Shown here: positions 1 through 64,000 of the stretch, piece after piece
Layout of the letters: the number at the start of each line of letters is the position of its first letter
Position numbering within the stretch: the stretch's first letter is position 1
Assembly: GCA_035507275.1 (NCBI GenBank)
Contig: DATJOG010000005.1
Location: 37,854-101,853, forward strand
Direction: 5' to 3'
Origin: Candidatus Acidiferrales bacterium
GTDB lineage: Bacteria > Vulcanimicrobiota > Vulcanimicrobiia > Vulcanimicrobiales > Vulcanimicrobiaceae
DNA length: 64,000 nucleotides
Translations under genes and position numbers: made by a program
The notes under the pieces: generated by a model
Told to the model about the DNA's origin: nothing
Databases searched by the model: none
Seen by the model: the letters and a program-made list of their open reading frames with translations, nothing else

Positions 1-95
1 GTGTCGCGCAGGTGCGCCGGCACGGCGAACTCGACCACGATGGCATCGCGCGTATCTTTGCGTACGTGACGAACCGGGAGCTTGTAGAAATCCAT
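1..95 (-). CDS. paaE: phenylacetate-CoA oxygenase reductase subunit PaaE, N-terminal fragment (continues off the window)
   Basis: Not in the ORF track because it has no stop in the window. The minus-strand ATG at 95-93 shares one nt with the paaD stop (TGATG). The translation MDFYKLPVRHVRKDTRDAIVVEFAVPAHLRD resembles PaaE N-termini, and the gene follows paaABCD. Confidence 0.55.
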   Translation of the reverse strand, partial: MDFYKLPVRHVRKDTRDAIVVEFAVPAHLRD

Positions 96-559
96 CAGTA
101 GGGCTTCACCGCGTCGAATGGCTCGCGGCAGGCTTCGCAGCGGTAGAGCGCTTTACACGGCGTCGATCCGAAGCGGCTGAGCTCGGTCGTGCGCCCGGAA
201 CCGCATCGCGGGCACACCACGCTCAAGACGACCGGGCCGAGCGTCAAATAATCAGGCGGCGCGATACCGTTTTCGGTCAGACGCGCGCGGCCGCGTGGAG
301 TGATCCAGTCGGTCGTCCATGCGGGTGCGAGGCGGCGCTCGATGCGCACGCGATCGACGCCGTGCTCGTGCAGCGCGCGCGTCACGTCGCGCTCGATGAC
401 CGCCGTTGCGGGACAGCCCGAATAGGTCGGCGTGAGCGCAACCACGACCTCGCCGCCTTCTTCATAGACGTCGCGTACGATGCCCAGATCGGTAATCGAG
501 ATCGACGGAAGCTCGGGATCGGGTACATCGTCGAGCCACGCCCAAACGCTCGCTACCAT
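95..559 (-). CDS. paaD: phenylacetate-CoA oxygenase subunit PaaD
   Basis: 154 aa. The N-terminal half is MIP18/SufT-like (PELPSISITDLGIVRDV) and the C-terminal half has a 4-Cys cluster (CPRCGS...CEAC). It sits between paaC and paaE. Confidence 0.8.
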   Translation of the reverse strand: MVASVWAWLDDVPDPELPSISITDLGIVRDVYEEGGEVVVALTPTYSGCPATAVIERDVTRALHEHGVDRVRIERRLAPAWTTDWITPRGRARLTENGIAPPDYLTLGPVVLSVVCPRCGSGRTTELSRFGSTPCKALYRCEACREPFDAVKPY

Positions 560-1302
560 GTCGCACCTGCGTACGAGCGCGGCAGCACCTGCATCTCGGC
601 AAGCATGTAGCCCAACGCCTCGCTATGACGGCCTTGCTTGCCGCCGCGCTGCATCCATCCGTCCGCCGGACGCGCGAGCGTCGCCGTTGCAAACGCAGCA
701 TCGGCGCGCTCGAGCCACGGATCGCGCAGCGACGCCGGATCGAAGCCGATGCCCGCCTCCATCATCGCGGCGTCGACCTCGTCGCCCAGAAAAAGCTCGC
801 CGGTGTAGCGCCACAACCGGTCGACCGCGTGCTGCGCGCGCTCGCGGCTGCACTCCGTCCCGTCGCCCAAACGCACCAGCCAGTCGTGGCTCCGGCGCAG
901 ATGGTAGGCCGTCTCTTTTGCCGATTTTGCCGCGATCGCGGCGATGCGCTCGTCGCGCGAGCGCGTCAGCTCCTCCCACGCGAGACTCGCCCAAAGATCG
1001 TAGAAATAGCCGCGGACGATCGTGTCGGCAAAGTTGCCGTTGGGTTGCTCGACGAGCAGCACGTTCGAGAACGCGGCGGCATCGCGGTGAAACGCGAACG
1101 CATCGGCGTCGCGGCCGAGCCCCTCGAGCTCGCCTGCGTACTCGAGCCAAAGCTTCGCCTGGCCGAAGAGATCGAGCGCGACGTTGGCAAGCGCCACATC
1201 CTCTTCCATGATCGGCGCGTGCGCGACCCAGGCGGCGCTGCGCTGTGCGAGCACGAGCGCGTTGTCGCCGAAGCGCAGCACGTACGAGATCCGCCCGCTC
1301 AT
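553..1302 (-). CDS. paaC: phenylacetate-CoA oxygenase subunit PaaC
   Basis: 249 aa with a ferritin-like PaaC pattern (YVLRFGDNALVLAQR, ALDLFGQAKLWLEYA). Its start overlaps the paaB stop as ATGA. Confidence 0.8.
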   Translation of the reverse strand: MSGRISYVLRFGDNALVLAQRSAAWVAHAPIMEEDVALANVALDLFGQAKLWLEYAGELEGLGRDADAFAFHRDAAAFSNVLLVEQPNGNFADTIVRGYFYDLWASLAWEELTRSRDERIAAIAAKSAKETAYHLRRSHDWLVRLGDGTECSRERAQHAVDRLWRYTGELFLGDEVDAAMMEAGIGFDPASLRDPWLERADAAFATATLARPADGWMQRGGKQGRHSEALGYMLAEMQVLPRSYAGATW

Positions 1303-1583
1303 AGATGCTTCACACCGTCGGGTACGCGATAGAAGGTCGCGTGCCGATAGGTCTTGTCTTCGGAGGGTTCGAAGAACGCGTCGCTCTCCGCGGGATCGGT
1401 AGCCGTAATGTCGCTCGACTTTACGACCCAGATGCTCACGCCTTCATTGCGACGCGTGTAGAGATCGCGTGCGTTCTGCAAAGCCATCTGCGCGTCAGCT
1501 GCGTGCAAACTTCCGACGTGCTTGTGCGCAAGGCCGTTCTCGCTTCGCACGAAGATCTCCCAAAGCGGCCAGTCTCTGCTCAC
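1299..1583 (-). CDS. paaB: phenylacetate-CoA oxygenase subunit PaaB
   Basis: 94 aa with the conserved PaaB signature [29 protein letters not shown]. The GTG start overlaps the paaA stop as GTGA. Confidence 0.85.
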
Positions 1584-2554
1584 ACCGCACGCTCCTTAGC
1601 GGCATGCTTTTCGGCATACGCCGCAGCGGCTTCGCGCACCCAGGCGCCATCGTTCCAGGCATCGTTGCGCGTCTGCATGCGCTCGCGGTTGCAGGGGCCG
1701 TCGCCCTTGACCACGCGATAGAACTCTTCCCAATCGATCGGCCCGATCTCGTAGTGCTGCGTCTCTTCGTTCCAGCGAAGGTCGGGATCGGGAATCTTCA
1801 GCCCGAGCTGCTCCGCCTGCGGAACGGTTTGATCGATGAACTTCTGACGCAGCTCGTCGTTGGTGAAGAGTTTGATCTTCCAGCGCATCGACTGCGCGTT
1901 GTGGGGCGAGGCCGAGTCCGGCGGACCGAACATCATGACCGAGGGCCACCACCAGCGGTCGAGCGCGTCCTGCGCCATCGCGTGCTGCTCCGGCGTTCCG
2001 TGCGCGAGCTTCCACATCACGTCGAAACCCTGGCGCTGATGGAAGCTCTCCTCTTTGCAGATACGAACCATCGCGCGCGCGTACGGGCCGTACGAACAGC
2101 GGGTGAGCGGAATCTGATTGATGATCGCCGCGCCGTCGACCAGCCATCCGATCGCACCAACGTCGGCCCAGGTCAACGTCGGATAATTGAAGATGCTCGA
2201 GTACTTGGCTTTGCCCGTCAGCAGCGCTTCGACCATGTCGTCGCGCGACGTGCCCAACGTTTCCGCCGCGCTGTAGAGATAGAGCCCGTGACCCGCTTCG
2301 TCTTGCACCTTCGCGAGTAGAATCAGCTTGCGCAGCAGCGACGGCGCGCGCGTGATCCAGTTTCCCTCCGGAAGCATGCCGACGATCTCGGAATGCGCGT
2401 GCTGCGAAATCTGGCGGACGAGCGTTTTGCGGTAAGCCTCCGGCATCCAGTCGTCCGGTTCGACCTTTATGCTGCGGTCGAGCCGCTCGTTGAAGGCTTC
2501 TTCGCGCTCGTCGCCCCGGCCCTCGACGATCCCGTCGCTGATCGATGTATACAT
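1580..2554 (-). CDS. paaA: phenylacetate-CoA oxygenase catalytic subunit PaaA
   Basis: 324 aa with di-iron carboxylate motifs ([29 protein letters not shown]). Its GAGGGA Shine-Dalgarno, 8 nt before the ATG, lies inside a repeat unit. Confidence 0.85.
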
Positions 2555-2560
2555 ACTATC

Positions 2561-2598
2561 CGTCCCTCGACTACCTTGCGCTACGCTCGGGATGACAA
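2561..2598. repeat. single short-variant copy of the 'TCCCTCGACTAC...CTACGCTCGGGATGACA' repeat family
   Basis: CGTCCCTCGACTAC-CTTGCG-CTACGCTCGGGATGACAA matches both ends of the units in the 26728-27253 island. It spans the paaZ stop and the paaZ-paaA spacer. Confidence 0.8.
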
Positions 2599-4644
2599 TT
2601 CGAGCGCCGGCACGTGCGCGGCCGTCGCGTTCATCGTGAGTAAATCGTAGGTTGCCACGATCTCGTCACGTTGATTGAAGACTGCAACCGACCAGCGGAC
2701 CTCGCCGTACTCGGGCTTGCGCGGTTTCTTCTCTTTCACCGTGAGCCGCACGCGCATCACGTCGCCCGGATAGACCGGGGTGAGGAAGCGCAGGTTTTCG
2801 AGACCGTAGTTCGCGAGCACGGGCCCCAACTGCGGGCGCACGAAGAGTCCCGCAGCGAACGAGAGGATCAGATAGCCGTGCGCGACGCGCCCCTCGAAGA
2901 ACGGACTCGCCTTTGCTGCCGCTTCGTCCATGTGCGCGTAAAACGCGTCGCCGGTAAAGTCTGCGAAGTGCTCGATGTCGGCAAGCGTGATCTCTCGCGA
3001 GCGCGTGTAAAACGTCTCGCCGATACGCAGTTCCTCGTAGGCGCGCTCGAAGGGATGGCCGTCCGCTTCGACTTCGCTCGCGCCCGCGTTCCAAACGCCG
3101 CTCACCGTCGCTAGGCGCTGCGGCGTCCCTTGCACCGCCGTACGCTGCATGTAATGGTAGACGCCGCGTACGCCGCCCATCTCTTCACCGCCGCCGGCGC
3201 GCCCCGGTCCACCGTGCACGAGCGGTGCGAGCGGCGAGCCGTGGCCCGTCTGTTCCTTCGCGTCGTCACGATCGACCACGAGCACACGGCCGTGGAACGG
3301 CGCGATGCCGAGCACGATCGCATCCGCGGCCGCCGCATCGTAGGAAAAGATCGAGGCAACCAGGCTGCCTTCGCCGCGATTGGCGATCTCGATCGCATCG
3401 TCGATCGAATCGTACGCCATGAGCGTCGTTACCGGGCCGAATGCCTCGATGCCGTGCACGCGCGTCGCCGCGAGCGGACGGTCGCAGCGCAGCACGATCG
3501 GCGAAAGAAAAGCGCCGGCCGTCGCGTCGGCGTCGACTAGCTGCGGCGGCGCATCGAGATCGCCGTAGACGATTTGCGCCTCCCGCGCGAGCTCTCGCAC
3601 CGCTGCGAGCACGTCCTCGCGCTGACTGCGGCTCACGAGCGCCCCCATCGTAACCTGGGCGCTGCGCGGATCGCCGAGCACGGCCTTGTCCAGGCGCGCT
3701 ACGAGTGCGCTCTGCACGCGATCGATCAGCGCGCGCGGTACGATCGCGCGGCGAATGCAGGTGCAGCGCTGACCCGCCTTGGTCGTGATCTCGCGCGCGA
3801 CTTCTTTGACGAACAGATCGAACTCCGGCGCGTCTTCGCGTACGTCGGGACCCAGGATGGCGGCGTTGAGCGAATCGCGTTCCGCGATGAAGCGCACGCT
3901 GTTCGCCGTGATCGCGGCGATGCGCTGCAGTTTGACCGCCGTGTGCGCCGAGCCGGTGAAGGAAACGACGTCTTGCCCAGTCAGCCGCTCGAGCAGATCG
4001 CCGAGCGATCCGGCGATGAACTGCACGCTGCCCTCGGGCAGAATACCCGATGCAACGATCTCTTCGAAAACGGCGTAGGCGACGTACGCGGTTTGCGTCG
4101 CCGGTTTCACGATCGCCGGAACGCCCGCGATGATCGCGGGCGCAAGCTTCTCGAGCATACCCCAGCACGGAAAATTGTACGCGTTGATGTGTACGGCGGC
4201 GCCGCGCAGCGGCGTCATGATGTGACGTCCGGCGAACGTCCCGCCCTTGGAGAGCGGCTCGACGGGCCCGTCGACCGCGACCCGCGAATCGGGAAGCTCG
4301 CGGCGCGCTTTCGACGCGAACGAGCGCAGCGTGATGATGCCGCCGTCGATATCGGTCCAACTATCCTTGCGCGTCGCTCCGGTCTCGAACGAGAGCTGAT
4401 AAAAGCGTTCCTTGCACTCATCCAGATGCGCGGCGAGACGCTTGATCGCGTCGGCGCGCTCATGGAAGGTCATCGAGCGAAGTGCCGGGCCGCCCACGTT
4501 GCGCGCGTAGTCGAGCACCCGCTGAAAATCGATGCCCGCACTCGAAACCAGCGCAACCGTACGCCCGTCTACCGCCGACGGTACTTCGGTGAACCCATCC
4601 GGAGCCTCGTACCAGGCGCCCTCGACGTAGCTGCGCAGTTTCAT
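2581..4644 (-). CDS. paaZ: bifunctional oxepin-CoA hydrolase / aldehyde dehydrogenase PaaZ (ALDH + MaoC hotdog)
   Basis: 687 aa. It has an N-terminal ALDH fold with the catalytic-Cys context [11 protein letters not shown] and a C-terminal MaoC-like dehydratase ([25 protein letters not shown]). The last five codons (LSSRA) and the TAG stop are repeat-derived. Confidence 0.85.
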
Positions 4645-4656
4645 CTTCCCTCCGGC

Positions 4657-4672
4657 CCTACCGAACGGTAGG
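4657..4672. promoter_or_regulatory. perfect 7-2-7 palindrome CCTACCG-AA-CGGTAGG, candidate TetR/PaaR operator
   Basis: It lies in the 41-nt gap between the TetR stop (4686) and the paaZ ATG (4644), immediately upstream of the paaZ Shine-Dalgarno (GGAGGGAAG). A 2-nt centre cannot form a hairpin loop, so a protein-binding site is more likely than a terminator. Confidence 0.4.
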
Positions 4673-4685
4673 TCAGCACTAAATT

Positions 4686-5282
4686 CTACCCTCTCGGCGG
4701 CGGAGCGTCAATGCCGCGAAAAACGATCGCCTCGACGGCCGCCGCGATCGCGGCCGCGGAGGTCCTGCCGCCGGGCCGGTACCATTCGACGACCGAGTTC
4801 GAGGTTCCGAAGACCAGCCGTACGATCAGCGCCGCCTCGATATCCGCGCGGACGTCGCCCGCGGCCTGCGCCTCCCGCACCAGCTCGGTTACGAGCGCAT
4901 CGAAGGCGCGCCGCCGCTCCATCGCGTCGCGCTCGGTCTTCGAGTTTCCGCGCACGCGAAAGAGTACGCTGACCTCGGCCCGCATCGAGATCGTGATTTC
5001 GGCGACGCGCCGCACGATCTGTACCAAGCGTTCGCGCGCGGCGCCGTTTCGAGCAGCTGGTTCGTCGAGCACGCCGAAAAGCGCGCTCAGCGCACGGTCG
5101 AGTCCGCGCGCGAGCAGCGCCTCTTTGCTCGGAACGTGGTGATAGATGCTCGCCTTGGTAATCCCCGCGGCACGCGCCACGTCTTCCATCGACGCCGCGT
5201 CGAAACCACGCTCGGCAAAGATGCGAAAGGCCACGTCGGTGAGCGAATCGATGTCGTAGGGACGCCGCGCTTCCATAGACAA
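4686..5282 (-). CDS. TetR family transcriptional regulator (candidate PaaR)
   Basis: 198 aa with the TetR HTH FDAASMEDVARAAGITKASIYHHVPSKEALL. It lies directly upstream of paaZ on the same strand. The start is TTG at 5282 or ATG at 5276. Confidence 0.8.
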   Translation of the reverse strand: MSMEARRPYDIDSLTDVAFRIFAERGFDAASMEDVARAAGITKASIYHHVPSKEALLARGLDRALSALFGVLDEPAARNGAARERLVQIVRRVAEITISMRAEVSVLFRVRGNSKTERDAMERRRAFDALVTELVREAQAAGDVRADIEAALIVRLVFGTSNSVVEWYRPGGRTSAAAIAAAVEAIVFRGIDAPPPRG

Positions 5283-5293
5283 CGACTTCAGCC

Positions 5294-6301
5294 ATGGCTA
5301 CCACTCGTCCCCCAACGTCCGTCTCGAACGAACAACTCCTCAAGCTGCTCGAGAACATGCTCCTCCAGCGCGCGGTGGACACCCGCGGCTTCCAGCTCAA
5401 TCGCCAGGGGAAGATCGGCATTGCGATGGGATCCGAAGGGCACGAGGCGGTTCAGGCCGGCGCCGGGATGGCTTTCGAACGCGGCAAGGACGTGCTCTAT
5501 CCCTACTACCGCAACACCGGCATCACGCTCGCTTGCGGGTTCGAGCTCGAGAACATTTTCCGCTCGCAATTCGCGCGTGCGACCGACACGACGGGGGGAA
5601 AATCGATCATCAATCACGTCACCGACAAAGGCAAAGGCATCGCGTCGATCTCTTCGATTCTCGCGGCTCAGTGTCCGCACGCGGTCGGTGCGGCGTATGC
5701 GATCAAACTGCGCGGCGAGCGCGACCGGATGGTGCTCTGCCAGTTCGGCGAGGGTTCGACGAGCGAGGGGGAGTGGCACGAGTCGATCAACTTTGCGGCG
5801 GTCCATCGCGTACCGGTGGTGTTTCTGTGCGAAAACAACCAATGGGCGATCTCGACGCCGATCAGCAAGCAGATGAAGAACCCGAGCGTCGCCGCGCGCG
5901 CGCAGGGCTACGGCATCGAAGGCGTCGTGGTCGATGGATTCGATCCCGTCGCGGTCTACGATGCGGTGCGCGCCGCACGGACCAAAGCGGTAAACGGAGG
6001 CGGCGCGACCATCGTGGAGGCCATGTGTTATCGCTTTCTCTCGCACACGACCGACGACGACGAGCGCACCTACCGGACGCGCGAAGAGGTCGCGCAGCAG
6101 CGCGTCAACGATCCCGTTCCGCGTTTCGAAGAGCGCCTGATCGAAGCCGGCGTCGTCACGCGCGAACGCATCGAGGAGATGCGCAAGGAGATTGCCGCGC
6201 GCGTCAACGCCGTGACCGACGCGGTCGAGAGCGAGCCGATGCCCGACCCCTCGACGCTCTATGACGCCGTTTATGCCGGATCGCACCACGCCTGGGTCTG
6301 A
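5294..6301 (+). CDS. thiamine-diphosphate-dependent 2-oxoacid dehydrogenase E1 alpha subunit
   Basis: 335 aa with a ThDP-binding region GEGSTSEGEWHESINFAAVHRVPVVFLCENNQWAIS (GEG in place of the usual GDG). No E1-beta gene is adjacent. Confidence 0.75.
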   Translation: MATTRPPTSVSNEQLLKLLENMLLQRAVDTRGFQLNRQGKIGIAMGSEGHEAVQAGAGMAFERGKDVLYPYYRNTGITLACGFELENIFRSQFARATDTTGGKSIINHVTDKGKGIASISSILAAQCPHAVGAAYAIKLRGERDRMVLCQFGEGSTSEGEWHESINFAAVHRVPVVFLCENNQWAISTPISKQMKNPSVAARAQGYGIEGVVVDGFDPVAVYDAVRAARTKAVNGGGATIVEAMCYRFLSHTTDDDERTYRTREEVAQQRVNDPVPRFEERLIEAGVVTRERIEEMRKEIAARVNAVTDAVESEPMPDPSTLYDAVYAGSHHAWV

Positions 6302-7020
6302 TGGAACAGCGTCCGCGACCGCGCGGGTTCGGCACGATCGCGGCGGCGATCGCCGTGGCGGCGCTCAAATTCAAAGCGCTCTTCGCCGTGAGCTGGACCT
6401 TCATACTCTCGCTCGTGCTCTACGGCGCAGCCTTCGGCTGGCAGATCGGCCTGGTTCTCGTTCTCTTGATCGCCGCGCACGAACTCGGCCATTTCTTTGC
6501 TTATCGCGCGTACGGTTTGCCCGTGAAGGCGCCGGTCTTCGTGCCCTTTCTGGGCGCCTATACCGCAGGCGCGATCGCGCCAGATCTAGAGTCGGACGCC
6601 TACATCGCGCTCGCCGGACCGGTGACCGGACTGGTGCTCGCGGGCGCCTGCTACACCGTCGGCGCCGCAACCGGCGACCGCTTCTGGCTCGCCTGCGCGA
6701 ACATCGGCGCGCTCCTCAATCTCTTCAACATGATCCCCATGCTTCCGTTTGACGGCGGACGCGTCATCGGCGCCATCTGGCCGCCGCTCTGGATTCTCGG
6801 CGCGCTGCTCTTCGTCGCGGCCGCCTACGTTCTCGGCGTGCCGATCGTGCTCGTCGCGATCATCGCGCTGCTCGGCCTTCCGGCGATGCTCGCCGCCATG
6901 CGCGGCCGCGTCGATCCGCGCGCCGCGGCGATGACGAACCCGGCGCGTGCGCGCGTGGGCCTCTGGTACGTCGCGACGGTAATCGGCCTCATCGCTCTCG
7001 TTGGCAGCCGTCCGGTATGA
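6301..7020 (+). CDS. M50 family (site-2-protease-like) membrane metalloprotease
   Basis: 239 aa, polytopic. It has HELGH and a second motif NLFNMIPMLPFDGG. There is a 1-nt stop/start overlap with the E1-alpha gene. Confidence 0.75.
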   Translation: MEQRPRPRGFGTIAAAIAVAALKFKALFAVSWTFILSLVLYGAAFGWQIGLVLVLLIAAHELGHFFAYRAYGLPVKAPVFVPFLGAYTAGAIAPDLESDAYIALAGPVTGLVLAGACYTVGAATGDRFWLACANIGALLNLFNMIPMLPFDGGRVIGAIWPPLWILGALLFVAAAYVLGVPIVLVAIIALLGLPAMLAAMRGRVDPRAAAMTNPARARVGLWYVATVIGLIALVGSRPV

Positions 7021-7574
7021 GCGAGAGGCCGCCGGATTTTGCGATGCAGCGCGCGGTCGAGATCCTTGCGAGCATTTACGAGCGCGCGCAGAAGCAGCAA
7101 AACGTTCCGCCCCCGCCCGCCGACAAACCGATCTTCATGTTCAGCGAGACGCTCGCGCTCGACGTCACGAAGACGACCCGCCCCGAAGTGGAACGGCAGT
7201 TCGGCGTCGCGTTCAGCTATCCGGCGCGCGGCTGGCATACCTACGCAGTCCGCGGCGCGCAAGGCGAGCGTCTGTTCTTGAGTCTCTTCTACAGCGCAGC
7301 ACGGCTCGCAGCGGTCGAACTCTATCCGCCCAAAGTCGATCGCGCGCCGAAGCTCGAACCGCAGGACGTCCGTTTTCGGCTCGTCCCGGGCGAGATCCAG
7401 ATCGGCGTGACGATTACCTCGCTTCCGCAGCACTTCGGCCGGATGCAAGGCATGCCGACGAAACTCGGTGCGTACGAGGAGATGTTCGAAGCGCGCTTTC
7501 CCGGCGGCGCTGCGTACGCGATGGGCAACGACGGTACCATCGAACGCCTGGCTCTCTACATACTGCAATCATGA
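7017..7574 (+). CDS. hypothetical protein
   Basis: 185 aa with balanced amino-acid composition. ATGA overlaps at both ends couple it to the M50 gene and the downstream membrane protein. I recognise no motif. Confidence 0.55.
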   Translation: MSERPPDFAMQRAVEILASIYERAQKQQNVPPPPADKPIFMFSETLALDVTKTTRPEVERQFGVAFSYPARGWHTYAVRGAQGERLFLSLFYSAARLAAVELYPPKVDRAPKLEPQDVRFRLVPGEIQIGVTITSLPQHFGRMQGMPTKLGAYEEMFEARFPGGAAYAMGNDGTIERLALYILQS

Positions 7575-8854
7575 AGGCGCGCCTCGCGTGCGCCGGCTGC
7601 GCGGCTTTGCTGATCGCGGTTTCGTTCGCGCAGCTGCATCCGGCCGCGGCCTTTTCGAGCGAGCCGATGCTTTCGCCCGGCGCCATGCTGCCCTTTGCCG
7701 GCGTTCGCGCTTCGACGCCGCTTTGGCGATGGGTATCCCACGTTCCGTTCGCGCACGCGGCGCTCGCGTGGGAGGCAATCTTCGTCTTCGCGCTCCTCGG
7801 TCTCATTGCGGGAGCAGCGCTTTTCGCGCGTGTGCGCGGCCTCTTCGACATCGTTTGCGTGGCGCTCGCGGCGCTTGCGTTCGCGCCGGTTGCGAGCGCC
7901 CTCACAACCGGAGCGACCGTCATCGTAGCAGCCGCTGCTGCCGCGCTCGCGGCCGGGCTGCGCACGCTGCCCGCGCTCGGTGCGGGTTCGTTCTTGGCGT
8001 TTGCCGTCCAACCGAACGCCGCGCTCGGACTCTTTGCGTCCGTGCGGCGCGGCGGCGCACCTGCGCTCGCGTTCGCCTTCGCCGCAATCTATCTCGGGAA
8101 CGCACTGATCGCCGGCTTCGCGTGGCCGCTCTTCTACGCGCGCACTCTGGTCGCGCTCGCACGCTCCGAGGGCGGCTCGGTTCTGCAATTCACGCCGGCC
8201 GCAATCGCACAAGGTTTGGGCGCACCGCCGCTGCTCGCAGCGGCAATCGGCGTCGCGCTCGGCCTCGCGGCAGCCGCCGCCGCAGTCACGGTCGCGCTGC
8301 GAGCGCGCGACGATTGCAGCGGATTCGTCGCGGGCTGCTGCGCGCTGCCGTTCGTCTGCGGCTTCTTTCACGCGGCCGGCTTCAGCGCGCTCTTTGCAGC
8401 GTCGATCGCCTCGCTGCGCGGACGCTCGCCCGGCGCTGCGCTCTGCGCGGTCATCGCACTCGGAGCGAATTGGCAGGCTCCGCTGCTCGGCCTAGCTTTG
8501 ATCGCGGCCTGCCTCGCGCTTGCGCCGCGCATCGAGATCCGCACCCTCGCCGGGGCCGCCGCGGGAGCTTTGATCCTCACCTTCGGGTCGTGGCTCGCGA
8601 TCGCACATCCGTTGCACGAGTGGACCGATGCGGTGCGTTCGCTCAGCCTGCCGGCAAACGCGAACTCCGCCGCGCTTTGGCACATCGAACTCGCGCATTC
8701 CGGCCTGCTCGGCGCCCATCCCGCCAACGCGCTGCTGCGTCTCCTTGCGCTGGGAGGCTGCGCGCTTCTGCTGGCGACGGCAGCGCGAACTTCAGATGTC
8801 GACGTCCATCATGTTGTCGAACGGCGTGACGCTGTTGGGATGGAAGTTCTTTAA
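7571..8854 (+). CDS. polytopic Ala/Leu-rich integral membrane protein, function unknown
   Basis: The track ORF 7001..8854 is trimmed to the in-frame ATG at 7571 (MKARLACAGCAALLIAV...), which forms an ATGA overlap with the previous stop. It has many hydrophobic segments. Its 3' end overlaps the convergent SBP gene by 63 nt. Confidence 0.5.
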   Translation: MKARLACAGCAALLIAVSFAQLHPAAAFSSEPMLSPGAMLPFAGVRASTPLWRWVSHVPFAHAALAWEAIFVFALLGLIAGAALFARVRGLFDIVCVALAALAFAPVASALTTGATVIVAAAAAALAAGLRTLPALGAGSFLAFAVQPNAALGLFASVRRGGAPALAFAFAAIYLGNALIAGFAWPLFYARTLVALARSEGGSVLQFTPAAIAQGLGAPPLLAAAIGVALGLAAAAAAVTVALRARDDCSGFVAGCCALPFVCGFFHAAGFSALFAASIASLRGRSPGAALCAVIALGANWQAPLLGLALIAACLALAPRIEIRTLAGAAAGALILTFGSWLAIAHPLHEWTDAVRSLSLPANANSAALWHIELAHSGLLGAHPANALLRLLALGGCALLLATAARTSDVDVHHVVERRDAVGMEVL

Positions 8855-10417
8855 GTCCTTGTTGTAGACGTAGATATCCGAAACGATCCAGAGCACGATC
8901 TCCGGCCGGTCTTTCGCGAGCTGCTCGAACAGGATACGATCGTCGGCGTTCCGTCCGGCTTGATCGTAATCCGAAAAGACCGCACGCATCGCGGCATCGG
9001 CCTTCGGATTGCACCAGCGCACGTCGTTCTGCCCCTGCGGCGGGATCTGATCGCACGCAAAGAGCTCCGAAAGATCGCCGATCGGATCGTCGACCCAGTT
9101 GAAGAGCACGACGTCCCACTTGCCGCCGTAGACGATGCCGCCGTCGCCGTAGGGTGCAAAGAGCATCTGCACCGGGAATTGACGCACCTCGATACCGACG
9201 CCGATCTGCTTCCACGTCGAGCGGAAGAACTCGATCTCGTGATCGACGTTGGGTGAGCCGGTCTGCTCCACGAGCAGCAGATTCAGCTTGACGCCGTTTT
9301 TCTCTCTGATTCCGTCGGGCCCGCGCTTCCATCCGGCCGCATCGAGCACGGCGTTGGCCTTCGCGACATCAAAGGGCACGAGCGGTATGTTGGGATCGTA
9401 GTACGGCGCGGTCGGCGCCGCGAGACTTTCCTGAACGACTTCGAGGCCGTGCTGAAATTTCCGATTCAGCGTCGCGCGATCGGTTGCGAGTTCGATCGCG
9501 TAGCGTACCGCCGGATCGGCAACCGCGGGATGCGAAAGATTGAAATCGAGGTGACCGAACGCGTAGCCGGGCTGGTGCATGAAGACGAATCCGTCGAGAT
9601 TCGAAACTTGATCGTAATACGAACCCGGCACGTCCTTCCACATATCGATCGCGTGGGAACGCAAGGACGTGAGCACCGTATCGCGATTGGGGATGATCGC
9701 GAAATCGACTTCCTTGAGCTTCGGCTGCCCGCGGAAGTAGTACGGATTCGGGACCATCACGACTTTCTGTCCGCGATCCCATTCCTTATATTTGAAAGGC
9801 CCCGCACCGACCGGAAGCGCGTTGAAAGGCACGTTGTTGACGTTGGGATACTGCGCGAGCAGATGCTTGGGAAGGATCGACGGATTGCCGCCGGCGCTCG
9901 AAAAGAACGTCACGATGAACGGCGCGTAGGGCTTGCTCAAGTGAAAGACGACGGTGTATTTGTCGGGCTCGTCGATCTTCACGATCCGGTCCCAGCCCGA
10001 CCGGCTGGTCACGTTGTTTGCCGGATTCATGATCGCGTGATACGTCCAGACGACGTCGTCGGCCGTCAGCGGCGCGCCGTCCGACCAGCGCAAGCCCTTG
10101 CGCAAGTGATAGGTGATCGTCAATCCGTCTTTGCTCACACCGCCGTTGGCCTTCGTGGGAACCTCGGTCGCAAGCTCGGGATAAGGCAAGTTGTGCGCGT
10201 TCCACTTGATGAGCCACGCCGCCGTCATCGACGACATGTATCCAACCGTCAGCTGCTGGCTGAGCAGCGGATTGAGCGAGTTGACGTCTTCGGCGTTGGC
10301 AAAGCGCAGCACGTGCGGAACCGTCCATCCGTTCGCGCGGCCTCCCTCGCCGGGTTGCGCGCTCTTCGTACATGCCGCGAGCATGACGAGAGCGAGTAAT
10401 GCGGCGAGCCGTTTCAC
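8792..10417 (-). CDS. ABC-transporter family-5 (peptide/nickel type) solute-binding lipoprotein
   Basis: It has a lipobox (VMLAAC) and a family-5 SBP core (ATEVPTKANGGVSKDGLTITYHLRKGLRWSDG). I trimmed the start to GTG at 10417, which forms a GTGA overlap with the upstream SBP stop; TTG at 10432 is the alternative. Confidence 0.8.
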   Translation of the reverse strand: MKRLAALLALVMLAACTKSAQPGEGGRANGWTVPHVLRFANAEDVNSLNPLLSQQLTVGYMSSMTAAWLIKWNAHNLPYPELATEVPTKANGGVSKDGLTITYHLRKGLRWSDGAPLTADDVVWTYHAIMNPANNVTSRSGWDRIVKIDEPDKYTVVFHLSKPYAPFIVTFFSSAGGNPSILPKHLLAQYPNVNNVPFNALPVGAGPFKYKEWDRGQKVVMVPNPYYFRGQPKLKEVDFAIIPNRDTVLTSLRSHAIDMWKDVPGSYYDQVSNLDGFVFMHQPGYAFGHLDFNLSHPAVADPAVRYAIELATDRATLNRKFQHGLEVVQESLAAPTAPYYDPNIPLVPFDVAKANAVLDAAGWKRGPDGIREKNGVKLNLLLVEQTGSPNVDHEIEFFRSTWKQIGVGIEVRQFPVQMLFAPYGDGGIVYGGKWDVVLFNWVDDPIGDLSELFACDQIPPQGQNDVRWCNPKADAAMRAVFSDYDQAGRNADDRILFEQLAKDRPEIVLWIVSDIYVYNKDLKNFHPNSVTPFDNMMDVDI

Positions 10418-12066
10418 ATCGAGTACTCCCAAGGATCCCAGAACGGCGAGATGACCGGCGAAGGATCGAAGCCTTGCAGATCGGTGTTGTAGACGAAGGG
10501 AACCTTGCGGAAGCCGATGATGATCGTCGGCGCGTCGAGCGCAAGCTGCTGCTGGAAGACCGCGTAGTCGGCCTTGCGTTTGCTCTCATCGATCGACGTC
10601 AGCCCATCGGCGAGCGCCCTGCTTGCGGCGGGATTCTGCCAAAAGAGCGAGTCCTGTCCGCGCGGCGCAAGATTTTCGTCGGAGTAGAGCGGATCGAGAT
10701 CCGGATCGGCGGCCCCCATCCACGCGAAGATCGCCGCATCGTAGTGGCCGCCCTCGAGCACACCCGAGTCGCCGTTGGCGAAGAATTCCGGCGTCGGGTA
10801 GTTCTTCACATCCGCCTGCACACCGATATCATGCCACTCGCGCTGCACGACGTCTTGAATCGCTTTGCCGAGCGTCGACTCGGTGGCGGCGCTCAGCGTG
10901 AATTCGAGCCGCTGGCCGTTCTTGATACGAATACCGTCGGGACCAACGCGCCAACCGTCGGCATCGAGCAGCGCGCGTGCTTTCGCGGGATCGTAACCGT
11001 AATGCATCGTGTCGGCGGTGTAGCCCCACGAGAGCGCCGGCTGCTCCGGTGAATCCGACGGAACGTCAGCACCGTGGAAGATCTTCGCGATGATCTCGGG
11101 GCGATTGGTCGCATAGGTCAGCGCGCGCCGCACCTGCAAGTCGCTCAGAATCGGATTCCTCACGTTGAAGTCGATGTGGTCGTAGGCATACGAATCAGCC
11201 AGGATCGCCTTCAGCCCGGAGTTCGGCTGGGCCGCCAGCGCCTGATAGCGCGGCCAGTTGATGGCGGTGCCGCGTGCGAGCATGTCGATCGCGTGCGTCT
11301 GGATCTGCGTCTCGAGCGTATTCTCGTCGGGCTCCGTATAGATGTCGACTTCGTTGAGTTTCGGTTTGCCCAAGAAGTAATTGGGGTTCGCCGCCAGCCG
11401 GACGACCGTGCCGCGCTCCCACTGGATGACGCGGAACGGCCCGCTCCCGATCGGCATCGAATTGAACGGCGCCGTGTTCTGCGTTCCTTTGGCGAGATAG
11501 GGCGCCAAGATGTGCTCCGGAAGGATCGGCGCGTTGCTGTTCACGCTCCACAACTGCTGCAGGTAGGGCGCGTAGAGGCGCTTCATGTGGATCACGGCGA
11601 CGAGCGGTGTCTTGCAATCGATCGAAGCGATGTCGCGATAGCCGTCGGTGACCGCTATGTTCGTCTTGGGGTCCATCACGTAGCGCCACGTGAACTTGAG
11701 ATCCTCGCACGTGAGCGGCTTGCCGTCCTGCCACTCGATGTTCGGGCGCAGCTTGTAGATCAGCGTGAGGCCGTCTTTACTGACGTCGCCGTTGGCGACC
11801 GTCGGAATCTCGCGGAGCGCGTCGGGAACCGGATTGCCCTGCGCGTCATAGCGCACCGACCACGAAAACACGAACATCGACACGTCGAGCGCGAGCGCGC
11901 TGCCGTCGAGCACCGGATTGAGCGATTTGACGTCGTAGTTCACGCCGATCCGCAGCACGCCGGGGCGCGTCCACGGATGGAGCCCGCCGGATGCCGTATT
12001 GACCTTCGTACACGCCGTGGCGAGGAGCGCGAGCGCGAGCGCCGCGCAACCGATCCGCCGCTTCAC
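10414..12066 (-). CDS. ABC-transporter family-5 solute-binding lipoprotein (paralog)
   Basis: 550 aa with lipobox LLATAC and a family-5 SBP pattern (REIPTVANGDVSKDGLTLIYKLRPNIEWQDG). The GTG start forms a GTGA overlap with the upstream gene. Confidence 0.8.
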   Translation of the reverse strand: MKRRIGCAALALALLATACTKVNTASGGLHPWTRPGVLRIGVNYDVKSLNPVLDGSALALDVSMFVFSWSVRYDAQGNPVPDALREIPTVANGDVSKDGLTLIYKLRPNIEWQDGKPLTCEDLKFTWRYVMDPKTNIAVTDGYRDIASIDCKTPLVAVIHMKRLYAPYLQQLWSVNSNAPILPEHILAPYLAKGTQNTAPFNSMPIGSGPFRVIQWERGTVVRLAANPNYFLGKPKLNEVDIYTEPDENTLETQIQTHAIDMLARGTAINWPRYQALAAQPNSGLKAILADSYAYDHIDFNVRNPILSDLQVRRALTYATNRPEIIAKIFHGADVPSDSPEQPALSWGYTADTMHYGYDPAKARALLDADGWRVGPDGIRIKNGQRLEFTLSAATESTLGKAIQDVVQREWHDIGVQADVKNYPTPEFFANGDSGVLEGGHYDAAIFAWMGAADPDLDPLYSDENLAPRGQDSLFWQNPAASRALADGLTSIDESKRKADYAVFQQQLALDAPTIIIGFRKVPFVYNTDLQGFDPSPVISPFWDPWEYSM

Positions 12067-13202
12067 GCGTCACCGTCGCGCATGGATTCGGGATCGATGC
12101 CCGCGCGCTCACAGAACGCGCGATAGGCTTGCGGCGCGATCTCCGAGGGTTTGATCTCGCTGCGTCCGCCCCAAAAAACGTTGGTATAGGCGAAGTCGAT
12201 GCCGGCTTCACGCAGATGCTGGTCGATCGCTGCTTTGTGCGCGAGCACGCGTTCCTTCTCCATGCCGTGCGCCACGGCCATCACGTTGACGTTCTTGAAC
12301 TCGGGGCCGCCTTCGCGCCAATAAGCGTGCGTGATGACGTAATGCCGTCCAACCTCACGGCCGGCCTCGATCTCCTGCCCCGGCGGCACGGCCCAGTGAA
12401 AGAGCGCGTTGTAACGCGTGACGCGTTCGTTGTTTGCCGTCGCTTTGACGTGTTCGAGAAAGGTCGAAAAGCGCCCGATCACGCCGCGCTCGTTGAGCAC
12501 CGTCGCGACGCCCTCGAACTCGTCGAGCGTCACGCCCGCTTCGCGTGCGCGCGCGTGCCAGAGGTCGCGCACCAGTTCGTCCGGTTCGAACTCGCGTTTT
12601 AGCGCGGTGAGCACGCGCCATTCGAGATCGGAGAGTTCGACGACCGCGGTGTCGACCGGTTGCGCGGGCGTCTCCGCGCGCGCGCCGGGTTCGAGGCCGC
12701 GGCGGCGCACGTGGCCGACGCCGAGCGCGAAGACCATCTTCGCCGGCATCAGCCGGAAGGATTGGGCGCCGGTTTGACGCGCGAGATACTCGGCGTGCTT
12801 GCGCAGTGAGTAGCCCTGCGGCACTTTCAGCGTCGTCCAGAGGCGATAACTGCTTCCCGGCGTCACCGCGTCGGTCGAACGGATGACGACGTGCCCCGAA
12901 AACGGGTCTTTCTCGAACATGTAATCGAATGCGCCGCCGAGGCGCGCTTCGGGTATTTGCCACGCGCAGAGCGCGCCGCGCGCGAGATTTGTCGACATAA
13001 GCGTCTGACGCACGCGCCGGATCGTCCCGGCGCGCAGCATCGCGACGATACGCTCGATGACGATCTCCGGTTCGATGCCGCTGCGCTGCGCGATCTCACC
13101 GAAGGGATCGCGCTGAAAACCTGCCAGACGATCTTCCGAGACCGCCAGGACAGCCGCGTTGACCGGGTCCGAGACGGCCGCCGGTACGGTGGGGTGAGAC
13201 AT
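12063..13202 (-). CDS. duplicated Lrp/AsnC-like protein resembling fused siroheme decarboxylase (NirDL/AhbAB family)
   Basis: 379 aa made of two similar halves. Each half has a wHTH-like segment (IVAMLRAGTIRRV / VLNERGVIGRF) followed by an AsnC-type alpha/beta domain (ALCAWQIPE.. / ALFHWAVPP..). The call is from pattern memory only. Confidence 0.45.
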   Translation of the reverse strand: MSHPTVPAAVSDPVNAAVLAVSEDRLAGFQRDPFGEIAQRSGIEPEIVIERIVAMLRAGTIRRVRQTLMSTNLARGALCAWQIPEARLGGAFDYMFEKDPFSGHVVIRSTDAVTPGSSYRLWTTLKVPQGYSLRKHAEYLARQTGAQSFRLMPAKMVFALGVGHVRRRGLEPGARAETPAQPVDTAVVELSDLEWRVLTALKREFEPDELVRDLWHARAREAGVTLDEFEGVATVLNERGVIGRFSTFLEHVKATANNERVTRYNALFHWAVPPGQEIEAGREVGRHYVITHAYWREGGPEFKNVNVMAVAHGMEKERVLAHKAAIDQHLREAGIDFAYTNVFWGGRSEIKPSEIAPQAYRAFCERAGIDPESMRDGDA

Positions 13203-13268
13203 AAAAGGCTGCTTTTGACAACGCGCACGAGCAGCCTCTTACGAATCGGCGGTACTGCGTTCGTGCGG

Positions 13269-14753
13269 CTACAAGGTCAGATCGCTGCTCCCGAGCGCGT
13301 AGGTATATTGTTGCTCGGCCAGCCGTTCGCCGTAGAGTGCCTGCACGTACGACGTTTGCGCCGTCGCCAGATTCGCTTCAGCCGTCACGATGGCGGTGAT
13401 CGTCGACGCGCCGACCTTATACTGGGCTTGCGTCGCTTGAAGGCTGACGGTGGAGCTCGTGACCTCCGCCTCCGCCTGAACGAGATTCGCACGCGCGGAG
13501 ATCAGTCCGGCAAGTCCGCCGCGAACGTCGGACTGCACTTGCAAACGCGACGTCGAGAGACCGGCGACGGCTTGATCGAGCTGATCTTTTGCGACGTGGA
13601 TGTTGTAATCGGTGAGACCCTGGTCCCAAATCGGAAGGCTGATCGTCGCGCCGATCGAGCCGCTCGGGCTCCACGAGGTCATCGCATTGGGATAGACCAA
13701 GTCGCGGCCCGTGCCCGCGCTGCCGTTGAGCGTAACCGTCGGCACGCGGCCGAGTTCGGCATAGAGCAGGTTCGCCTTATTGGAGTCGACCGTTGCTTGC
13801 GCGGCGAGGAAATCGGGGCGCAGCTTGAACGCTTCGGCCAATGCCTGCTGATAGGACAGAATCTTGACCTGCGGCGGCGATGCCTCGAGCGGTGTCGGCT
13901 GGATCAGCGTATCCGCATCGAGACCGAGCGAGGTCGCGAACGTGGCCTGTGCCGCAATTTGATTTCCCTGCGCCGTTACGAGCGCGCCGCGCGCCTGCGC
14001 GGTTTCGAACTGCGCTGCCGCGAGGTCCGAGCGCGGCGCCGCACCGGTGCGAATCTCGGCGGAAACGAATTGCTCGTTGATTTCGAACTCGCGCACGAGC
14101 GAGTTATCCGAAGCGACCGCCGCATTGTCTTCGAGGAGCGCATAGTAATTCGTGGCGACGGTAAACGCAAGCGTCTGCAGCTGCCGCAGCAGCGTGTCAC
14201 GCCCTGCGACGTCGGCAAACTGCGCGCTGCGCAGCCCTTCGATCAGATGCCCGCCGTCGAAGATGAGCTGGCTGACCGAAACCGAGCCCTGCTCCGTCGT
14301 GACGTAGCCGTTGACGGAGTTGGGGCCGCTCGACGGCGACGGCGAGGCACCGCTCAAGGAGCGTCCCCACGAACGGTCGACCGATCCGGATGCCGAGAGG
14401 CTCGGACCGAGCGCGCCTCTTGCGGCGCCGTACTTCGCGGCAATTTGGTAGTAGGCGGCGCGCTCCGACGCAAACGCCGGCGACTGTGCAACCGCGATAT
14501 CGATCGCCGATTTCAACGTCACCGTGACGGGAACGCCCGGCTTTTGCGCTTGAGCGGCGACGTCGGGCGCGGGCGTCCCGTACGCCGGGTACGGAATCGG
14601 CGTTCCCGAAGTCGTCGGCATCGGTGCCGGTGTCGGGACGACGACGGGCGTTTGATTCGCGGCAGGCTGTGCGCCCGCAACGTACGGCGCACACAAACCA
14701 AACGCGAGGGCCGTGATCAGCGATCGCGCTACGAAGCGGCGAGGCAGGGTCAT
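13269..14753 (-). CDS. TolC-family outer membrane efflux protein
   Basis: 494 aa with a signal peptide (ALAFGLCAPYVAGA) and two internal OEP-type repeats with long coiled segments. It overlaps the MFP gene as ATGA. Confidence 0.8.
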   Translation of the reverse strand: MTLPRRFVARSLITALAFGLCAPYVAGAQPAANQTPVVVPTPAPMPTTSGTPIPYPAYGTPAPDVAAQAQKPGVPVTVTLKSAIDIAVAQSPAFASERAAYYQIAAKYGAARGALGPSLSASGSVDRSWGRSLSGASPSPSSGPNSVNGYVTTEQGSVSVSQLIFDGGHLIEGLRSAQFADVAGRDTLLRQLQTLAFTVATNYYALLEDNAAVASDNSLVREFEINEQFVSAEIRTGAAPRSDLAAAQFETAQARGALVTAQGNQIAAQATFATSLGLDADTLIQPTPLEASPPQVKILSYQQALAEAFKLRPDFLAAQATVDSNKANLLYAELGRVPTVTLNGSAGTGRDLVYPNAMTSWSPSGSIGATISLPIWDQGLTDYNIHVAKDQLDQAVAGLSTSRLQVQSDVRGGLAGLISARANLVQAEAEVTSSTVSLQATQAQYKVGASTITAIVTAEANLATAQTSYVQALYGERLAEQQYTYALGSSDLTL

Positions 14754-15991
14754 TGCGTAGTGCTTCCCCCATTAGCGGAGTTGACGGCAACGATGCTTCC
14801 GTCTTTGAGTGTATCGGGACGCGTCGTTATGACTTTGGTACCCGGCTGAACCTTCGGCGAAATCACCTCGGTGAGCGTATCGGTTTGCACGCCCACGCGC
14901 ACGGGAACCTCTTGCGCCTTGTTGTCCGGGCCGACGACGTACACGGCGTAACCGTTTTGCGTCTGCGCCACGGCCGAACGGGGCACGACGATCGCGTTTT
15001 GGTGCGATTCACGCGGAAGTGTGGCCGTCACCAGCATGCCGCCGCGCAAGACGCCGCCGGGATTGGGCATCTCCACGCGAGCCAAGTACGAGAGTGTGCC
15101 GCTGGTCGGAACCGCGTTCACCGTCGTGATGTGCGCCGTGAAGCTGCGTCCGGGCAGCGAGCTGGAGGTGAAGGTCACCGCCGCGCCCGGCTGCACGAAG
15201 GGCAGATCGGTATCGGGAACGTTGATGTTGATCCAGAGCGAATCGACGCGCGAGATCCCGAGCACCGGCGCTTGAGGACCCGCATACGAACCGGGATCGA
15301 GCAAACGCTGCGTGATCACGCCGTCGTAGGGCGCGTAGAGCGTCGTCTGTGCGACCTGCGTGCCCAGCGTCTTCGCGTTTGCGTCGGCAGCCGACGCAGC
15401 CGCCACTGCAGCCTTCACGGCCTGCTCGCTCACGACGTTGTTACGCAACCCGATCTGCGCGGTGCTGTAGGTGTTTTGAGCCTGCACGTAGGCCGCGTGC
15501 GCGGCCTCTAGCGCAGCCTCCGACACGTAGCCGTCCTTGTAGAGCGCGGTGTCCTGATCGTAGACGAGCTTGGCGTTACGCAGCGCGGCTTGCGCGGTCG
15601 TAAGGGCCGCCTGATTCGTCTCGATCTGTACCGGAAGTCCGACCTGCGAACCCGTCGCGGTCGCCGTCTGCTGCTCGGCCTGCGCCCGCGCCTGCGCGAG
15701 TTGCGCGCGCAGCACCGAGCTATCGATCGTGGCGAGTGCCTGGCCCGCGCGTACGCGATCGCCGACGTTCACGGCGATCGACGTGATCGTTCCGTTCTGC
15801 TGAAACGCCAGCGTCGATTGTTCGAGCGGCGCTACCTGTCCGTCGAGCGACACGTAGGTCGCGATATTTTGGCGCACCGCCGATGCCGCGTCCACGTTCA
15901 GCGGCGGCGTCTGTTGCTGCGGCGCGTGGCTGCATGCGCTCAAGGTCAAGGCTGCGCCCAACGCGTAGACCGCAGCTCGCGGGTAATGCAT
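14750..15991 (-). CDS. HlyD/RND-type periplasmic adaptor (membrane fusion) lipoprotein
   Basis: The track ORF is trimmed to the ATG at 15991 (MHYPRAAVYALGAALTLSAC, lipobox). It has a lipoyl-like hairpin VNVGDRVRAGQALATID, a coiled coil and a beta-barrel domain. Confidence 0.8.
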   Translation of the reverse strand: MHYPRAAVYALGAALTLSACSHAPQQQTPPLNVDAASAVRQNIATYVSLDGQVAPLEQSTLAFQQNGTITSIAVNVGDRVRAGQALATIDSSVLRAQLAQARAQAEQQTATATGSQVGLPVQIETNQAALTTAQAALRNAKLVYDQDTALYKDGYVSEAALEAAHAAYVQAQNTYSTAQIGLRNNVVSEQAVKAAVAAASAADANAKTLGTQVAQTTLYAPYDGVITQRLLDPGSYAGPQAPVLGISRVDSLWININVPDTDLPFVQPGAAVTFTSSSLPGRSFTAHITTVNAVPTSGTLSYLARVEMPNPGGVLRGGMLVTATLPRESHQNAIVVPRSAVAQTQNGYAVYVVGPDNKAQEVPVRVGVQTDTLTEVISPKVQPGTKVITTRPDTLKDGSIVAVNSANGGSTTQ

Positions 15992-16114
15992 GATACTCCC
16001 TTTGTCGTAACGGATCGCTTGTCTATACCCCATACGCGCGATTCGCCCGCTTTGATTCACGATAGTGGCCTGGAATCCTGATAACCCCCGGAACACGCTA
16101 GGAGCACGCTCGGT

Positions 16115-16537
16115 TTGGGCGTATTCTCCCCCGGCATGAGCGCGAAACTGGAGATCGGCCGCGCGTACAGCCTTCAATCCCGGGTCGAAGAGTGGATGAC
16201 CGCCGAGAAGGCAGGGAACAAGGGTGTCGACGTTCTTTCGACCTCAATGCTGGTGCAGCTGATAGAAACTGCCGCGCTCGCGTGCATCGAGCCCGTGCTG
16301 GGGACCGAAATGGTCTCGCTGGGCACCCACATCGACCTCGAACACCACAAACCCGTGCCGGTCGGCTTCATCGTCCGTACCGAGGTAGAAATCGTCATGG
16401 TCGACGGTCCGCGGCTGAGTTTCGCGGTTGCCGTCTTCGACGAACAGGAAGCCGTCGCCGAGGGAACGCACGAACGCTACCTCATCGAACGCACGAAATT
16501 CCTCGCAAAGCTTGAAGAAAAGCTCGCCTCGGGCTAG
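16115..16537 (+). CDS. hotdog-fold thioesterase (fluoroacetyl-CoA-thioesterase-like family)
   Basis: 140 aa. The segment VLSTSMLVQLIETAALACI...VSLGTHIDLEHHKPVPVG is typical of this small thioesterase family. The TTG start has AGGAG 10 nt upstream; ATG at 16136 is the alternative. Confidence 0.6.
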   Translation: MGVFSPGMSAKLEIGRAYSLQSRVEEWMTAEKAGNKGVDVLSTSMLVQLIETAALACIEPVLGTEMVSLGTHIDLEHHKPVPVGFIVRTEVEIVMVDGPRLSFAVAVFDEQEAVAEGTHERYLIERTKFLAKLEEKLASG

Positions 16538-16586
16538 GGTTTAAATGAGCCCGGCTGGCCTGGGTCTCACTGCAGGGGGGGCAAAC

Positions 16587-16661
16587 GGCCTCCCGAACAC
16601 ATTAAGAAGGATTGTCTCGGGGGGCCATGCCCTCTCACCCCGAGTGGGTGGAGGTATGGCC
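16587..16661 (+). promoter_or_regulatory. structured 5' leader (two long, partly mutually exclusive hairpins) upstream of the OMP gene
   Basis: Hairpin 1 pairs GGCCUCCCGA (16587-96) with UCGGGGGGCC (16617-26). Hairpin 2 pairs GGCCAUGCCCUCUCACCC (16623-40) with UGGGUGGAGGUAUGGCC (16645-61) around a CGAG loop. The two hairpins share GGCC at 16623-26. No U-tract follows. Confidence 0.3.
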
Positions 16662-16725
16662 TTGAGCGCCGCGATGCGGCCCTGAAACAACTCGGAATTA
16701 TTACTCGATCTCCTAGGAGGAAAAC

Positions 16726-18066
16726 TTGAAGCGACTGAGCACCGGAGTCCTCGCCGTGCTGTTAGCAGCCGGTCTCGGACTTAACGCGGTCGCAGCCCAG
16801 AACACCTCCGCGTCGCATGGAAACATTGGAACCAACGCGATCGCGCAGGATTCAGGCTCGACCATGGCTCCGCCGGCGAACTTCGGTTCCCCACCGTCGG
16901 GGCAGATCCCGATCCTCTATAACGACCACCACGTTTATGCGAAGCCCGACGTCCTCAAGCAGGGTCGTGTGCTCGCTGCGCTCGTGCGCGGCGGCACCGT
17001 GCTCATCCCGCTTCGTTCGATGTTCGAGCAAATGGGCGCGACCGTTTCATACGATGCGTCCAGCAAGACGGTGGACGTCAGCAAACCCGGCGCCGACGTG
17101 AAGGTCACGGTCGGAAAGCCGGAAGTCGTGATCAACGGCGAATCGCGTCCGCTGGACGTGCCGCCGATCCTGTATCACGGCCACGTACTCGTGCCCGTCC
17201 GCGTGATTTCGGAAGGCATGGGCGCGTACGTTCAGTGGGTGCCCGATAAGCAGCTGGTCGTCGTGCGGTACATCCCGCCGACACCGCCGCCGACGCCCAC
17301 GCCGCCCCCGCCGCCGACCGCTCCGCCGGCAACTGCACCGCCCACGCCGACCCCGGCACCGGTTGCAACGCCGTACCGCGACCTCTTCATCGCGGGTGAC
17401 TATCTCGTCTCGCAAAAGGTCTACGACGAGTTCTCTCCGGGCAACACTGCAAGCGGCAACAACGGCAACGGGATCTCGTACCAGATCCATGGTGCGGGTG
17501 AATTCGACGTCTTCGGCATGCCGTGGATGATCGACGGGGCGTTGGAACAGATCAACTACCCGCATGATTGCGGCATCGATCCCACGACCGGTGCATACAG
17601 CGCCAACTGCTATGTGACGACGATCGGCGGAATGGGTTCAAACCCAATCGGCGCGACGGGCATCAGCAGCTACGAAGCCGAAGCGCACGTCGGTCTCAAG
17701 GTCGCCGATCCGCACATCTACATCGGCGTCGGCTACCTGTGGCGTTCGAACAACGTCGGTTATCCGCGCCTCTCGAACGTCGGCTTCGGCGCCGAGAAGC
17801 TTCCGGATCTCAACCATCCGTTCTCGGTTTACGGGAGCGTTTGGTACTACGGCAACGTGAAGGGCAACTTCACCGATCCGTCCGGCAACGTCTATCAACT
17901 GGCCTATAACATCCTCAAGGGCCAGCTTGGTGTGACCTACTCGTTCCAAGGCAGCCCGCTCTTCCTTGAAGCGGCCGTCATTGGCGAGGAGCTCAAGAAC
18001 AAGACCAACGCGCCGAGCGATGGGGGCAACTTCGGCCCCTACGTCGGTATCGGGTTGAAGTTCTAG
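16726..18066 (+). CDS. outer-membrane protein: copper-amine-oxidase-N-like domain + Pro/Thr linker + C-terminal beta-barrel
   Basis: 446 aa with a TTG start 7 nt after AGGAGG and a signal peptide. The CuAO-N1-type repeat is GRVLAALVRGGTVLIPLRSMFEQMGATVSYD / HGHVLVPVRVISEGMGAYVQWV. A PTPPPTPTPPPPP linker follows. The C-terminal half has alternating-residue strands and ends ...YVGIGLKF (terminal Phe). Confidence 0.7.
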   Translation: MKRLSTGVLAVLLAAGLGLNAVAAQNTSASHGNIGTNAIAQDSGSTMAPPANFGSPPSGQIPILYNDHHVYAKPDVLKQGRVLAALVRGGTVLIPLRSMFEQMGATVSYDASSKTVDVSKPGADVKVTVGKPEVVINGESRPLDVPPILYHGHVLVPVRVISEGMGAYVQWVPDKQLVVVRYIPPTPPPTPTPPPPPTAPPATAPPTPTPAPVATPYRDLFIAGDYLVSQKVYDEFSPGNTASGNNGNGISYQIHGAGEFDVFGMPWMIDGALEQINYPHDCGIDPTTGAYSANCYVTTIGGMGSNPIGATGISSYEAEAHVGLKVADPHIYIGVGYLWRSNNVGYPRLSNVGFGAEKLPDLNHPFSVYGSVWYYGNVKGNFTDPSGNVYQLAYNILKGQLGVTYSFQGSPLFLEAAVIGEELKNKTNAPSDGGNFGPYVGIGLKF

Positions 18067-18090
18067 ACTCGCCTCACGGCGGGTTGACGA

Positions 18091-18127
18091 AAGAGCCTCT
18101 GATGACTCAGAGGCTCTTTTCTTTTTT
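18091..18127. terminator. bidirectional rho-independent terminator
   Basis: A perfect 12-bp stem AAGAGCCTCTGA/TCAGAGGCTCTT with loop TGAC is followed by TTTTCTTTTTT on the plus strand. It sits between convergent genes, and the minus-strand stop lies at 18126-28. Confidence 0.85.
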
Positions 18128-18812
18128 ACGAACCGGCGGTTGGAACCGGTGAGGGCTCCACGCACTGCGGCGTAATCACGTCGATCGCCGGGCTGCCGGG
18201 TTTCGGCGACGGAGTCTGCGTTGCATTGGGCGTCGTCTCCGGCATGACGCCGCTCGGCAAAGGTGTCGGACAGAGCTGCGGATTTGCAAAGTAGTGCTCG
18301 GTGAAGCCGCGCGCAAGGTCGGCTCTTTCTAATTTTCCGAAGTACGTGTTGGGAAATCGCGACGTCAGGATGTGCATGTAGGTCCATGCTTTCTGCTGCC
18401 AAGGCAGCAGATAGATCTTCTTGTACATACGGATCGCGAGAAAATAGGAACGCGCGAGCTGGGGATCGCCGGGGTATTTATGCGACCAATCGCGCAGCGC
18501 TTCGTCGGCAAAGCCGACCTTCGAAACGATGCCGGGGTCGGTCGTGTAGTCGCCGGCGCGGATCGTCTCGTCGTGAAACGTGTTGTTGATGCCGAGATAG
18601 CTCAGCTTCATGCGCCCGAAGTACTCGTCGCCCGGGGCCGAATGCGTGAAGTCTTCGCATTGCACGCGGGCCCATTTGCTCGGCTTCTTCGCGCAAGAAT
18701 CTTTCGGTGCGGCGGTTGCCGCGGGTTTGGGAGCCGCGAGCGCGGCGGATCCAAGCACGGCGGCAAGCGCGATGACGGAGGCAACAGCAAAGAGCGGACT
18801 GCGTTTCACCAA
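18126..18812 (-). CDS. secreted hypothetical protein
   Basis: 228 aa with a signal peptide (FAVASVIALAAVLGSAALA), normal composition and a Pro-rich C-terminus. I recognise no motif. Confidence 0.55.
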   Translation of the reverse strand: MVKRSPLFAVASVIALAAVLGSAALAAPKPAATAAPKDSCAKKPSKWARVQCEDFTHSAPGDEYFGRMKLSYLGINNTFHDETIRAGDYTTDPGIVSKVGFADEALRDWSHKYPGDPQLARSYFLAIRMYKKIYLLPWQQKAWTYMHILTSRFPNTYFGKLERADLARGFTEHYFANPQLCPTPLPSGVMPETTPNATQTPSPKPGSPAIDVITPQCVEPSPVPTAGS

Positions 18813-18883
18813 ATCTCTCTCCTTCGGCGGGTTGCCGAGGTATTCGCAAGGCTACGAGCGGCTCCCGTGTAGAACTGCACCTC

Positions 18884-20182
18884 GTGGCACGAATGCTTCG
18901 AGTCGCCGCGCTGCAATTGCGCGCGCACGATCGCGCCGAGTACGAACGGGTACGCTCGTCAATCTTCGAGCGCGTCGAACGCGCCGCGCGCGATCGCGAC
19001 CTGCTCGTCTTGCCCGAGGGAACCTTCCCAGCCTACGTGCTCGGCGACGCAGACATAGACGAACGCTTGGTTGCCGGTTCGATCGAAGAGCTCGCGCGCA
19101 TCGCCCGCGCAGCGTCGTGCGCGATCGTCGCCGGTGCGGCGGTGCGCCGGGGCACAACGCTTTACAACAGCGCGATCGTGATCGATCGCGACGGCAGCTC
19201 CGCGGGCTCGGCCGAAAAGATATTTCTCTGGCACTTCGACCGGCAGTGGTTCTCACCCGGAGCATCGCTCGGGCCGGTGCAGACGTCGCTTGGAAATCTC
19301 GGCGTCTTGGTTTGCGCCGACGGACGGATGCCCGGCATCGCGCGCGCGCTCGTCGATCGCGGAGCCGAGCTCCTGGTCATGCCGACCGCATGGGTTACCT
19401 CGGGACGCGATCCCCACGCACGCGAGAATCTGCAGGCCGATTTACTCGCGCGGGTACGCGCGCTCGAGAACGACGTGCCCTTCGTGGCCGCGAATAAATG
19501 CGGCATCGAGCGCGGCATGGTCGCCTACTGCGGCAAGTCGCAGATCGTCGACGCGGCCGGCGAACTGGTTGCAATCGCTTCTCAAGAACACGAAGAGCTG
19601 GTGAGCGCGCAGATCGAACTGCGCGCGCCGCGGCCTTACCGCACGCTGCCTTCCTCGCCCGCGCCCCGCGCTGCAGCCGGCGAACGCGTGGTGCGAATTG
19701 CCGTCTCGATCGACGCGCTGCCCTCCGATATCGACGATCGCCTGCGCATTTTCGAAGCGCAGCTCGCGCTCGCCGCAGAAGGCGACGATGGATTCGCGAC
19801 CCTCGACCGCCTGCTTCCGGCGGTACGCCTCGACGCAGCGGCAGCCTTCGATCCCGGCTACCTCGTCGCGTACCGGATAGCCGGATATCGCGTCGCGGTG
19901 TTGGATGCCGCGCAGCCGCACCCGTGGCTCGAACGCATCGCGCGGACGCGCGCTGCCGAGCTGCGGCTCTACGTCATCGTCTTCGACCGGTCCGCGCGGC
20001 GCGCGTATGCGATCGATCCCGACGGCGCGCTGATTGCCGGAACCTTCGACGATTTCACCATCGCGAGCGTCGCGCTCGATCCCGTCCGTACCGCGCAGAC
20101 GCTGGTCGCTCCCGGCACCGACGTCGCTGCCGGCGTGGAACTCGTGCAGGTGCTGACGCGGCGCGAGGCGAGCGTTTCGTGA
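18884..20182 (+). CDS. carbon-nitrogen hydrolase (nitrilase superfamily) with extra degenerate C-terminal half
   Basis: 432 aa. The N-terminal half carries the Glu-Lys-Cys context (LLVLPEG, AEKIFLWHF, GVLVCADG). Residues ~260-432 repeat the fold pattern without these residues. Confidence 0.75.
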   Translation: MARMLRVAALQLRAHDRAEYERVRSSIFERVERAARDRDLLVLPEGTFPAYVLGDADIDERLVAGSIEELARIARAASCAIVAGAAVRRGTTLYNSAIVIDRDGSSAGSAEKIFLWHFDRQWFSPGASLGPVQTSLGNLGVLVCADGRMPGIARALVDRGAELLVMPTAWVTSGRDPHARENLQADLLARVRALENDVPFVAANKCGIERGMVAYCGKSQIVDAAGELVAIASQEHEELVSAQIELRAPRPYRTLPSSPAPRAAAGERVVRIAVSIDALPSDIDDRLRIFEAQLALAAEGDDGFATLDRLLPAVRLDAAAAFDPGYLVAYRIAGYRVAVLDAAQPHPWLERIARTRAAELRLYVIVFDRSARRAYAIDPDGALIAGTFDDFTIASVALDPVRTAQTLVAPGTDVAAGVELVQVLTRREASVS

Positions 20183-20676
20183 GCGCGCACGCCGCCGCGC
20201 CGAGCTCGGATCGCCTCGTCCCCTTCTTCACCGCCATCGTCGCAGTGCTCGCCGCACTCGGCACGCTTTTCGCCACGCACCGCTCGATTCAAGGGCTTGC
20301 GGTGCGCAACGACGCGGTCATTCTCACCGCCAAAGCTTCGGATCAATACCAGTACTTTCAAGCCAAAGAACTCAAGGCGACGCTCTACTCCGCGCTCAGC
20401 CAAAAAGGCAAAGTATCCGAGGAGCAGCGTACCTCGCTCGCTGTTTTCGCCGAAGCGAAACGCTTGGATGCCGAGGCGGACAAAGAGCAGGAACGTGCCG
20501 ACGCGCTGATGCGATCCTTCGAAATCTTGGAGATCGCGACGACGCTCTTCGAAATCGCGATCGCATTTGCATCGATCGCGGCGCTCACCGGCGCGCGCTT
20601 CGCGCTGTGGCCGGCGGTAGCGTTGAGCGCGGTCGGCATCGTCGTAGGAATCGCGGGGTATTTTCAAGCGCATTGA
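20179..20676 (+). CDS. DUF4337-like small membrane protein
   Basis: The last 165 codons of track ORF 19498..20676, starting at a GTG in a GTGA overlap with the nitrilase stop. It has TM-helix-TM topology with the central ILTAKASDQYQYFQAKELK helix recalled from DUF4337. Confidence 0.55.
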   Translation: MSAHAAAPSSDRLVPFFTAIVAVLAALGTLFATHRSIQGLAVRNDAVILTAKASDQYQYFQAKELKATLYSALSQKGKVSEEQRTSLAVFAEAKRLDAEADKEQERADALMRSFEILEIATTLFEIAIAFASIAALTGARFALWPAVALSAVGIVVGIAGYFQAH

Positions 20677-21857
20677 AACGACTCGCGCTGGTTCTCCTCG
20701 CGCTCGCCGTCGCGGCCGCGCCGCGCGATTTTCCCGTGCAGCGCGCGACCGGCACGATCCCCGGCGGCACGCTTCCCTTCCTTCCCGGCAGCACGCTTCC
20801 CACGCGCGTCAACGGATTCGGTGCGCCCTACACGCGCATCGTCAGCGGACCCGCGCGCACCCAGCGCTCGGTCATCGCTTCGGGCCCGAACGGCCTTGCA
20901 ATGCGCAGCTTTACCTTCGCACCCGCGCCCGATCCCGAAAAAGCGTTCATCGCGGTTGCGAGTTACGAAGACGGCGTCGTTCTGCACGACGCGCGCGCTC
21001 CGTTCAAGGCCGAAGCGGCGCTGGGGATCGGCGGCGCGCCGGGCGACGTTGCGCTCGATCCCGGCGGACGCCTCGCGTCGGCCGTGACCGACGGCGATAC
21101 GGCGACGATCGCGACGCTCGATCCGTGGACGGTTCGCACCTTTACCGGCGTCCCGTTCTGCGACGAACTCGCCTTCGATCCCGCTAGCGGCGCGCTCTTC
21201 ATCACCGATCGCGACGTCGACGGCGCGGGCGCGCTCACGCGCATCGCGCGCGACGGAACGGTGACGCGGCGCGTGCTCGGCCTCACCGCCGAGGGTCTGG
21301 TCATCGACCCGGTGCGCGAGCGCGTTTACGTCGCCAACGTCAACGACGGAACGGTCTCGATCGTCGACGCGCGCAGTCTGGTAGAGCTGCGGCGCTTTCA
21401 CGTTGTCGACCGCGTCTTCTCACTCGCGCTCTCGAGCGACGGTACGCGCCTCTACGCGGTCTCGAATCAAAGCCTGCACTCGCCCTTCGCCAAGGCCGGC
21501 GGCGTGGTCGCGGTCGACGTAGCCGGCGACCCGCGCGTCGTCGCGCGCAGCGAGCCTCTCTCCTTTCCGGTCGGCATCGTCTACGACGGCGCGCGCGACC
21601 GCCTGTACGTCACCGATGAAGATACCGACGCCGTCGACGTGCTCGACGCGCGTACGCTGCGGCCCGCGCACGCGCCGCTTGCAACCTGCACGACGCCGTG
21701 GAAACCGACGCTCGATCGCAATCTGCTCTATGTACCCTGCGCGCGCGGCGACCGGGTCGACGTCTTCGATACCTCGACGATGCGCCGCGTCGCCGGAGCG
21801 CCTTTTGCTACCGGTGGTTATCCGCTCGCCGTCGCCGTATGGCACCCGCCGTCGTGA
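20673..21857 (+). CDS. secreted YVTN-type beta-propeller repeat protein
   Basis: Trimmed to TTG at 20673 (TTGA overlap), giving LKRLALVLLALAVAAAP as a signal peptide. It has repeated RVYVANVNDGTVSIVDARS / RLYVTDEDTDAVDVLDART blades. Confidence 0.7.
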   Translation: MKRLALVLLALAVAAAPRDFPVQRATGTIPGGTLPFLPGSTLPTRVNGFGAPYTRIVSGPARTQRSVIASGPNGLAMRSFTFAPAPDPEKAFIAVASYEDGVVLHDARAPFKAEAALGIGGAPGDVALDPGGRLASAVTDGDTATIATLDPWTVRTFTGVPFCDELAFDPASGALFITDRDVDGAGALTRIARDGTVTRRVLGLTAEGLVIDPVRERVYVANVNDGTVSIVDARSLVELRRFHVVDRVFSLALSSDGTRLYAVSNQSLHSPFAKAGGVVAVDVAGDPRVVARSEPLSFPVGIVYDGARDRLYVTDEDTDAVDVLDARTLRPAHAPLATCTTPWKPTLDRNLLYVPCARGDRVDVFDTSTMRRVAGAPFATGGYPLAVAVWHPPS

Positions 21858-23932
21858 TCGCGGCTCTGCTCCTCGCAATCCTGCCCGTCCAGCTCGACGC
21901 CGCCGCGCCGTTTCCGCACATCGTGACGGACGCGCCGGCGATCGAAACGATCGCGCCGGGTGTCGAGTACGGCGAATACGATCTCGTCACGAGCGCCGGA
22001 CCGATCGTCATCCACGCCATCGCCGTCGCGCCGCACACGCCAAACATTCGCATCGACAGCGTGCTCGCCGGAGACGCTCTCGCGTCGCAGGGTGAAACGG
22101 TCTCCTCGATGGCGCAGCGCACCGGCGCGATTGCCGGCATCAACGGCGACTATTTCGATATCGGACGCACCAATCGGCCGACCAACATCGTCGTGCGCGG
22201 CGGCGAATTGGTGCGCACGCCGCGCAAACGCTACGCGCTTCTGATCGAACGCGACGGTACGGCGCAGATCGCGGAGGCCGATTTCACCGGCACGCTCCAG
22301 CTCTCCGGCCGCAGCGTGCCGCTTGACGCGATCGATGCGTCGCCCGGCGGCGGTACGACGCTGCTCACGCCCGCCTACGGTCCGGTCGCGCCGTCGAACA
22401 CGCTCACGCTGGTCGCGCTGGTTCCAACCGACGGCACGCCGCCGTTTGCTACGTATCGCGTGACCGGCGTGCTCGACAACACGACGGCGCAGCCGCCGGG
22501 CTATTATCTCGCGATCGGGCTCGATGCGTATGCGAGCGTCGGCGTGCCGAACGACGGCGACACGATCGCGATCGGCGGCGATCTCTCACCGGTCGCGCTC
22601 GCGGATCTGCAAGCGGCTGTCGGCGGCGGCCCTCTGCTTCTGAACGACGGTGCATGGACGGAGGATCCCGACGGTCCGAACGGCGGCGAGTACGAGCAGC
22701 GAATTCCCTGCAGCGGCGCGGCGATCGGCGCCGACGGCACGCTCTACCTCCTCGAAGTCGACGGGCGTCAGCCGCTCTATTCGGTCGGCATCACGCGCCC
22801 CGAATTTGCGGCCTTGATGCGCGCATTCGGCGCGGTGCGCGGGATGGCGTTCGACGGCGGCGGCTCGTCGGAGATCGTTGCGCGCACCCTGACCGAGCCG
22901 GATGCGACGCTCGCCGATGCACCCTCGGACGGCAAAGAGCGTAAGGTCGCCGACGGCATCTTCGTCTACGACACATCCACGCCCGGACCGCCGGCGCAGT
23001 TAGTGGCCGCACCGGCGGTCGTGCGCGCGTTTCCCGGCGCCGCGGTTGCGGTGCGCTTTGCGGTCGCCGATACCGACGAGCGCGTCGTCTCCTCCGACGC
23101 GCCGCTCGAGGTACGCGTCGACCCGGCAACACTCGGGCGTTACGATGACGGAACCTTCACTGCGGCGCAGCCGGGAGACGGCGCACTCGTCGCACGCGAA
23201 GGGGCCTTCACACTGCAGCTTCCCGTACACGTTGCGAGCGATCCGGCACGATTGATCGTGCTTCCGCCCGACCCCAGCGTCGCGCAGGGCGGGCGGCTGA
23301 CGCTTCAGGCGCGCGCCTACGACGCGCAGGGTTATGCGATCGCTCTGCCTCCTACGCTGCCATGGCGCGCGCAAGGTGGATCGATCGACGCCTACGGCAC
23401 GCTGACCGCCGGAACGAGCGATGCGCTCATCTCACTTCTGCTCGGCGACCATCTCGCAAATGCGCTCGTCACGGTCGGCTTTCACGACGTCGCGCTCGCG
23501 GCAAAGCCCTCGTTCATGACGATCCCGCGCGGCGGCGAGGGATCGGTCGTGCAGAGCGCAGATTGCCCAACATGCGAAACGCTGCAGTACGCACTCGGGC
23601 CGCAAGAACGGGCCGCCTATATGATCACCGACGTGACGCTGCCGCCACGCACCGTGGCAATCGCTTTCAGCGTCTTCGACGACGGCCAGGGCGCGCGGCT
23701 GAAACTCGCACTGCGCAATGCGATCAACGAAGAGGTGCTCCTGGCAGTGGGTCCTATGGATCATGCGGGCTGGCGCGACGTCGTCGTGCGGCTTCCGCAG
23801 GGAATCGCACAGCCCGCACGTTTGGTGGGAATCTACGTCATCGGTGCAGACCCTGCATCGGCAATCGCCGGCCGCATTTCCATAAAGAATCTTCACGCAA
23901 TCGCAGCAGGCGCGCAGCCGGAGCGACCCTAA
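21839..23932 (+). CDS. secreted phosphodiester glycosidase family protein with C-terminal beta-sandwich domains
   Basis: Trimmed to the ATG at 21839 (MAPAVVIAALLLAILPV, signal peptide), overlapping the previous gene by 19 nt. AGINGDYFDIGRTNRPTNIVVRGGELV and MAFDGGGSSE are typical of the DUF2233/NAGPA family. Confidence 0.65.
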   Translation: MAPAVVIAALLLAILPVQLDAAAPFPHIVTDAPAIETIAPGVEYGEYDLVTSAGPIVIHAIAVAPHTPNIRIDSVLAGDALASQGETVSSMAQRTGAIAGINGDYFDIGRTNRPTNIVVRGGELVRTPRKRYALLIERDGTAQIAEADFTGTLQLSGRSVPLDAIDASPGGGTTLLTPAYGPVAPSNTLTLVALVPTDGTPPFATYRVTGVLDNTTAQPPGYYLAIGLDAYASVGVPNDGDTIAIGGDLSPVALADLQAAVGGGPLLLNDGAWTEDPDGPNGGEYEQRIPCSGAAIGADGTLYLLEVDGRQPLYSVGITRPEFAALMRAFGAVRGMAFDGGGSSEIVARTLTEPDATLADAPSDGKERKVADGIFVYDTSTPGPPAQLVAAPAVVRAFPGAAVAVRFAVADTDERVVSSDAPLEVRVDPATLGRYDDGTFTAAQPGDGALVAREGAFTLQLPVHVASDPARLIVLPPDPSVAQGGRLTLQARAYDAQGYAIALPPTLPWRAQGGSIDAYGTLTAGTSDALISLLLGDHLANALVTVGFHDVALAAKPSFMTIPRGGEGSVVQSADCPTCETLQYALGPQERAAYMITDVTLPPRTVAIAFSVFDDGQGARLKLALRNAINEEVLLAVGPMDHAGWRDVVVRLPQGIAQPARLVGIYVIGADPASAIAGRISIKNLHAIAAGAQPERP

Positions 23933-23942
23933 CATCGCAGGA

Positions 23943-25391
23943 ATGGGTTTCGAGGATCTTGCTCGCCGGGCGTTAGACACGGCGAGCGTTCGTGGCGCCC
24001 GCTACGCGGACATTCGATTCGAGAACGTGCGCAGCGAACGTATCGAGGTACGCAACGGAGTCGTGGCTTCGCTCGCGGACGCGCGGAGCGTGGGCTACGG
24101 CATTCGCGCCCTCGTCGACGGGGCGTGGGGATTCGCCGCCAGCAGTGACTGCACGCACGCCGGCATCGACGCGACCGCGGCGCGAGCGGTCGCGATCGCT
24201 CGCGCAAGCGCTTCGATCGCGCGCAACCGCTTCGGCGAACCGCCGCCGCACGCGTACGTCGATCGCTATCACACGCCGCTCGTGCGCGATCCGCAAGAGG
24301 TTCCGCTGGGCGAGCGCGTGGCGCTGCTCCTAGAAGCCGAGAAACTCGCGCGAGCGAGCGATCGCATCGCGGTCTCGCGCGCATGGCTCGATCTATGGCG
24401 CACGCAGAAGTGGTTCTACAGCACGATTGGTTCGGCGATCGAGCAAACGATCGTGCAGACCGGAAGCGGTGTCCAGGCGATGGCGATCGGCGACGGCGAC
24501 GTACAGACGCGCAGCTTTCCCGGCGACTACGGCCTCTACAAAAGCGGCGGATGGGAGATCGTCGAGGAGGCCGCGCTCACGGAAAACGCGCAGCGCATCG
24601 GAGAAGAGGCGACCGCGCTCCTTTCGGCCCCGCAATGCCCGAGCGGCACCTTCGACATCGTCTTGGGCGGCTCGCAGGTTTCGCTTCAGATTCACGAGTC
24701 GTGCGGTCATCCCGCCGAACTCGATCGCGTGATGGGCTGGGAGGCGAACTTCTCCGGCACCAGTTTTCTCGAGATCGGCGAGCTCGACAAATTACGCTAC
24801 GGTTCGCCCATCGTTACGATCGTGATCGACAACACGCTGCCGCACGGCATGTCGACCTGCGGATACGATGACGAGGGCACGAAGTCCGGAGTCTCCGATA
24901 TCGTGCGCGAAGGGGTGCTGCGCGGCTACGAGATGAGCAACGATACCGCGCGCGCCATCGGCCGCGAAAGCAACGCCTGCGTCCGCGCGCAGAGCTGGGA
25001 ATTCGTCCCGATGATCCGCATGTGCAATCTGAATCTGCTGCCCGGCGAGGTTCCTTTCGACGGTCTCTTCGACGGCGTGCGCGACGGGATCTATATGGAG
25101 AGCAACCGCTCGTGGTCGATCGACGACCGCCGCCTGAACTTTCAATTCGGCTGTCAGATCGGGTGGGAGATCAAGAACGGAAAACGCGGGCGGATGCTCA
25201 AGAATCCGACCTACGCCGGTATGACGCCGCAGTTTTGGAATTCGTGTGACGCGATCGCGGACGTGCGCTCGTGGAACGAGTGGGGAACGCCGAACTGCGG
25301 TAAGGGCGAACCGATGCAGACCGGACGCACGACCCAGGCTGCGTCGCCGGCGCGTTTTCGTAACGTCGACGTCGGAGTAGCGTACCAGTGA
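23943..25391 (+). CDS. tldD: TldD family metalloprotease
   Basis: 482 aa with the HExxxH motif HESCGHPAELDR and a conserved C-terminal GxC region (NCGKGEP). Confidence 0.85.
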   Translation: MGFEDLARRALDTASVRGARYADIRFENVRSERIEVRNGVVASLADARSVGYGIRALVDGAWGFAASSDCTHAGIDATAARAVAIARASASIARNRFGEPPPHAYVDRYHTPLVRDPQEVPLGERVALLLEAEKLARASDRIAVSRAWLDLWRTQKWFYSTIGSAIEQTIVQTGSGVQAMAIGDGDVQTRSFPGDYGLYKSGGWEIVEEAALTENAQRIGEEATALLSAPQCPSGTFDIVLGGSQVSLQIHESCGHPAELDRVMGWEANFSGTSFLEIGELDKLRYGSPIVTIVIDNTLPHGMSTCGYDDEGTKSGVSDIVREGVLRGYEMSNDTARAIGRESNACVRAQSWEFVPMIRMCNLNLLPGEVPFDGLFDGVRDGIYMESNRSWSIDDRRLNFQFGCQIGWEIKNGKRGRMLKNPTYAGMTPQFWNSCDAIADVRSWNEWGTPNCGKGEPMQTGRTTQAASPARFRNVDVGVAYQ

Positions 25392-26719
25392 ACGCCGGGG
25401 ATCGCGAAGCGCTGGCAAAACGCGCGCTCGCACGCTCGCGCGCCGATCAGACAGAGGTACGCGTCAGCAGCAGCGACGAGTCCTTGACGCGCTTTACGCA
25501 CGGCATTTCGAACCAGAACGTGGCCGCGGCCGACGTCGCGATCGCGGTACGCGCGATCGTCGACGGACGAACCGGCGTCGCGACGGCAAACGACGCGAGC
25601 GATGCGTCGATCGATGCGCTGCTCGATCGCGCGCGCGAAATGGCCTCGTTCGCGCCGCGCGACGACCTTCAACCCGCGCTGCCCGCCGGCGGGCCGGCGC
25701 CCGCACCCGCCGGCTGCTACGTGAACGCGACCGCCGCCGCCGATCCGCGTGCGCGCGCGTCGATCTGCGACGCAATCGTGACACGCGCCGAACGCTTCGG
25801 CTATTGGTGCGCGGGCTTCGTGTCGAGCGCAAGCGGCGGTACGACCATCGCAAACTCTTCCGGAGCGCTCGCTTCGTTTGACGGCACCGATGCGCAAGTA
25901 AACGTCAAAGTGACGGCCCCCGATTCGACCGGCTTTGCAGAACGCTATTCGACCGACATTGCAGATCTCGCCGGCGACGCGGTTGGCGAGCGCGCGGTCG
26001 AGAAGGCTCGGGCGAGCGCGCATCCTCGAGAAGTCGAACCGGGAACGTGGACCGTGATCCTGGAGCCCCCGGCCTTCGGCGAGCTCTTCGCCTATCTTCT
26101 CGGCCATTTCTCGGCGCAGAATTTCAGCGACGGCTCGTCGTTCTGTTCGCAGGGGTTGGACCGCACGTATTTCGACGAGCGCGTGAACGTCAGCGACGAC
26201 TACGCGAATCCGCTCGCACCGTCGATGCCCTTCGATTACGAGGGCCAACCCAAGATGCGCGTACCGCTCGTCGAAGCCGGCGTCGTGCGCAATATCGTCA
26301 CCGATAGTTACTACGCAAAGAAGCTCGACCGCCCGAACACCGGCCACGCGCTGCCTGCACCGAACACGTTCGGTCCGCAACCGCTCAATATCGTAATCGG
26401 AACTGGAACGCGCAGCACCGGCGAGCTGATCGCCGGCACGAAGCGCGGACTCCTGATCTCGCGCTTTTGGTACATTCGTCCAGTCGATCAGAAGCGCGCC
26501 ATCGTCACCGGCATGACGCGCGACGGCACGTTCCTGATCGAAGACGGCAAGATCACGGGCGGCGTGCGCAACATGCGCTTCAATCAGAGCATCGTCGAGG
26601 CGTTGGGCTCGGTCGAATTCTCGAACGTACAGCAGCGTACGGGCCAATACTCTTACTCGCTCGTCGTGCCCACTGCCAAAATCGAGAAGTTCACCTTTAC
26701 CAGCACCACGGAGTTCTAG
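25388..26719 (+). CDS. pmbA: PmbA/TldE family protein (TldD partner)
   Basis: 443 aa, paralogous to TldD but lacking HExxxH. The GTG start forms a GTGA overlap with the tldD stop. Confidence 0.8.
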   Translation: MNAGDREALAKRALARSRADQTEVRVSSSDESLTRFTHGISNQNVAAADVAIAVRAIVDGRTGVATANDASDASIDALLDRAREMASFAPRDDLQPALPAGGPAPAPAGCYVNATAAADPRARASICDAIVTRAERFGYWCAGFVSSASGGTTIANSSGALASFDGTDAQVNVKVTAPDSTGFAERYSTDIADLAGDAVGERAVEKARASAHPREVEPGTWTVILEPPAFGELFAYLLGHFSAQNFSDGSSFCSQGLDRTYFDERVNVSDDYANPLAPSMPFDYEGQPKMRVPLVEAGVVRNIVTDSYYAKKLDRPNTGHALPAPNTFGPQPLNIVIGTGTRSTGELIAGTKRGLLISRFWYIRPVDQKRAIVTGMTRDGTFLIEDGKITGGVRNMRFNQSIVEALGSVEFSNVQQRTGQYSYSLVVPTAKIEKFTFTSTTEF

Positions 26720-26727
26720 CGCTCCCC

Positions 26728-26886
26728 CTGTCATCCCGAGCGTAGCCCTGTCATCCCGAGCGTAGCGAACGCAGTGAGCGTAGTCGAGGGACCGCCATGT
26801 CATCCCGAGCGTAGCGAACGCAGTGAGCGTAGTCGAGGGACCGCCTGTCATCCCGAGCGTACGCGCGAAGCGCCGTAGTCGAGGGA
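26728..26886 (+). repeat. forward array of 3.5 tandem ~45-50-nt repeat units (TGTCATCCCGAGCGTA...GTAGTCGAGGGA)
   Basis: The units are at 26728-46 (truncated), 26747-96, 26797-845 and 26846-86. Units 2 and 3 share an identical 48-nt core. Unit 4 has a different middle (CGCGCGAAGCGCC). Confidence 0.9.
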
Positions 26887-27038
26887 GAACTCCACGGGCC
26901 GTTGCGAGGCGAAGGCTCGAAGTTTTGCGCCATTCGCAGGATGCGAACTTCCTTTGGTCGTGGCGCAAAACTCGCGCAGCAGGAGCGGCACAGGACGGGC
27001 CGCGACGAGCGTCTTCGCCGGCAACGGCCCGTGGAGCT
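26887..27038. other. unique, strongly self-complementary core of the repeat island (candidate structured RNA or MITE core)
   Basis: It contains nested inverted repeats: CTCCACGGGCCGTTGC (26890-905) with GCAACGGCCCGTGGAG (27021-36), GGCGAAG with CTTCGCC, GCTCG with CGAGC, and AGTTTTGCGCCA (26921-32) with TGGCGCAAAACT (26961-72). Confidence 0.6.
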
Positions 27039-27253
27039 TCCCTCGACTACGCTCACTGCGTTCGCTACGCTCGGGATGACATGGCGGTCCCTCGACTACG
27101 GCGCTTCGCGCCTACGCTCGGGATGACATGGGTATGCGTCCCTCGACTACGGCGCTTCGCGCCTACGCTCGGGATGACAGGCGGTCCCTCGACTACGGCG
27201 CTTCGCGCCTGCGCTCGGGATGACAGAGCGCGAGCCTACGCTCGGGATGACAG
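27039..27253 (-). repeat. inverted array of 4.5 units of the same repeat family
   Basis: The units are at 27039-82, 27083-129, 27130-80, 27181-226 and 27235-53 (truncated). All are reverse complements of the forward-array units. The last unit encodes the proC C-terminus and stop. Confidence 0.9.
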
Positions 27254-27985
27254 CGGCGAACCCGCGGCCAGCGCTGCTTTCATCAGCGTCGCGCGGAGTT
27301 TGCCGTCTTCGAGTTCCAGCAAACCGCGGATCGTGCGACCGGCGGGCGTCGTTACCTCGTGCTTGAGCGCGCCCGGGTGCGTTTCGCTTTCGAGTACCAG
27401 CCGTGCCGATCCGAGCACCGTTTGCGCGACCAGAATGCGCGCCTGTTCGTAGGGAATGCCCAGCGCGATCGCGGCGTCGATGAGTGCTTCCACCGCGACG
27501 AACACGAAGGCGGGGCCGCAGCCGCTGATTGCCGTCACGGCGTCCATCAACGACTCATCGAGTACCAGGGTGCGCCCAAGGGCGTCGAAGAGCTCGCGCG
27601 TGCGTTCCAGCGCAGCGTCGTCGCTCTCGCGGGTGCGCGCAAGCACGGTCATCGCCGACGCCACGCGAGCCGGGGTATTGGGCATCACGCGCACCACGCG
27701 GGCGCGATCCTGCGTCCACGCGCGCAGCGATCCGGTGTCGATCGCAGCCATTGCCGAGACCAGGACCTGATCGTCGCGCAAAACCGGCGCGATCTGCGCG
27801 CAGACCTCGGCGGCGTCGCGCGGCTTCACGCACACGACGACGACGTCGCTCGTCTCGGCCAGTTCGCAATTACGCGCAGAAGTCGCGCGCGTCGTCGCGT
27901 CGATCCCGCGCACGTGCGGATGGCGCTCGAATCCCCGCGCGAGCGCGCCTCCCAACGTTCCTCGTCCGATGATTCCGATTCGCAT
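27236..27985 (-). CDS. proC: pyrroline-5-carboxylate reductase
   Basis: The track ORF is trimmed to the ATG at 27985 (MRIGIIGRGTLGGALARG, Rossmann motif). It has VMPNTPA and a C-terminal dimerisation domain (VTTPAGRTIRGL). The final LSSRA and TAG stop come from a repeat unit. Confidence 0.85.
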   Translation of the reverse strand: MRIGIIGRGTLGGALARGFERHPHVRGIDATTRATSARNCELAETSDVVVVCVKPRDAAEVCAQIAPVLRDDQVLVSAMAAIDTGSLRAWTQDRARVVRVMPNTPARVASAMTVLARTRESDDAALERTRELFDALGRTLVLDESLMDAVTAISGCGPAFVFVAVEALIDAAIALGIPYEQARILVAQTVLGSARLVLESETHPGALKHEVTTPAGRTIRGLLELEDGKLRATLMKAALAAGSPLSSRA

Positions 27986-27996
27986 GATTCCCCCGA

Positions 27997-28037
27997 CAAA
28001 ATGAAAAAACGAGCCGCTCCGGTATCCGGAGCGGCTC
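27997..28037 (-). terminator. rho-independent terminator-like hairpin just upstream of proC
   Basis: A perfect 12-bp stem GAGCCGCTCCGG/CCGGAGCGGCTC with a 3-nt loop is followed on the minus strand by GTTTTTTCATTTTG. It lies 100 nt after the upstream gene's stop and 12 nt before the proC ATG. Confidence 0.6.
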
Positions 28038-28137
28038 GCTGTACGTTGCTCGACGACGCGCGCTACCGAACCGGCATCTCCCGATGCGGCTGCGGCGGGC
28101 ACGGCAGAACGTGCGCGTACATCATCGTTGGGCGATC

Positions 28138-28971
28138 TTACCCCGGGGCGCTGCGCCGCGTCAAGAGCAGGCCGGCGAGGATCGCGAGCGCACCCGCGAA
28201 GAGCACGGCGAGGTTGGGAATCGGTACGACCTCGACGGCGGCGTAGGTGAAGACGCGCGGCCGCAGGCGCAGGCCGCCGATCGCGACGCTTCCGCCGTCG
28301 GGCGCCATGCCGATGCCGTTTGCGATCGGCGCACCGGTATCGTCCTCGACGGAAAAGAGCACGACCGGTCCGCGCGCCGCAGCGAGCGCCGGCATCGAAG
28401 CCGCTTGGGCTTGCGAAAACAGTACCGCCTTGACGATGCAATGCGCGGCGGGCACTGCGAACGAATCGTACGGCAGCGTGAGCCCGGCGATGCTCTGCGT
28501 GTTCTGCATCAAGAGCACCGGTGAGAGAAAAGCGCTGCCGGTCGGCTGCGTGATCGTGAGATGCGCGCCCCGGCGATCGTACGCGTCGACGGCAACGACG
28601 CTGCGCGGCACGCTGCGAAGAAAGGCCGTCATCGTGAAGCGTACCGTCTTCACCGCCGGCGGGTCGCCGCGCGTCAAGGGAAAGACCAGCGTCGTGCTCG
28701 CTTCATCGACGCGCACGGCTGTGCCCGGCGCCCCGATCACCGTGCGCGCACCCGGTGCAAGCAGTCCGCACGCGACACCCGCGAACGCTATTGCGCCGAT
28801 CCCCAAAGCGATAAGCGGCGCACGCCACGTTCGCGCGATCGCCCAGATCCCAAACGCCGCGAGCACGACGTTGTACCAGCCGGCATGATAGAGGTCTGCC
28901 CCCGGAACGGCGAGTTGCGCGGCGACCATCGCAACGACGGCCGCGGCGAGATAGGGAGCGACGCCGTTCAC
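28138..28971 (-). CDS. membrane protein (N-terminal TM cluster, periplasmic domain, C-terminal TM; ResB/Ccs1-like topology)
   Basis: The track ORF is trimmed to the GTG at 28971 (GTGA overlap with the TlpA stop). The upstream part of the ORF is Arg/Ala-rich junk. Functional assignment is weak. Confidence 0.5.
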   Translation of the reverse strand: MNGVAPYLAAAVVAMVAAQLAVPGADLYHAGWYNVVLAAFGIWAIARTWRAPLIALGIGAIAFAGVACGLLAPGARTVIGAPGTAVRVDEASTTLVFPLTRGDPPAVKTVRFTMTAFLRSVPRSVVAVDAYDRRGAHLTITQPTGSAFLSPVLLMQNTQSIAGLTLPYDSFAVPAAHCIVKAVLFSQAQAASMPALAAARGPVVLFSVEDDTGAPIANGIGMAPDGGSVAIGGLRLRPRVFTYAAVEVVPIPNLAVLFAGALAILAGLLLTRRSAPG

Positions 28972-29501
28972 GTAGAGTGCACGGCCTGCGCCAGCGTCGC
29001 ACGCATCTGCGCGATCGTGAGCGGTCCGTCGAACCCGCGCAGAACGACGCCGTGCCGATCGATCACGATCGTCGTCGGCAGCCCGAGCGCCGCGTACACG
29101 CGGCCGTAACGTTGCGCGTCGTCGATCCAAATCGGGAATGCGATCGCGAGCGAACGCGCAAAGGCGGAAGCGCGCCGCGCGGACTCGCCTTCGTTGACGC
29201 CGACCACGACGACCCCGTCGCGCGCGAACTCGCGCGAGATGGTTTGCAGGTCCGGCATCTCCGCACGGCAGGGCGGACACCACGACGCCCACAGGTTCAT
29301 CACGACGATCTTGCCGCGATACTGCGCGAGCGAGACCGCCGCGCCGCGCGTATCGTGCAGCGCAAAGACCGGCGCCGTCTCCCCCGCCATACCCGCCGGC
29401 CCGGCCACGCTCGCGGTTTGCGAGCGAAAGAGCGGAACGAGAACGAGCAGCGCGATAGCCGCTGCGGCGGCGATCACGAGCCAGCGCACGGGCGCGTTCA
29501 C
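28968..29501 (-). CDS. TlpA/ResA-family periplasmic thiol:disulfide oxidoreductase
   Basis: Trimmed to the GTG at 29501 (GTGA overlap). It has an N-terminal anchor WLVIAAAAAIALLVLV and a thioredoxin fold with NLWASWCPPCRAEMP. Confidence 0.8.
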   Translation of the reverse strand: MNAPVRWLVIAAAAAIALLVLVPLFRSQTASVAGPAGMAGETAPVFALHDTRGAAVSLAQYRGKIVVMNLWASWCPPCRAEMPDLQTISREFARDGVVVVGVNEGESARRASAFARSLAIAFPIWIDDAQRYGRVYAALGLPTTIVIDRHGVVLRGFDGPLTIAQMRATLAQAVHST

Positions 29502-29773
29502 CAATCGCCCATCCGGTCCGCGTCGACCTCGCCCTCGAATGCAATCGTTCCGCTTGGAAGCACCGCGGCCAGCACCGGAATGCCGCGGAAGCGCACCTCG
29601 CGCTGACGCGCGGCGTCGACACCGGATTCGAAGAGGCGGCAGTAGCGCTCGAGCACGTCCGGGCTGCAGCGCGCAACCGCCGGCATCACGTTGTACGTCT
29701 GCACGAAACGATCGAAGGCGCGTTCGAATGCCTCCGGCGCAAAATTCGATCCGAGGCGCACCTCGCGCCGCAC
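29498..29773 (-). CDS. small hypothetical protein
   Basis: 91 aa with protein-like composition. Its stop is coupled (GTGA) to the TlpA start. The GTG start has only a distant GAGGAGG. Confidence 0.4.
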   Translation of the reverse strand: MRREVRLGSNFAPEAFERAFDRFVQTYNVMPAVARCSPDVLERYCRLFESGVDAARQREVRFRGIPVLAAVLPSGTIAFEGEVDADRMGDW

Positions 29774-29817
29774 GTGTTCCAGGGTCCTCTCCTCCTCTAC
29801 GGCGAAACCGCGTCCGC

Positions 29818-30681
29818 GTGCCCGCCATCATACTCGACGGCCGCGCTCTTGCTGCCGAGCTGCGCGCCGAACTCCTTGCTCGTACGAGTGCGCTGCGCGA
29901 TGCCGGGATTCATCCCAGGCTCGTCATCGTTTTCGTTGGAGAGAACGAGTCGAGCCTCGCCTACGTTCGCAATCTCGTGCGGACCGGCGAGCGGGTCGGC
30001 ATCACGATCGACGTCGACCGTCTGCCGGAGTCCGCGGCTTCCCGCGACGTGCGCGCGCGTTTGGAACGCTTGCACGGCGACGCGAGCGTGCACGGCGTGA
30101 TGCTCCAACAGCCGCTCCCGCCGCATCTCTCGATTCGCGAGATCGCCGACGCGATTCCGGTGCGTAAGGACGTCGACGGAACGCATCCGACCAATCAAGG
30201 GCACTTGGCCTTCGGCAGCGGCACCGAGTTCGTACCGGCCACGCCCGCCGCCGTCATGCTGCTGCTCGAACGCAGTCCGCACTGGCCGCTTCGCGGCCGC
30301 CGCGCGGTGATGATCGGCCGCTCGATCGTGGTCGGGGCGCCGGTCGCGCTGCTGATGCTCGCCCACGACGCGACCGTCACCGTCTTGCACAAAGAGAGCG
30401 CGAGTCTGCAGCCGTATGTGAAGATGGCCGACGTGGTCGTCGTCGCGACGGGTGTCCCCAATCTCATCGGCGGCGACGACATCGCGCCCGGCGCGACGGT
30501 GATCGACGTGGGCACGACCGTCGTCGACGGCGTTCTCAGGGGCGACTGCGATTACGAATCGATGCTGGACGTCGCCGGCGCAATCACGCCGGTCCCCGGC
30601 GGCGTCGGCCCGGTGACGAATATCGCGCTCTTACGCAACGTCGTGAAATCCGCCGAGCACCTCGCTTCGGATTCAGTTTAG
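29818..30681 (+). CDS. folD: bifunctional methylenetetrahydrofolate dehydrogenase/cyclohydrolase
   Basis: Trimmed to the GTG at 29818 (VPAIILDGRALAAELR...). It has KDVDGTHPTNQG, GRSIVVGAPVALLM and PVPGGVGPVT. Confidence 0.9.
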   Translation: MPAIILDGRALAAELRAELLARTSALRDAGIHPRLVIVFVGENESSLAYVRNLVRTGERVGITIDVDRLPESAASRDVRARLERLHGDASVHGVMLQQPLPPHLSIREIADAIPVRKDVDGTHPTNQGHLAFGSGTEFVPATPAAVMLLLERSPHWPLRGRRAVMIGRSIVVGAPVALLMLAHDATVTVLHKESASLQPYVKMADVVVVATGVPNLIGGDDIAPGATVIDVGTTVVDGVLRGDCDYESMLDVAGAITPVPGGVGPVTNIALLRNVVKSAEHLASDSV

Positions 30682-31389
30682 CGAGAAAAACTTCCCGAAC
30701 AGCTTTTCTTGCTGACCGCGATACGTCAGATCTTCGCCGTCCTCCGAGCGATTGAGCAATTCGTTGCGGCGGCGTTCGAGCAAGCGGCGCAATTGCGGGA
30801 GCAGGCGCTCGAGGAAATCGTATTCCGCGCGCAGGCGCGCCTTGGTATCGGCGAGTTCGAGCAGACGCTGTTTCACCCGTTCCGCGACTTGGAGCATGTC
30901 GCCGATCAAATACGAGGTGCCTTGCGGATCGTCCGGAAGCGAGACCGTGCTCTCCTGTCCGGAAAACTCGACCAACATCGCGAGGTACTCTTCGAAACGC
31001 TGACGGACCGCGGGCAATAGCTCCTCGACCTCGCGATCGGATTGCTGTTCGGGTTCTTCGATTTCGTCGACTTCGGCGATCAGATACGGATCGCGGCTGA
31101 TGACCTCGCGAATGCGAAAACGATTTCGCCCAACGGTTGAAATGAAATACCGGCCGAACGGCAGCGGCTGCACGTCGACGATCTCCGCAATCGAACCAAC
31201 CTCGTGCGGAAGCACGTTGGGATCGCCCGCCTCCTCGCCTTGCGCGATCAACGCGACGCCGAAGCCTTCGCCGGCTTCGAGGCACTCGCTGATCATCTGT
31301 TTGTAGCGCGGCTCGAAAATATGAAGGTTGAGCACGGCGCCCGGAAACAGCACCGAGTTGAGCGGAAAGAGGCGCAAACGCCGGCCCAT
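30673..31389 (-). CDS. LON N-terminal (substrate-binding) domain protein
   Basis: Trimmed to the ATG at 31389. LRLFPLNSVLFPGAVLNLHIFEPRYKQM is the Lon-N signature. There is no AAA+ or protease domain. Confidence 0.75.
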   Translation of the reverse strand: MGRRLRLFPLNSVLFPGAVLNLHIFEPRYKQMISECLEAGEGFGVALIAQGEEAGDPNVLPHEVGSIAEIVDVQPLPFGRYFISTVGRNRFRIREVISRDPYLIAEVDEIEEPEQQSDREVEELLPAVRQRFEEYLAMLVEFSGQESTVSLPDDPQGTSYLIGDMLQVAERVKQRLLELADTKARLRAEYDFLERLLPQLRRLLERRRNELLNRSEDGEDLTYRGQQEKLFGKFFSLN

Positions 31390-31449
31390 AGAGATCCTTT
31401 TGATTCGAGCAGGTCGGCGAGGGTTCCCCGCTAACAGGAGATCGGTACG

Positions 31450-32031
31450 ATGGTCGATCAGAAGCGCTATCTCGATGCCCTGCATCCCGAGCAGCCCTCG
31501 CTCTTGCTCGAGTTGGAGCAACACGGGCGCAAGGACGGCGTTCCGATCGTCTCGCGCGAGACCGGACGTTTCCTCTCGGTCATGGTCCACATGATGCAGG
31601 CGAGCCGCATCCTCGAGATCGGAACCGGCTACGGCTATTCGACCCTGTGGATGGCTTTGGCGCAGCCGCAGCTGGGAAAGATTTGGACGATCGATCCGAA
31701 CAGCGAGCGAACCAGCGTCGCGCTTTCGTACTTCCGTCGCGCCGGCGAAGACGATTTCATCACGATCTTCAACCAAGACACGCTCGAATGGCTCGAAACC
31801 TTTCAGCAGCGTAACCTCGACATCGTCTTCATCGACGCGGACCGCGCGCATTATCGCGAGTACCTCGATTTAGTGATTCCGATGCTCAAGCTCTCGGGAA
31901 TCGTCGTCGTCGATGATTGTCTCGTGGGCGGGCTCGACGAGTTCAACGAATACTTCCTCGCGCATCCGAGCCTCGATGCAACGATTCTCGCCGTCGGCAA
32001 CGGGACGGGCATCGGAGCGCGTATCACGTGA
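31450..32031 (+). CDS. class I SAM-dependent O-methyltransferase (family 3, caffeoyl-CoA OMT-like)
   Basis: 193 aa with ILEIGTGYGYSTLWMA and DIVFIDADRAHYREY. Confidence 0.75.
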   Translation: MVDQKRYLDALHPEQPSLLLELEQHGRKDGVPIVSRETGRFLSVMVHMMQASRILEIGTGYGYSTLWMALAQPQLGKIWTIDPNSERTSVALSYFRRAGEDDFITIFNQDTLEWLETFQQRNLDIVFIDADRAHYREYLDLVIPMLKLSGIVVVDDCLVGGLDEFNEYFLAHPSLDATILAVGNGTGIGARIT

Positions 32032-32522
32032 ACGCGCACGCGGCCGGCCCGGCCGCGTTCAAGGCGGTCATGCGCCGCCATCCGACCGGAGTCACCGTCG
32101 TCACCTCGCTGCGCGAACGCGAGCCGCGCGGGATCACGCTCAGTGCGTTCGCGAGCGTTTCAGCGCAACCGCCGATGCTGCTGATCTGCGTCAATCGCGA
32201 AGCGCGCAGCTACCTCTATATCTCGAGTTCGCGTATCTTTTGCGTCAATCTGCTCGCAGCGGAGCAGAGCGAACTTGCGGAACGTTTTTCGGGACGCGTC
32301 AAGGAACACCAGTTCGACGACATCGAGTGGTCGACCGACGTCACCGGCGCGCCGGTCCTAGCCGGTACGATCGGCCACTTCGACTGCGCGGTCGAAGCCG
32401 AGCACTATGCCGGCTCGCACTCGATCTTCATCGGGCGCGTGCTCGCGTGCGCTGCGCGCGAAGGCCGTCCGCTCGGCTACTATGAGGGCCGCTTCCGCGA
32501 CTTCCATCTCGAGGCGCCGTGA
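32028..32522 (+). CDS. flavin reductase (FMN-binding split-barrel) family protein
   Basis: Starts at a GTG in a GTGA overlap. It has FKAVMRRHPTGVTVVTS and the segment SAFASVSAQPPMLLICV. Confidence 0.8.
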   Translation: MNAHAAGPAAFKAVMRRHPTGVTVVTSLREREPRGITLSAFASVSAQPPMLLICVNREARSYLYISSSRIFCVNLLAAEQSELAERFSGRVKEHQFDDIEWSTDVTGAPVLAGTIGHFDCAVEAEHYAGSHSIFIGRVLACAAREGRPLGYYEGRFRDFHLEAP

Positions 32523-33154
32523 TCGTCGAGACCTTCTCCGTCGGTCTGCTCGCCTGCAATGCGACGATCGTCGGCGACGAAACGACGCGCGAGGCGATCG
32601 TCGTTGACGGCGGTGACGGTGTCGACGAGGTGCTGGCGCGTCTGAAGCGTCTGGGCTTGCGCGCGCGCTATCTCGTGCACACGCACGCGCACTTCGACCA
32701 TATTGCCGACGTCGGCCGCCTGCGAGAATCGACCCGCGCCCAAGCGCTGCTCCACCACGCCGACTTGCCGATCTACCGCGAGCAGCCGCGGCTGGTCAAG
32801 CTCTTCGGCCTCCCCGCGATTCCCGATCCGGTGACGCTCGACGGCGATCTCGTCGACGGCGAGCGCATCACGCTGGGCGCAACGACGTGCGAGGTTTTGC
32901 ACACCCCCGGACACACCCCCGGCAGCGTTTGCTTCGCGATCCGCAGCGACGGCGCGCTGCGCCTGCTCACCGGCGATACGCTCTTCGCGGGCGCCATCGG
33001 CCGCTGGGATCTCGGCGGAACCTCGATGGAAGACATCGTCGATTCGATTCACCGCAAGCTGATGGATTATCCCGACGAAACGCCGGTCGTTCCTGGTCAC
33101 GGCGCGTTCACGACGATTGGAAAAGAGCGGACGACGAATCCCTATCTCGCGTAG
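32519..33154 (+). CDS. MBL-fold hydrolase (glyoxalase II-like)
   Basis: 211 aa with HTHAHFDHI and HTPGHTPGS. The start forms a GTGA overlap. Confidence 0.8.
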
Positions 33155-33161
33155 CACGGTT

Positions 33162-34229
33162 ATGGCGCGCATGAGCACACAGACTGCAGTTCTCACCAAA
33201 GGCTATGCGGCGCCGGCCGCCAAGGCGCCGCTCGCACCCTTCACCTTCGAACGCCGCGAACCGGGTCCACACGACGTCGTCATCGCGATCAAGTACTGCG
33301 GTATCTGCCACTCCGACATCCACCAAGTTCGCGACGAATGGGGCGGCTCGAGCTTCCCGATGGTTCCGGGCCACGAGATCGCCGGTGTCGTCGAGCGTGT
33401 CGGAAGCGCCGTGACCTCGTTCCGGCCCGGCGATAAAGCCGGCGTCGGCTGCTTCGTCGACTCGTGCGGTGAATGCGCCGCGTGTACGCGCGGCATGGAA
33501 CAGTTCTGCCTGAAAGGCGCCGCCTTCACCTACAACAGCACCGAGATGGATCGCAAGACGCCGACCTACGGCGGTTACTCCGAACGTATCGTGGTCAAGG
33601 ATCGCTACGTTCTGCGCATCCCCGACGGCCTTGCGCTCGACGCCGCTGCGCCGCTGCTCTGCGCCGGCATCACGCTCTATTCACCCCTGCGTCATTGGAA
33701 TGCCGGTCCCGGTAAGCGCGTCGCGATCGTCGGCCTGGGCGGGCTCGGACACATGGGCGTGAAGCTCGCGCATGCGATGGGCGCCGAGGTCACGGTGCTC
33801 AGCCAGTCGCTGCGCAAAGAAGCCGACGGCAAACGCCTGGGCGCCGATCACTTCTATGCGACCTCGGATCCCAAGACGTTCGAACGGCTTGCCGGCAGCT
33901 TCGACCTGATCGTCAATACCGTCTCGTCGAAGATGGATTGGGACGCGCTCCTGAGCTTACTGACGATCGACGGCACCATGATCGTCGTCGGAATTCCCGA
34001 AGATGCCGTTCCGATGGACGCCGGGTCGCTCGTGCGCGGACGCAAGAGCCTGGCGGGCTCGATGATCGGCGGCATTTCCGAGACGCAAGAGATGCTGGAC
34101 TTTTGCGGCAAGCACGGCCTCACCGCAGATATCGAACTGATCCCCTTCGCAAACGTCAACCAAGCCTACGACCGCGTCGTCAATTCCGACGTACGCTATC
34201 GTTTCGTTTTAGATATCGCGACGCTCTAG
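33162..34229 (+). CDS. zinc-dependent NAD(P)-alcohol dehydrogenase (cinnamyl-ADH/YahK-like)
   Basis: Trimmed to the ATG at 33162. It has [16 protein letters not shown], the structural-zinc motif [10 protein letters not shown] and [13 protein letters not shown]. Confidence 0.85.
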
Positions 34230-34717
34230 CGCAGAGCGCGGAGGCTGATGGTGACTTTGCCGTCGCCGGCGTCACTGCCGCCCGCAGCGGATTCGGCCTT
34301 CGGCCGGTCCGCGGCAGGCATGGCGCCGTAATCGGGAACCGAGCCGTTCGCGACTTTGGTGCGATAATCGTCGATTGCGATCTTCAACGCCTCGAGCGCG
34401 CGCTCGGGGTAATCTTTTTTCTTCTCCGGATAGCCGGAGAGTTGCGCTTCGACCTCGCCGGTCGTGATCGCGAGTGCTTCCTCGACGGTCTTGCCCTTTG
34501 CGAGCTCGACCACCAAGCTGCACGTGGCCGTGCCGAAACCGCAGCCGGTCGTGAAGTACGAGATGTCCTCGATGACCGCGCCCGGGCCGACCTTCAGGAA
34601 GAAATTGTACATATCGCCGCACGAGTCGCTGAAATACTCGCCGCTTGCCGTCGGCGATTCCATCGTTTGGAATCCCGGGCGGGCTTCTACGAGACGCTGA
34701 AACTTCGCAAAATCCAC
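34226..34717 (-). CDS. IscU/NifU-N-like Fe-S scaffold-type protein with C-terminal extension
   Basis: Trimmed to the GTG at 34717, 6 nt after the SufR-like stop. It has [14 protein letters not shown] and [13 protein letters not shown]. The usual third Cys (..HCS..) position reads [10 protein letters not shown]. Confidence 0.6.
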
Positions 34718-34722
34718 GGTAA

Positions 34723-35379
34723 CTAACTGACCCCTTTGAGCGCAAACGTGCAACTTTTTCCGCCGGTCGCGAGCGACTCGATCTGTTCGTGCTCGCCGCC
34801 GATCGTCTCGTCGATGACATGGTGGATCACCGAACAGACTTCGGGATGCTCTTTGACGACGCCCGAGTACGGACAGGTGTGTTCTTGCAGCAAGAACCCG
34901 CCGTCGATCAAACTGTATTCGGCGACCACCCCGCGATCGCGTAAGAGCTGCGTGAGCTGTGCGACTTTCCCTTCGGGATCCGTCGCGGTCACGCGTTCCT
35001 TCGTTCGCTCGACCGAGCGCCGCGCGATGCTATCGAAGATCTGCCCGACCGCCGGCGACCCAAACTGCTCCTTGACCTCGCGTAGCACCGCCGAAAGCAT
35101 CTTGTCGTAATGCTGCGGGAAGAGCGTATCGGCTTTCGCGGTCAGCGAAAACTCGAGGGTCGGCTTGGTCGGGCCGCGACGGACCGCGTGCTCCTCGACC
35201 AGACCGTCGCGTTCGAGCACGACGAGCTGCTGGCGTACCGCGTTGGGCGAGAGCCCGAAAAGCGCAGCAAGGTCGGCGGCCGAGGCGCCGCCTCGTTCGC
35301 GCAGCTCGGCAACGATCTTGCCGCGAGTGGTCTGGAAAAAACGGTCGACCTGCATGGCGTTCGAACGGTATCCTACCAC
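34723..35379 (-). CDS. wHTH transcriptional regulator with C-terminal Cys-x12-Cys-x27-Cys (SufR-like)
   Basis: 218 aa with an ArsR/DeoR-type wHTH (ASAADLAALFGLSPNAVRQQLVVLERDGLV) and the C-terminal segment HTCPYSGVVKEHPEVC...GGKSC. It is divergent from sufC. An alternative start is the ATG at 35355. Confidence 0.6.
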   Translation of the reverse strand: MVGYRSNAMQVDRFFQTTRGKIVAELRERGGASAADLAALFGLSPNAVRQQLVVLERDGLVEEHAVRRGPTKPTLEFSLTAKADTLFPQHYDKMLSAVLREVKEQFGSPAVGQIFDSIARRSVERTKERVTATDPEGKVAQLTQLLRDRGVVAEYSLIDGGFLLQEHTCPYSGVVKEHPEVCSVIHHVIDETIGGEHEQIESLATGGKSCTFALKGVS

Positions 35380-35407
35380 GGAATGGCCCAGATAGTAAAG
35401 TAAATCC

Positions 35408-35436
35408 TTGACTTTCTAAGGCGCCCCGCGTACGCT
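35408..35436 (+). promoter_or_regulatory. candidate sigma70-type promoter of the suf operon
   Basis: TTGACT (35408-13), a 17-nt spacer and TACGCT (35431-36) sit in the only conspicuously A/T-rich stretch of this region. GGAGGAAG lies 3 nt before the sufC ATG. Confidence 0.35.
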
Positions 35437-35466
35437 ACACAAGCAATATTTTTTACCGGAGGAAGC

Positions 35467-36237
35467 ATGTCCGAACCAGGGCTCCGCATCGCGGGTCTGC
35501 GCTGCAGCGTCGAGGGAAACGAGATTCTCAAGGGGATCGATCTGACGGTCGAGCCGGGCAAGGTCCACGCGCTGATGGGCCCCAACGGCAGCGGCAAATC
35601 GACGCTGGCGTTCTCGCTCACCGGTCACCCCCAGTACGAGGTCACCTCCGGGACGGCCACGCTCGACGGCGAGGATCTGCTCGCGCTCACGCCCGACAAG
35701 CGAGCGCGTGCCGGACTCTTTCTCTCGTTCCAATATCCCGCCGCGATCCCGGGCGTCAAAGTGCCGAACTTCCTCTTCGCTGCGCGCCAGGCCGTGCGTC
35801 CCGGTGAGCTGACGCCGGCAAAATTCCGCGCGCTCTTGCTCGAGAAGATGGACGTGCTGGGCATGGACCCGTCGTTCTTGGGCCGCTATCTCAACGACGG
35901 TTTCTCCGGCGGCGAAAAGAAGCGGCTGGAAATGCTGCAGCTGGCGGTGCTCGCGCCGAAGTACGCGGTTCTCGACGAGACCGACTCGGGGCTCGACGTC
36001 GACGCGCTCAAAGACGTCGGCGATACCGTGAGAGCGCTGCGCGAGAGCGAGGCGGGCAAGACGGCGGGTTTTCTGATCATCACGCACTACCCGCGCATTC
36101 TGCAGCACATTCCGCCCGACGTCGTGCATGTCATGATCGACGGCCGCATCGTAAAAACCGGCGGGCCGGATCTTGCGCAGCGTATCGAACGCGAAGGCTA
36201 CGACGTGCTTCGCGAGGAGAGCAGCACGCTTGCCTGA
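35467..36237 (+). CDS. sufC: Fe-S cluster assembly ATPase SufC
   Basis: 256 aa with Walker A GPNGSGKST, the signature FSGGEKKR and Walker B AVLDETDSGLD. Confidence 0.9.
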   Translation: MSEPGLRIAGLRCSVEGNEILKGIDLTVEPGKVHALMGPNGSGKSTLAFSLTGHPQYEVTSGTATLDGEDLLALTPDKRARAGLFLSFQYPAAIPGVKVPNFLFAARQAVRPGELTPAKFRALLLEKMDVLGMDPSFLGRYLNDGFSGGEKKRLEMLQLAVLAPKYAVLDETDSGLDVDALKDVGDTVRALRESEAGKTAGFLIITHYPRILQHIPPDVVHVMIDGRIVKTGGPDLAQRIEREGYDVLREESSTLA

Positions 36238-37387
36238 CCTTCTCTCGCCGCACGAGCGTAAGGCGGAGCTCGAGGCATTCGCAACCACACGCAGCGGGCG
36301 CGAAAAGCCCGGCCGCTACTGGAAGATCGATCTCGATTCGCTGCCCGCTGACGCGGAAGGTTTCCGCTCGTGGGTCAACGGGCTCACGATCGAATCGAAG
36401 CATCCGCGCGTCATCGCCTGTGCGCTGGGCCAAGCCAAAGCGGAGCACGGCGATCTGCTGGCGCGCGCGTACCGCAAAGCGATCGAACCGGAGCAGAAGT
36501 TCAGCCACCTCACGCTCGCGCATGCGGCCTTTGGGGCCTTCATTTACGTACCGGCCGATTGCAGCGTCGACGACCCGATCGTGGTCCAATACACGACCCG
36601 GAGCCGGATGTACCCGCACACGGTCGTGCTCGCCGAACGCGGCGCTCGCGTAACGGTGATCGAACGCGTTCTCGTGAAGGTGGACGAGTTCAATCCGCCT
36701 CTCGATAAAGGCATCTACGTGTGCGGTGTTGCGGAGATCGTGACGGGCGAAGGCGCCGACGTTACCTACGCTAGCGCTCAACTCTTACCCGACGACTCGA
36801 CGATCCTCTTCACCCGTGCCGCAAGGCCCGGCAAAGATGCGCGCGTGAGGTGGGCGAGCGCCGAGCTCGGCGCAGCGCTTTCCGTCACGGATCTTTCCGT
36901 TACGCTGGCGCAGCCGGGCGCCGATGCACAGATCGCAACGCTCTTCTTTCCAACCGGGACGCAGCACGTCGACATCGCGAGCAGCGTCGACCACCAAGTC
37001 GGAAGCGCGACCTCGGATACGCTCGTGAAAAGCGCGGCCGCAGGGCGCGGGCAAGGCCGCTACTTCGGCAATATCCGTATCGCCGCCGATGCGCAGCACA
37101 GCGATGCCTCGTTGCGCGACGACGCTCTGCTGCTCTCCGAAACGGCGCACATCGATTCGGTTCCGGCTCTCGAGATCGCTGCGAACGACGTCAAAGCCTA
37201 TCACGGCGCGACCGTCGGGGCGCTCGATGCGGAGAGCATCTTTTACATGACCAGCCGCGGCATCGATCGCACGCAAGCAGAACGCATGATCGCGCTCGGC
37301 TTCTTCGAGCCGGCGATCGACCGCTTCCCGACGGAAGCACTGCGCGACGAACTGCGCGACGCTCTACAGGCGAAGATCGCACCATGA
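36230..37387 (+). CDS. SufB/SufD-family Fe-S assembly protein (short, SufD-like)
   Basis: Trimmed to the TTG at 36230, overlapping sufC by 8 nt. It has a beta-helix core and the C-terminal FYMTSRGIDRTQAERMIALGFF. It is the only SufB/D-family gene in the operon. Confidence 0.7.
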   Translation: MPDLLSPHERKAELEAFATTRSGREKPGRYWKIDLDSLPADAEGFRSWVNGLTIESKHPRVIACALGQAKAEHGDLLARAYRKAIEPEQKFSHLTLAHAAFGAFIYVPADCSVDDPIVVQYTTRSRMYPHTVVLAERGARVTVIERVLVKVDEFNPPLDKGIYVCGVAEIVTGEGADVTYASAQLLPDDSTILFTRAARPGKDARVRWASAELGAALSVTDLSVTLAQPGADAQIATLFFPTGTQHVDIASSVDHQVGSATSDTLVKSAAAGRGQGRYFGNIRIAADAQHSDASLRDDALLLSETAHIDSVPALEIAANDVKAYHGATVGALDAESIFYMTSRGIDRTQAERMIALGFFEPAIDRFPTEALRDELRDALQAKIAP

Positions 37388-38622
37388 TCGCGGTACGTAC
37401 TCCGGAAGCCATCGCGGCGGATTTCCCGATTTTGCACAAGCCGACGTCGCGCGGGAAGCGATTGGTCTATCTCGACTCGGCCGCGACCTCGCAGAAGCCG
37501 CAGGCCGTCATCGACGCACTCGTAACCTACTACACGGAGTACAACGCCAACATTCATCGCGGCGTCTACGAAATCGCCGCGCGCGCAACCGAAGCATTCG
37601 AAGACGCACGCGCAAAAATCGCGCGTTTCATCAATGCCGACACGCGCGAGGTGATTTGGACGCGCAACGCCACCGAGGCGATCAATCTCGTGGGCTACAG
37701 CTGGGGTCTACGCAACGTCAAACCGGGCGACGCGATCCTGACCACGCAGCTCGAACACCACTCGAATCTCGTGCCGTGGCAGCTGCTCGCCGAAAAGACG
37801 GGCGCGACGCTGCGCTTCATCCCGGCCGACGATCGCGGCGTACTCCAGCTCGAGAAGCTCGATGCGCTGCTCGACGGAGCAAAGCTGCTCGCGATCTCGC
37901 ACGTGAGCAACACGCTCGGCACGATCGCGCCGCTCGAGCGCATCGTTCCCATTGCCCGTCGAGCCGGAGCGACGATTCTGGTCGACGGTGCACAGGGCAT
38001 TCCCCACTTGCCGGTCGACGTGCGCGCGCTCGACGTCGATTTCTATGCGTTCAGCGGGCACAAGATGCTCGGCCCGACCGGTATCGGCGTGCTCTACGGC
38101 AAGCGCGCGCTTCTCGAGGCGATGCCGCCGTTTCTCGCCGGCGGCGACATGATCCGTAAGGTCGAGTACGAGCACACCACCTTCAACGATCTGCCGTGGA
38201 AGTTCGAGGCCGGCACGAGCAACATCGCCGACGCGATCGGGCTCGGCGTCGCGGCCGATTATCTCCACGACCTCGGTATGGAGTGGGTGCGCGCCCACGA
38301 GCAAGAGTTGCTCGCTTACGCGCTGGCGCGCCTGGCCCCGCTCGAGTCACGCGGCTTGGCGATATACGGTCCCCGCGACGCGGCGCTCGCGTCGGGCGTG
38401 CTCTCGTTCAATTTTGCCGACGTGCACGCACACGACCTCGCCTCGATCCTCGACACGGAGGGCATCTGCGTACGTGCGGGCCATCACTGCACCATGCCGT
38501 TGATGGAAAAGATGGGCTGGCCGGCAACCGCGCGCGCCTCGTTCTACATCTATAATTCACGCGCCGACATAGATGCGCTCGCCGAGGGCATCGAAAAGGC
38601 GGCGCGCGTTTTTAAAGTGTGA
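37384..38622 (+). CDS. sufS: cysteine desulfurase SufS
   Basis: The start forms an ATGA overlap. It has YLDSAATSQKP, the PLP lysine in FSGHKMLGPTGIG and the catalytic Cys in RAGHHC. Confidence 0.9.
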   Translation: MIAVRTPEAIAADFPILHKPTSRGKRLVYLDSAATSQKPQAVIDALVTYYTEYNANIHRGVYEIAARATEAFEDARAKIARFINADTREVIWTRNATEAINLVGYSWGLRNVKPGDAILTTQLEHHSNLVPWQLLAEKTGATLRFIPADDRGVLQLEKLDALLDGAKLLAISHVSNTLGTIAPLERIVPIARRAGATILVDGAQGIPHLPVDVRALDVDFYAFSGHKMLGPTGIGVLYGKRALLEAMPPFLAGGDMIRKVEYEHTTFNDLPWKFEAGTSNIADAIGLGVAADYLHDLGMEWVRAHEQELLAYALARLAPLESRGLAIYGPRDAALASGVLSFNFADVHAHDLASILDTEGICVRAGHHCTMPLMEKMGWPATARASFYIYNSRADIDALAEGIEKAARVFKV

Positions 38623-39014
38623 GCATGGACGATTTCTATCGGGATTTTATCCTCGACCACTATCGCAACCCGCGCAATTTCGGGCACCTCGAACACCCCT
38701 CGGCCTCGGCCGAGGATCTCAATCCGCTCTGCGGCGACACGATCCGCATGGAGCTCGAAATCCATGACGGCGTCGTACGCGACGTCCGGTTCTCGGGACG
38801 CGGCTGCGCGATCAGCCAGGCCTCGGCCTCGATCTTGACCGAGGAGCTCAAAGGCATGCGTCTCGAGGACGTGGCCAAGCTCTCGAAGGATATCGTGCTC
38901 GAGAACGTCGGCATCGGCATCAGCCCGACGCGCATGAAATGCGCGACGCTCGGTCTGCGCGTCGCTAAGAGTGCCGCCATCGGCGAAATCGCCGGCTGGC
39001 CGGACGAAGAGTAG
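38619..39014 (+). CDS. sufU: SUF-type Fe-S scaffold/sulfur acceptor SufU
   Basis: 131 aa with NPLCGD, GRGCAIS and RMKCATL. The GTG start forms a GTGA overlap; ATG at 38625 is the alternative. Confidence 0.85.
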   Translation: MSMDDFYRDFILDHYRNPRNFGHLEHPSASAEDLNPLCGDTIRMELEIHDGVVRDVRFSGRGCAISQASASILTEELKGMRLEDVAKLSKDIVLENVGIGISPTRMKCATLGLRVAKSAAIGEIAGWPDEE

Positions 39015-39044
39015 ACCTTCGGGCGGGCATCGAATGCCCGGCCG

Positions 39045-39374
39045 ATGCAGCATCACCATTTTACGCCCGGCGAATGGGAGGCGCTTGCAAACGATCCCGA
39101 ATTCGTCGCGCTGCTGCGAGCCCGGCGGCGGTTCATCATCCCGCTGACGATTTTCTTTTTGCTCTTCTATCTCGCGCTGCCGGCCGGAATCGCGCTGGCG
39201 CCCGGCGTGATGAATCGCGCGGTTTTTGAATCCTTGAGCGTCGCGAACCTCTTCGGGTTCGCGCAAATCATCGTGGCGTGGGGACTGCTCGCTCTCTACA
39301 TGCGCGAAGCCCGCTCGTTCGACAAACGCGCGCAGGCTTTGGTCGAGCGCGCCGCCGCGGAGTTCGCCAAGTGA
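39045..39374 (+). CDS. DUF485 (YjcH-like) small membrane protein
   Basis: 109 aa with two TM segments and FVALLRARRRFIIPLTIFFLLFY. It occupies the typical position directly upstream of actP. Confidence 0.75.
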   Translation: MQHHHFTPGEWEALANDPEFVALLRARRRFIIPLTIFFLLFYLALPAGIALAPGVMNRAVFESLSVANLFGFAQIIVAWGLLALYMREARSFDKRAQALVERAAAEFAK

Positions 39375-40996
39375 CGCAAGCCACACTGGTCATGTTCGCG
39401 GTCTTCGTCGCGATGGCGCTCGTCATTACGTATTGGGCGTCGGGACGCAGTGCGTCGCGGCGCGGATTCTACACCGCGCACCGCGAGATCACCGGGATCC
39501 AGACCGGATGGGCGATTGCCGGAGATTACATGTCGGCGACGTCGTTTTTGGGTATCACCGGTCTGATCGCGTTCTACGGTTACGACGGCTTCATGTACGC
39601 GATCGGATGGCTCGTCGCATATCTCACCGTGCTCTTCTTGCTGGCGGAGCCGCTGCGCAACACCGGGCGCTACACCGTTGCCGACGTCATCGCATTTCGT
39701 CTGCGCGGCCGCGGCGTACGCGCGATCGCGGCCTGCACCACCCTGATCATCACGCTCTTCTATATGGTCGCTCAGATGGTCGGAGCGGGATCGCTCATCA
39801 ATCTTCTGATTCAACGTATCAGCGAGACCTACGCGATCATCGTCGTCGGCCTCCTGATGGTGATCTACGTGCTCTTCGGCGGGATGCTCGCGACGACGTG
39901 GGTGCAGATCATCAAGGCCGGGCTGCTCCTCGCCTCGTCGATCGTGTTGAGCGTTGCAGTGCTCGCGCATTTTCACTTCTCACTCTTTGCGCTGCGCGAC
40001 GCCGCCATGGCGGCACCGGCCGGCGGGCACACGATCGACCTGCTGAAAACGGGATTGCTCTTCTCGGGCCGGTTCGGCGGCATCGAAGTCTTCTCGCTCT
40101 CCCTCGCGCTCGTGCTTGGGACGGCCGGCCTGCCGCACATCCTGATGCGGTTTTTCACTGTGCCGACCGCAAACGCCGCGCGCATATCCGTTGGCTGGGC
40201 GATGGCGTTGATCGGTGTCTTCTACTTCTTGACGACGATCATGGGGCTGGGCGCCGGGACGATCGTCGGTCAGCACGACATCGGCAAACATCTGCGCGAC
40301 ACGCAGGCCATTCGCTATATCGTGCGTCACCCCGAGGACGCCGCGCGCCTCAATCCCGAGCTTGCGCGCAACGGGTACATCGTTCCGCAGAAAAACACCA
40401 ACCTGGCGGCGCCGCTCTTGGCCGACAGCGTCGGCGGACCGCTTCTCACGGCCTTCGTCGCCGCCGCCGCTTTCGCGACGATTCTCGCGGTTGTCGCAGG
40501 ACTGACCATTGCCGCCGCGTCGGCGTTCGCGCACGACATCTGGTACAGCTTGATCCGCACCGAAGAGGGCAGCGACCGGGAACATATCTTCGTCGCGCGC
40601 GGAACGGCGATCGTCATCGGCTTCATCGCGATCGCGTGCTCCGTCGGCCTGCGCACCGTCAACGTCGCGTTTCTGGTCGGGCTCGCGTTCTCGGTGGCGG
40701 CGAGCACCAACGCGCCCGCGCTCATCCTGGCGCTGACGTGGCGGCGCTTTTCACGCACGGGAGCCATTTGCGGCATGCTCGCGGGTCTGATCTCCTCGCT
40801 CGCCCTCATCGCGGCGAGCCCCGACGTGATGGGCGAGCGCGCGATCTTTCCGCTGCACAACCCCGGCATCGTTTCGATTCCGCTCGGTTTCCTGGCCGCG
40901 TTCGTCGGAACGCTGCTCGCGCGCGATCCCGAATCGGAAGCAGTGTTCAACCAGCTCCAGGTGCGGGCGAATACGGGAATAGGCGCTGAAGTCTAA
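39371..40996 (+). CDS. actP: cation/acetate symporter (SSS family)
   Basis: Trimmed to the GTG at 39371 (GTGA overlap). It has WAIAGDYMSATSFLGITGLIAFYGYDG, which is typical of ActP. Confidence 0.85.
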   Translation: MTQATLVMFAVFVAMALVITYWASGRSASRRGFYTAHREITGIQTGWAIAGDYMSATSFLGITGLIAFYGYDGFMYAIGWLVAYLTVLFLLAEPLRNTGRYTVADVIAFRLRGRGVRAIAACTTLIITLFYMVAQMVGAGSLINLLIQRISETYAIIVVGLLMVIYVLFGGMLATTWVQIIKAGLLLASSIVLSVAVLAHFHFSLFALRDAAMAAPAGGHTIDLLKTGLLFSGRFGGIEVFSLSLALVLGTAGLPHILMRFFTVPTANAARISVGWAMALIGVFYFLTTIMGLGAGTIVGQHDIGKHLRDTQAIRYIVRHPEDAARLNPELARNGYIVPQKNTNLAAPLLADSVGGPLLTAFVAAAAFATILAVVAGLTIAAASAFAHDIWYSLIRTEEGSDREHIFVARGTAIVIGFIAIACSVGLRTVNVAFLVGLAFSVAASTNAPALILALTWRRFSRTGAICGMLAGLISSLALIAASPDVMGERAIFPLHNPGIVSIPLGFLAAFVGTLLARDPESEAVFNQLQVRANTGIGAEV

Positions 40997-40999
40997 GCG

Positions 41000-41779
41000 C
41001 TAGAGATGCGTCGCCGCGTGTTCGGTGATCTGCATCCCGTAGGTGCCCATGCGCAGCGTGAAGCTCGCGAGGTAGGTGCCCTTTGACGTTACGATCTGTG
41101 CGGTAACGCCGAAGCTTCCGTCCGGATTGCGGCTCGCGCGCAGATCGCTGAGGCTGACGGTGACATTCGGATTGATGAACGTCTCGGTCGGCAGCCCGCT
41201 CGCGAGATAGCCGGCCGCGGTTGCGGAGTCGCCGCGTGCCAGCGCGGCAACATAGGCCCGCACGATCGAAGCCGCATGATCGCTGCTATTCGCGCCGGTG
41301 ATGAGCACCGGCGTCGCCGTCGCGGCGGCGGGAGCAAAGCTAGGCGGCGCGGAGGGCGCAGCACTGGCGGCCGTAACGCGCGGCGCCGGTGTGGGCGTCA
41401 AGATGATGATCGGCGGGGTCTTGCGCGCCGCCGGCGTCAGGCTCGGTGCGGCGCTGGGTGTCACACTCGGCGACGAGAGCGGCGACGCCGCCGGCGATGC
41501 GTGCTTCTCGTGCTTCGGCGTCTCCTTCGCGTGGGGCGACTTCGTCGCCGCTGGCAGCGGCGTTTGTGCCGCGGTAAAGGTCGCGGTCGCTTCGGGCAAA
41601 GGGGTAAAGCTCGGCAGCGGCGTCGGCGCCTGCACTGCATTCACGCCAAAAATCTTGGTCAGCAAACCGCCGAGCAGCAGTCCGCCGAGGATGACGAGCA
41701 CGACGAGCGGGACGATCGGAAGGCCGCCGCGCTTGGGCGGTTCGGGCTCGAGCCGGCGGCGGCGCGGATAATCGCTCAA
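41000..41779 (-). CDS. single-pass membrane protein with long Pro/Ala/Thr/Ser linker and small C-terminal domain
   Basis: 259 aa with a basic N-terminus, one TM (LPIVPLVVLVILGGLLLGGLL), a ~120-aa low-complexity linker and a ~90-aa globular end. Confidence 0.55.
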   Translation of the reverse strand: MSDYPRRRRLEPEPPKRGGLPIVPLVVLVILGGLLLGGLLTKIFGVNAVQAPTPLPSFTPLPEATATFTAAQTPLPAATKSPHAKETPKHEKHASPAASPLSSPSVTPSAAPSLTPAARKTPPIIILTPTPAPRVTAASAAPSAPPSFAPAAATATPVLITGANSSDHAASIVRAYVAALARGDSATAAGYLASGLPTETFINPNVTVSLSDLRASRNPDGSFGVTAQIVTSKGTYLASFTLRMGTYGMQITEHAATHL

Positions 41780-41782
41780 TGG

Positions 41783-42169
41783 TTACAATGCGCCCGCGAT
41801 GCCGTCGACGAGTTGCGCCGGTAACTGCTCGAGATGCGTGGTGTGCTCCTGCGCGTAGTGCGCCATCGCTTCCTTGAGAAGGCCCGGGTTCGCGCGCGCA
41901 TACTCGACGAGTGCGCTCACCGCTTGCGCGTCCGCGCCCGCGAGGCGATCGAGCGAAGCGTTCGCACCCTCGGCAGCGTCTTCCGACGATTCGCCTCGAT
42001 CGCGGAACGCATCGAAGATCGACGCGACGAGCGCGCTGCGCGCGTCGTGCGGCATCGTCGGCATGCCGCTGCGAAGGAGATCGGCCAATGCGGCATCGTC
42101 CATGCGCGCGACGTGCTTTTCGACCGCGTCGACCAGTGTCTGCGCCGGTACGTTCCCAAAGGGAGGCAT
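41783..42169 (-). CDS. small helical hypothetical protein
   Basis: The last 128 codons of track ORF 41783..43051, from the ATG at 42169. Composition becomes protein-like only from here. It lies 3 nt upstream of the next gene. Confidence 0.45.
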   Translation of the reverse strand: MPPFGNVPAQTLVDAVEKHVARMDDAALADLLRSGMPTMPHDARSALVASIFDAFRDRGESSEDAAEGANASLDRLAGADAQAVSALVEYARANPGLLKEAMAHYAQEHTTHLEQLPAQLVDGIAGAL

Positions 42170-42230
42170 CGGATAGTACGGTACTCCCTCGTGGCAGGCG
42201 GCTCCTCGAAGATGCGCCAAAAGATACGCT

Positions 42231-42551
42231 GTGATTCGCGTGCGCGTCCCGCTCGATCTCCACGCCGTCCGCGCTGCCGGCTCGGCGGTGTTTGCGCTCG
42301 CGACGCCGCTGCGCGTGCGCGAGCTCCTCGCGCTGGCGGTACGCGAAGCGATCGGCGAACGCGCGCCGCACGACAAATTCCAGCGCAGCATGGTCCGCAC
42401 GCTCGCGGGTCTGGCGGCGGGCGATTTCACCGTCGACATCGACGGCCGCCACTTCAACGACGGCGAAGCCGTCGTGATGTGCGAGAGCTCGGTCTGCGTG
42501 CGCTTCTTCCTCAACCGCAGTCGCCGCGCAGGCCTCGAGCTGCGGCCGTAG
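42231..42551 (+). CDS. small hypothetical protein
   Basis: 106 aa with a GTG start and plausible composition (DKFQRSMVRTL..DFTVDIDGRHFNDGEAVVMCE). It is divergent from the 41783..42169 gene. Confidence 0.4.
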   Translation: MIRVRVPLDLHAVRAAGSAVFALATPLRVRELLALAVREAIGERAPHDKFQRSMVRTLAGLAAGDFTVDIDGRHFNDGEAVVMCESSVCVRFFLNRSRRAGLELRP

Positions 42552-42625
42552 ATCCCTCGCCCGCGCCGCACGCCTCGTTCTTCGTCCTCACCGGACGCAC
42601 GCTGCGTTCGCTCGGACGTCACGCG

Positions 42626-43270
42626 GTGCTCTATGTCCTGAGCGCCGCGATCGTGATCGCCGCGCAAGCTGCGGTGGTCTTCATGTGGCACAATAGCGCG
42701 GCGCTGATCGTCGCGAGCGTGGTGACCGAGCCGTTCTTCGTCGCGGTCGTCACGGCGTTCACCTATGCCGACGTCCGCGGCGACTTCTCGACCGGCACGA
42801 CCTGGCTTCGCGTGCTCGAACGTGCGTGGGCCGTCGTCCTCATCGGCCTGTTCGTCGACCTGATCGCGGTGCTCGGGCTCGAATCGATCGTCACAGCCGA
42901 CCTCTTGCAGAAAATCCTCGGCGCGGCGGTGATCGTCGTCGCCGTTTCGCTCATCTTCGCCGACGTGCACGCGACCGTCGTCGACGACGCCGAGCCGTGG
43001 TGGCTCCTCGTGCCGCGTTCGTTCGGCGCCAGCATGGCGGTCGCGTGGCAAGGCGCGACCTTCGCGCGCGCGATCGTCCTGTTCGTACTCTCGGAGCTGC
43101 TGCCGTCATTGGTCGCCGGGCTCGTGCAGAACGCACTCGATGCGCGCCACGTCCCGCAAGCTGCGCTCTGGTCGAACGCGATCGCAGTCGTGCTTCTCTT
43201 GCCGTTTGTGCAAGCGCTCTGCACGATGGTCTATCTCGACGCCGCCGGTTATGAATCGAAGCGCTCTTGA
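42626..43270 (+). CDS. multi-pass membrane protein, function unknown
   Basis: This is the hydrophobic C-terminal part of track ORF 41834..43270. The start is uncertain: GTG at 42626, CTG at 42602, or the later ATG of MWHNS. Confidence 0.45.
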   Translation: MLYVLSAAIVIAAQAAVVFMWHNSAALIVASVVTEPFFVAVVTAFTYADVRGDFSTGTTWLRVLERAWAVVLIGLFVDLIAVLGLESIVTADLLQKILGAAVIVVAVSLIFADVHATVVDDAEPWWLLVPRSFGASMAVAWQGATFARAIVLFVLSELLPSLVAGLVQNALDARHVPQAALWSNAIAVVLLLPFVQALCTMVYLDAAGYESKRS

Positions 43271-43295
43271 TGCCGATGGTACTGTAAAGATAAGA

Positions 43296-44021
43296 ATGCT
43301 CTCCCCGCTTCGGGTCGCCGTCGTCGTCGCTGCGCTGATCCCCACCTTGACCGCAATCGCGCTCGCCGATCAGCTCTACGGTGTTGCGGGCGAGGACACG
43401 TACCGCGTCGGCAAAGACCTCGGCGCGACGCATATCGTCTATCAAGGCTCCGAGCGGCTCACGGTCGCGCGCAATAGCCAAGGCGAGCACTACGTCGCCG
43501 ACGTCGCGTACACGCGTGTCGACGAGAGCGGTAAAGCGTCGGTGCACGCGAGCTTCGTGCAGGAGCTGCTGCACGACGGAACCTTTGAGGACCGCGGTGA
43601 CGAGGATCCCGATTTTCTCACGATCCTCAACCAACCGTTCGCCGTCCAGCTCGACGCGACCACGCTGCGCGATTTGGAGCGTCTGCAGGGAATGGTTCCC
43701 TTCGAGGCCGCCTCGCCGCTGGGAGGCTCGCACCTCTCGGGCTACTTGCGCTCGGCGCCGCGCGGGCAAGTCATGGGGCACGACGTGGTGGGCGTGCGCT
43801 TCAGCGCCCAGGGACCGATGACCGGATCGCTGCCGCAGCATCCCGAGGCGCTGCTGACCGGCACGATGCGCATGAACGGCACGGCATACTATGCCGAAAA
43901 AGGCGCGCTCTTACTCGCGCTCGACGCGACGCTCACGATCGAGGGCAAACTGCAGAGCGGTCACGACTCCATCCCGGTGGAGATCGTGTATCACCGCAGC
44001 ATCAGGGCGACGCAGCCGTAG
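43296..44021 (+). CDS. secreted hypothetical protein
   Basis: Trimmed to the ATG at 43296 (MLSPLRVAVVVAALIPTLTAIALA, signal peptide). It has balanced composition. I recognise no motif. Confidence 0.55.
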   Translation: MLSPLRVAVVVAALIPTLTAIALADQLYGVAGEDTYRVGKDLGATHIVYQGSERLTVARNSQGEHYVADVAYTRVDESGKASVHASFVQELLHDGTFEDRGDEDPDFLTILNQPFAVQLDATTLRDLERLQGMVPFEAASPLGGSHLSGYLRSAPRGQVMGHDVVGVRFSAQGPMTGSLPQHPEALLTGTMRMNGTAYYAEKGALLLALDATLTIEGKLQSGHDSIPVEIVYHRSIRATQP

Positions 44022-44025
44022 AAAT

Positions 44026-44418
44026 CTAGAACGTTCCGACGAGCTGGACCTCGAGCGGATGACGGAAGGGCATCTCCGAGAGATAGGTGAGCGGCGTGAA
44101 GGCGAGATGATTCTGGTGGCAATCGATCAACATCTCGAGGCCGCGCTTCACGCATCCCGTCTCCTCGATGTACTTCGAGAGCTTCTTCGTGAAGTACGAG
44201 TGCGGATCGTGCAGCACTTTGGCGTAATACGGATCGTCGGTCAAACCGACGGCCGAGATTCCTTCTTTGGGAACGAGCCAGACGAACCACGGATCTTGAT
44301 TGCGACGGTACCCGATCATGACCAGCGGAATCGCCCGCGAGGAGTCGAGGTGCGGAAGGAAACTGCACAGCGTGTACGCGTCGAATGAAATCTCCGTTGG
44401 TTCGATCGTCTGGTGCAT
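44026..44418 (-). CDS. hypothetical protein, compositionally atypical (more A/T-rich)
   Basis: 130 aa from the second ATG (44418), which has GAGAGAGGAA 6 nt upstream. It is rich in Y/F/K/H/I, unlike its neighbours. I recognise no motif. Confidence 0.55.
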   Translation of the reverse strand: MHQTIEPTEISFDAYTLCSFLPHLDSSRAIPLVMIGYRRNQDPWFVWLVPKEGISAVGLTDDPYYAKVLHDPHSYFTKKLSKYIEETGCVKRGLEMLIDCHQNHLAFTPLTYLSEMPFRHPLEVQLVGTF

Positions 44419-44440
44419 GGGCGTTCCTCTCTCGAATGCC

Positions 44441-44484
44441 ATAAAACAACAACCGCCGCGTCGTTACGAACGACCGGCGGTTGT
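44441..44484 (-). promoter_or_regulatory. terminator-like hairpin in the leader of the 44026..44418 gene
   Basis: ACAACCGCCG (44449-58) pairs with CGGCGGTTGT (44475-84), with an inner GTCGTT/AACGAC stem. On the minus strand it is followed by TGTTTTAT. No upstream minus-strand gene exists for it to terminate. Confidence 0.35.
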
Positions 44485-44619
44485 CGGAAAGGCGCGTGCG
44501 GCACATCGTGTACCATGATCGAAGGTTCCCCCGGCGCCCGCGGCGGCCCTGGCGCCTCAGGAATTTCTTGGCGCGGGCGTGAAACCGTAGGGAGGCCGGG
44601 AGCGGTCAAGTACGAGAGT

Positions 44620-45288
44620 ATGAGCGTGCTCGCACCACTCCCTCTGGGAGTCTACGTGCCACCAGCGATCCAGCCGGTCAAACCAGCGCCCGACCGGGCG
44701 CCGGGCAAGGCCGCGCCGAGTGTCGAGAACTTCGATCAGATCGTGGACGATTACCAACGCCGTCTCTACGGTTTCGCCCTTCGTATGACGGGCAATCGCG
44801 AAGACGCCGAGGAGATCGTACAGGACGCGTTCGTGCGCGCTTACCGCGCGCTTGGTAAAATGTCGTTCGAGCAACGCGCCGATCTGCGCTTGCAGCCGTG
44901 GCTCTACACCATCACCCTCAACGTCACGCGCAACCGCCTGCGCAGCAAGCGTCCGACGAACGTTGCGCTCGACTCGCTCGCCGATCCGGACGCGCTGCTT
45001 CGCGAATCGCACGAGGGACCGCCGCAGCCTGAGACGATCGTCGAGCAGAACGCCGAGGTCGCGCTCGTCGAGCAGGCGCTGCTGCAGCTGCCGGTACACT
45101 TGCGCGCCGCTGCCACGCTGCGCTTCATCGAAGGGCGCAGCCACCCGGAGATCGCCGAGATCCTCCATCAGCCGATCGGCACGGTAAAGTCGCACGTTCA
45201 TCGCGCGGTGCGTATCTTGCGGCGCATTCTCGGTCCGCAGATCGGACGCATCGCTCCCGAAGGAGACCCTTTACATGCGCTGTCGTGA
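44620..45288 (+). CDS. ECF-type RNA polymerase sigma-70 factor
   Basis: Trimmed to the ATG at 44620. Region 2 is DAEEIVQDAFVRAYRAL...QPWLYTITLNVTRNRLR. Region 4 is RFIEGRSHPEIAEILHQPIGTVKSHVHRAVRILR. Confidence 0.85.
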   Translation: MSVLAPLPLGVYVPPAIQPVKPAPDRAPGKAAPSVENFDQIVDDYQRRLYGFALRMTGNREDAEEIVQDAFVRAYRALGKMSFEQRADLRLQPWLYTITLNVTRNRLRSKRPTNVALDSLADPDALLRESHEGPPQPETIVEQNAEVALVEQALLQLPVHLRAAATLRFIEGRSHPEIAEILHQPIGTVKSHVHRAVRILRRILGPQIGRIAPEGDPLHALS

Positions 45289-46018
45289 CGTCGAACAACT
45301 CTGGGACGAGGTTCGCGCCGATTGCCGCGAAACGGTTAAAGAAGCCGTCGACATCCATCTGCGCGCATGCGAGCATTGCCAGGAGCTTTATAAGGAGTTC
45401 GAAGGCGTCGCCTATTGCCTCTCCTGCCTGCCCTCGCCGGAGCCGTCCTGCAATCTGACCAAGAAGGTCGTCGAGCACATCGCTCAGATCAAGGCGCGCG
45501 AGCGCACGACGCCGGTCGTGCTTTCGTCGGCGCAGACGCCGATCGGCCGCCTCTACGTCGGCTTCAAGGAAGATCGCATCGCGTACATCGGCATCGACAC
45601 CGGTGAAGCGTTCGAAGCGGTGCGCGCGCGCGTCGAGAGCCGCCTGCGCCGTCCCGTCGTCGCGGGCGAAGCGCCGTTTTGGCTGAGCAAGACGCTCGAG
45701 CAATTCTTCGACACGTGGCGGGTCGACGACCGGGTCGTGGACATCGAGGACTTGACCCCTTTCGAACAGGCGGCGCTCCGGGCGGCAGCTCGGATCCCTC
45801 CGGGTGAGGTGCGCTCCTACTCGTGGGTCGCCTCGCAGATCGGGCGCCCGCGTGCAGCGCGCGCGGTCGGCCAGGTCATGGCCCGCAATCCGCTCCCGCT
45901 GCTTTTCCCGTGCCACCGTGTGGTCGACGCACGAGGCGAACTCCACAACTACGGCTACGGGATCGAGATGAAGGCACGCCTGCTCAAGATGGAAGGCTAC
46001 ATCGCGCGCAAGCTGTAA
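45275..46018 (+). CDS. zf-HC2 (ZAS-type) anti-sigma domain fused to O6-alkylguanine-DNA alkyltransferase (Ogt/MGMT)
   Basis: One 247-aa ORF that overlaps the sigma gene by 14 nt. It has C3...H28-x3-C32-x2-C35 (HLRACEHC) and no TM segment. The C-terminal ~170 aa form an MGMT domain (TPFEQAALRAAARIPPGEVRSYSWVA..RAVGQVMARNPLPLLFPCHRVV). Confidence 0.8.
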   Translation: MRCRDVEQLWDEVRADCRETVKEAVDIHLRACEHCQELYKEFEGVAYCLSCLPSPEPSCNLTKKVVEHIAQIKARERTTPVVLSSAQTPIGRLYVGFKEDRIAYIGIDTGEAFEAVRARVESRLRRPVVAGEAPFWLSKTLEQFFDTWRVDDRVVDIEDLTPFEQAALRAAARIPPGEVRSYSWVASQIGRPRAARAVGQVMARNPLPLLFPCHRVVDARGELHNYGYGIEMKARLLKMEGYIARKL

Positions 46019-46026
46019 CCTAGAGC

Positions 46027-46740
46027 GTGGTGGCTAAACACATCCTCATTGCGGGCTTCGAGCCCTTCTCCGGCGACAAAGTCAACCCCAGCGAGATGGT
46101 TGCCCGCAGTTTCGAGGGCGCGCTGCTAGCCGGGCGTCCCGTCGCGGTACGCGTCATCCCGGTCGAAACGCGCAACATCCACGAGCGCTTCGAGCAAGCG
46201 CTGCTGCAAGACCACCCCGACATCGTGATCCTGCTTTCGCAGTTCGGCGGCCGCACCGCGCTTTCGATCGAGCGCGTCGCCGTCAACGTTCTCGATTTCG
46301 AGGGCGACAACGTCGGCGTCGTTCGCAAGAACGACGTCATTACGCGCGGCGGTCCCGAGGCGCGTATTTCCAATCTGCCGTTCTCGCAGATCGTCGAAGC
46401 GTGGAACGCGGCCGGCGTCCCCGGATACGTCTCCAACACGGCCGGCACGTTCATCGGCAATCAAGCGCTCTACGAGGTGATCGCGATCACCGAAAATGCC
46501 GTGCCGCCCGCAATCGTGGGCCTGGTGCATCTACCCTATCTGCCCGCGCAGGCGATCGCCGCCGGTGCCGAAACGAACCCCTCGATGTCATTCGATGTGA
46601 TGAAAAAAGGCGTCGAGGTCATGGTCGAGACCCTCGTTCCGTGGGTCGACGGCCGCACGCCGGAGGCTACCAAGACTCCACGCCTCGGCGCGAAACCCGG
46701 AGCCTGGATCCCGCGCGGTGTAAAGGAAGTAGAACGCTGA
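46027..46740 (+). CDS. pyroglutamyl-peptidase I (C15) homolog lacking the catalytic cysteine
   Basis: 237 aa with GFEPFSGDKVNPS, the Glu context SIERVAVNV and the His context GLVHLPYLPAQ. The nucleophile motif TAGTFVCN reads TAGTFIGN here. Confidence 0.8.
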   Translation: MVAKHILIAGFEPFSGDKVNPSEMVARSFEGALLAGRPVAVRVIPVETRNIHERFEQALLQDHPDIVILLSQFGGRTALSIERVAVNVLDFEGDNVGVVRKNDVITRGGPEARISNLPFSQIVEAWNAAGVPGYVSNTAGTFIGNQALYEVIAITENAVPPAIVGLVHLPYLPAQAIAAGAETNPSMSFDVMKKGVEVMVETLVPWVDGRTPEATKTPRLGAKPGAWIPRGVKEVER

Positions 46741-48320
46741 GCGACCCTCGTATTGCTGCGATTCCCGATGTGCACGGTCACGCGAAGGGCGAGCACCGCC
46801 CGTTTGCCGAGGAACGGCCGATCGCGTATTCGCCGCGCATGCTCTTTTTGTGGTTCTACCATGCATGCCGGCGCAATTCGCCGCGCTTTCTCATGGTTTC
46901 GGACCATATCAACTATTTGACGTTCGAAGATCCCGGCGCGGTGCATACCGTGCGCCGTGCGCTCAAGCTCGCGCACGCCGGCGATCTCTACGGCGCCGCG
47001 GAGACCGCCGGCGTCGACGTGACTCACGCCGCCGTGGTCGGCGAAAGCTTGCGGCGAGGAATGCGCTTCTCGATCGGCGCTGAGGTCGACAACGATCCAC
47101 GCGCAAGACCGGATGCGCAGAATATCGTGGACGCGATGCGGCCGGACGGAATCATCCGCTCGGTCCATTTCTTGCCGATCGATCATCCGGAGAAGGGGGC
47201 CGACTACATGTGGCCCTACGACAATCCGGAGTTCGCGCATCTCTTCGAGCATGTCGGCGTCGACAAGGTGTGGGAGCTATACACCGCGCGCCTCTTCGAC
47301 GACATCGAGAAACTACCGGGACACGTCGTGGGCCACTTCTATCGCCCCGCCATTCTGGGTCGCTGGCCCGACGAGAAAAAACTCGAGGCCTACGAAGACC
47401 GGCTGCTCGATCTCGCGCACGCGCGCGGGATGGCGGTCGAGATCAGCACGCGCCAGATCTACCGCGCAAGCGACGACGAGCAGCGCGCGAAGTACATCGC
47501 CGCCAACAAGCGCCTGATGCGCAAAGCGCAGGCGCGCGGCGTCGGTATCTCGATCGGCTCGGATGCGCACAGCCCGAAGGATCAGGGCGGAGCCTTCGAC
47601 GTCGTGCTCGCGATGCTCGACGAGTGCGGCATCAACGAGGTCTGCTTTCCGGTGGCCGGACGTCTGGCTCGCGTCGTCTTACGCGCAACGCGCGAACATC
47701 TCGAAGCGCACGCGCAGCGTTCGCCCGAACCGGTACAGCCCGGCAGCAGCATCAGCGGCTTCAGCCGCGCCGAACTCGGCCTTCCCGAAGAGGCCGAGCT
47801 GCAGCCGCGCGCGCGAGAGGGCGCCAAAGGGCGCGAAGCGGGTCCAAAGAAGCGCGCGAGCAGTCCGGAGCGCACGACCAAGAAGCCGACGCCGCCGGCA
47901 GCTCCGGCGAAGTCTTCCTCCAAACGCAGTCCCGAATCGGCAGCTTCTTCGAAAGCCGCGTCCGCAAAAAAGAGCGCCGCGGTGAAAAAAGCCGCTCCGG
48001 TGAAGAAAGCAGCCGATGTTAAGAAGGCCGCGCCCGCTAAGAAGGCGCCGGCCAAGACCGCACCTGCGAAAAAAGCGGCACCCGCGAAGAAGGCGGCACC
48101 CGTAAAGGCAGCGCCCGCAAAGAAGGCGCCCGCGAAAAAGGTGCCCGCAGGTAAGGCGCCCGCGAAAAAGACGCCGGTGAAGAAGGCCGCCGTGAAAAAA
48201 GCGGCGCCCGTCAAGAAAGCTGCGGCGAAGAAAACCGCCGTCAAGAAAGCGAAGCCCGCCGCCAAGCCGGCAGCGAAGAAAAAAGGTTCGACCAAGAAGA
48301 AAACGACCAAACGCCGTTAG
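46737..48320 (+). CDS. PHP-domain phosphoesterase fused to a histone-H1-like Lys/Ala/Pro-rich tail
   Basis: PHP motifs are IPDVHGH, SDHINY, SVHFLP, VGHFY and IGSDAHSP. The tail (~47841-48317) has AAPAKKA/AVKKAAPVKK repeats. The start is uncertain: the only in-frame candidate before DVHGH without a long overlap is the CTG at 46737 (CTGA overlap). Confidence 0.65.
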   Translation: MSDPRIAAIPDVHGHAKGEHRPFAEERPIAYSPRMLFLWFYHACRRNSPRFLMVSDHINYLTFEDPGAVHTVRRALKLAHAGDLYGAAETAGVDVTHAAVVGESLRRGMRFSIGAEVDNDPRARPDAQNIVDAMRPDGIIRSVHFLPIDHPEKGADYMWPYDNPEFAHLFEHVGVDKVWELYTARLFDDIEKLPGHVVGHFYRPAILGRWPDEKKLEAYEDRLLDLAHARGMAVEISTRQIYRASDDEQRAKYIAANKRLMRKAQARGVGISIGSDAHSPKDQGGAFDVVLAMLDECGINEVCFPVAGRLARVVLRATREHLEAHAQRSPEPVQPGSSISGFSRAELGLPEEAELQPRAREGAKGREAGPKKRASSPERTTKKPTPPAAPAKSSSKRSPESAASSKAASAKKSAAVKKAAPVKKAADVKKAAPAKKAPAKTAPAKKAAPAKKAAPVKAAPAKKAPAKKVPAGKAPAKKTPVKKAAVKKAAPVKKAAAKKTAVKKAKPAAKPAAKKKGSTKKKTTKRR

Positions 48321-48331
48321 GCGATCGGAGA

Positions 48332-50386
48332 GTGGCCATGGATATCTCGCGGCAGCGCAATATCGCTTTCGTCGGTCCGCATCACGCCGGCAAAACCACG
48401 CTCGTGGAAGCCGTGCTCGCGCAGAGCGGCGCGATCCCGCGCCGCGGTTCGATCACCGACGGAACCACGGTCACCGACTACGAGCCCGAGGATGTTTCGC
48501 ACGCGCAGTCCACGACGGCGGGATTTGCGCACTGTACGACCGGCCAGATCGATCTCACCATTCTCGACGCGCCGGGCTTCATCGATTTCTTCGAAGAGAC
48601 GAAGCTCGTGCTGTGCGGATCGGATGCCGCCGTGATCGTCGTCGAAGCCGACCCCGCGCGCGTCGTGCAAACCAAGACGCTCGTCGACTACCTCGAGGCA
48701 CGCAAGATGCCGCACTGTTTCGCGGTCAACAAGCTCGATCGCCCCGGTGCGGATTTCGAAGGAACGCTTGCGGCGCTGCAATCGCTCTACGGCCGCCACG
48801 TCGTCGCCGAACAATGGCCGATTTTCACGCGCTCCGCTGCCAATGAGAAGACCAGCGGTTTTTCAGGCTACGTCGATCTCGCCGACATGAAGGCGTACGC
48901 CTTCGATGGTGAGCGCGAACGCGAAGGTGCGGTCCCGGGCGACGTGCTCGAACGCGTGAAGACCGCGCACGCCGAACTACTCGAAGCAATGGCCGACTTC
49001 GACGACCATCTGATGGAAGAGCTGCTCGAAGGCATCGAACCGCCGCTCGACGAGGTCGAGCGCGATCTTTGCAGCGAGTGCTCCCACGATCAAATCGTTC
49101 CGGTGCTGGTTACCGCCGGCTCGAGCGGAGCGGGGATACCCGCGCTGCTGCGCGCGCTCGAGCGATGGTTCCCCTCGCCCGCGGACGCACCGGTGCTCGA
49201 CGCGGAGGGCCGCGCGATTGCGGCCGATCCCGCAGGCCCGGTGATCGCGCAGGTCATCAAGACGGCCATTCACCCGCAGTCCGGCAAGCTTTCGATCGTG
49301 CGCGTGCTCTCGGGAACGCTGAAAGCGGACGCGACGCTCACCGACATTTCACAAGGCGATGAGAAAGTGCGTTCGGGCGGGCTCTATCGCTTGCAAGGCA
49401 AGAAACAGGAGGCGATCGCCGAGGCCGGACCCGGCTCGATCGTTGCGATCGCGCGCCTGGAGCCCGTCAAGACGGGCGACGTGCTCACGAGCAACGGCGC
49501 CAAGGTATTACTGCCGCGCGTCTCGCTCTGCGCGCCGTGCTTTGCGATCGCGATAAAACCGAAGGAGCGCATCGACGAAGCAAAGATCTTCCAAATGCTC
49601 GCGCGCATCGTCGACGAGGATCCCTCGCTGCAATTGACGCGCGCCGAGATCACCGGCGAGCTGCTCCTGCTCGGCTCGGGCGAGCAGCACGTGACGATCG
49701 CGGTCGAACGGCTCGCGCGTAAGTACAAGGTCGAAGTCGAGACGGCGGCGCCGCAGATCCCGTATCAGGAAACGATCACGGCCGGTACGGAAGTCCATTC
49801 ACGCTACAAGCACCAAACCGGCGGTCACGGGCAGTTTGCCGACGTTTGGCTGCGCTTCGAGCCGCGCGAGCGCGGCGCCGGGGTTTCGTTCGACGAAAAA
49901 ATCGTCGGCGGCGTCGTCCCGCGGCAGTTCATTCCGGCCGTCGAAAAGGGCGTCCGCGAAGCGCTCGCGCACGGGCCCGGCGGTTATCCGGTGACCGACG
50001 TTCACATTACGCTCTACGACGGTCAATATCACGACGTTGATTCGAGCGAGCAATCGTTCAAAACGGCGGCCGGCATGGGCGTGCGCGACGCGCTCCCCAA
50101 GTGCCACCCGGTCGTGCTGGAACCGATCTCGCGCGTTACGGTCACCGTGCCGACGCAATATACCTCGACCGTGATTCAGCAGCTTACGGGCAAGCGCGGT
50201 CAAATTCTGGGCATGAACCCGGCGGATCAGACCGGGTTCGACCTGGTCGAAGCCGACGTTCCGCAAGTCGAGCTTTCGCGCTACATCACGGAACTTCGCA
50301 CCGGAACGCAGGGCCTGGGGACCTTCTCCGCCCGGCACGAGCGGTACGATCCGGTGCCCGGAAACAAGGTGGCGTCTAAGGTATAG
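48332..50386 (+). CDS. elongation factor G family GTPase (divergent paralog)
   Basis: 684 aa with G1 GPHHAGKTT and G4 NKLD. All five EF-G domains are recognisable (e.g. HSRYKHQTGGHGQFADV, GVVPRQFIPAVEKG). G3 reads DAPGFIDF instead of DTPGHVDF. Confidence 0.8.
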   Translation: MAMDISRQRNIAFVGPHHAGKTTLVEAVLAQSGAIPRRGSITDGTTVTDYEPEDVSHAQSTTAGFAHCTTGQIDLTILDAPGFIDFFEETKLVLCGSDAAVIVVEADPARVVQTKTLVDYLEARKMPHCFAVNKLDRPGADFEGTLAALQSLYGRHVVAEQWPIFTRSAANEKTSGFSGYVDLADMKAYAFDGEREREGAVPGDVLERVKTAHAELLEAMADFDDHLMEELLEGIEPPLDEVERDLCSECSHDQIVPVLVTAGSSGAGIPALLRALERWFPSPADAPVLDAEGRAIAADPAGPVIAQVIKTAIHPQSGKLSIVRVLSGTLKADATLTDISQGDEKVRSGGLYRLQGKKQEAIAEAGPGSIVAIARLEPVKTGDVLTSNGAKVLLPRVSLCAPCFAIAIKPKERIDEAKIFQMLARIVDEDPSLQLTRAEITGELLLLGSGEQHVTIAVERLARKYKVEVETAAPQIPYQETITAGTEVHSRYKHQTGGHGQFADVWLRFEPRERGAGVSFDEKIVGGVVPRQFIPAVEKGVREALAHGPGGYPVTDVHITLYDGQYHDVDSSEQSFKTAAGMGVRDALPKCHPVVLEPISRVTVTVPTQYTSTVIQQLTGKRGQILGMNPADQTGFDLVEADVPQVELSRYITELRTGTQGLGTFSARHERYDPVPGNKVASKV

Positions 50387-50403
50387 GGCAATAAAGGGCG
50401 GAT

Positions 50404-52059
50404 TTGTTCGCTTCGAAGGGGATTTTTCGCTTCGTGAAACGTCTATTCGCGCTTGCTGCCTTAGCCGGAATCCTCGCGGGTTGCTCCAAGGTCTCGAACG
50501 GATCGGGCGGCGATCACTCGTGGACGCAACCCGGCGTGCTGCGCATCGCGCTGCAGACCGAACCGAAAAATCTCGATCCGCTGCTGACGTCGGAGACGAC
50601 CGACGTCTTCGTCAGCCGCTTCATGTTCCTGCCGCTCATTCAACCCGACGGCAACGGCGTGCAACAGCCGCTGCTGGCGACCGAAGTTCCAACCAGAGCG
50701 AACGGCGGGGTGAGTGCGGACGGCCTCACGATCACGTATCACCTGCGCAAGGACGTGAAATGGAGCGACGGTGTCCCCGTCACGAGCAAGGACGTCAAGT
50801 GGACGTGGACGGCGATCATGAACCCGAACAACAATATCGTCTCGCGTCACGGCTACGACGAAGTCAAATCGGTCGATACACCCGATCCGTATACCGTGAT
50901 CGTGCATCTGAAAGAAAAATTCTCGCCCTTCGTCAACACGTTTTTCACCGACAGCGATCAACCGTACAGCGTCGCGCCCGAGCACGTGCTAGCGAAATAC
51001 CCCAACGTCAATCAGATCCCGTTCAATAGCGAGCCGACCGTCACCGACGGGCCTTTCCGCTTCGGCGAGTGGGTTCACAACGATCACATCTCGCTCGTGG
51101 CGAATCAGAATTTCTTCCTCGGCAAGCCCGGGCTCGATCGCATCGAGATCAAGATCATTCCCGACGAGAACACGTCGGTCGAAGAGTTCAAAGCGCACGC
51201 CATCGACTGGATCTATCAGGCCTCGATCCATCTCTATCCGCAAGTGAAGGATACCGAAGGCACCAAAATCGTGTGGATGCGCGTCAACGGCTATTACGAC
51301 GTGCAGTTCAATACCGCGAGCCCGTCGCTGAAGAACGTGCTCGTGCGGCAAGCGATCGCTTACGCGATCGACAAGCAGAGCTTGGTAAACACGACGATGT
51401 ACGGTCAGGAGACGCCCGCGACCGAAGACATTCCCGATTGGATGTGGGCCTACGATCCGACACTGAAGTCATATCCGTATGACGTCGACAAAGCGCGCCA
51501 GCTGCTCACACAAGCGGGCTACAGTCCGGGCGCGAACGGTATGATGCAAAAGGGCGGCGCACCGCTCTCGCTTCTCCTCGTGACCGAGAACTCGAACGTC
51601 ACCTACAGGCAACTCGCGTTGCTCGTGCAAGCCCAGCTGCGCCGCGTCGGCATCGACTCGCAGATCAAGCTCTTTCCTGGGGCGCAGCTTTATGCGCCGG
51701 CCGGCGAAGGCGGCATCCTGCAGCTCGGGCATTTCGACTTGATCGTCGACGGCTGGTACTCCGGCATCGATCCCGACGATTCCGCGCAATTCATGTGCGA
51801 AAACGTACCGCCCGGCGGGTACAATTACAGCCGGTATTGTAGTCCCGAGATGGACGCGGCAGAGACGATGGCGCTCACGCACTACGACCAAGCCACGCGC
51901 AAGGCCGCGTACGCCAAGACCCAGGCGCTGCTGGCGCGCGACGTTCCCGAGCTGTTCATCAACTGGTTGCGTCAGATGCACCCCATCAACGCCGACTTCA
52001 AAGGTCTCGATCCGAACCCGGTCGTCGAGAACTGGAACGCATGGCAATGGAGCATTTAG
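50404..52059 (+). CDS. ABC-transporter family-5 solute-binding lipoprotein (third paralog)
   Basis: It has lipobox ILAGC, and ATEVPTRANGGVSADGLTITYHLRKDVKWSDG nearly matches the 8792..10417 protein. The start is TTG at 50404 or the GTG of VKRLFAL. Confidence 0.8.
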   Translation: MFASKGIFRFVKRLFALAALAGILAGCSKVSNGSGGDHSWTQPGVLRIALQTEPKNLDPLLTSETTDVFVSRFMFLPLIQPDGNGVQQPLLATEVPTRANGGVSADGLTITYHLRKDVKWSDGVPVTSKDVKWTWTAIMNPNNNIVSRHGYDEVKSVDTPDPYTVIVHLKEKFSPFVNTFFTDSDQPYSVAPEHVLAKYPNVNQIPFNSEPTVTDGPFRFGEWVHNDHISLVANQNFFLGKPGLDRIEIKIIPDENTSVEEFKAHAIDWIYQASIHLYPQVKDTEGTKIVWMRVNGYYDVQFNTASPSLKNVLVRQAIAYAIDKQSLVNTTMYGQETPATEDIPDWMWAYDPTLKSYPYDVDKARQLLTQAGYSPGANGMMQKGGAPLSLLLVTENSNVTYRQLALLVQAQLRRVGIDSQIKLFPGAQLYAPAGEGGILQLGHFDLIVDGWYSGIDPDDSAQFMCENVPPGGYNYSRYCSPEMDAAETMALTHYDQATRKAAYAKTQALLARDVPELFINWLRQMHPINADFKGLDPNPVVENWNAWQWSI

Positions 52060-52601
52060 GGCGCCCCAACCAACCCGTCGGTCCGCTGCCCGAACTCGTC
52101 TGGCTGCGCAAGATCATCGTGGAACGCGCGATCACGCGGGGCGACTACGTGCTCTCGGGCGGCGTGCGCAGCGACTACTACATCGATAAATTTCGCCTTT
52201 TCTCCGATCCGCACGTGCTGCGGCGTATCGCCCGGCTCTTCGTGCCGCTCGTGACCGAGATCAATCCCGATTTGATTGCCGGGACCGAGCTTGGCGGCGT
52301 CGTCATCGCGACCGCCGTCTCTCAGATGACGGGTCTGCCGCTCATCGCCGTGCGCAAATCACCCAAAGGCTACGGTGCTTTCGCCGACGAGTATGTCGAA
52401 GGCCCGTACGAACCCGGGCAGCACATCTTGTTACTCGAAGATGTCGTGACCTCGGGCGGCGAGTTGCTCGCGGCGAAAGCGCGCCTCGAAGAGTTGGGCC
52501 TGAAGGTCACACCGTGCGCCGTCGTGAGCCGGGGCCTCGCGCCCGTCCGCGCGCTGATCCAGTTTTCACTGCCGCGCGGCGAAGCAAAGCTCGATAATTA
52601 G
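52041..52601 (+). CDS. pyrE: orotate phosphoribosyltransferase-like type I PRTase
   Basis: 186 aa with SGGVRSDYYIDKF and the PRPP loop ILLLEDVVTSGGE, resembling short actinobacterial-type PyrE. It overlaps the SBP gene by 19 nt. Confidence 0.6.
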   Translation: MAMEHLGRPNQPVGPLPELVWLRKIIVERAITRGDYVLSGGVRSDYYIDKFRLFSDPHVLRRIARLFVPLVTEINPDLIAGTELGGVVIATAVSQMTGLPLIAVRKSPKGYGAFADEYVEGPYEPGQHILLLEDVVTSGGELLAAKARLEELGLKVTPCAVVSRGLAPVRALIQFSLPRGEAKLDN

Positions 52602-53374
52602 ATAGTAAGTTCGGTGCCGTCGTCCGCGATGGCGCACGGCCCGTGATAGACGCTGCGCGCCGCGTCTTCGAGTTCGCCCGGAGCGAACTCCGTGCCGTAG
52701 TGCGTGAGCACGAGGCGGCGCGCGCCGGCGCGCTGCGCCATCTCGCCCGCTTCGATCGCCGAGAGATGCCCGCGCACAGGCCCGGTTTCGACCGCTAAGC
52801 CCAGCGCCGACTCGCAGAGAAAGATGCTGCAGCCGCGCGCGAGTTCTTCGACGCGCTCGCACGGCGCGGTGTCGCTCGAATAACAGACGCTGGCGCCGTC
52901 GCGTTCCACGCGCACCGCGTACGCATCGATGTAATGTATCGTCTTCGCGAACGTGACCGCGAGGCGTCCGACCTCGAGCGTACCGCTCGGATCGTACTCG
53001 TGAATATCGTACACCTCGTCGAGAAAATCGCTGGGCCCTTCGCTCGCAAACGTAGCGGCGAAAGCGCGCAGCTGCGCTTCACCGCCCGGCGGCAGATAGA
53101 TCGGCATGCGGTCTTCGCGCAGCAGCGGTCCGTACTTGAGGCCGTATCTCAGCGGGATCAAATCGAGGAAGTGATCGGCATGCATGTGCGTGATCACGAT
53201 TGCGTCGAGGTCCGGATAGTCCATCACGATGCGCAGGTTCGCGAGCGCGCCGGTGCCGATGTCGAGCAGCAGGTTCGTACCGCGCGCACGGATCAAGTGA
53301 CAGCTGCACGCACGGCCCGGTCGCGGAACGGAAGCGCTCGATCCCACGACGCGCACGCGCATCGCGGCGGCCAT
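52598..53374 (-). CDS. MBL-fold metallo-hydrolase
   Basis: 258 aa with ITHMHADHFLDL and LTHYG. Confidence 0.75.
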   Translation of the reverse strand: MAAAMRVRVVGSSASVPRPGRACSCHLIRARGTNLLLDIGTGALANLRIVMDYPDLDAIVITHMHADHFLDLIPLRYGLKYGPLLREDRMPIYLPPGGEAQLRAFAATFASEGPSDFLDEVYDIHEYDPSGTLEVGRLAVTFAKTIHYIDAYAVRVERDGASVCYSSDTAPCERVEELARGCSIFLCESALGLAVETGPVRGHLSAIEAGEMAQRAGARRLVLTHYGTEFAPGELEDAARSVYHGPCAIADDGTELTI

Positions 53375-53835
53375 TACGGTAGCGATGCGAGCACCTCATC
53401 CGCGTGATCGTCGACTTTGACCTTCGGCCAAACCCTGACGATGACGCCTTTCTCGTCGATCAGAAATGTCGAGCGCTGTATGCCCATCGACTTCTTGCCG
53501 TACATATTCTTCTCGACGATGACGCCGAACGCGTTGCACAGCTTCGACTCGGTGTCGGCGAGCAGCGTGAACGGAATCTTGTACTTCGCTTTGAACTTTT
53601 GATGGGAAGCGGCGTCGTCGCGGCTGACGCCGACGATCCGCGCGCCCTTTTTTTGAAACTTCGGGAATAGATCGCGGAACTGCGACGCTTCGTTGGTGCA
53701 GCCCGGTGTATCGTCTTTTGGATAAAAATACAAGATCAGCGGACCGCCGAGAAGCTCGGCCGTTCTAACCGGCTTTCCCGCATCGTCCGCAACCGTGAGG
53801 CTTGGCAGCTTGTCGCCTTCGCCGAGCATTCCCAC
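53374..53835 (-). CDS. bcp: thioredoxin-dependent peroxiredoxin Bcp
   Basis: 153 aa with LYFYPKDDTPGCTNEA. Confidence 0.85.
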   Translation of the reverse strand: MGMLGEGDKLPSLTVADDAGKPVRTAELLGGPLILYFYPKDDTPGCTNEASQFRDLFPKFQKKGARIVGVSRDDAASHQKFKAKYKIPFTLLADTESKLCNAFGVIVEKNMYGKKSMGIQRSTFLIDEKGVIVRVWPKVKVDDHADEVLASLP

Positions 53836-53840
53836 CCTTT

Positions 53841-55775
53841 CTACGCCGACTCGCTGAACTGGTCGAGAGGTACCATAAATAACAGCCGGTCGCCAGGTCT
53901 GACGTCCTGTTCAAACTTGTGTACCGGCACGGCAACACCTTTGCCGGCGCCTTGCTCGCGCCACGCGTAGAGCGGTACCCAACGTACCTTGTAGCCCGGG
54001 CGCTCGGGCGGCGCGGGCGGCGGCGAGTTTTCGGCTCCCTGAAAGCGCTCCGCAAGCTGAAAAACCCTCGCAAACGAGTGGTTCGGAAAGATCGCGAAGC
54101 GCCCGCGCGTGCTTTCGAAACGCGCGAGGCCGGCGATAGTCGGCGCGGTCAGCTCGGTCGTCGAAAAGGAAGCGATGCCGAAATGCCGTTTTATCGACGC
54201 CCCGAAGGCCAGGTCGTCGATGCGGAGCACGACGTGCATATCGGAACGCGCGTGTTCGCGCGTGCGCGTACGCGCGCCGAGCGCAACCTCGAGATTCGAC
54301 GTGTCGCTGTTGGTGACGCCGACCAGCGCCTTGGCGCGCTCGGGCGAGCAATACGCGATCGTCTCGTCGTTGGTCGCGTCGCCGGTCAAAAGGTCGATCT
54401 TCCGGTCGCGCGCAAGCTCGATCAAAATCGCGTCGGGATTGCGCTCGACCACCACCACGTCTTCGCCCAGCTCGCGCAGGTAGTCGATGACCAGCGAGCC
54501 TACGTTGCCGGCTCCGCAAACGATCACGTGCCCCGAACGATGAATTCGTCTCAGTCCTCGGGTGCGGCGCGTCGACGCGGCGTTGAGCGCCGAGGTCACG
54601 GTCGCGGTGAAGACCGCGAAGATCGTAACACCGACGAGCATCGTGCACATCGCGACGAGCAGCGTGGCGATCTGAGCGGGACCCAGGCTCCCGGTGCAGT
54701 TCGTGCACGGCGTGATATCGCCGTAACCGACCGTCGTCATCGTGGTCATCACGAAATAGAGCGCCGCCAGCGGATTGATGTGCAGCGCGATAGCGAAGTA
54801 GATCGAAAAGAGCAGATACATCACCAGGCCGAGGCCAAAGACGGTGCGCAGGATCGGTTCCGTGCGCCGCGTCGCGACCCGCAGATCGCGGATCGACGCG
54901 TTCACACGGCTGCGCCACGAGGTTTCGCGCTTGCGCTCGCCGTTCGGCCACGTGCGCTTGATATTGGCAATCGGTCCGAAGACGCAGACGCGCGCATTCT
55001 CCGGGATCGGCGTACCGAGCGTCTCCGCGTTCGCGTGATCCTCGTCGCCATGGCAGATGTACGGTGGGCTTCCGTCGATGGCGACGACGCGTGCGCGCAA
55101 GCGCTCTTCCGCCTGCATCACGTCGAGACCGTCGATGCCAAACTCCTGCGCATCGCGTTCGCAAAAGCCGAAGAGCCCCGCCGTTGCGTGTTGGCTCCCG
55201 CTCTCGTCGATCGCATCGTGACGGTGTACGGCCTTTGCCACCAAGGTCTCGAGCGTCGGAAACGGCAGCGCGTAAAAGCACGAGGGGTCGACCGCCGAGG
55301 CCGCATAGGTCGCCGCCGCATGCGCCGCCGGCGAGATCGCGGTGCAGTTATACTTGAGTCCTTCCTGAATCTTGTGGCCGAGCACCGGGTTGAACTGACG
55401 GATCGTCACGCGCGTGCGCTCGTTGATGTCGCGCGCGATCAGCGCGACGCGAAGATTCAGACGGTCATCTTGCGAGACCGCCACGATACAAAAATTCGGC
55501 TGATCGGGGCGGGCGCCCGGTGATTCGAGGCCGGCCTCGCGCAGGCTCGCGGACTCGGCCGGGTCCAGGGCGTAGTGCGCGAACGTTTGCGGAAACTCCG
55601 CACGAAATTTCCGCACGGTTTGCGCGAGCAGGTTTGCAGCACGCTCTTCTTCGTGCTTCCAAACGAGCGCAACGCGCTGCCCGGCCGTCTTTAAAATCTC
55701 ACGGCAGATTTCATACGCCAGGTAGTCACCGCCGACGACGATAATCAGCGTCTCGGTCGCCATAGATGACATCAC
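53841..55775 (-). CDS. potassium channel (2-TM pore) flanked by RCK/TrkA-N-like domains
   Basis: It has the selectivity filter TTVGYGDITP followed by a Cys-containing insert (CTNCTGSLG), and a C-terminal Rossmann motif VIVCGAGNVGSLV. The alternative starts GTG 55775, ATG 55772 and ATG 55763 all abut the divergent gene. Confidence 0.75.
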   Translation of the reverse strand: MMSSMATETLIIVVGGDYLAYEICREILKTAGQRVALVWKHEEERAANLLAQTVRKFRAEFPQTFAHYALDPAESASLREAGLESPGARPDQPNFCIVAVSQDDRLNLRVALIARDINERTRVTIRQFNPVLGHKIQEGLKYNCTAISPAAHAAATYAASAVDPSCFYALPFPTLETLVAKAVHRHDAIDESGSQHATAGLFGFCERDAQEFGIDGLDVMQAEERLRARVVAIDGSPPYICHGDEDHANAETLGTPIPENARVCVFGPIANIKRTWPNGERKRETSWRSRVNASIRDLRVATRRTEPILRTVFGLGLVMYLLFSIYFAIALHINPLAALYFVMTTMTTVGYGDITPCTNCTGSLGPAQIATLLVAMCTMLVGVTIFAVFTATVTSALNAASTRRTRGLRRIHRSGHVIVCGAGNVGSLVIDYLRELGEDVVVVERNPDAILIELARDRKIDLLTGDATNDETIAYCSPERAKALVGVTNSDTSNLEVALGARTRTREHARSDMHVVLRIDDLAFGASIKRHFGIASFSTTELTAPTIAGLARFESTRGRFAIFPNHSFARVFQLAERFQGAENSPPPAPPERPGYKVRWVPLYAWREQGAGKGVAVPVHKFEQDVRPGDRLLFMVPLDQFSESA

Positions 55776-56320
55776 ATTCGCCGGAGCCCACCCCCCGTCC
55801 GCCGCACCCCCTCGCGCTCGCCCTCATCGAGCGCTTGCGGGACCGGCCGGGCGCGCGTGTGGTCGAAATCGGTGCGGGGAGCGGGCGGAACACGCGCGCG
55901 CTCCAGGCAGCAGGCCTGCACGTCTACACACTGCCCCCGGGCGAGCCGGCGGCAGCGGCGCTCACGACCCACGCGCTGCTGCACGGAAGGCTCGCCGAGA
56001 TCCGGGACACGCTCGACGCGATCGCCGCGTCGCTCGAGCCCGGCGCGCCGCTCTTTGGGACCTTCGGCTCAACCAGCGATGCGCGCTTCGGCAGCGGCGA
56101 CGAGTTGGAGGCACACGTCTACGCGGCACGCAGCGGCGACGAGGCCGGGGTCGCCCACGCGTATTTCGACGAACCGCGGCTACGCGCGCTGCTCGCAGCG
56201 CGCTTTACGATTGAATCGTTGAGAGAGGTCGACGTCGACGAAATCGCCGGGCGGTGGGCGCATCCGAACGATCCGCTGCGCGGAGCCGTTCACTGGTTTG
56301 CGATTGCACGCAAGCGATGA
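55766..56320 (+). CDS. class I SAM-dependent methyltransferase
   Basis: 184 aa with motif I VVEIGAGSGRNT. Confidence 0.6.
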   Translation: MTSHSPEPTPRPPHPLALALIERLRDRPGARVVEIGAGSGRNTRALQAAGLHVYTLPPGEPAAAALTTHALLHGRLAEIRDTLDAIAASLEPGAPLFGTFGSTSDARFGSGDELEAHVYAARSGDEAGVAHAYFDEPRLRALLAARFTIESLREVDVDEIAGRWAHPNDPLRGAVHWFAIARKR

Positions 56321-56321
56321 T

Positions 56322-56642
56322 TTAGTATCTGGAAAGCGACGTGTCGATCCGCTGCGCATACGCATCGATCCCGCCATCGACGTTCATCACATCTTTGAAT
56401 CCATGCGCGCGCAGAAAAGCCGCGACGCGTTCGCTGCGTCCGCCGTGGTGACACATGACGGCCGTTGGGACCGAGGGATCGAGTTCGCCGATTCGCTGCG
56501 GGATCTGTCCCATCGGAATCCAGAGGGCGCCGTCGATCTTCACCGTCGCGACTTCATCGGGCTCGCGTACGTCGAGAAGCACGAACGGTTCGGCCGACTG
56601 ACGGCGGCGCGCGAGCTCCTCAACCGTAATCTCTTGCATCAT
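56322..56642 (-). CDS. single-domain rhodanese sulfurtransferase
   Basis: Trimmed to the ATG at 56642 (ATGA overlap with the thiG stop). It has [11 protein letters not shown] and the active-site loop CHHGGRS. Confidence 0.8.
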
Positions 56643-57424
56643 GTTCCTTTGGTAACGATGAGATCGCGCATCGGGCTCGACGCATTCGCGTAGAGGCGTT
56701 TCTCCATCCGGCCCGCGCGATATGCTTCCCGTCCCGCAATGACCGCATGCTTCATCGCATCGGCCATGAGCACGGGGTCGCGCGCGGCGGCTATACCGGT
56801 ATTCATGAGCAGCGCGTCGACGCCGAGCTCCATCGCAATGGCGGCATCGCTTGCGGTTCCCACGCCGGCGTCGACGATGACCGGAACGTTCGCGCGTTCT
56901 TTGATGATCGCAATCGTGTACGGATTGCACACGCCCAAGCCGCTGCCGATCGGGGCCGCGAGCGGCATCACCGCCGCGCAGCCGAGTTCCTCGAGCTGCT
57001 TGCAAACCACCGGGTCGTCGCCGACGTACGGCAGCACGGTGAAACCGTCGTTCACGAGTGCTTCGGCAGCCTCGAGCGTCCCGCGCGCGTCGGGGTGAAG
57101 CGTCTGCGCGTCACCGATGACCTCGAGTTTGATGAGATCGGTCTCGAGCAATTCTCGCGCGAGCTGCGCGGTCAGCACCGCGTCTTTCGCGCTATAGCAG
57201 CCTGCGGTGTTGGGCAGCACCCGCAACTTGGTGCGGTCGATGAAGTCCAGAAGTGTCTTGCCGCTGCGATCGTCGATATTGATCCGGCGAATCGCGACGG
57301 TCACCATCTGCGCGCCGCTCGCCTCGTGCGCAGCCCGCATCACCTCGATCGAAGGATACTTGCCGGTGCCGACGATCAGCCGCGACGTGAATTCGTACGA
57401 ACCGATTTTTAGAATGTCTTGCAT
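56639..57424 (-). CDS. thiG: thiazole synthase
   Basis: 261 aa with GTGKYPS, LPNTAGC, KLEVIGD and [10 protein letters not shown]. Confidence 0.9.
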
Positions 57425-57425
57425 G

Positions 57426-57626
57426 CTATCCGCCTGCGACGGCCTTGATGATCTCTACCGCATCGCCCTCGGCAATCGCGCTTTGCTCGTACTCGGCACG
57501 GCGCACGACGCGATCGTTCTTTGCGACGGCGATGCCGTTGCGCGCAACGCCGAGCTGTTCGAGCAAGCTCGCGACGGTCGTGCCGTCGGGCAGGTCGCGC
57601 GGTTCGCCATTGATCGTCGCTTTCAC
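57426..57626 (-). CDS. thiS: sulfur carrier protein ThiS
   Basis: 66 aa from the GTG at 57626 (GTGA overlap with the thiO stop). It ends ...EIIKAVAGG (C-terminal Gly-Gly). Confidence 0.8.
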
Positions 57627-58717
57627 GCTGGAAGTATTTCGCGCAGAGGCGCGATATCGCCCGTCTCGACAAAACTCGCAACCAGTTCGGCGGTGACCGG
57701 CGCAAGCAAGATGCCGTTGCGGTAATGTCCGGTCGCGAGGATCAGACCGTCGATCGCCGTCGGTCCGATCAGCGGCCGCCCGTCGGGCGTTGCCGGGCGC
57801 AGTCCGGCCCACGTTTCCGTGACGGTGAAGGCGCCCAACGCCGGAGCCGCCGCCAGCGCCGCGTGCAACAGCGCGTGCGTCGCCGCTGCGGTCACGCGTT
57901 CATCGAAACCCGCTTCGGGTTCGACCGTCGCGCCGATCAGTAAACGTCCGTCGGGCCGCGGTACGAGATAAGCGCCCGGTACCCACGTCGCGCGGCGCAA
58001 GAAGCCTTGCGGCGCGGCGAGCGCGAGCATTTGCCCTTTGACCGGCGTCACGGGCGGACGCGCGAAGTCGGGCAGACCCGGCACGAATGCCGCCCACGCA
58101 CCCGCAGCATTGATCACCGTTCGAGCGGGGGTAAACCCGAGTTCGCTGCGAATGCCGAGCGCGCGCCGTCCATCGCATTCGAGCGCAACGTCGCGCACGG
58201 GAGCGTGCACGACGACGCCGCGCGCGCGACACGCTTCGAGCAGCGCACGGCCGAGTCGCCGATTGTCGACGTATCCTTGGCCGCGCACGACCAGCGCGCC
58301 GGTAACGTGTTTCCCGAGCGACGGTTCGGCGATGAGCGTCGCGCGCCGGTCCAGCAGCTCGCACGCGATACCGCGCGCCGGTAATTCGCGCGCGTACGCT
58401 GCGAGCGCGTCGAGACGCGCGTCGTCGAAGGCCGCTTCGACGATGCCGTCGAGCGCAACCTCGACACTTACACCGCCGGCTCGGCTGACGCGCTCGACAA
58501 AGGCAGGATAGCGCGCAAGCGAATCGCGGCAGAGCGCGAGCATCGGCTCATCCTCGATGCGCTCCGCGAACGGCGCGAGCATTCCCGCGCCCGCCCACGA
58601 CGCACCGTGCCCCGGTTCACCGCGATCGTAGACCCGCACCGCGGCGCCGCGCTCGGCAAGCTCGAACGCGATTGCAAGACCGATCAGACCGCCGCCGACG
58701 ACGAGAACGTCACCCAT
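57623..58717 (-). CDS. thiO: FAD-dependent glycine oxidase
   Basis: 364 aa with the FAD motif VVGGGLIGLAIAFELAERG and a DAO-family fold. It is adjacent to thiS and thiG. Confidence 0.8.
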   Translation of the reverse strand: MGDVLVVGGGLIGLAIAFELAERGAAVRVYDRGEPGHGASWAGAGMLAPFAERIEDEPMLALCRDSLARYPAFVERVSRAGGVSVEVALDGIVEAAFDDARLDALAAYARELPARGIACELLDRRATLIAEPSLGKHVTGALVVRGQGYVDNRRLGRALLEACRARGVVVHAPVRDVALECDGRRALGIRSELGFTPARTVINAAGAWAAFVPGLPDFARPPVTPVKGQMLALAAPQGFLRRATWVPGAYLVPRPDGRLLIGATVEPEAGFDERVTAAATHALLHAALAAAPALGAFTVTETWAGLRPATPDGRPLIGPTAIDGLILATGHYRNGILLAPVTAELVASFVETGDIAPLREILPA

Positions 58718-58720
58718 GCG

Positions 58721-60382
58721 CTACATGCCGGTATAGACCGGCCCCTCGCCGCCTTGGGGCGGCACCCACGTGATGATTTGATAGGGATCGGCGATGTCGC
58801 AGGTCTTGCAGTGCACGCAGTTCGTGAAATTGATCTGCAGCCTGCCGTGCACCGCACCTTCGTCGCCGTCTTTTTCGAACATCGGTTCGTAGACTTTCGC
58901 CGGACAAAAATACGCGCACGGGTTACCGTACTCGACGGTGCAGCGATCGCGGCAGATATTCGTGTCGGCCACAAGCAGGTGGCAGGGCTGGTTCTCTTCG
59001 TGCACCGTGCCCGAGTTGTAGACGTCGGTGAGTTTATCGAACGTCAGCACGTTGTCGATCTTCGCGCGCGGCGTCTCCTGCGGACGGTAGCCGGCCTTCT
59101 CCATGTTCTCGTAGCCCGGTTTCGACGGGAGTTTGTCGATGAATCCGAAAGCACGCCCGCCGGTATACGTAGCGAGACCCGCATTGAACATGCCCGCCCA
59201 CATGCCGTGTTCGAAACCTTGATGGAAGTTACGCGCGCTGCGCATCTCCGTGTAGGCCCACGAATCGCGGAAGCGCTGCTCGTAAACCGAGAGCTGCTCG
59301 CGGTCGAAGTTGTCCGCTTGCAACGCGTCCCACGCGGTCTCGGCCGCCATCATGCCCGACTTCATCGCCAGATGCACCCCTTTGAGGCGCATGCCGTTGA
59401 GGAAACCGGCCGAATCGCCCGCGATCATCAAACCGTCGGCGTACGAACGAATCATCGCGAAGAACCCGCCTTCGGGGATTGCCTTCGCGCCGTAGCGGAT
59501 CAGCTTAGCGCCCTCGAGCATCTTGCGAATCTCGGGATGCTCTTTCATGCGCTGCAGCTCGTTGTGCGGATCGGTCGTGGGATTCTTGTAGTCGAGTCCG
59601 GTCACGTGACCGATGTCGAGCACGCGATCCTTCATGCCGTAGATGAAGCCGCCGCCGAAGGTTTCCGGCGGCAACGGATAACCCAGCGTGTGAATTACCG
59701 TACCGGCCGGGAACCGGTCGTCGGGAAGCTGCCACAGCTCTTTCACGCCCGCGGCGTAGACTTGCGGCTCTTTGCCTTCGTCGAGATTCAAACGCGGGAT
59801 CGCCTGCTTTGCGAGCGTGCCGCGCGGCCCTTCGCCGAGGACCACGATCTTTGCCATCAAATCGGCGCCGGGCTCGTAATTCGCTTTGGGCTTACCCTCG
59901 TGATCGAGGCCTTTGTCGCCGGTGCGCACGCCGATCACACGATCGCCGTCCCACAATAATTCTTGCCCGGGAAATTCGCCGAAGACTTGCACGCCGAGCT
60001 CTTCGGCCTGCGCGGCCATCCATTTCGTCAGACGCTGCAGTGACGAGACGTACTTGCCGTGGTTGTTGAGCGGCGGCGGAGTAAAAGGCGCTTTGATCTT
60101 GCCGCTTTTGGTGAGAAACCAGAGCTCGTCGCGTCCAACCGGCGCTTCGATCGGCGCGCCGCGCTCGATCCAGTCCGGCATCAACTCGGCAATCGCGCGC
60201 GGATCGAGCACGAGTCCGGAGAGCCCGTGGTTGCCGATCTCGGCGGCTTTCTCGATCACGAGAATCTCCAGCTCGCGTCCGGCCTCTTTGGCAAGCTGCC
60301 CCAGACGAATCGCGCCCGCCAGCGAGGCGGGGCCCGCGCCGACGAAGAGTACGTCGACTTCTAATTGATCACGCTGCGCCAT
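58721..60382 (-). CDS. electron-transfer flavoprotein:ubiquinone oxidoreductase
   Basis: 553 aa with the FAD motif VLFVGAGPASLAGA and the C-terminal ferredoxin-like segment CVHCKTCDIADP. Confidence 0.85.
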   Translation of the reverse strand: MAQRDQLEVDVLFVGAGPASLAGAIRLGQLAKEAGRELEILVIEKAAEIGNHGLSGLVLDPRAIAELMPDWIERGAPIEAPVGRDELWFLTKSGKIKAPFTPPPLNNHGKYVSSLQRLTKWMAAQAEELGVQVFGEFPGQELLWDGDRVIGVRTGDKGLDHEGKPKANYEPGADLMAKIVVLGEGPRGTLAKQAIPRLNLDEGKEPQVYAAGVKELWQLPDDRFPAGTVIHTLGYPLPPETFGGGFIYGMKDRVLDIGHVTGLDYKNPTTDPHNELQRMKEHPEIRKMLEGAKLIRYGAKAIPEGGFFAMIRSYADGLMIAGDSAGFLNGMRLKGVHLAMKSGMMAAETAWDALQADNFDREQLSVYEQRFRDSWAYTEMRSARNFHQGFEHGMWAGMFNAGLATYTGGRAFGFIDKLPSKPGYENMEKAGYRPQETPRAKIDNVLTFDKLTDVYNSGTVHEENQPCHLLVADTNICRDRCTVEYGNPCAYFCPAKVYEPMFEKDGDEGAVHGRLQINFTNCVHCKTCDIADPYQIITWVPPQGGEGPVYTGM

Positions 60383-60417
60383 GGCCGGAAGCTTCGAGCT
60401 TGACCAAAATGATCATT

Positions 60418-61125
60418 TCACGGGAGCCTGAGAAGCGCGAGTTTCACTGCTGCGACATGCGTCGCAACCCGTTCTTCGAACGGGCGTCGCGAAGCCGTTT
60501 CGAAGGTCAGCGCGCGCCGCGCCGCGTTGCGCGCGAGCAGCAGCACGAGTGAAAAGCCGCCGATCTCCTGCGCCTCGGCGATCGGATCTGGAGTCAAGTG
60601 TCCGCGCGCATCGATCGGCACGCCGCGAGCGGCGACGGCGTCGACGACGCTCGCGCCGATTCCGGCGCCGCCGTACTCATAGCAGTAGAAGCCGCTCGCC
60701 CCATCGTCCTCGTGCAGGTCGATCGCGAGCTCGAATTTATAGTCACGATTGGCGGTCACGATTGCGCGCGCTTCGGGCGATCCTCCGCCGCGCCCAAAGG
60801 TGCGGTTGATGTCGACGGCGTCGATGCTTTCACGCGTGCGCGCGTCGAAACCGCTCGGATTGGTGCACGGCCAAAGACGATAGGAAAAACGAGGATCCAG
60901 CGCATCGGTTTCGAGCAGTTCGAGCAGCGCGTGCGGTCCGGCCGGTTCGTCTCCGTGGACGCCGGCGGCAATCAAGACCGCAGGCAGCGCGTGATCGCCA
61001 TACTCCGCACACAGGAGCGTGCGCGGCGCGCCGACGCATGCGACTTCGCGCACGCGCAAGCCGCGCGAACGCAGCCTCTTCCACCGCGCCGCGAGATCTT
61101 GGTAGGTAGCCTCTTGCATCGCCAT
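60418..61125 (-). CDS. M14-family zinc carboxypeptidase / succinylglutamate-desuccinylase-like protein
   Basis: 235 aa with the zinc ligands GVHGDEPAG and IDLHED. Confidence 0.65.
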   Translation of the reverse strand: MAMQEATYQDLAARWKRLRSRGLRVREVACVGAPRTLLCAEYGDHALPAVLIAAGVHGDEPAGPHALLELLETDALDPRFSYRLWPCTNPSGFDARTRESIDAVDINRTFGRGGGSPEARAIVTANRDYKFELAIDLHEDDGASGFYCYEYGGAGIGASVVDAVAARGVPIDARGHLTPDPIAEAQEIGGFSLVLLLARNAARRALTFETASRRPFEERVATHVAAVKLALLRLP

Positions 61126-61139
61126 AAACCTTACGCCCC

Positions 61140-61709
61140 ATGAAAATGCAAATCGGTGTAATGGGTTCCGCCGGCGGGGACATTACGAAGCCCGAGCTCG
61201 AGCTTGCGCGCCGTTTGGGGCGCCGCATCGCCGAGCGCGGTGCCACGATCGTGACCGGCGCAAGTCCGGGCCTGCCGCACGCGGCGGTTCTGGGCGCGCA
61301 CGAAGCCGGCGGTGTCAGCCTCGGGGTCTCGCCCGCGCTTTCGCGCGAAGAGCACGTCAACATCTATGATTCGCCGCTGCAGCCCTATACGGCGATGGTC
61401 TTCACCGGCTCGGGCCTGATGGGACGCGAGACCCAGAATATCCATAGCTCCGATTTCGTCCTCTTCATCGGCGGGCGCAGCGGCACGCTCGGCGAGTTCT
61501 CGATCGCCTACGACGAGGGAAAGTTGATCGGCATCGTGACCCATTCCGGCGGCATCTCCGACGAGTTCGTCAATATTGCAAAGATGGTGAAAAAAGAGAC
61601 CGGCGCAACGATTCTGAGCGACGATTCGCCGGAGAGTCTGGTCGACCGTTGTCTCGAGCACTATCTGCGTCAAGGTTTGCCTTCATCGGTGGTGTTCAAT
61701 CGTGGCTGA
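61140..61709 (+). CDS. LOG/TIGR00725-like Rossmann-fold protein
   Basis: 189 aa with IGVMGSAGG, IVTGASPGLPHAA and FIGGRSGTLGEF. Confidence 0.6.
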   Translation: MKMQIGVMGSAGGDITKPELELARRLGRRIAERGATIVTGASPGLPHAAVLGAHEAGGVSLGVSPALSREEHVNIYDSPLQPYTAMVFTGSGLMGRETQNIHSSDFVLFIGGRSGTLGEFSIAYDEGKLIGIVTHSGGISDEFVNIAKMVKKETGATILSDDSPESLVDRCLEHYLRQGLPSSVVFNRG

Positions 61710-63060
61710 GCTCACCTTCGTCGGTGCAGCCGACACGGTAACCGGCAGCAAGCATCTGCTCACCGTGGGCGGCAAGCACGTCTTCGTCGACTGCGGGATG
61801 TTTCAGGGCGTCGCCAGCGTGCGCGCGCTCAATGATGCGCCGCTTCCCGTCGCCGCATCGCAGATCGCCGCCGTAATTCTTACCCACGGTCATCTCGATC
61901 ACGTCGGGTATCTGCCAAAACTCATTCACGACGGATTCGCCGGTCCGGTCTACTGCACGCCGCCGACCCGGCCGATCGCGCAAATCGTGCTCGACGACTC
62001 GGCGCACCTGCAACAAGAGCTGCAAGAGCGCGGCTACGAACACCAGCGTCCGTACGCACCGCCGATCTACTACAACCAGCGCGACGTCGACGCTACGATG
62101 AAGCTCGTACACCCGGTCGCACTGCACCAGGCCTTTGACGTCGCGGGCGTCATCGAAGCAACGTACTATAACGCCGGGCACATTCTCGGCTCGGCCTTTG
62201 CCGCGCTTGCCTTCGAGGGAAAGCGCGTCGTCTTCTCCGGCGACCTCGGCCGCTACGACCGTCCGCTGCTCTACGATCCCGAGCCGATGGGCGCGGCAGA
62301 CGAACTCATCTGCGAATCGACCTACGCAAGCCAGGTGCACCCGCCGCAACCCATCGAGGATCTGCGGCGCGTCCTGCACGAGGGCATCGCGCGCGGAGGC
62401 GCCATCGTCATCCCGGCTTTTGCCATCGAACGCTCGCAAGACATCCTGCTCGCCATCGCGACGATCCAGGCAAATGACGACGCCGTCGCGCGGCTGCCGA
62501 TTCATCTCGACAGTCCGATGGCCGAGAAGATCGACGACGTCTTCGAGGCTTTTCCCGATGCGCACAAGCCGATCCCGAACGATACGCCCACGACGCCGTT
62601 TGGTTTACGCAACCTCACCATACACGTAACAACCGAAGAATCGAAAGCGCTCAATCACCTTACCGGCCCGCACGCGATCATCTCGGCAAGCGGCATGGCC
62701 TCGGGCGGGCGGATTCTCCATCATCTCTACAACCATCTGGGCGATCGCAAAGCAACGGTGATCTTCCCGGGCTACCAAGGCGCCGGCACGCTCGGCTACA
62801 TCCTCACCCACGGCGCCGCAGCCGTCTCGCTCTACGGCGACAAAATTCCGGTTCGCGCCACGATCGCGCATCTCGCCGGTTTCAGCGCGCACGCCGACCG
62901 CAATGAATTACGGCGCTGGCTGCAGACCTGCACGACGAAGCCGCACCTCTACGCCGTACACGGCGAGATCGCGTCCGCTGCGGCACTAGCAGCGACGGCC
63001 ACCGCGGCCCTGGGTTGGAAGGCCGACGTGGCGCATCGGGGAACGACGGTGCAATTGTGA
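61702..63060 (+). CDS. beta-CASP MBL-fold hydrolase (RNA-metabolising family)
   Basis: 452 aa with LTHGHLDHVGYLP, beta-CASP motifs (ESTYA, the SAH in GFSAHAD) and a C-terminal VHGE. It overlaps the LOG-like gene by 8 nt. Confidence 0.8.
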   Translation: MAELTFVGAADTVTGSKHLLTVGGKHVFVDCGMFQGVASVRALNDAPLPVAASQIAAVILTHGHLDHVGYLPKLIHDGFAGPVYCTPPTRPIAQIVLDDSAHLQQELQERGYEHQRPYAPPIYYNQRDVDATMKLVHPVALHQAFDVAGVIEATYYNAGHILGSAFAALAFEGKRVVFSGDLGRYDRPLLYDPEPMGAADELICESTYASQVHPPQPIEDLRRVLHEGIARGGAIVIPAFAIERSQDILLAIATIQANDDAVARLPIHLDSPMAEKIDDVFEAFPDAHKPIPNDTPTTPFGLRNLTIHVTTEESKALNHLTGPHAIISASGMASGGRILHHLYNHLGDRKATVIFPGYQGAGTLGYILTHGAAAVSLYGDKIPVRATIAHLAGFSAHADRNELRRWLQTCTTKPHLYAVHGEIASAAALAATATAALGWKADVAHRGTTVQL

Positions 63061-64000
63061 CGCAGCGCAGTTTTGCAAGCGACAACAACGCTCCGGTCGC
63101 ACCCGAGATTTTGCAAGCGATTCTGGATGCGAACGAGGGTGACGCGGTCGGCTATGGTGACGATCCATGGACCGCACGCGCAGTCGAACGCTTCCGCGCG
63201 CACTTCGGCGCGGAGACCGACGTCTATTTCACGTTCAACGGTACGGGCGCGAACGTCGTCGCACTCAGCTGTCTCACGCGTCCCTGGGAGGCCGTGCTCG
63301 CTCCAGCGAGCGCGCATCTCCAAACCGACGAATGCGGCGCTTTCGAGCGTTTCGCCGGGTCGAAGGTCATCGCGATTCCAACCGTCGACGGCAAGTTACG
63401 CCCCGCCGACCTCGAGCCATATCTTCTCGGAGGGCACGGCGAGCATTTTCCCCAGCCGCGCGCAGTCTCGATCTCGAACACCACCGAGTACGGAGGGATC
63501 TACGAGGCGCAGGAACTGCGCGAGCTCTGCACCTTCGCGCACGCGCACGGGTTGGCCGTACACGTCGACGGCGCGCGCATTTCTAACGCGGCGGCCGCGC
63601 TCGGTACGACACCGCGTGCCATTACGAAAGATCTCGGCGTCGATGTCCTCAGCTTCGGGGGCACCAAGAACGGACTCATGGGTGGTGAGGCGATCTGCTT
63701 CTTCGATCCCGAGCTCAGCGCGAACGTCGCGCCGTTCGTACGCAAACAAGCGATGCAGCTGGCCTCGAAAATGCGCTACATTGCGGCGCAGTTCGAAGCG
63801 CTCCTCGCCGACGCGCGCTGGCTGCGCTACGCGTCGCACGCCAACTCGATGGCGCAGCGTTTGCTCGCCGGTGTGAGCGCAATTCCCGGTGTGACCATCA
63901 CGCGTCCGGTGCGCGCCAACGCAGTCTTCGCCACGATGCCGCGCGAGGCGATCGCTCGCGTGCAGGAACAATTTTTCTTCTACTTCTTCAACGAGGCTCT
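63057..64000 (+). CDS. ltaE: low-specificity L-threonine aldolase (partial, continues off the window)
   Basis: Not in the ORF track because it has no stop in the window. The GTG at 63057 forms a GTGA overlap. The translation runs VTQRSFASDNNAPVAPEIL...GDDPWT...TFNGTGANV...HVDGARISNA...SFGGTKNG (PLP lysine context). Confidence 0.75.
   Translation, partial: MTQRSFASDNNAPVAPEILQAILDANEGDAVGYGDDPWTARAVERFRAHFGAETDVYFTFNGTGANVVALSCLTRPWEAVLAPASAHLQTDECGAFERFAGSKVIAIPTVDGKLRPADLEPYLLGGHGEHFPQPRAVSISNTTEYGGIYEAQELRELCTFAHAHGLAVHVDGARISNAAAALGTTPRAITKDLGVDVLSFGGTKNGLMGGEAICFFDPELSANVAPFVRKQAMQLASKMRYIAAQFEALLADARWLRYASHANSMAQRLLAGVSAIPGVTITRPVRANAVFATMPREAIARVQEQFFFYFFNEA

What the first reader, a model, noticed from the sequence alone, without database searches (positions are those of the whole stretch)
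16726..18066. Outer-membrane beta-barrel fused to a copper-amine-oxidase-N-type ('stalk') domain: an unusual OMP architecture, apparently highly expressed
Seen in sequence: the protein has a signal peptide and then a tandem CuAO-N1-like domain (…TVLIPLRSMFEQMGATVSYDASSKTVDV… / …HVLVPVRVISEGMGAYVQWVPDKQLVVV…). A PTPPPTPTPPPPPTAPPATAPPTPTP linker follows. The last ~215 aa are rich in Gly/Tyr/Asn, have alternating hydrophobicity and end with the OMP signature …GIGLKF. The gene is monocistronic, with a consensus AGGAGG, a 190-nt structured leader and a perfect bidirectional terminator.

Established knowledge: in Terrabacteria-type diderms, OmpM-class proteins join a periplasmic cell-wall-binding SLH domain to a porin barrel and tether the outer membrane. 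CuAO-N1 domains are common wall- or surface-associated modules in Firmicutes.

Inference: this may be an analogous tether/porin in which CuAO-N1 replaces SLH.
Basis: partly seen in the sequence, partly recalled or inferred. Interest (0 to 1): 0.6.

Follow-up and report, generated by a model that had tools for sequence, protein, structure and literature searches.

The report
Eremiobacteria outer-membrane barrel with wall-type anchor

Summary
The gene at 16726-18066 (+) is real. It encodes a signal peptide, one PF07833 (Cu_amine_oxidN1) domain (E=7.7e-26), a Pro/Thr-rich spacer of about 37 aa, and a C-terminal domain ending in ...GIGLKF. AlphaFold2 folds that domain confidently (pLDDT 89.7, pTM 0.84) into about 10 long antiparallel strands. 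Its structural neighbours are all outer-membrane barrels, the best being the 10-stranded OpcA and OmpT/Pla.

The barrel has no Pfam family and no PDB relative by sequence. It occurs in 132 of 132 sampled genomes of the class Eremiobacteria (1-6 copies, 3 here) and in 0 of 69 genomes of sister classes. Those sister classes nearly all (67/69) carry SLH proteins.

This genome and the four sampled genomes of its genus have no SLH domain. Their only OmpA-family hit is MotB-like here and of the same ORF size in three of the four relatives. At least 11 genomes in the class have neither domain.

The N-terminal domain is far more conserved than the barrel (86% against 60% pairwise identity). The spacer length stays at 35-44 aa. 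Indels fall in the predicted external loops.

The tether reading is therefore plausible (about 0.5) but rests on inference, because wall binding by PF07833 has never been shown. The 'porin' reading is not supported, and 'highly expressed' is unverified. The family is undescribed in the literature I could search.

The parts
16538..16725 (+). 5' leader / intergenic region. It contains a ~60-nt core (about 16568-16625) that is almost invariant in orthologues.
   Evidence: The fold has z=-1.98 and there is no Rfam hit. The leader shares 80-92% nt identity with orthologous leaders. The core is invariant in the 23-sequence alignment A5. RNAalifold support is weak: -9 kcal/mol with 3 covarying pairs.
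16715..16720 (+). Shine-Dalgarno AGGAGG, 5 nt before the TTG start codon (16726-16728).
   Evidence: Read from the sequence. CTAGGAGGAAA(A)C(A/T)TTG with a TTG start is kept in 23 of 23 orthologous loci.
16726..16797 (+). Sec signal peptide (aa 1-24, ...NAVAA|Q); no lipobox cysteine.
   Evidence: Read from the sequence. The K/R n-region, hydrophobic core and AxA-type site are conserved in alignment A1. No predictor was run.
16798..16902 (+). N-terminal tail of the mature protein (aa 25-59). It is low-complexity and ends in the invariant FGSPPSG motif.
   Evidence: Alignment A1; AF2 pLDDT below 50.
16903..17271 (+). Cu_amine_oxidN1 (PF07833) domain, aa ~60-182 (Pfam match aa 84-179). It is one domain made of two beta-beta-alpha-beta-beta repeats, and I infer that it is periplasmic.
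   Evidence: Pfam E=7.7e-26. There is a weak match to the D1 domain of E. coli amine oxidase. AF2 secondary structure. Mean pairwise identity is 86% in 75 homologues, against 60% for the barrel.
17272..17382 (+). Pro/Thr/Ala-rich spacer (aa 183-219).
   Evidence: Read from the sequence. AF2 pLDDT is below 50. The distance from the VVVRY motif to the GDY motif is 35-44 aa (median 39) in 78 loci, although the spacer sequence varies.
17383..18066 (+). C-terminal outer-membrane beta-barrel of ~10 strands (aa 220-446) plus the stop codon. It ends in the ...GIGLKF beta-signal, has a conserved periplasmic turn EKLPDL and a conserved Cys pair in loop 2.
   Evidence: AF2 pLDDT 89.7, pTM 0.84. Foldseek hits: OpcA TM 0.55-0.57, OmptT/Pla TM 0.44-0.49 (OmpT/Pla family), FapF, OmpG. 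No Pfam family and no PDB relative by sequence. Indels are confined to loops L1, L2 and L4.
18089..18130 (+). Intrinsic terminator: a 14-bp stem with a 4-nt loop, then CTTTTTT. It lies between the gene and the convergent gene at 18126..18812 (-).

Best explanation
The gene encodes a BAM-assembled outer-membrane protein of a family confined to the class Eremiobacteria.

- The C-terminal ~225 aa form a small (~10-stranded) barrel that sits in the outer membrane.
- The barrel's N-terminus faces the periplasm. From there a proline-rich spacer of nearly fixed length reaches towards the cell wall. At about 0.31 nm per residue as a PPII rod (my own estimate), ~35-40 residues span roughly 10 nm.
- The spacer presents a highly conserved Cu_amine_oxidN1 domain, which binds peptidoglycan or a wall-attached polymer non-covalently.
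- The protein would thus tie the outer membrane to the wall and help set the width of the periplasm. The logic is that of OmpA (barrel, Pro hinge, wall-binding domain) in the domain order of OmpM (wall-binding head first, barrel last).
- Three paralogues share the head (79-87% identity) but differ in the barrel (50-58%).

Shown here: the architecture, the fold class, the taxonomic distribution, the absence of the known tethers, and the conservation pattern.

Inferred: the periplasmic location of the head, and wall binding.
For: 1. PF07833 domain. Confident barrel model whose structural neighbours are all outer-membrane barrels. C-terminal Phe beta-signal. BamA is present in the genome. A cultured member of the phylum has an inner membrane, thin peptidoglycan and an LPS-bearing outer membrane in thin sections (PMC9758169).

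2. Known tethers are missing.
- There is no SLH domain in this genome or in the four other sampled genomes of the genus, one of them a single contig.
- The only OmpA-family domain here is a MotB-like protein with an N-terminal TM helix. Three of the four sampled relatives of the genus have a single hit of the same ORF size.
- At least 11 high-quality genomes of the class have neither SLH nor any OmpA-family domain, yet carry 2-4 copies of this family.

3. Distribution.
- The barrel family is in 132/132 sampled genomes of the class and 0/69 of the sister classes.
- SLH proteins are in 67/69 sister-class genomes but only 56/132 genomes of the class.
- Fused full-length copies also occur in the second order of the class.

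4. The head is under much stronger constraint than the barrel: 86% against 60% mean pairwise identity, and head > barrel in 99.9% of pairs. This fits a partner that does not vary.

5. The spacer length is held at 35-44 aa while its sequence drifts.

6. Indel-rich segments are exactly the alternate connections L1, L2 and L4, counted from the periplasmic C-terminus. This places the barrel's N-terminus in the periplasm.

7. [quoted passage not shown]
Against: - No experiment shows that any PF07833 domain binds peptidoglycan or a wall polymer.
- In one solved case the domain mediates dimerisation instead (PMC10432803).
- The head was modelled only at pLDDT 50-70, so no binding site can be named.
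- Many family members are stand-alone barrels without the head, so the barrel has some role of its own.
- One relative (P0130) carries ~1100 aa of adhesin-type repeats in front of the barrel. This suggests the N-terminal cargo could be outside the cell in some members.
- 56 of 132 genomes keep an OmpM-like SLH protein as well, so the family is not a simple replacement.
- No expression data could be obtained, and codon bias is unremarkable.
- The strand count (10) is read from DSSP and from structural neighbours.
Confidence: 0.5

Rival explanations
1. The barrel does the main job as a small specific channel, a surface receptor or adhesin, or an omptin-like enzyme. The periplasmic Cu_amine_oxidN1 head is an accessory that binds another envelope protein or drives oligomerisation, not the wall. 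The protein would then be an ordinary outer-membrane protein with a docking module, and tethering would be incidental at most.
For: - Stand-alone barrels of the same family are common, so the barrel is useful without the head.
- The periplasmic turn EKLPDL and other barrel motifs are conserved in head-less members too.
- The closest folds are an adhesin (OpcA) and proteases (OmpT/Pla).
- His280 and a DxD motif near the predicted external rim are nearly invariant in close homologues.
- A PF07833-type domain forms a homodimer in PaSOD (PMC10432803).
Against: - His280 and the DxD motif are not kept at 90% or more in the wider family.
- There is no sequence match to the omptin or OpcA families.
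- This reading does not explain the fixed-length proline spacer.
- It does not explain why the family is universal exactly where SLH and OmpA tethers are dispensable.
Confidence: 0.25
2. Type-V-like surface display. The C-terminal barrel anchors, and perhaps exports, the N-terminal part. The Cu_amine_oxidN1 domain would then sit on the cell surface on a proline stalk, acting as an adhesin or matrix-binding module.
For: - The order of parts (signal peptide, N-terminal cargo, linker, C-terminal barrel) is that of classical autotransporters.
- FapF and an autotransporter barrel (EstA) appear among the structural hits.
- One relative, P0130, carries DUF11 and DUF5979 repeats in front of the same barrel. 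From my own knowledge, these are typical of surface adhesins.
Against: - About 10 strands, not 12. No autotransporter Pfam match. No helix in the linker.
- The head is the most conserved part of the protein. Exposed parts usually vary most, and here it is the predicted external loops that carry the indels.
- Loop/turn parity puts the barrel's N-terminus in the periplasm.
Confidence: 0.12
3. It is an OmpM-like dual tether and general porin: the barrel is the cell's main diffusion channel and the head anchors it.
For: - The domain order is the same as in OmpM.
- There are several paralogues per genome, as with the OmpM1-4 proteins of Veillonella (PMC10628300).
- General porins (OmpF/OmpC/OmpK36) appear low in the Foldseek list.
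Against: - The barrel is ~225 aa with ~10 strands. The porin hits have TM 0.13-0.30 and rmsd 15-20 A, against TM 0.5-0.57 for 10-stranded barrels.
- There is no coiled coil for trimerisation and no SLH domain.
- From my own knowledge, known 10-stranded barrels do not form general pores.
Confidence: 0.08

Closest known systems
OmpM / Mep45 / SlpA-type tethers of diderm Terrabacteria (e.g. Veillonella parvula OmpM1; PMC10628300)
   Same: - Same order of parts: signal peptide, N-terminal periplasmic wall-directed module, spacer, C-terminal outer-membrane barrel.
- Several paralogues per genome.
- Found in a Terrabacteria-type diderm that lacks Lpp, Pal and OmpA.
   Different: - No SLH domain.
- The spacer is a proline-rich rod, not a trimeric coiled coil.
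- The barrel has ~10 strands, not a 16-stranded porin.
- No sequence relationship.
- A true SLH/coiled-coil/barrel protein coexists with it in 56 of 132 genomes of the class.
OmpA / OprF (small barrel, Pro-rich hinge, periplasmic OmpA_C peptidoglycan-binding domain)
   Same: - A small, probably monomeric barrel used mainly as a membrane anchor.
- A proline-rich hinge.
- A globular periplasmic domain that would hold the wall non-covalently.
- This is the closest match in how the protein would work.
   Different: - The domain order is reversed: head first, barrel last.
- The head is PF07833, not PF00691.
- The barrel has ~10 strands, not 8, and is unrelated in sequence beyond a weak generic OMP_b-brl signal in 2 of 31 members.
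- The spacer is about twice as long.
OpcA (Neisseria) and omptins OmpT/Pla: 10-stranded outer-membrane barrels
   Same: They are the best structural neighbours of the barrel: OpcA TM 0.55-0.57; OmpT/Pla E down to 8e-7 with TM 0.44-0.49. They share the same strand number and long strands.
   Different: - 9-14% identity, and no Pfam or PDB match by sequence.
- Those proteins have no periplasmic domain.
- The omptin catalytic Asp/His pairs were not established here.
Cu_amine_oxidN1 (PF07833) modules of Firmicutes wall-associated proteins, and domain D1 of E. coli amine oxidase
   Same: The head is a clear member of PF07833 (E=7.7e-26). Like those modules, it is an extracytoplasmic accessory domain.
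   Different: - Here it is fused to an outer-membrane barrel in a diderm, a combination I found in no paper.
- The function of the module is unknown in every context. The link to the wall is by association only (PMC4137172).

Membership tests
Pfam PF07833 Cu_amine_oxidN1 | Match to the family HMM above the gathering score | tested here: met
   90.6 bits against a cut-off of 24.2, E=7.7e-26, aa 84-179, profile positions 12-107 of 108. Both paralogues also match.
Outer-membrane beta-barrel protein (BAM substrate) | Sec signal peptide, closed antiparallel barrel, C-terminal aromatic beta-signal, and BamA in the genome | tested here: met
   - The signal peptide and terminal ...GIGLKF are read from the sequence. 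K445 and F446 are nearly invariant.
- AF2 pLDDT 89.7, with all neighbours being outer-membrane barrels.
- Omp85/BamA is at C22.
- Barrel closure itself could not be inspected because coordinates are not exposed.
OmpM / SLH-porin tether | N-terminal SLH domain | tested here: not met
   No PF00395 match in the protein or anywhere in the genome.
OmpM / SLH-porin tether | Trimeric coiled-coil stalk between head and barrel | tested here: not met
   The linker is Pro/Thr-rich and AF2 predicts no helix in it.
OmpM / SLH-porin tether | 16-stranded general-porin barrel | tested here: not met
   About 10 strands in ~225 aa. Porin hits have TM 0.13-0.30.
OmpM / SLH-porin tether | Binds polyaminated peptidoglycan or a pyruvylated wall polymer | not testable with these tools
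   This needs a sacculus pull-down. A PF04230 pyruvyl transferase is present in 18 of 18 genomes of the genus, but it is not diagnostic because it also matches in 9 of 14 control genomes.
OmpA family | C-terminal OmpA_C (PF00691) peptidoglycan-binding domain after an N-terminal 8-stranded barrel | tested here: not met
   No PF00691 match in the protein. The domain order is reversed. The only PF00691 hit in the genome is MotB-like.
Classical autotransporter (type Va) | 12-stranded C-terminal translocator (PF03797) with an alpha-helical linker in the pore | tested here: not met
   No autotransporter family among the Pfam matches. About 10 strands and no helix before the barrel.
Omptin (OmpT/Pla) proteases | Match to the omptin family and the Asp-Asp / Asp-His catalytic pairs at the external rim | tested here: inconclusive
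   - The fold is similar (E=8e-7, TM 0.44-0.49), but there is no sequence match.
- His280 and D317/D319 are conserved only among close homologues.
- Their positions in space were not checked.

The most novel reading that the evidence does not exclude
The class Eremiobacteria evolved its own outer-membrane-to-wall tether from new parts: a new 10-stranded barrel family plus a Cu_amine_oxidN1 head on a proline ruler. This tether made the ancestral SLH/OmpM system dispensable, so that more than half of the sampled genomes have lost it. If so, this would be a further type of outer-membrane tether beside Lpp, Pal, OmpA, OmpM and covalently linked barrels. It would also give the widespread PF07833 domain its first assigned function, wall binding.
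Probability: 0.4. Interest if true: 0.78.

Novelty: new variant of a known kind. Interest (0 to 1): 0.62.

Why it matters
How the outer membrane is held to the cell wall is central to current ideas on how single-membrane bacteria arose from double-membrane ones. The published survey I could read states that OmpM homologues occur in all diderm Terrabacteria phyla, and it does not mention Eremiobacterota (10.1101/2021.05.31.446380).

Here is a diderm Terrabacteria lineage in which many genomes have neither SLH/OmpM nor OmpA/Pal domains, yet every genome has this new barrel-plus-head protein. If it is the tether, three things follow:
- Tethering systems can be replaced without loss of the outer membrane.
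- PF07833, a domain found in many wall-associated proteins of Firmicutes, would get a testable function.
- There would be a handle on the envelope of an abundant, almost uncultured soil phylum. One cultured member, Vulcanimicrobium alpinus, exists for experiments.

If it is not the tether, these bacteria hold their outer membrane by a means still unknown.

Tried and rejected
- Codon adaptation as a proxy for expression: the gene is at the 68th percentile, and the paralogues are at the 25th and 51st. This does not support 'highly expressed', but codon bias is weak in this genome.
- Leader as a riboswitch or known RNA: no Rfam match, fold z only -1.98, and the consensus structure of 23 leaders is weak. 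I reject it as a demonstrated structured RNA. I keep it as a sequence-conserved element.
- Sigma-70 promoter scan: no hit.
- First attempt to scan genome contigs with the diverse barrel alignment A2 failed because no stretch was conserved enough. The narrower alignment A3 worked.
- Pyruvyl transferase PF04230 as a marker of the SLH/CsaB system: present in 18 of 18 genomes of the genus, but the family also matches in 9 of 14 controls, so it says nothing.
- Literature searches for a link between PF07833 and an outer-membrane barrel or peptidoglycan binding: only an association with wall hydrolases and one dimerising example. One search was too loose and was wasted.
- The published Nature Microbiology version of the tether survey is not held.
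- Omptin-like catalysis: considered because of the fold hits and a conserved His and DxD.
- The N-terminal domain could not be searched by fold.
Full report
**What is there**

The ORF 16726..18066 (+) encodes 446 aa from a TTG start. An AGGAGG lies 5 nt upstream. After a Sec-type signal peptide (MKRLSTGVLAVLLAAGLGLNAVAA|Q, no lipobox, read from the sequence) come four parts:
- A low-complexity tail.
- One Pfam PF07833 Cu_amine_oxidN1 domain (aa 84-179, E=7.7e-26, 90.6 bits against a cut-off of 24.2).
- A Pro/Thr/Ala-rich spacer (aa ~183-219).
- A strand-rich C-terminal part ending in ...GIGLKF.

NCBIfam and the PDB sequence search see only the weak relationship to domain D1 of E. coli amine oxidase.

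**The C-terminal domain**

With 32 homologues the full-length AlphaFold2 model is confident only in the C-terminal part (pLDDT 80-96). The head scores 50-70 and the linker below 50.

The C-terminal part alone, with 53 homologues translated from fetched loci, gives pLDDT 89.7 and pTM 0.84. It has ten long strands (protein numbering):
- 220-242, 252-262, 265-280, 311-327, 331-342
- 349-358, 366-383, 389-406, 412-427, 433-445

Foldseek against the PDB returns only outer-membrane barrels among the leading hits:
- OpcA: TM 0.55-0.57
- Legionella Dot/Icm 'porin I': TM ~0.5
- OmpT/Pla: E down to 8e-7, TM 0.44-0.49
- then FapF and OmpG
- the 16-stranded general porins align poorly (TM 0.13-0.30, rmsd 15-20 A)

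By sequence the barrel belongs to no Pfam family (2 of 31 members touch the generic OMP_b-brl model at E=0.005). A profile of it finds no PDB chain. So it is a small barrel of a new sequence family, not an OmpM-type porin. I could not inspect coordinates, so the strand count and barrel closure rest on DSSP and on the structural neighbours.

**Orientation**

I counted back from the C-terminal Phe, which is periplasmic in all known BAM substrates (established knowledge). The connections then alternate as follows:
- L5, T4, L4, T3, L3, T2, L2, T1, L1

In an alignment of 75 homologues, insertions and deletions fall in L1 (37% gaps), L2 (about 2 inserted residues per sequence) and L4 (1.4 per sequence). 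T1-T3 have none, and T4 only a trace (0.19 per sequence). That is the usual pattern of long variable external loops and short periplasmic turns. It puts the start of strand 1, and hence the spacer and head, in the periplasm.

The most conserved barrel motif, G-F-G-x-E-K-L-P-D-L, ends in periplasmic turn T3.

**Conservation pattern**

In those 75 proteins the head averages 86% pairwise identity and the barrel 60%. The head is the more conserved part in 99.9% of pairs.

Within this genome there are three paralogues, on C5 (this gene), C46 and C38. Their heads are 79-87% identical and their barrels 50-58%.

The spacer varies in sequence, but the distance from the VVVRY motif to the GDY motif is 35-44 aa (median 39) in 78 loci. 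A head that hardly changes, on a spacer of fixed length, attached to a diverging barrel, is what one expects of a module that reaches an invariant periplasmic partner at a set distance.

**Where the family occurs**

The close full-length homologues (62-82% identity) come from MAGs labelled Eremiobacteraeota, Baltobacteraceae, Vulcanimicrobiaceae, Aquilonibacter or Tumulicola.

An exhaustive HMMER search with the barrel alone finds only 232 cluster representatives among 1.84 billion. Their architectures are:
- about a quarter of the listed ones carry the PF07833 head
- many are stand-alone barrels with a signal peptide and a Pro/Ala tail
- a few have other N-terminal parts, including one with ~1100 aa of DUF11/DUF5979 repeats and one double barrel
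- none has SLH

In one genome per species of GTDB, 448 loci encode a relative. The best 80 are nearly all titled Eremiobacterota or Vulcanimicrobiota. The exceptions are eight records titled Alphaproteobacteria, Acidoferrum or Acidiferrales and five titled only 'bacterium'.

In an even sample of 201 genomes of the phylum, the barrel is in all 132 genomes of the window's class (1-6 copies). It is in none of the 69 genomes of the other classes, apart from one weak hit. The counts are cross-checked. Full-length fused copies, often three in tandem, also occur in the second order of the class.

**Known tethers**

This genome is 2.83 Mb and 96% complete. It has BamA and a TolC-type/MFP pair next to the gene. 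A cultured member of the phylum shows an inner membrane, thin peptidoglycan and an LPS-bearing outer membrane (PMC9758169; see also 10.1101/534180).

It has no SLH domain. Its single OmpA-family domain belongs to a MotB-like protein with the N-terminal membrane helix. So OmpM, Pal and OmpA are absent. Lpp was not searched.

The same holds for the four other sampled genomes of the genus as regards SLH, including a one-contig genome. Three of them carry a single OmpA-family hit of the same ORF size (~258 aa), and the fourth was not in that sample.

Across the phylum:
- SLH proteins are in 67 of 69 genomes of the sister classes.
- SLH proteins are in only 56 of 132 genomes of the class.
- Where kept, the protein is a classical SLH/coiled-coil/large-barrel protein.
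- OmpA-family domains are in 73 of 131 genomes of the class.
- At least 11 good genomes have neither: G024, G049, G057, G069, G073, G085, G097, G113, G125, G132, G133.

The new family is thus the only barrel-plus-periplasmic-domain protein I found that is universal in the class. It appears exactly where the ancestral system becomes dispensable.

**Best explanation**

The protein is an outer-membrane anchor (barrel) that holds a wall-directed head at the end of a proline ruler. It works like OmpA but is arranged like OmpM.

I put this at about 0.5. The decisive step, binding of PF07833 to peptidoglycan or a wall polymer, has never been shown. The literature offers only an association with wall hydrolases in Firmicutes (PMC4137172) and one case where a related domain dimerises (PMC10432803).

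Rivals:
- An outer-membrane protein whose barrel does the real work, with the head docking another protein (0.25).
- Type-V-like surface display of the head (0.12). The order of parts and the adhesin-bearing relative keep this alive. The strand number, the missing helix, the loop parity and the extreme conservation of the head argue against it.
The small barrel argues against it.

**Transcription signals**

The terminator is real: a 14-bp stem at 18089-18120 plus a T-run.

The 188-nt leader is only modestly more stable than shuffles (z=-1.98). It matches no Rfam family. It is, however, 80-92% identical in the nearest orthologues. It also holds a ~60-nt core, and the CTAGGAGGAAAC(A)TTG start region, that are invariant in 23 loci of several genera. 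RNAalifold finds little common structure. The element is conserved, but whether it acts as RNA or as DNA is open.

No sigma-70-like promoter was found.

Codon adaptation is at the 68th percentile.

**Comparison and novelty**

By the membership tests, the protein is a member of PF07833 and a generic BAM-type barrel. It is not a member of the OmpM, OmpA or autotransporter families. Its relation to omptins is structural only.

I found no paper describing this architecture. The tether survey available to me does not mention Eremiobacterota.

Earlier notes of this scan on other genomes describe the same family, and one follow-up reached the same 10-strand, Eremiobacterota-only reading. I re-derived those points independently. 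I add the class-level presence/absence pattern against SLH and OmpA domains, the conservation contrast, the spacer-length constraint and the loop-parity argument.

I rate it a new variant of a known kind (barrel-plus-wall-module tethers), built from new parts.

Noticed in passing
window 16538-16728 (core about 16568-16625): The leader of the gene holds a ~60-nt core (CACTGCAGGGGGGGCAAACGGCCTCCCGAACACATTAAGAAGGATTGTCTCGG) that is almost invariant in 23 orthologous loci from several genera. The weak TTG start codon behind a perfect SD is kept in all 23. The common secondary structure is weak, so the element may be an operator or promoter, or a sequence-specific RNA site.
   Followed up: partly
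proteins P0130 (1378 aa) and P0266 (501 aa): The same barrel family also occurs behind ~1100 aa of DUF11/DUF5979 adhesin-type repeats (P0130) and as two barrels in one chain (P0266). Several relatives (P0128, P0213, P0231, P0264) carry an unknown Cys-containing N-terminal domain instead of PF07833.
   Followed up: partly
G041:C7:144687-149173 and G134:C1:1018576-1023006 (loci L088, L089, L095): In the second order of the class, three full-length fused paralogues lie in tandem. In the window's genome the three copies are dispersed on contigs C5, C46 and C38.
   Followed up: no
L082 (G041:C3, SLH match at 88723-88854): Some genomes of the class keep a classical SLH/coiled-coil/large-barrel (OmpM/SlpA-like) protein in an ORF of ~935 aa. 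It is absent from the window's genus.
   Followed up: partly
window 18126-18812 (-): The convergent neighbour encodes a 228-aa secreted protein (signal peptide, Pro-rich C-terminus) with no Pfam match. It shares the terminator hairpin region with the barrel gene.
   Followed up: no
G000:C41:40925-41752: A polysaccharide pyruvyl transferase (PF04230) is present in all 18 genomes of the genus, although none of the sampled ones has an SLH domain that would read a pyruvylated polymer. The family is broad, so this may be unrelated.
   Followed up: no
loci L003/L031 (DATKPZ01...), L005/L059, L010, L044/L052: Public MAG records titled Alphaproteobacteria, Candidatus Acidoferrum or Acidiferrales carry this Eremiobacteria-specific gene at about 68-72% identity (barrel part). 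Some even carry two paralogues. The record labels are probably wrong, or the bins are mixed.
   Followed up: no
window 17566-17610 (aa 281-295): External loop 2 carries a conserved Cys pair (C282/C295; C295 is invariant in 32 homologues), probably a disulfide. Longer versions of the loop in other genera add further Cys residues.
   Followed up: no

What the first reader, a model, noticed from the sequence alone, without database searches (positions are those of the whole stretch)
26728..27253. 526-bp composite palindromic island: inverted arrays of a ~45-nt repeat flanking a nested-hairpin core
Seen in sequence: between the convergent pmbA and proC genes there are 3.5 tandem units (TGTCATCCCGAGCGTAGCGAACGCAGTGAGCGTAGTCGAGGGACCGCC; units 2 and 3 are identical), then a 152-nt unique core, then 4.5 units in reverse complement. 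Two sequence variants of the unit middle occur on both arms, GCGAACGCAGTGAGCG and CGCGCGAAGCGCCG. The outermost truncated half-units mirror each other. The core is built from at least four nested inverted repeats, including a 16-bp and a 12-bp perfect pair. The whole locus can therefore fold into one very long branched hairpin or cruciform.

Inference: it may be a REP/BIME-like or MITE-like element, a bidirectional terminator or mRNA stabiliser, or the gene for a highly structured small RNA. Spurious translations of these units ('RYARDD', 'LGMT') look familiar from hypothetical proteins in soil-bacterial bins (from memory, unverified). The family may therefore be widespread yet uncharacterised.
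Basis: partly seen in the sequence, partly recalled or inferred. Interest (0 to 1): 0.65.

Follow-up and report, generated by a model that had tools for sequence, protein, structure and literature searches.

The report
Nested hairpin-repeat island between convergent genes
The 526-bp palindromic island is real and is one copy of a recurring, insertion-polymorphic mosaic repeat of soil Eremiobacterota: a folded ~110-nt core, absent from the RNA family library searched, sits between inverted arrays of a small hairpin repeat that occurs almost unchanged in at least a dozen bacterial phyla.

Summary
The island is not unique. The same architecture (inverted hairpin units, a variable outer stem, a conserved core) recurs at other loci of the same contig and metagenome, and in other Eremiobacterota genomes. 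Close relatives have only a 30-110 nt pmbA-proC spacer, so the island is an insertion.

It has three nested layers:
- A 25-48 nt hairpin unit (TGTCA-TCCC-GA-GCGTAG...GA-GGGA). Its 17-mer occurs exactly in at least 12 phyla.
- Small GNA-triloop mini-hairpins at the unit's apex.
- A ~110-nt three-way-junction core in three sequence subfamilies. 24 of 47 pairs show compensatory changes, and G.U outnumbers A.C 24:3, so one strand folds.

The core also sits in the nuoD-nuoE spacer of three genomes. There it is inverted between two genomes with 99% identical NuoD, and it is absent from a more distant relative. Nothing matches in Rfam. No target duplication, transposase or plasmid copy was found, and the motif did not turn up in the literature searches.

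Best reading: a REP/BIME-like, non-autonomous mosaic repeat that probably propagates through a single-stranded intermediate. Effects on mRNA 3' ends are likely incidental. A functional RNA core is not excluded. Unit copy numbers differ among three assemblies and cannot be trusted.

The parts
25388..26719 (+). pmbA/tldE-type gene (left flank). Its own TAG stop lies 9 nt before the island.
   Evidence: PF01523, PF19290 and PF19289. The exact protein is on two ENA contigs.
26729..26748 (+). Left outermost truncated half unit (TGTCATCCCGAGCGTAGCCC)
26749..26796 (+). Left unit 1, tip variant v1 (GTAG-CGAACGCAGTGAGC-GTAG)
26798..26845 (+). Left unit 2, identical to unit 1
   Evidence: D4, 98% including the junction base
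26846..26886 (+). Left unit 3, tip variant v2 (GC-rich mini-hairpin GCGCGAAGCGC with a GAA triloop)
   Evidence: (I5)
26890..26905 (+). 5' arm of the core's outer stem P0. The sequence differs between genomes, but the arms stay largely complementary in all of them.
   Evidence: (I23), 44, 83, 91: 9 of 10 P0 pairs show compensatory changes.
26910..27017 (+). Conserved inner core, a three-way junction: P1; P2 with hairpin P2a (loop AGGAU); P3 (loop ACAGGAC). The modelled (+) strand is the one that folds best.
27021..27036 (+). 3' arm of outer stem P0
27039..27081 (-). Right unit 1, tip v1
   Evidence: (I1, I3)
27083..27128 (-). Right unit 2, tip v2
   Evidence: D1
27134..27179 (-). Right unit 3, tip v2
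   Evidence: D1
27180..27225 (-). Right unit 4, tip v2
   Evidence: D1
27231..27253 (-). Right outermost half unit. Its TAG (27236-27238 on the - strand) is the stop codon of proC, whose product ends ...LSSRA*.
   Evidence: (D2)
27236..27985 (-). proC (pyrroline-5-carboxylate reductase), right flank, convergent with pmbA
   Evidence: (PF03807, PF14748)
2562..2597 (-). Solitary short unit (TGTCATCCCGAGCGTAG-CGCAAG-GTAGTCGAGGGAC) between a paaZ-like and a paaA-like gene. Its TAG is the stop codon of the upstream gene.

Best explanation
The island is one copy of a REP/BIME-like mosaic repeat family of Eremiobacterota (Vulcanimicrobiota). It is non-coding and non-autonomous, and it lodged between the convergent pmbA and proC genes. 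Afterwards its terminal hairpin units were amplified in tandem.

Anatomy (shown). There are three nested palindromic layers.
1. The hairpin unit TGTCA-TCCC-GA-GC(GTA)GC-GA-GGGA has tandem G.A pairs and a GNA triloop. It acts as the inverted terminal repeat.
2. Extra mini-hairpins, mostly with GNA triloops, sit at the unit's apex between two GTAG copies.
3. A ~110-nt three-way-junction core sits at the apex of the long palindrome formed by the inverted units plus a fast-evolving outer stem.

Behaviour (shown). The element is present or absent at orthologous sites. It occurs at several loci per genome. It is found in either orientation relative to host genes, and the segment carrying it has inverted between close relatives. 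It has no target-site duplication. It avoids divergent (promoter) spacers.

Mechanism (inferred). The mismatches are strand-specific (G.U far more common than A.C; G.A rather than C.T), and the hairpins are of the DNA-type GNA kind. Together these indicate that one particular strand folds during the element's own life cycle. The most likely form is a single-stranded DNA intermediate handled in trans by an HUH/Y1 (RAYT-like) or similar enzyme encoded elsewhere in the genome. Array length then changes by slippage or unequal recombination, and the flanking inverted repeats promote inversion.

Effect on the host (inferred by analogy with E. coli REP/BIME). When transcribed from the convergent genes, the stacked stem-loops would block 3' exonucleases or pause RNA polymerase. 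That is a side effect, not the reason the element exists.
For: - Multi-copy composite: copies of the core with flanking inverted units occur in L093, L096, L175, L177 (two), L178 (two) and L189, besides the window.
- A covariance-model search of about 1.7 Mb finds only discrete copies: 139-170 bits for complete copies of subfamily 1, 72 bits for one cut by a contig end, and one divergent copy at 46 bits.
- Insertion polymorphism: of the 32 pmbA relatives examined, 18 also carry proC; in 17 of these it lies within about 110 nt of pmbA (L132 has about 1.8 kb between them), and none carries units in that spacer. The 11 spacers read hold no units or core. L123 (empty) contrasts with L124 (core) in the same metagenome.
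- In L193/L194, nuoD and nuoE overlap (TAATG). L176, L191 and L192 instead carry a spacer of about 135-370 nt between the two genes that holds the core.
- Inversion: between L191 and L192 (NuoD 99% identical, flanks 92% collinear) the ~290-nt spacer is inverted. The core is + in the window but - in L124 and L144 relative to pmbA.
- Location: all unit-flanked islands with called genes on both sides (window, L175, L177a, both in L178) lie between convergent genes; L093's flanking stop codons read the same way. The family-wide test gave ++ 10, -- 9, convergent 13, divergent 1.
- No TSD at L093, L175 or the window.
- Strand asymmetry: 24 G.U against 3 A.C cells. As RNA, the + strand is more stable in 9 of 9 aligned copies and in each of the window, L189, L144 and L191 copies.
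- GNA triloops in 15 of 24 distinct tips. 14 of 24 tips form perfect hairpins of 4-7 bp.
- Array lengths differ among three assemblies while the core is identical.
Against: - No cognate enzyme was found. There is no transposase or Y1 gene in the annotated parts of the window or next to any island. Only two Y1_Tnp-like ORFs occur in 120 unit-bearing loci, and neither is flanked by units.
- The inner core is about 90-96% identical between genomes whose PmbA proteins are about 80% identical, while the adjacent outer stem is completely different. The nuo copy persists across NuoD 76% identity. This pattern fits purifying selection on a functional RNA at least as well as recent spread.
- The near-identical 17-27-mer in at least 12 phyla is unlike classical REPs, which are lineage-specific.
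- GTAG lies inside the hairpin, not at its foot as in RAYT-type REPs.
- G.U asymmetry cannot separate RNA from single-stranded DNA.
- No transcript data are available.
Confidence: 0.5

Rival explanations
1. The core is a functional structured RNA: a small RNA gene or a cis-acting RNA module. One possibility is a protein sponge or binding platform that presents GGA motifs in hairpin loops, as CsrB/RsmZ-type RNAs do. The flanking hairpin arrays would then serve as protective or terminating stem-loops, or simply mark a landing site.
For: - Three sequence subfamilies (window type, L189, L144) share one three-way-junction fold.
- 24 of 47 pairs show compensatory changes, against 10 +/- 1.8 in shuffles and 6-9 in slid controls. 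96% of cells are paired.
- G.U outnumbers A.C 24:3.
- Unpaired nucleotides are conserved: the P2a loop xGGAx is invariant (CAGGAUG is the CsrB repeat, from my own knowledge); AACUUC follows it in 11 of the 12 aligned copies and reads AAUUC in L144; the P3 loop is mostly AGGAC.
- The inner core is much better conserved than neighbouring proteins and the outer stem.
- It is retained in the nuoD-nuoE spacer across 76% NuoD identity, and the nuoE Shine-Dalgarno GGGAG lies in the 3' arm of P0.
- There is no Rfam match, so it would be new.
Against: - No promoter-like site lies in or beside the island.
- Orientation relative to host transcription is not conserved (window against L124 and L144; L191 against L192), so it cannot be a sense-strand cis element of the flanking genes.
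- It is present or absent between close relatives and occurs several times per genome, almost always inside palindromic repeat arrays. That is typical of mobile repeats.
- The P3-loop GGA is replaced by CGA in 4 copies.
- No csrA gene was found in the DNA held here, although the sample is too small to be informative.
- Palindromic DNA can keep its arms complementary without any RNA function.
Confidence: 0.27
2. The island acts at the DNA level. A long cruciform-forming palindrome and its hairpin arrays between convergent genes would act as a binding platform for nucleoid proteins or gyrase, or as a buffer of supercoiling and of transcription-replication conflict. This is what has been proposed for BIMEs.
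For: - The island can fold into a near-perfect 540-nt hairpin, including a 62-nt perfect inverted repeat.
- It prefers convergent spacers and avoids divergent ones.
- Units show no sense or antisense bias in co-directional spacers, 10 against 9.
Against: - A function of duplex or cruciform DNA should be strand-symmetric. The mismatches are strongly strand-asymmetric instead: G.U 24 against A.C 3, and tandem G.A on one strand only.
- The core also sits in a co-directional operon spacer.
- No IHF-type consensus was noticed when reading the core, though none was searched for formally. Protein binding cannot be tested here.
Confidence: 0.12
3. The island is an assembly artefact: a chimeric or mis-traversed repeat graph produced the inverted arrays.
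For: - Three assemblies of the same locus give three different unit counts.
- The contig that carries the window's genes in one of those assemblies (k141_1542786) ends in another island.
- Long arrays are seen only in short-read assemblies. Long-read contigs (L096, L175, L191) show single units.
Against: - The architecture and the core are identical in three independent assemblies.
- The same layout recurs in JGI, ENA and NCBI data from different samples and assemblers, including a complete long-read chromosome.
- The different junction types (half unit to v1, v1 to v1, v1 to v2, unit to core) each require real reads.
Confidence: 0.03

Closest known systems
REP sequences and BIMEs (bacterial interspersed mosaic elements) of enterobacteria and pseudomonads, including REP clusters reiterated in tandem (Di Nocera et al. 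2013, PMC3733652)
   Same: - Short imperfect-palindrome repeats outside genes, clustered at gene 3' ends and between convergent genes.
- Mosaic clusters in which inverted repeats flank a conserved central motif (as in BIME-1 / RIP: REP - L motif - REP).
- Variable copy number and no target duplication.
- A GTAG tetranucleotide is present.
- REPs are known to stabilise upstream mRNA.
   Different: - Here the arms are direct tandem arrays, not alternating orientations.
- GTAG lies in the apical loop or flanks the tip, not at the hairpin foot.
- The central element is a 110-150 nt three-way junction, not a 30-nt IHF site.
- The unit's sequence is conserved across phyla, whereas REPs are lineage-specific.
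- No RAYT was found.
REPINs (inverted REP doublets mobilised by RAYT; Bertels & Rainey 2011, PMC3116915)
   Same: - Two inverted hairpin repeats with a spacer form one long hairpin.
- Non-autonomous, tens to hundreds of copies, no TSD.
- About 30% of family members elsewhere occur as such doublets: 40 of 134 matches have an inverted partner within 160 nt.
   Different: - REPIN-RAYT systems are described as vertically inherited and genus-specific.
- This unit is found in at least 12 phyla.
- The Eremiobacterota version carries a large conserved cargo, the core.
- A RAYT association was tested and not found.
ERIC/IRU and Correia (NEMIS) elements: 100-150 bp palindromic interspersed repeats
   Same: - Size and a long imperfect palindrome.
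- Intergenic and transcribed locations, present or absent at orthologous sites, either orientation.
- High sequence conservation between species without a known transposase (ERIC).
- Effects on mRNA processing are documented.
   Different: - ERIC and Correia elements fold as single hairpins and create TA duplications (from my own knowledge).
- The core here is a three-way junction with covarying stems, in three subfamilies.
- It is embedded in arrays of a second repeat family.
- No TSD.
d(GCGNAGC) extraordinarily stable DNA mini-hairpins (Hirao and co-workers; from my own knowledge)
   Same: The unit apex GCGTAGC and the short tips GCGAAGC, GCGCAGC and GCGGAGC are exact instances. 15 of 24 tips have GNA triloops.
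   Different: This is a structural motif, not a genetic element. Its use here as the apex of a genomic repeat is an observation, not a known system.
CsrB/RsmZ-type protein-sponge RNAs
   Same: GGA motifs are presented in hairpin loops (CAGGAUG in P2a, CAGGACG in P3 of the window copy).
   Different: - Only two sites, against roughly 4-22 in known sponge RNAs (from my own knowledge).
- The second site is not conserved.
- Multi-copy and mobile-like.
- Presence of CsrA in these genomes was not established.

Membership tests
REP / REPIN-RAYT system | Short imperfect palindromic repeat, extragenic, many copies per genome | tested here: met
   - Units of 25-48 nt, 10 in the window against 0.21 expected.
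- Further islands on the same contig and in the same metagenome.
- Whole-genome copy number is not known. 249 kb of relatives' DNA holds none.
REP / REPIN-RAYT system | Conserved GTAG (or CGTC) tag at the foot of the hairpin | tested here: inconclusive
   GTAG is invariant, but it forms the apical GNA loop of the short unit. In the long unit it is duplicated on both sides of the tip hairpin. The tip alone (GTAG + GC hairpin) does look REP-like.
REP / REPIN-RAYT system | Occurrence as inverted doublets forming one long hairpin | tested here: met
   40 of 134 matches in 120 genome loci have an inverted partner within 160 nt. All islands have inverted arms.
REP / REPIN-RAYT system | Cognate RAYT (Y1 HUH) gene flanked by the repeats | tested here: inconclusive
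   - None in the window or beside any island.
- Y1_Tnp ORFs occur in L069 (E 1e-12) and weakly in L038, but are not flanked by units.
- Whole genomes could not be scanned.
BIME | Cluster of REPs in alternating orientation, separated by a small set of conserved linker motifs | tested here: not met
   Each arm is a head-to-tail array in one orientation. Only one switch of orientation occurs, across the core.
BIME | Binding of IHF, gyrase or Pol I | not testable with these tools
   No binding data are available.
MITE (DDE transposase type) | Terminal inverted repeats | tested here: met
   The units are inverted at both ends of every composite.
MITE (DDE transposase type) | Target-site duplication flanking the element | tested here: not met
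   No direct repeat at the ends in the window, L093 or L175. The flanks merely extend the palindrome by 2 nt.
MITE (DDE transposase type) | Autonomous IS with the same ends | tested here: inconclusive
   - The one pair of inverted units several kb apart (3.5 kb, L025) encloses housekeeping genes.
- No plasmid match.
- No exhaustive search was possible.
Intrinsic (Rho-independent) terminator | GC-rich hairpin directly followed by a U-tract | tested here: not met
   The only terminator-like hit inside the island is the weak 6-bp P2a hairpin. No U-tract follows the arms or the outer stem. The core also lies inside the nuo operon.
Any Rfam 15 family | Covariance-model score at or above the gathering threshold | tested here: not met
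   - No hit in the window.
- Nothing relevant at E <= 10 in the island.
- No hit on a unit or core (one tRNA only) in 18 unit-bearing loci.
- No hit for subfamilies 2 and 3.
CRISPR array | Direct repeats separated by unique spacers of about 25-40 nt, in one orientation | tested here: not met
   The variable parts are 6-16 nt self-complementary tips of only two kinds, and there are two opposed arrays.
CsrA-binding sponge RNA | Several GGA motifs in hairpin loops, and csrA in the genome | tested here: inconclusive
   The P2a loop GGA is invariant; the P3 loop is GGA or CGA. No csrA was seen in the DNA held here, which is too small a sample.
Inverton (phase-variable invertible segment) | IR-bounded segment found in both orientations, carrying a promoter, with a nearby invertase | tested here: inconclusive
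   Both orientations are seen between close relatives. There is no promoter-like site in the window's island (the nuo spacers were not scanned) and no recombinase gene nearby. Heterogeneity within one population was not testable.

The most novel reading that the evidence does not exclude
The ~110-nt core is a new class of strand-specifically folded functional nucleic acid. Either it is a structured non-coding RNA (two loop-presented GGA motifs suggest a protein-binding RNA) that rides on, or is insulated by, hairpin-repeat arrays. Or it is the recognition module of a previously undescribed single-strand transposition system that targets the apical loops of hairpins. In parallel, the 17-27-nt hairpin unit conserved across at least 12 phyla would be recognised by a widely shared, still unidentified protein.
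Probability: 0.3. Interest if true: 0.8.

Novelty: new variant of a known kind. Interest (0 to 1): 0.58.

Why it matters
- Eremiobacterota are abundant, mostly uncultured soil and peat bacteria, and I know of no description of their repeats.
- This locus exposes two things absent from Rfam; the unit's motif also did not turn up in the full-text searches of the paper library. The first is a hairpin module whose sequence is almost frozen across at least a dozen phyla. The second is a covariation-supported three-way-junction element that moves, inverts and sits even inside the nuo operon.
- If the unit has a dedicated enzyme, it would be one of the most widely spread repeat systems in bacteria.
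- If the core is a functional RNA, it is a new family.
- Practically, these islands break short-read assemblies. They supply stop codons and C-terminal residues (SSRA*) to neighbouring genes. They also generate spurious ORFs and wrong start codons, for example a NuoE extended to 360 aa.

Tried and rejected
- **Rfam.** Searched at the gathering threshold on the whole window, at the permissive threshold on the island, on subfamilies 2 and 3, and on 18 unit-bearing loci. Nothing relevant.
- **Literature.** Full-text searches for the motif in several forms returned only unrelated primers. Searches on Eremiobacterota plus repeat or palindrome found nothing relevant. The supplements of the GTAG/CGTC REP survey do not contain the motif.
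- **Plasmids.** No match to the unit.
- **Viral contigs.** The unit occurs in 9 of 2.9 million contigs and the core in none, so phage carriage is not the explanation.
- **Spurious proteins.** The translated right arm found no protein.
- **RAYT.** A motif scan of all held DNA found two Y1-like ORFs, neither flanked by units.
- **Autonomous element.** The inverted units 3.5 kb apart in L025 enclose housekeeping genes.
- **Sense-strand 3'-UTR element.** Two orientation tests gave no sense bias: 27 against 16 with crude ORF calls, and 10 against 9 with GC-frame calls.
- **Empty palindromes.** I looked for outer stems without a core, to show insertion into a hairpin loop. None was found in the DNA held here.
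- **Thermodynamic signal of single units.** It is weak (z from -1.5 to +1.3), because nearest-neighbour models do not credit tandem G.A pairs or GNA loops.
- **CRISPR, attC, riboswitch and classical terminator readings.** CRISPR and a classical terminator fail their defining features (see the membership table); attC and riboswitch were set aside on anatomy alone.
- **Chance near-match.** Window 63598 lies in coding sequence and is not a unit.
Full report
**1. Observation**

The sequence at 26729-27253 is exactly as described.

- Left arm (+): a half unit, two identical 48-nt units and a third unit with a different middle.
- Core: 152 nt, 26887-27038.
- Right arm (-): four units and a half unit.
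- The 17-mer TGTCATCCCGAGCGTAG has 10 matches in the window (up to 3 mismatches allowed; 8 exact) against 0.21 expected. Nine lie in the island. One lies in a solitary short unit at 2562-2597.
- The core folds at -93.2 kcal/mol, z = -7.8.
- The whole island folds as one branched hairpin, -241.7 kcal/mol as DNA, z = -22.
- The flanks are a pmbA/tldE-type gene and proC, convergent. The last half unit overlaps the end of proC.

**2. Not an artefact, but copy number is unreliable**

The identical PmbA protein is encoded on two other ENA contigs. Both have the same core and layout, but 2 or 4.5 left units and 7.5 right units. Long arrays are seen only in short-read assemblies. Long-read contigs show the same architecture with single units.

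**3. The island is an insertion**

- 52 metagenomic relatives of pmbA were fetched.
- 32 relatives were examined. 18 of them also carry proC, and in 17 it lies within about 110 nt of pmbA; L132 has about 1.8 kb between the two genes. None carries units in that spacer.
- The 11 spacers read hold no units or core; L130 keeps a possible decayed right arm of a unit.
- L123 (empty) and L124 (core-like element directly after pmbA, in the opposite orientation) come from the same metagenome.

**4. The hairpin unit is a cross-phylum family**

- The loci come from Acidobacteriota, Alpha- and Gammaproteobacteria, Eremiobacterota, Gemmatimonadota, Verrucomicrobiota, Bacteroidota, Firmicutes, Patescibacteria, Bdellovibrionota, Binatota and Desulfobacterota. 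They include isolates (Reyranella, Vineibacter, Pseudoxanthomonas, Fulvivirga).
- About 70 chance matches to a 17-mer are expected in 596 Gb. However, 111 of 134 matches continue with the right arm (C/T/CC)CGAGGGA, and 40 have an inverted partner within 160 nt. The family is therefore real.
- The commonest form is TGTCA-TCCC-GA-GC(GTA)GC-GA-GGGA-YC: a hairpin with tandem G.A pairs and a GNA triloop.
- The long form seen in the window (GTAG-tip-GTAG-TCGAGGGAC) is found mostly in Eremiobacterota/Vulcanimicrobiota MAGs, which places the window in that phylum.
- There are 24 distinct tips. 14 form perfect 4-7 bp hairpins, and 15 have GNA triloops. The shortest tips (GCGAAGC, GCGCAGC, GCGGAGC) are d(GCGNAGC) mini-hairpins.
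- Nearest-neighbour folding gives single units no significant score, as expected for non-canonical pairs.

**5. The core is a family too, and the composite recurs**

- blastn and nhmmer found the inner ~110 nt at 90-96% identity in L096 (a complete Eremiobacterota chromosome), L093 and L124.
- Using the six-frame translation of the core as a protein query recovered four spurious ORFs. Through them came L175-L178.
- Composites found:
  - L175: unit - core - unit.
  - L177 and L178: two loci each with 3-8 units on either side of a core.
  - L176: a core without units, between nuoD and nuoE.
- L177 is from the same sample as L122.
- A covariance model searched over all held DNA finds only these copies: 139-170 bits for complete ones and 72 bits for one cut by a contig end. 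The single exception is a divergent copy of 46 bits.
- That divergent copy (L189 43-193) lies on the contig that carries the window's genes in another assembly (k141_1542786), 80-395 nt past the point where the window ends. It is again flanked by inverted units, and the contig ends there.
- A third, AT-richer subfamily sits downstream of pmbA in a 59% relative (L144).
- All three subfamilies fold into the same three-way junction.

**6. Structure and strand**

- On 12 copies, 96% of cells are paired.
- 24 of 47 pairs carry compensatory double changes, against 10 +/- 1.8 in shuffles and 6-9 in slid controls. All five helices are supported. The alignment was fitted to the model, which favours it.
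- The inner helices are invariant within subfamily 1. The outer stem differs completely between genomes yet remains largely paired (93-94% of cells).
- G.U cells outnumber A.C cells 24:3, or 14:3 without one invariant column.
- As RNA, the modelled strand is more stable than its complement in 9 of 9 aligned copies and in each of the window, L189, L144 and L191 copies.
- One specific strand therefore folds. This cannot tell RNA from single-stranded DNA.
- Conserved unpaired positions include the P2a loop xGGAx (CAGGAUG in most copies) and AACUUC, which reads AAUUC in L144. The P3 loop is AGGAC, ACGAG or ACGAC.

**7. Behaviour**

- All unit-flanked islands with called genes on both sides (window, L175, L177a and both in L178) lie between convergent genes. 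L093's flanking stop codons read the same way.
- Family-wide, single-orientation unit clusters in GC-rich loci fall as: sense co-directional 10, antisense 9, convergent 13, divergent 1. There is no sense bias, but promoter spacers are avoided.
- No target duplication is seen.
- In the nuo operon, nuoD and nuoE overlap (TAATG) in L193/L194. L176, L191 and L192 instead carry a spacer of about 135-370 nt between the two genes that holds the core.
- Between L191 and L192 (NuoD 99% identical, flanks 92% collinear) the ~290-nt spacer is inverted.
- The core's orientation relative to pmbA also differs between the window and L124 or L144.
- No transposase or Y1 gene lies near any island or in the annotated parts of the window. 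Two Y1-like ORFs in 120 loci are not flanked by units.

**8. Interpretation**

The data fit a REP/BIME-like, non-autonomous mosaic repeat. Its inverted hairpin units behave as ends. It carries a structured core. It inserts into, or survives in, 3' spacers. It inverts through its own inverted repeats, and it expands by slippage.

The strand-specific mismatches and DNA-type GNA hairpins point to a single-stranded intermediate. A RAYT-like HUH enzyme acting in trans is the best analogy, but none was found.

Two features are not explained by that model alone:
- the near-invariance of the inner core next to a freely evolving outer stem, together with its retention in the nuo spacer;
- the cross-phylum constancy of the unit.

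Both keep a functional-RNA or host-factor reading alive (about 0.3).

A classical terminator role is unlikely: there are no U-tracts, and the core is tolerated inside nuo in both orientations. A purely duplex-DNA role conflicts with the strand asymmetry.

**9. Comparison and novelty**

- Closest known: REP clusters and BIMEs, REPINs, ERIC and Correia elements.
- The defining features of RAYT systems (foot GTAG, flanking RAYT), of MITEs (TSD) and of BIMEs (alternating orientation) are not met or are inconclusive. I therefore describe it as working like a REP/BIME mosaic, without filing it as a member.
- Nothing matches in Rfam 15, and the motif did not appear in the literature searches.
- I rate it a new variant of a known kind, of moderate to high interest.

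Noticed in passing
window 27236-27253 (-), window 2581-2597 (-), L189 299-316 (-): Three genes read into a unit in the same frame and use the TAG of its GTAG as stop codon, so their products all end in ...SSRA*. The genes are proC, a paaZ-like aldehyde dehydrogenase/MaoC gene, and a beta-eliminating lyase gene on the contig that carries the window's genes in another assembly. ProC alignments with relatives stop 6-13 residues before the end, which suggests the repeat replaced the native C-terminus.
   Followed up: partly
L001-L120 (genome-contig scan): The exact 17-mer TGTCATCCCGAGCGTAG, usually followed by CGAGGGAYC, occurs in at least 12 bacterial phyla, including cultured isolates. That degree of sequence constancy is unusual for a REP-like repeat.
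   Followed up: partly
L191 11165-11503, L192 5222-5588, L176 10002-10280, L193 5213-5217: A spacer holding the core has been inserted between nuoD and nuoE, about 340-370 nt in L191 and L192 and about 135 nt upstream of the core in L176. The two genes overlap as TAATG in a more distant relative. The spacer is inverted between two genomes with 99% identical NuoD. In L176 and L191 the nuoE Shine-Dalgarno GGGAG lies in the 3' arm of the core's outer stem.
   Followed up: partly
L189 1-316 (the contig carrying the window's genes in another assembly; about 80-395 nt past the point where the window ends): A second island holds a divergent core subfamily (46 bits to the model). It has one v1 unit on the left and three identical short-tip units on the right. 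The contig ends in this island, so these repeats break short-read assemblies.
   Followed up: yes
L144 1493-1634 (-): A third, AT-rich subfamily of the core lies downstream of pmbA in a 59% relative, without flanking units. The pmbA-proC spacer thus hosts a core-family element in three lineages and in two orientations.
   Followed up: partly
window 26933-26947 and 26986-27004: Both apical loops of the core present GGA (CAGGAUG and CAGGACG), which matches the CsrB/RsmZ repeat motif bound by CsrA. The first is invariant in all subfamilies and the second is variable. No csrA gene was seen in the DNA held here.
   Followed up: partly
L126 10100-10150, L127 8087-8140, L128, L129: Relatives without the island carry a different pair of small hairpins in the pmbA-proC spacer: GGATTCAGC-TTC-GCTGAATC, then TGTAGCG-TTCGGCCC-TTC-GGGCCGA. 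This may be another local repeat or a terminator.
   Followed up: no
L132 11329-13142: In one relative (77% PmbA identity) about 1.8 kb lies between pmbA and proC instead of fewer than 110 nt. The content was not examined.
   Followed up: no
window 26887-27038; P0001-P0004; L176 10001-11083: All six reading frames of the core are open. Annotation pipelines have called spurious ORFs over copies of it, including a NuoE extended at its N-terminus to 360 aa across the core.
   Followed up: yes
window 23943-25391 and 25388-26719: Two adjacent TldD/PmbA-family paralogues overlap by 4 nt (a tldD-tldE pair) directly upstream of the island.
   Followed up: no
L130 1380-1410; L125 8320-8345: Possible decayed fragments of the unit (CGAGCGTGGTCGAGGGACCG; TCCCGAGGCG) sit in the short pmbA-proC spacers of relatives. 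This hints at older occupation of the site.
   Followed up: no
window, L177a, L178b, L093, L175: Relative to the core's folded strand, the inner left unit carries a GC-hairpin tip and the inner right unit the v1 tip (CGAACGCAGTGAGC), in four independent subfamily-1 composites. L175 agrees on the right side only; its left unit has no tip. The whole composite, and not only its parts, therefore has a conserved polarity.
   Followed up: partly

What the first reader, a model, noticed from the sequence alone, without database searches (positions are those of the whole stretch)
44620..46018. ECF sigma factor paired with a zinc-finger anti-sigma domain fused to an intact O6-alkylguanine alkyltransferase (possible Ada-like sensor acting through sigma release)
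Seen in sequence: 45275..46018 is one uninterrupted 247-aa ORF that overlaps the 3' end of an ECF sigma gene by 14 nt. Residues 1-36 carry a complete ZAS motif (C3 ... H28-x3-C32-x2-C35, 'HLRACEHC'). No transmembrane segment follows. Residues ~80-245 are a full Ogt/MGMT with the alkyl-acceptor motif intact (LLFPCHRVV) and the DNA-binding helix-turn-helix region (RAARAVGQVMARNP).

Established knowledge: zf-HC2 domains sequester the cognate ECF sigma. Zinc-thiolate ZAS domains such as RsrA are switched off by thiol modification. MGMT is a single-turnover alkyl acceptor. E. coli Ada combines a Zn-thiolate methyl-acceptor domain with an MGMT domain to turn alkylation damage into transcription.

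Inference: this protein has the same two chemical modules as Ada, but its output would be sigma release rather than an HTH activator. That would make it an irreversible, stoichiometric alkylation-damage sensor for an ECF regulon. I know of no described example.
Basis: partly seen in the sequence, partly recalled or inferred. Interest (0 to 1): 0.85.

Follow-up and report, generated by a model that had tools for sequence, protein, structure and literature searches.

The report
Anti-sigma factor fused to suicide DNA-repair enzyme
A soil bacterium encodes a sigma factor next to a protein that joins a sigma-inhibiting domain to an intact one-shot DNA-alkylation repair enzyme; the pair is conserved across at least five phyla, has never been studied, and looks like a new way for cells to sense alkylation damage and replace the consumed repair protein.

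Summary
ORF 45275-46018 (247 aa) overlaps an ECF sigma gene by 14 nt. It contains a four-helix class I zinc anti-sigma domain (C3, H28-x3-C32-x2-C35) followed six residues later by a complete O6-alkylguanine alkyltransferase with every catalytic residue intact. It is not an artefact: more than 120 full-length protein clusters and about 57 Vulcanimicrobiota (Eremiobacterota) species carry it. All 82 loci examined, from at least five phyla, have the sigma gene immediately upstream. Distant relatives add a genuine Ada-type Zn(Cys)4 methylphosphotriester-acceptor domain. A conserved ECF-type promoter precedes the sigma gene almost exclusively, which suggests autoregulation. My preferred mechanism (confidence 0.45): the protein sequesters its sigma, and irreversible alkyl transfer to Cys213 destabilises it. 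That releases sigma and re-induces the operon, so supply of the repair protein tracks its consumption. Sigma binding and alkylation-triggered release are inferred, not shown. Prior literature only lists MGMT genes as neighbours of ECF group ECF122, which it classes as lacking an anti-sigma factor. A 2023 review of alkyltransferase fusions does not mention this architecture. Verdict: a new variant of known kinds, of high interest.

The parts
44579..44607 (+). ECF-type promoter-like element GTGAAACC-N15-GCGGTC, ending 12 nt before the sigma ATG (a near-leaderless transcript is inferred)
   Evidence: It is the only strict match in the 64-kb window (0.17 expected). The same element occurs in 35-40 of 55-59 Vulcanimicrobiota loci, and 35 of 36 matches in 959 kb lie upstream of the sigma gene. 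A related element, TGCAACC-N15-GGGGTT, precedes the sigma gene in 13 Actinomycetota/Dehalococcoidia loci, and those are the only 13 matches in 354 kb.
44620..45288 (+). ECF sigma factor gene (222 aa; sigma2 plus sigma4, with a conserved Pro-rich N-terminal extension of about 35 aa)
   Evidence: Pfam Sigma70_r2 and Sigma70_r4_2. NCBIfam sigma70-ECF, with SigW and RpoE as best named models. Closest solved structures are AlgU, SigW, SigH and SigE. The ATG and its flanking DNA are conserved.
45260..45265 (+). Shine-Dalgarno sequence AAGGAG, 9 nt before the fusion gene's ATG and inside the 3' end of the sigma gene (translational coupling)
   Evidence: Read directly from the sequence. Overlaps of 4-14 nt or gaps of 7 nt or less between the two genes occur in 82 of 82 loci.
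45275..46018 (+). Gene for the anti-sigma-domain/MGMT fusion protein (247 aa plus stop)
   Evidence: A 100% identical protein and more than 120 full-length clusters exist in public data.
45275..45508 (+). Class I anti-sigma domain, residues 1-78: helices 3-14, 19-31, 33-50 and 61-74
   Evidence: The family profile hits RsiW (E 7e-9 over positions 1-76), RslA, ChrR and DdvA. 18 of 29 members hit zf-HC2. The four helices appear in the AlphaFold model. D11 is invariant. Helices 1-3 show 66% mean pairwise identity, against 51% for the MGMT N-domain.
45281..45379 (+). Span holding the ZAS zinc-ligand codons: C3 (45281-83), H28 (45356-58), C32 (45368-70), C35 (45377-79)
   Evidence: Invariant in alignments A1, A2 and A3 and in 53 of 53 Vulcanimicrobiota orthologs.
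45509..45748 (+). MGMT N-terminal (ribonuclease-like) domain, residues 79-158, starting 6 residues after anti-sigma helix 4
   Evidence: The E. coli Ogt model NF007626 aligns from residue 88. The beta-sheet and helices have pLDDT above 90. Foldseek gives full-length OGT matches. Methyltransf_1N is called on the close relative P0121.
45749..46015 (+). MGMT C-terminal catalytic and DNA-binding domain, residues 159-247
   Evidence: PF01035 E 2.8e-29 and TIGR00589 E 2.3e-26. Y182, R196, N205, C213, H214, R215 and E240 are invariant.
45911..45913 (+). Codon of the alkyl-acceptor cysteine, Cys213 (P-C-H-R)
   Evidence: Read from the sequence. Cys is conserved in every complete ortholog examined; two Pseudonocardiaceae have GCHR.
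46027..46740 (+). Pyroglutamyl peptidase gene, 8 nt downstream; possibly co-transcribed (context only, not a core part)
   Evidence: PF01470 E 3e-50. There is no plus-strand terminator-like site between 45288 and 50600. The gene is present downstream in only 22 of 59 related loci.
46761..48320 (+). PHP-domain protein with a Lys/Ala-rich histone-H1-like tail; conserved downstream neighbour (context only; start codon uncertain)
   Evidence: PF02811 is weak, E 8.7e-5 and below the Pfam cut-off. Homologous DNA lies downstream in 57 of 59 Vulcanimicrobiota loci.

Best explanation
The two genes form a cytoplasmic ECF sigma/anti-sigma pair in which the sensor domain of the anti-sigma factor is a working suicide alkyltransferase. 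In the resting state, the N-terminal four-helix anti-sigma domain holds the sigma factor: helix 1 on sigma4 and helix 4 on sigma2, as in other class I domains. The MGMT domain scans DNA and transfers an O6-alkylguanine or O4-alkylthymine adduct irreversibly onto Cys213. This is known to loosen the interface between the MGMT N- and C-domains and to make such proteins unstable and prone to degradation. Here the MGMT N-domain starts only six residues after sigma-binding helix 4, so the disturbance, or the resulting proteolysis, frees the sigma factor. Free sigma transcribes its own near-leaderless operon from the GTGAAACC-N15-GCGGTC promoter. That produces new sigma and new unalkylated anti-sigma/MGMT, which both repairs DNA and re-captures sigma. 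The circuit would therefore couple synthesis of a stoichiometrically consumed repair protein to its consumption, and it would switch itself off when damage stops. What is shown: the architecture, intact catalytic and zinc residues, strict gene coupling, a sigma-specific conserved promoter, and relatives with an Ada-Zn domain. What is inferred: sigma binding, catalytic activity, release on alkylation, and autoregulation.
For: (1) The N-terminal 78 residues are a class I anti-sigma domain. The profile matches RsiW (E 7e-9, end to end), RslA, ChrR and DdvA. zf-HC2 is called in 18 of 29 members and in distant relatives. The model has four helices. C3, H28, C32 and C35 are invariant to 29% identity. 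D11 in helix 1 is invariant and matches the conserved helix-1 Asp that contacts sigma4 (PMC7406223). (2) An ECF sigma lies immediately upstream on the same strand, overlapping or within 7 nt, in 82 of 82 loci from Vulcanimicrobiota, Acidobacteriota, Chloroflexota, Latescibacterota and Actinomycetota. (3) The MGMT is complete, and every catalytic or DNA-binding residue is invariant. (4) Hundreds of relatives add a bona fide Ada_Zn_binding domain (E 1e-10 to 4e-14) with all four Cys. This ties the family to alkylation sensing. One locus continues with a second MGMT-Ada gene and an AlkA-type HhH-GPD glycosylase. (5) The promoter-like element occurs almost only upstream of the sigma gene: 35 of 36 matches in 959 kb, and 13 of 13 matches in 354 kb for the actinobacterial version. 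An autoregulated sigma needs a negative regulator, and this protein is the only constantly linked partner. [quoted passage not shown] ChrR is a precedent for a soluble ZAS domain fused to a cytoplasmic sensor domain (hit).
Against: No tool here tests sigma binding. The attempted linked co-fold failed at the alignment stage. Pfam does not call zf-HC2 on this sequence itself. Actinomycetota homologs keep only the helix-4 segment of the anti-sigma domain yet stay coupled to the sigma gene, so the coupling does not by itself prove anti-sigma function. No other alkylation-repair gene lies nearby in the window; the neighbours are a pyroglutamyl peptidase, a PHP-domain protein and an EF-G paralog. 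No further regulon promoters were found. Methylated E. coli Ada is stable enough to act as an activator, so instability after alkylation is not universal in bacteria (my own knowledge). If sigma and anti-sigma are made 1:1, it is unclear how much MGMT is free for repair.
Confidence: 0.45

Rival explanations
1. The zinc-thiolate ZAS is the sensor. The pair is a redox/electrophile switch like RsrA-SigR or RshA-SigH. Oxidation or direct alkylation of the Cys ligands releases zinc and sigma. The fused MGMT is a repair output delivered in fixed proportion, not the sensor.
For: The complete ZAS signature is invariant across phyla. About 72% of soluble class I anti-sigma domains carry zinc motifs, consistent with intracellular redox sensing (PMC7406223). 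The sigma resembles SigH and SigE. Extra clade-specific cysteines (C17, C48, C51, C59) add more reactive thiols.
Against: The closest solved relative of the domain is RsiW, whose zinc is reported to be structural rather than sensory (PMC7406223). RsrA is only a marginal match (E 0.24). Some family members have lost the zinc ligands (H to Q, C to S) yet keep the sigma coupling and the MGMT. Actinomycetota forms lack the ZAS entirely. This reading does not explain why MGMT, and in relatives an Ada-Zn domain, is always the fused partner.
Confidence: 0.15
2. It is an anti-sigma factor, but the signal is not alkyl transfer. The MGMT domain is simply a co-expressed repair enzyme or a DNA tether. Sigma release is governed by something else, such as regulated proteolysis, growth phase, or competition between DNA binding and sigma binding.
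For: Same anti-sigma evidence as above. No alkylation-specific genes sit in the Vulcanimicrobiota neighbourhood. No regulon beyond the operon was detected.
Against: Every catalytic residue of a suicide enzyme is invariant across five phyla in a regulator. A second alkyl-acceptor module (Ada-Zn) recurs in relatives. Both are hard to explain if alkyl transfer has no bearing on regulation.
Confidence: 0.15
3. It is not an anti-sigma factor. The sigma simply drives expression of a specialised MGMT, and the N-terminal zinc module is a structural or DNA-binding accessory, as the N-terminal zinc site of human AGT is.
For: The ECF classification lists MGMT neighbours of ECF122 as possible regulators or targets and recognises no anti-sigma factor (PMC8999054; PMC7826278). 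Actinomycetota homologs lack helices 1-3. Pfam does not call zf-HC2 on the window protein.
Against: The profile matches solved anti-sigma domains over all four helices, including the Cys-free helix 4. The retained actinobacterial segment is exactly helix 4, the main sigma2-binding element (PMC7406223). An autoregulated sigma with no inhibitor would run away. The anti-sigma helices are more conserved than the MGMT N-domain.
Confidence: 0.15
4. It is an assembly or frameshift artefact that joins two separate genes.
For: None found. One related locus (L059) is frameshifted, and in one (L040) the sigma and fusion genes are in the same frame. This shows that indels do occur in some long-read MAGs.
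Against: The same uninterrupted 242-255-aa ORF is found in more than 120 protein clusters and about 57 species genomes from independent projects.
Confidence: 0.01

Closest known systems
RsiW/SigW (B. subtilis) and other class I ZAS anti-sigma/ECF sigma pairs (RslA/SigL, ChrR/RpoE, RsrA/SigR)
   Same: N-terminal four-helix anti-sigma domain with C...HxxxCxxC. The gene is translationally coupled downstream of its ECF sigma. The sigma is of the SigW/RpoE/SigH type. The promoter-like element TGAAAC-N16-CGGTC resembles the SigW consensus TGAAAC-N16-CGTA (the consensus is from my own knowledge). Like ChrR, the protein is soluble with a C-terminal cytoplasmic domain.
   Different: The C-terminal domain is a catalytically intact suicide DNA alkyltransferase. 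It is not a membrane anchor (RsiW, RslA), a cupin (ChrR) or nothing (RsrA). The proposed signal is an irreversible covalent transfer from damaged DNA, not proteolysis started from outside the cell or reversible thiol oxidation.
E. coli Ada and B. subtilis AdaA/AdaB (adaptive response to alkylation)
   Same: An MGMT module joined to a transcription-control module, with an autoregulated operon. Distant relatives of the window protein carry a true Ada Zn(Cys)4 domain (PF02805) with all four cysteines. One relative is followed by a second MGMT-Ada gene and an AlkA-type glycosylase.
   Different: There is no AraC-type helix-turn-helix. Output would be release of a sigma factor rather than activation by the methylated protein. 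The window protein lacks the Ada-Zn domain altogether. Domain order differs, with the Zn domain C-terminal in relatives. The alkylated protein would be the spent inhibitor rather than the active regulator, so shut-off would come from new synthesis and not from dilution.
ECF group ECF122 (Casas-Pastor et al. 2021, PMC7826278; summarised in PMC8999054)
   Same: ECF sigma genes with a conserved neighbouring 6-O-methylguanine DNA methyltransferase gene. The Actinomycetota loci found here (sigma plus MGMT-AdaZn) probably correspond to this group.
   Different: That group is catalogued as lacking an anti-sigma factor, with unknown mechanism, and its example is from Cellulomonas (Actinomycetota). The window belongs to Vulcanimicrobiota, and its MGMT partner carries a full ZAS anti-sigma domain. 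Membership of the window sigma in ECF122 could not be tested because no ECF-group models were available.
Known alkyltransferase fusions (AGT-EndoV, ATL-EndoV, C. elegans AGT-2 histone-like; review PMC10779285)
   Same: An alkyltransferase domain fused to another functional module.
   Different: Those partners are repair or chromatin modules. No sigma or anti-sigma partner is mentioned in that 2023 family review (the word 'sigma' occurs 0 times).

Membership tests
Class I anti-sigma domain, zinc-binding subtype (ZAS; Pfam zf-HC2 PF13490) | HxxxCxxC motif plus an upstream Cys/His ligand about 24-26 residues before it | tested here: met
   C3-x24-H28-x3-C32-x2-C35 is read in the sequence. It is invariant in A1, A2 and A3 and in 53 of 53 orthologs.
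Class I anti-sigma domain, zinc-binding subtype (ZAS; Pfam zf-HC2 PF13490) | Significant match to a curated or solved anti-sigma domain | tested here: met
   On the window sequence alone there is no Pfam hit even at E 10, and NCBIfam 'antisigma' scores only 0.0015. At family level the profile hits RsiW at 7e-9, RslA at 1e-5, ChrR at 2e-3 and DdvA at 2e-3. 18 of 29 members, and relatives P0140, P0146, P0152 and P0182, hit PF13490.
Class I anti-sigma domain, zinc-binding subtype (ZAS; Pfam zf-HC2 PF13490) | Three-helix bundle plus a fourth helix on a flexible linker | tested here: met
   The AlphaFold2 model has helices 3-14, 19-31, 33-50 and 61-74. The loop at 51-60 has lower confidence.
Class I anti-sigma domain, zinc-binding subtype (ZAS; Pfam zf-HC2 PF13490) | Encoded next to, and co-transcribed with, its cognate ECF sigma | tested here: met
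   14-nt overlap in the window. 82 of 82 related loci have the sigma gene directly upstream.
Class I anti-sigma domain, zinc-binding subtype (ZAS; Pfam zf-HC2 PF13490) | Binds and inhibits the sigma factor; binds zinc | not testable with these tools
   No multimer prediction was available. The linked-chimera alignment failed.
O6-alkylguanine-DNA alkyltransferase (MGMT/Ogt/Ada-C; PF01035 + PF02870) | C-terminal domain with the PCHR alkyl-acceptor motif and a helix-turn-helix | tested here: met
   PF01035 scores 101 bits against a cut-off of 27, and TIGR00589 scores 92 bits against 46. P212, C213, H214, R215, R196, Y182, N205 and E240 are invariant.
O6-alkylguanine-DNA alkyltransferase (MGMT/Ogt/Ada-C; PF01035 + PF02870) | N-terminal ribonuclease-like domain | tested here: met
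   PF02870 is not called on the window protein but is called on relative P0121. The Ogt model aligns from residue 88. Foldseek aligns about 165 residues to the full M. tuberculosis OGT and Ada-C structures with TM 0.74-0.77.
O6-alkylguanine-DNA alkyltransferase (MGMT/Ogt/Ada-C; PF01035 + PF02870) | Stoichiometric alkyl transfer from O6-alkylguanine DNA | not testable with these tools
   This needs biochemistry.
Ada (bifunctional regulator/methyltransferase) | N-Ada Zn(Cys)4 methylphosphotriester-acceptor domain (PF02805) | tested here: not met
   Absent from the window protein. The only hit is a 12-bit chance-level similarity to the ZAS. The domain is present in distant relatives at E 1e-10 to 4e-14.
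Ada (bifunctional regulator/methyltransferase) | AraC-type DNA-binding helix-turn-helix activator domain | tested here: not met
   No such domain is found in the window protein or in any relative scanned. The Ada equivalog NF011964 matches only the MGMT part, at 69 bits against a cut-off of 345.
ECF sigma factor (group 4 sigma70) | Sigma2 and sigma4 regions only, with no sigma3 | tested here: met
   Sigma70_r2 plus Sigma70_r4_2, and TIGR02937 at 99 bits against a cut-off of 43.
ECF group ECF122 | Assignment by the group's own HMM or tree position | not testable with these tools
   No ECF-group models are on hand. The supplements of PMC7826278 are not held, and Huang et al. 2015 is not held.
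ECF group ECF122 | Conserved MGMT gene adjacent to the sigma gene | tested here: met
   The literature statement is in PMC8999054.

The most novel reading that the evidence does not exclude
A widespread, so far unrecognised signalling design: a suicide DNA-repair enzyme serves as the sensor domain of an anti-sigma factor. The irreversible consumption of the enzyme by alkylated DNA is itself the signal that frees an ECF sigma and re-induces the enzyme. This would be an ECF-based counterpart of the Ada adaptive response, present in at least five phyla. It would also identify the MGMT(-Ada) protein as the 'missing' anti-sigma factor of ECF122-type sigmas, down to a minimal form that is helix 4 plus MGMT in Actinomycetota.
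Probability: 0.4. Interest if true: 0.85.

Novelty: new variant of a known kind. Interest (0 to 1): 0.76.

Why it matters
If correct, this adds a new input class to ECF sigma signalling: covalent, single-turnover sensing of a DNA lesion by the anti-sigma factor itself. It also shows a second, evolutionarily independent way to build an adaptive response to alkylation. The logic differs from Ada. The modified protein is the spent inhibitor rather than the activator, so induction scales with consumption and is ended by fresh synthesis. That gives a directly testable model for how bacteria maintain the supply of a stoichiometric repair protein. It would assign a regulator to an ECF group currently listed as having none. 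It would re-annotate hundreds of proteins now labelled only as methyltransferases. Finally, MGMT is the basis of SNAP-tag chemistry, so it could offer a compact, orthogonal sigma/anti-sigma switch triggered by benzylguanine-type ligands for synthetic biology.

Tried and rejected
(1) Pfam on the isolated N-terminal 80 residues and on residues 79-160 of the window protein gave nothing, so family profiles were needed. (2) A global MAFFT alignment of the regions upstream of the sigma gene blew up to 2,875 columns and was useless. It was replaced by k-mer and bipartite enrichment. (3) A linked sigma-(GGGGS)6-fusion chimera with a block alignment was attempted for a pseudo-multimer AlphaFold run. 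MAFFT misplaced the sigma homologs twice (A5 and A6), so the job was not submitted. (4) A search for further regulon promoters found only the operon's own site in the window and one stray site in 959 kb of related loci. (5) The idea that the ZAS is a cryptic Ada-Zn domain was rejected: the match is 12 bits and reflects only the shared C-x26-C-x2-C spacing. (6) Ten full-text literature searches were run. None found a paper on an anti-sigma/alkyltransferase fusion. Only the ECF122 catalogue note turned up. Huang et al. 2015 and the supplements of Casas-Pastor et al. 2021 are not held. (7) Neighbourhood enrichment for repair genes was weak. HhH-GPD occurs in 3 of 28 non-Vulcanimicrobiota loci, PhyH-type oxygenase in 5 of 28 and EndoV in 2 of 28. 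(8) My PHP seed was translated in the wrong frame. Its hits therefore show conserved homologous DNA, not protein-level homology. The correct frame was scanned.
Full report
OBSERVATION. The window holds an uninterrupted 247-aa ORF at 45275-46018 (+). It overlaps by 14 nt the end of an upstream ORF whose conserved start is the ATG at 44620. An AAGGAG ribosome-binding site lies 9 nt before the second ATG, inside the first gene. The upstream protein is a standard two-domain ECF sigma: Sigma70_r2 and Sigma70_r4_2 in Pfam, and TIGR02937, with SigW and RpoE as the best named models. Its closest solved relatives are AlgU, SigW, SigH and SigE. The E. coli Ogt model aligns to residues 88-243. Pfam does not call zf-HC2 or Methyltransf_1N on this sequence, even when the N-terminal segment is scanned alone at E 10. 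The anti-sigma assignment therefore had to be tested at family level.

IS IT REAL? A 100% identical protein and more than 120 full-length clusters (242-250 aa, 71-94% identity) exist in public data. A scan of species-representative genomes found at least 598 relatives. The best 80 include about 57 species of Vulcanimicrobiota, also called Eremiobacterota or WPS-2. Frameshift or assembly artefact is excluded. Among 53 complete orthologs, C3, H28, C32, C35, H68 and C213 are each conserved 53 of 53 times. In an alignment reaching 29% identity, the same four ZAS positions and the MGMT residues Y182, R196, N205, C213, H214, R215 and E240 are invariant.

WHAT THE N-TERMINAL MODULE IS. A profile of residues 1-85 from 29 diverse members hits solved class I anti-sigma domains. 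RsiW, from the SigW/RsiW complex, matches at E 7e-9 over profile positions 1-76, including the cysteine-free fourth helix. RslA matches at 1e-5, ChrR at 2e-3 and DdvA at 2e-3, while RsrA is only marginal at 0.24. Eighteen of the 29 members hit Pfam zf-HC2 on their own, as do distant full-length relatives. An AlphaFold2 model (pLDDT 83.6, pTM 0.67) gives four helices (3-14, 19-31, 33-50, 61-74). After six residues these are followed by a high-confidence two-domain alkyltransferase. Foldseek matches that part to M. tuberculosis OGT and E. coli Ada-C at TM 0.74-0.77. No membrane helix is present. Helices 1-3 are more conserved among orthologs (66% mean pairwise identity) than the MGMT N-domain (51%). 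D11 in helix 1 is invariant. A conserved helix-1 aspartate, D11 in RseA, is the coevolving sigma4 contact in class I domains, and helix 4 makes most contacts with sigma2.1/2.2 (PMC7406223).

GENE COUPLING. In every one of 82 related loci an ECF sigma ORF lies directly upstream on the same strand. It either overlaps by 3-13 nt or is separated by 7 nt or less. The loci come from Vulcanimicrobiota, Acidobacteriota/Thermoanaerobaculia, Chloroflexota (Dehalococcoidia, Chloroflexia), Latescibacterota and Actinomycetota. Five further loci fetched by protein identity show the same arrangement. The remaining neighbourhood varies between phyla, as is usual for sigma/anti-sigma pairs.

THE WIDER FAMILY. 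An exhaustive profile search found distant full-length relatives of 290-320 aa. These have the architecture zf-HC2 + MGMT + Ada_Zn_binding. The last domain scores E 1e-10 to 4e-14 and retains all four cysteines of the methylphosphotriester-acceptor site. A search seeded with one of them returned 1,524 clusters at E 1e-10 or better. The top 120 all contain MGMT and the Ada-Zn domain (zf-HC2 is pre-computed in about half of them). They come from Acidobacteriota, Longimicrobiales and Chloroflexota, and all are labelled only as 'methylated-DNA-protein-cysteine methyltransferase'. In one Chloroflexota contig the pair is followed by a second MGMT-Ada gene without the anti-sigma domain and by an HhH-GPD (AlkA-type) glycosylase. 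Such repair neighbours are otherwise sporadic. Actinomycetota members lack helices 1-3. They keep only the 'L..L...AP..L...VL' helix-4 segment directly before the MGMT domain, plus the Ada-Zn tail. Two Latescibacterota-like members have replaced the zinc ligands. The window protein is therefore the short form: a full ZAS anti-sigma domain plus MGMT, without the Ada-Zn tail.

PROMOTER. Upstream of the sigma gene, 35-40 of 55-59 Vulcanimicrobiota loci share GTGAAACC-N15-G(T/C)GGTC, placed 12-14 nt before a conserved ATG. In the window this is 44579-44607. It is the only strict match in 64 kb, where 0.17 are expected. Across 959 kb of related loci, counting both strands, 35 of 36 matches are at the sigma gene. 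Thirteen Actinomycetota/Dehalococcoidia loci have the related TGCAACC-N15-(C)GGGGTT at the same place, and these are the only 13 matches in 354 kb. The element resembles ECF promoters; the SigW consensus TGAAAC-N16-CGTA is from my own knowledge. I infer that the sigma transcribes its own operon as a near-leaderless mRNA, and that the sigmas of the different phyla are orthologous. No plus-strand terminator-like site follows before 50600. The downstream pyroglutamyl peptidase, the PHP-domain protein (syntenic in 57 of 59 loci) and the EF-G paralog may be co-transcribed, but this is not established.

MECHANISM. Shown: a class I anti-sigma domain and a catalytically intact suicide alkyltransferase in one soluble polypeptide; strict coupling to an ECF sigma; a sigma-specific conserved promoter; and relatives bearing a second alkyl-acceptor domain. 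Established knowledge: class I domains sequester sigma through helix 1 and helix 4 (PMC7406223). [quoted passage not shown] Methylated N-Ada Cys38 triggers the E. coli adaptive response (PMC10779285). Inference: alkyl transfer to C213 loosens or destroys the MGMT fold. That fold starts six residues after sigma2-binding helix 4. Sigma is released and re-induces the operon, and newly made unalkylated protein repairs DNA and re-sequesters sigma. This couples supply of a consumed protein to its consumption. I put this at 0.45.

RIVALS. There are four. First, the ZAS thiolates are the sensor (0.15). This is weakened by the RsiW-like nature of the domain, the reported structural zinc of RsiW, and by members that lost the ligands or the whole ZAS. 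Second, the protein is an anti-sigma factor whose signal is unrelated to alkyl transfer (0.15). Third, there is no anti-sigma function and the sigma merely drives a specialised MGMT (0.15). This is favoured by the truncated actinobacterial forms. It is opposed by the four-helix profile match and by the need for an inhibitor of an autoregulated sigma. Fourth, artefact (0.01).

COMPARISON WITH WHAT IS KNOWN. As an anti-sigma factor the protein passes every sequence-level test for the class I ZAS family, but binding is untested. As an alkyltransferase it is a full member of the family. It is not a member of the Ada family, because the Ada-Zn and AraC modules were tested and are absent. It may nevertheless work like Ada in purpose. 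The literature contains one relevant record. Group ECF122 of the 2021 ECF classification has '6-O-methylguanine DNA methyltransferases' conserved nearby and is filed among groups without a cognate anti-sigma factor, with mechanism unknown and a Cellulomonas example (PMC8999054; Figure 7 of PMC7826278). The paper's authors note that they cannot tell regulators from targets. A 2023 review of the alkyltransferase family lists the EndoV and histone-like fusions and Ada but never mentions sigma. None of ten full-text searches found a study of this architecture. I could not test whether the window sigma belongs to ECF122.

VERDICT. It is corrected on two points. The zinc module here is an anti-sigma ZAS, not an N-Ada-like acceptor. 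The sigma-MGMT association is already catalogued, though not understood. This is a new variant of known kinds with a clear, cheap experimental path. Interest 0.76.

Noticed in passing
window 46761-48320 (+); start uncertain (the ORF runs from 46401): PHP-domain protein (weak Pfam hit, E 8.7e-5, below cut-off) ending in a Lys/Ala/Pro-rich tail of about 150 aa with AKKAAPAKK-type repeats, like histone H1 or HU tails. Homologous DNA lies downstream of the sigma/fusion pair in 57 of 59 Vulcanimicrobiota loci. It may be a DNA-bound phosphoesterase co-transcribed with the pair.
   Followed up: partly
window 45416-45478 (residues 48-68 of the fusion protein) and 45323-45325 (C17): Clade-specific ligand-like pattern C48-x2-C51-x7-C59-x8-H68 in the loop between helix 3 and helix 4, conserved 46, 45, 38 and 53 times out of 53, plus C17 (35 of 53). 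It is absent from the three-domain relatives. It could be a second metal site in the lineage that lacks the Ada-Zn tail. Model confidence there is only about 62.
   Followed up: partly
window 44449-44484: Perfect 10-bp inverted repeat ACAACCGCCG / CGGCGGTTGT with a 16-nt spacer, itself partly self-complementary. It lies 7 nt upstream of the divergently transcribed ORF 44026-44442 (-), a 138-aa protein with no Pfam match, and about 95 nt upstream of the sigma promoter-like element.
   Followed up: no
window 44620-44725: The sigma factor has a conserved Pro-rich N-terminal extension of about 35 aa before region 2. Its ATG lies only 12 nt after the -10-like hexamer, which implies a near-leaderless mRNA.
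   Followed up: partly
L040 3329-4729: In one Vulcanimicrobiota MAG the sigma and the anti-sigma/MGMT genes are in a single reading frame with no stop between them. This is either a natural sigma/anti-sigma/MGMT triple fusion or a long-read indel error.
   Followed up: no
L087 6970-7704 and 7733-8671: In a Chloroflexota contig the sigma/ZAS-MGMT-AdaZn pair is directly followed by a second MGMT-AdaZn paralog lacking the anti-sigma domain and by an HhH-GPD (AlkA-type) glycosylase. This is a compact alkylation-repair cluster.
   Followed up: partly
L064, L067, L070-L074, L076-L078, L080-L082 (Actinomycetota): These homologs lack anti-sigma helices 1-3 and the ZAS motif. They retain only the helix-4-like segment directly before MGMT, plus an Ada-Zn tail. 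They remain translationally coupled to an ECF sigma preceded by TGCAACC-N15-GGGGTT. They probably correspond to literature group ECF122, and the MGMT protein may be its unrecognised anti-sigma factor.
   Followed up: partly
L063 and L065 (about 4040-4140): Two Latescibacterota-like or unclassified members have replaced the zinc ligands ('EQLAACADSREE' and 'EQLEASADCREE'). They are non-zinc variants of the same anti-sigma domain.
   Followed up: partly
L078 and L081 (Pseudonocardiaceae): The active-site motif is G-C-H-R instead of P-C-H-R. The cysteine is retained.
   Followed up: no
L059 4038-4778: One Vulcanimicrobiota genome carries a frameshifted or degenerate copy, with garbled sequence in the MGMT N-domain and C-terminus and only a weak sigma match upstream. 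It is a possible pseudogene or an assembly error.
   Followed up: no
window 45281-45388 against the Ada-Zn domain of P0152: The ZAS segment C3...C32-x2-C35 aligns weakly (12 bits) with the second half of the Ada Zn site (C...PC-x2-C). This reflects the shared Cys spacing only and was judged to be chance level.
   Followed up: yes
window 48332-50386 (+): An EF-G-like GTPase paralog (684 aa) sits downstream on the same strand and is syntenic in 43 of 59 related loci.
   Followed up: no
protein P0001 (100% identical to the window protein) and several loci: Source labels conflict. The identical protein is labelled 'Candidatus Acidoferrales bacterium', L056 is labelled Limnocylindria, and a sigma homolog is labelled Verrucomicrobiae. 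All close relatives are nevertheless Vulcanimicrobiota, so these MAG records are probably mislabelled.
   Followed up: no
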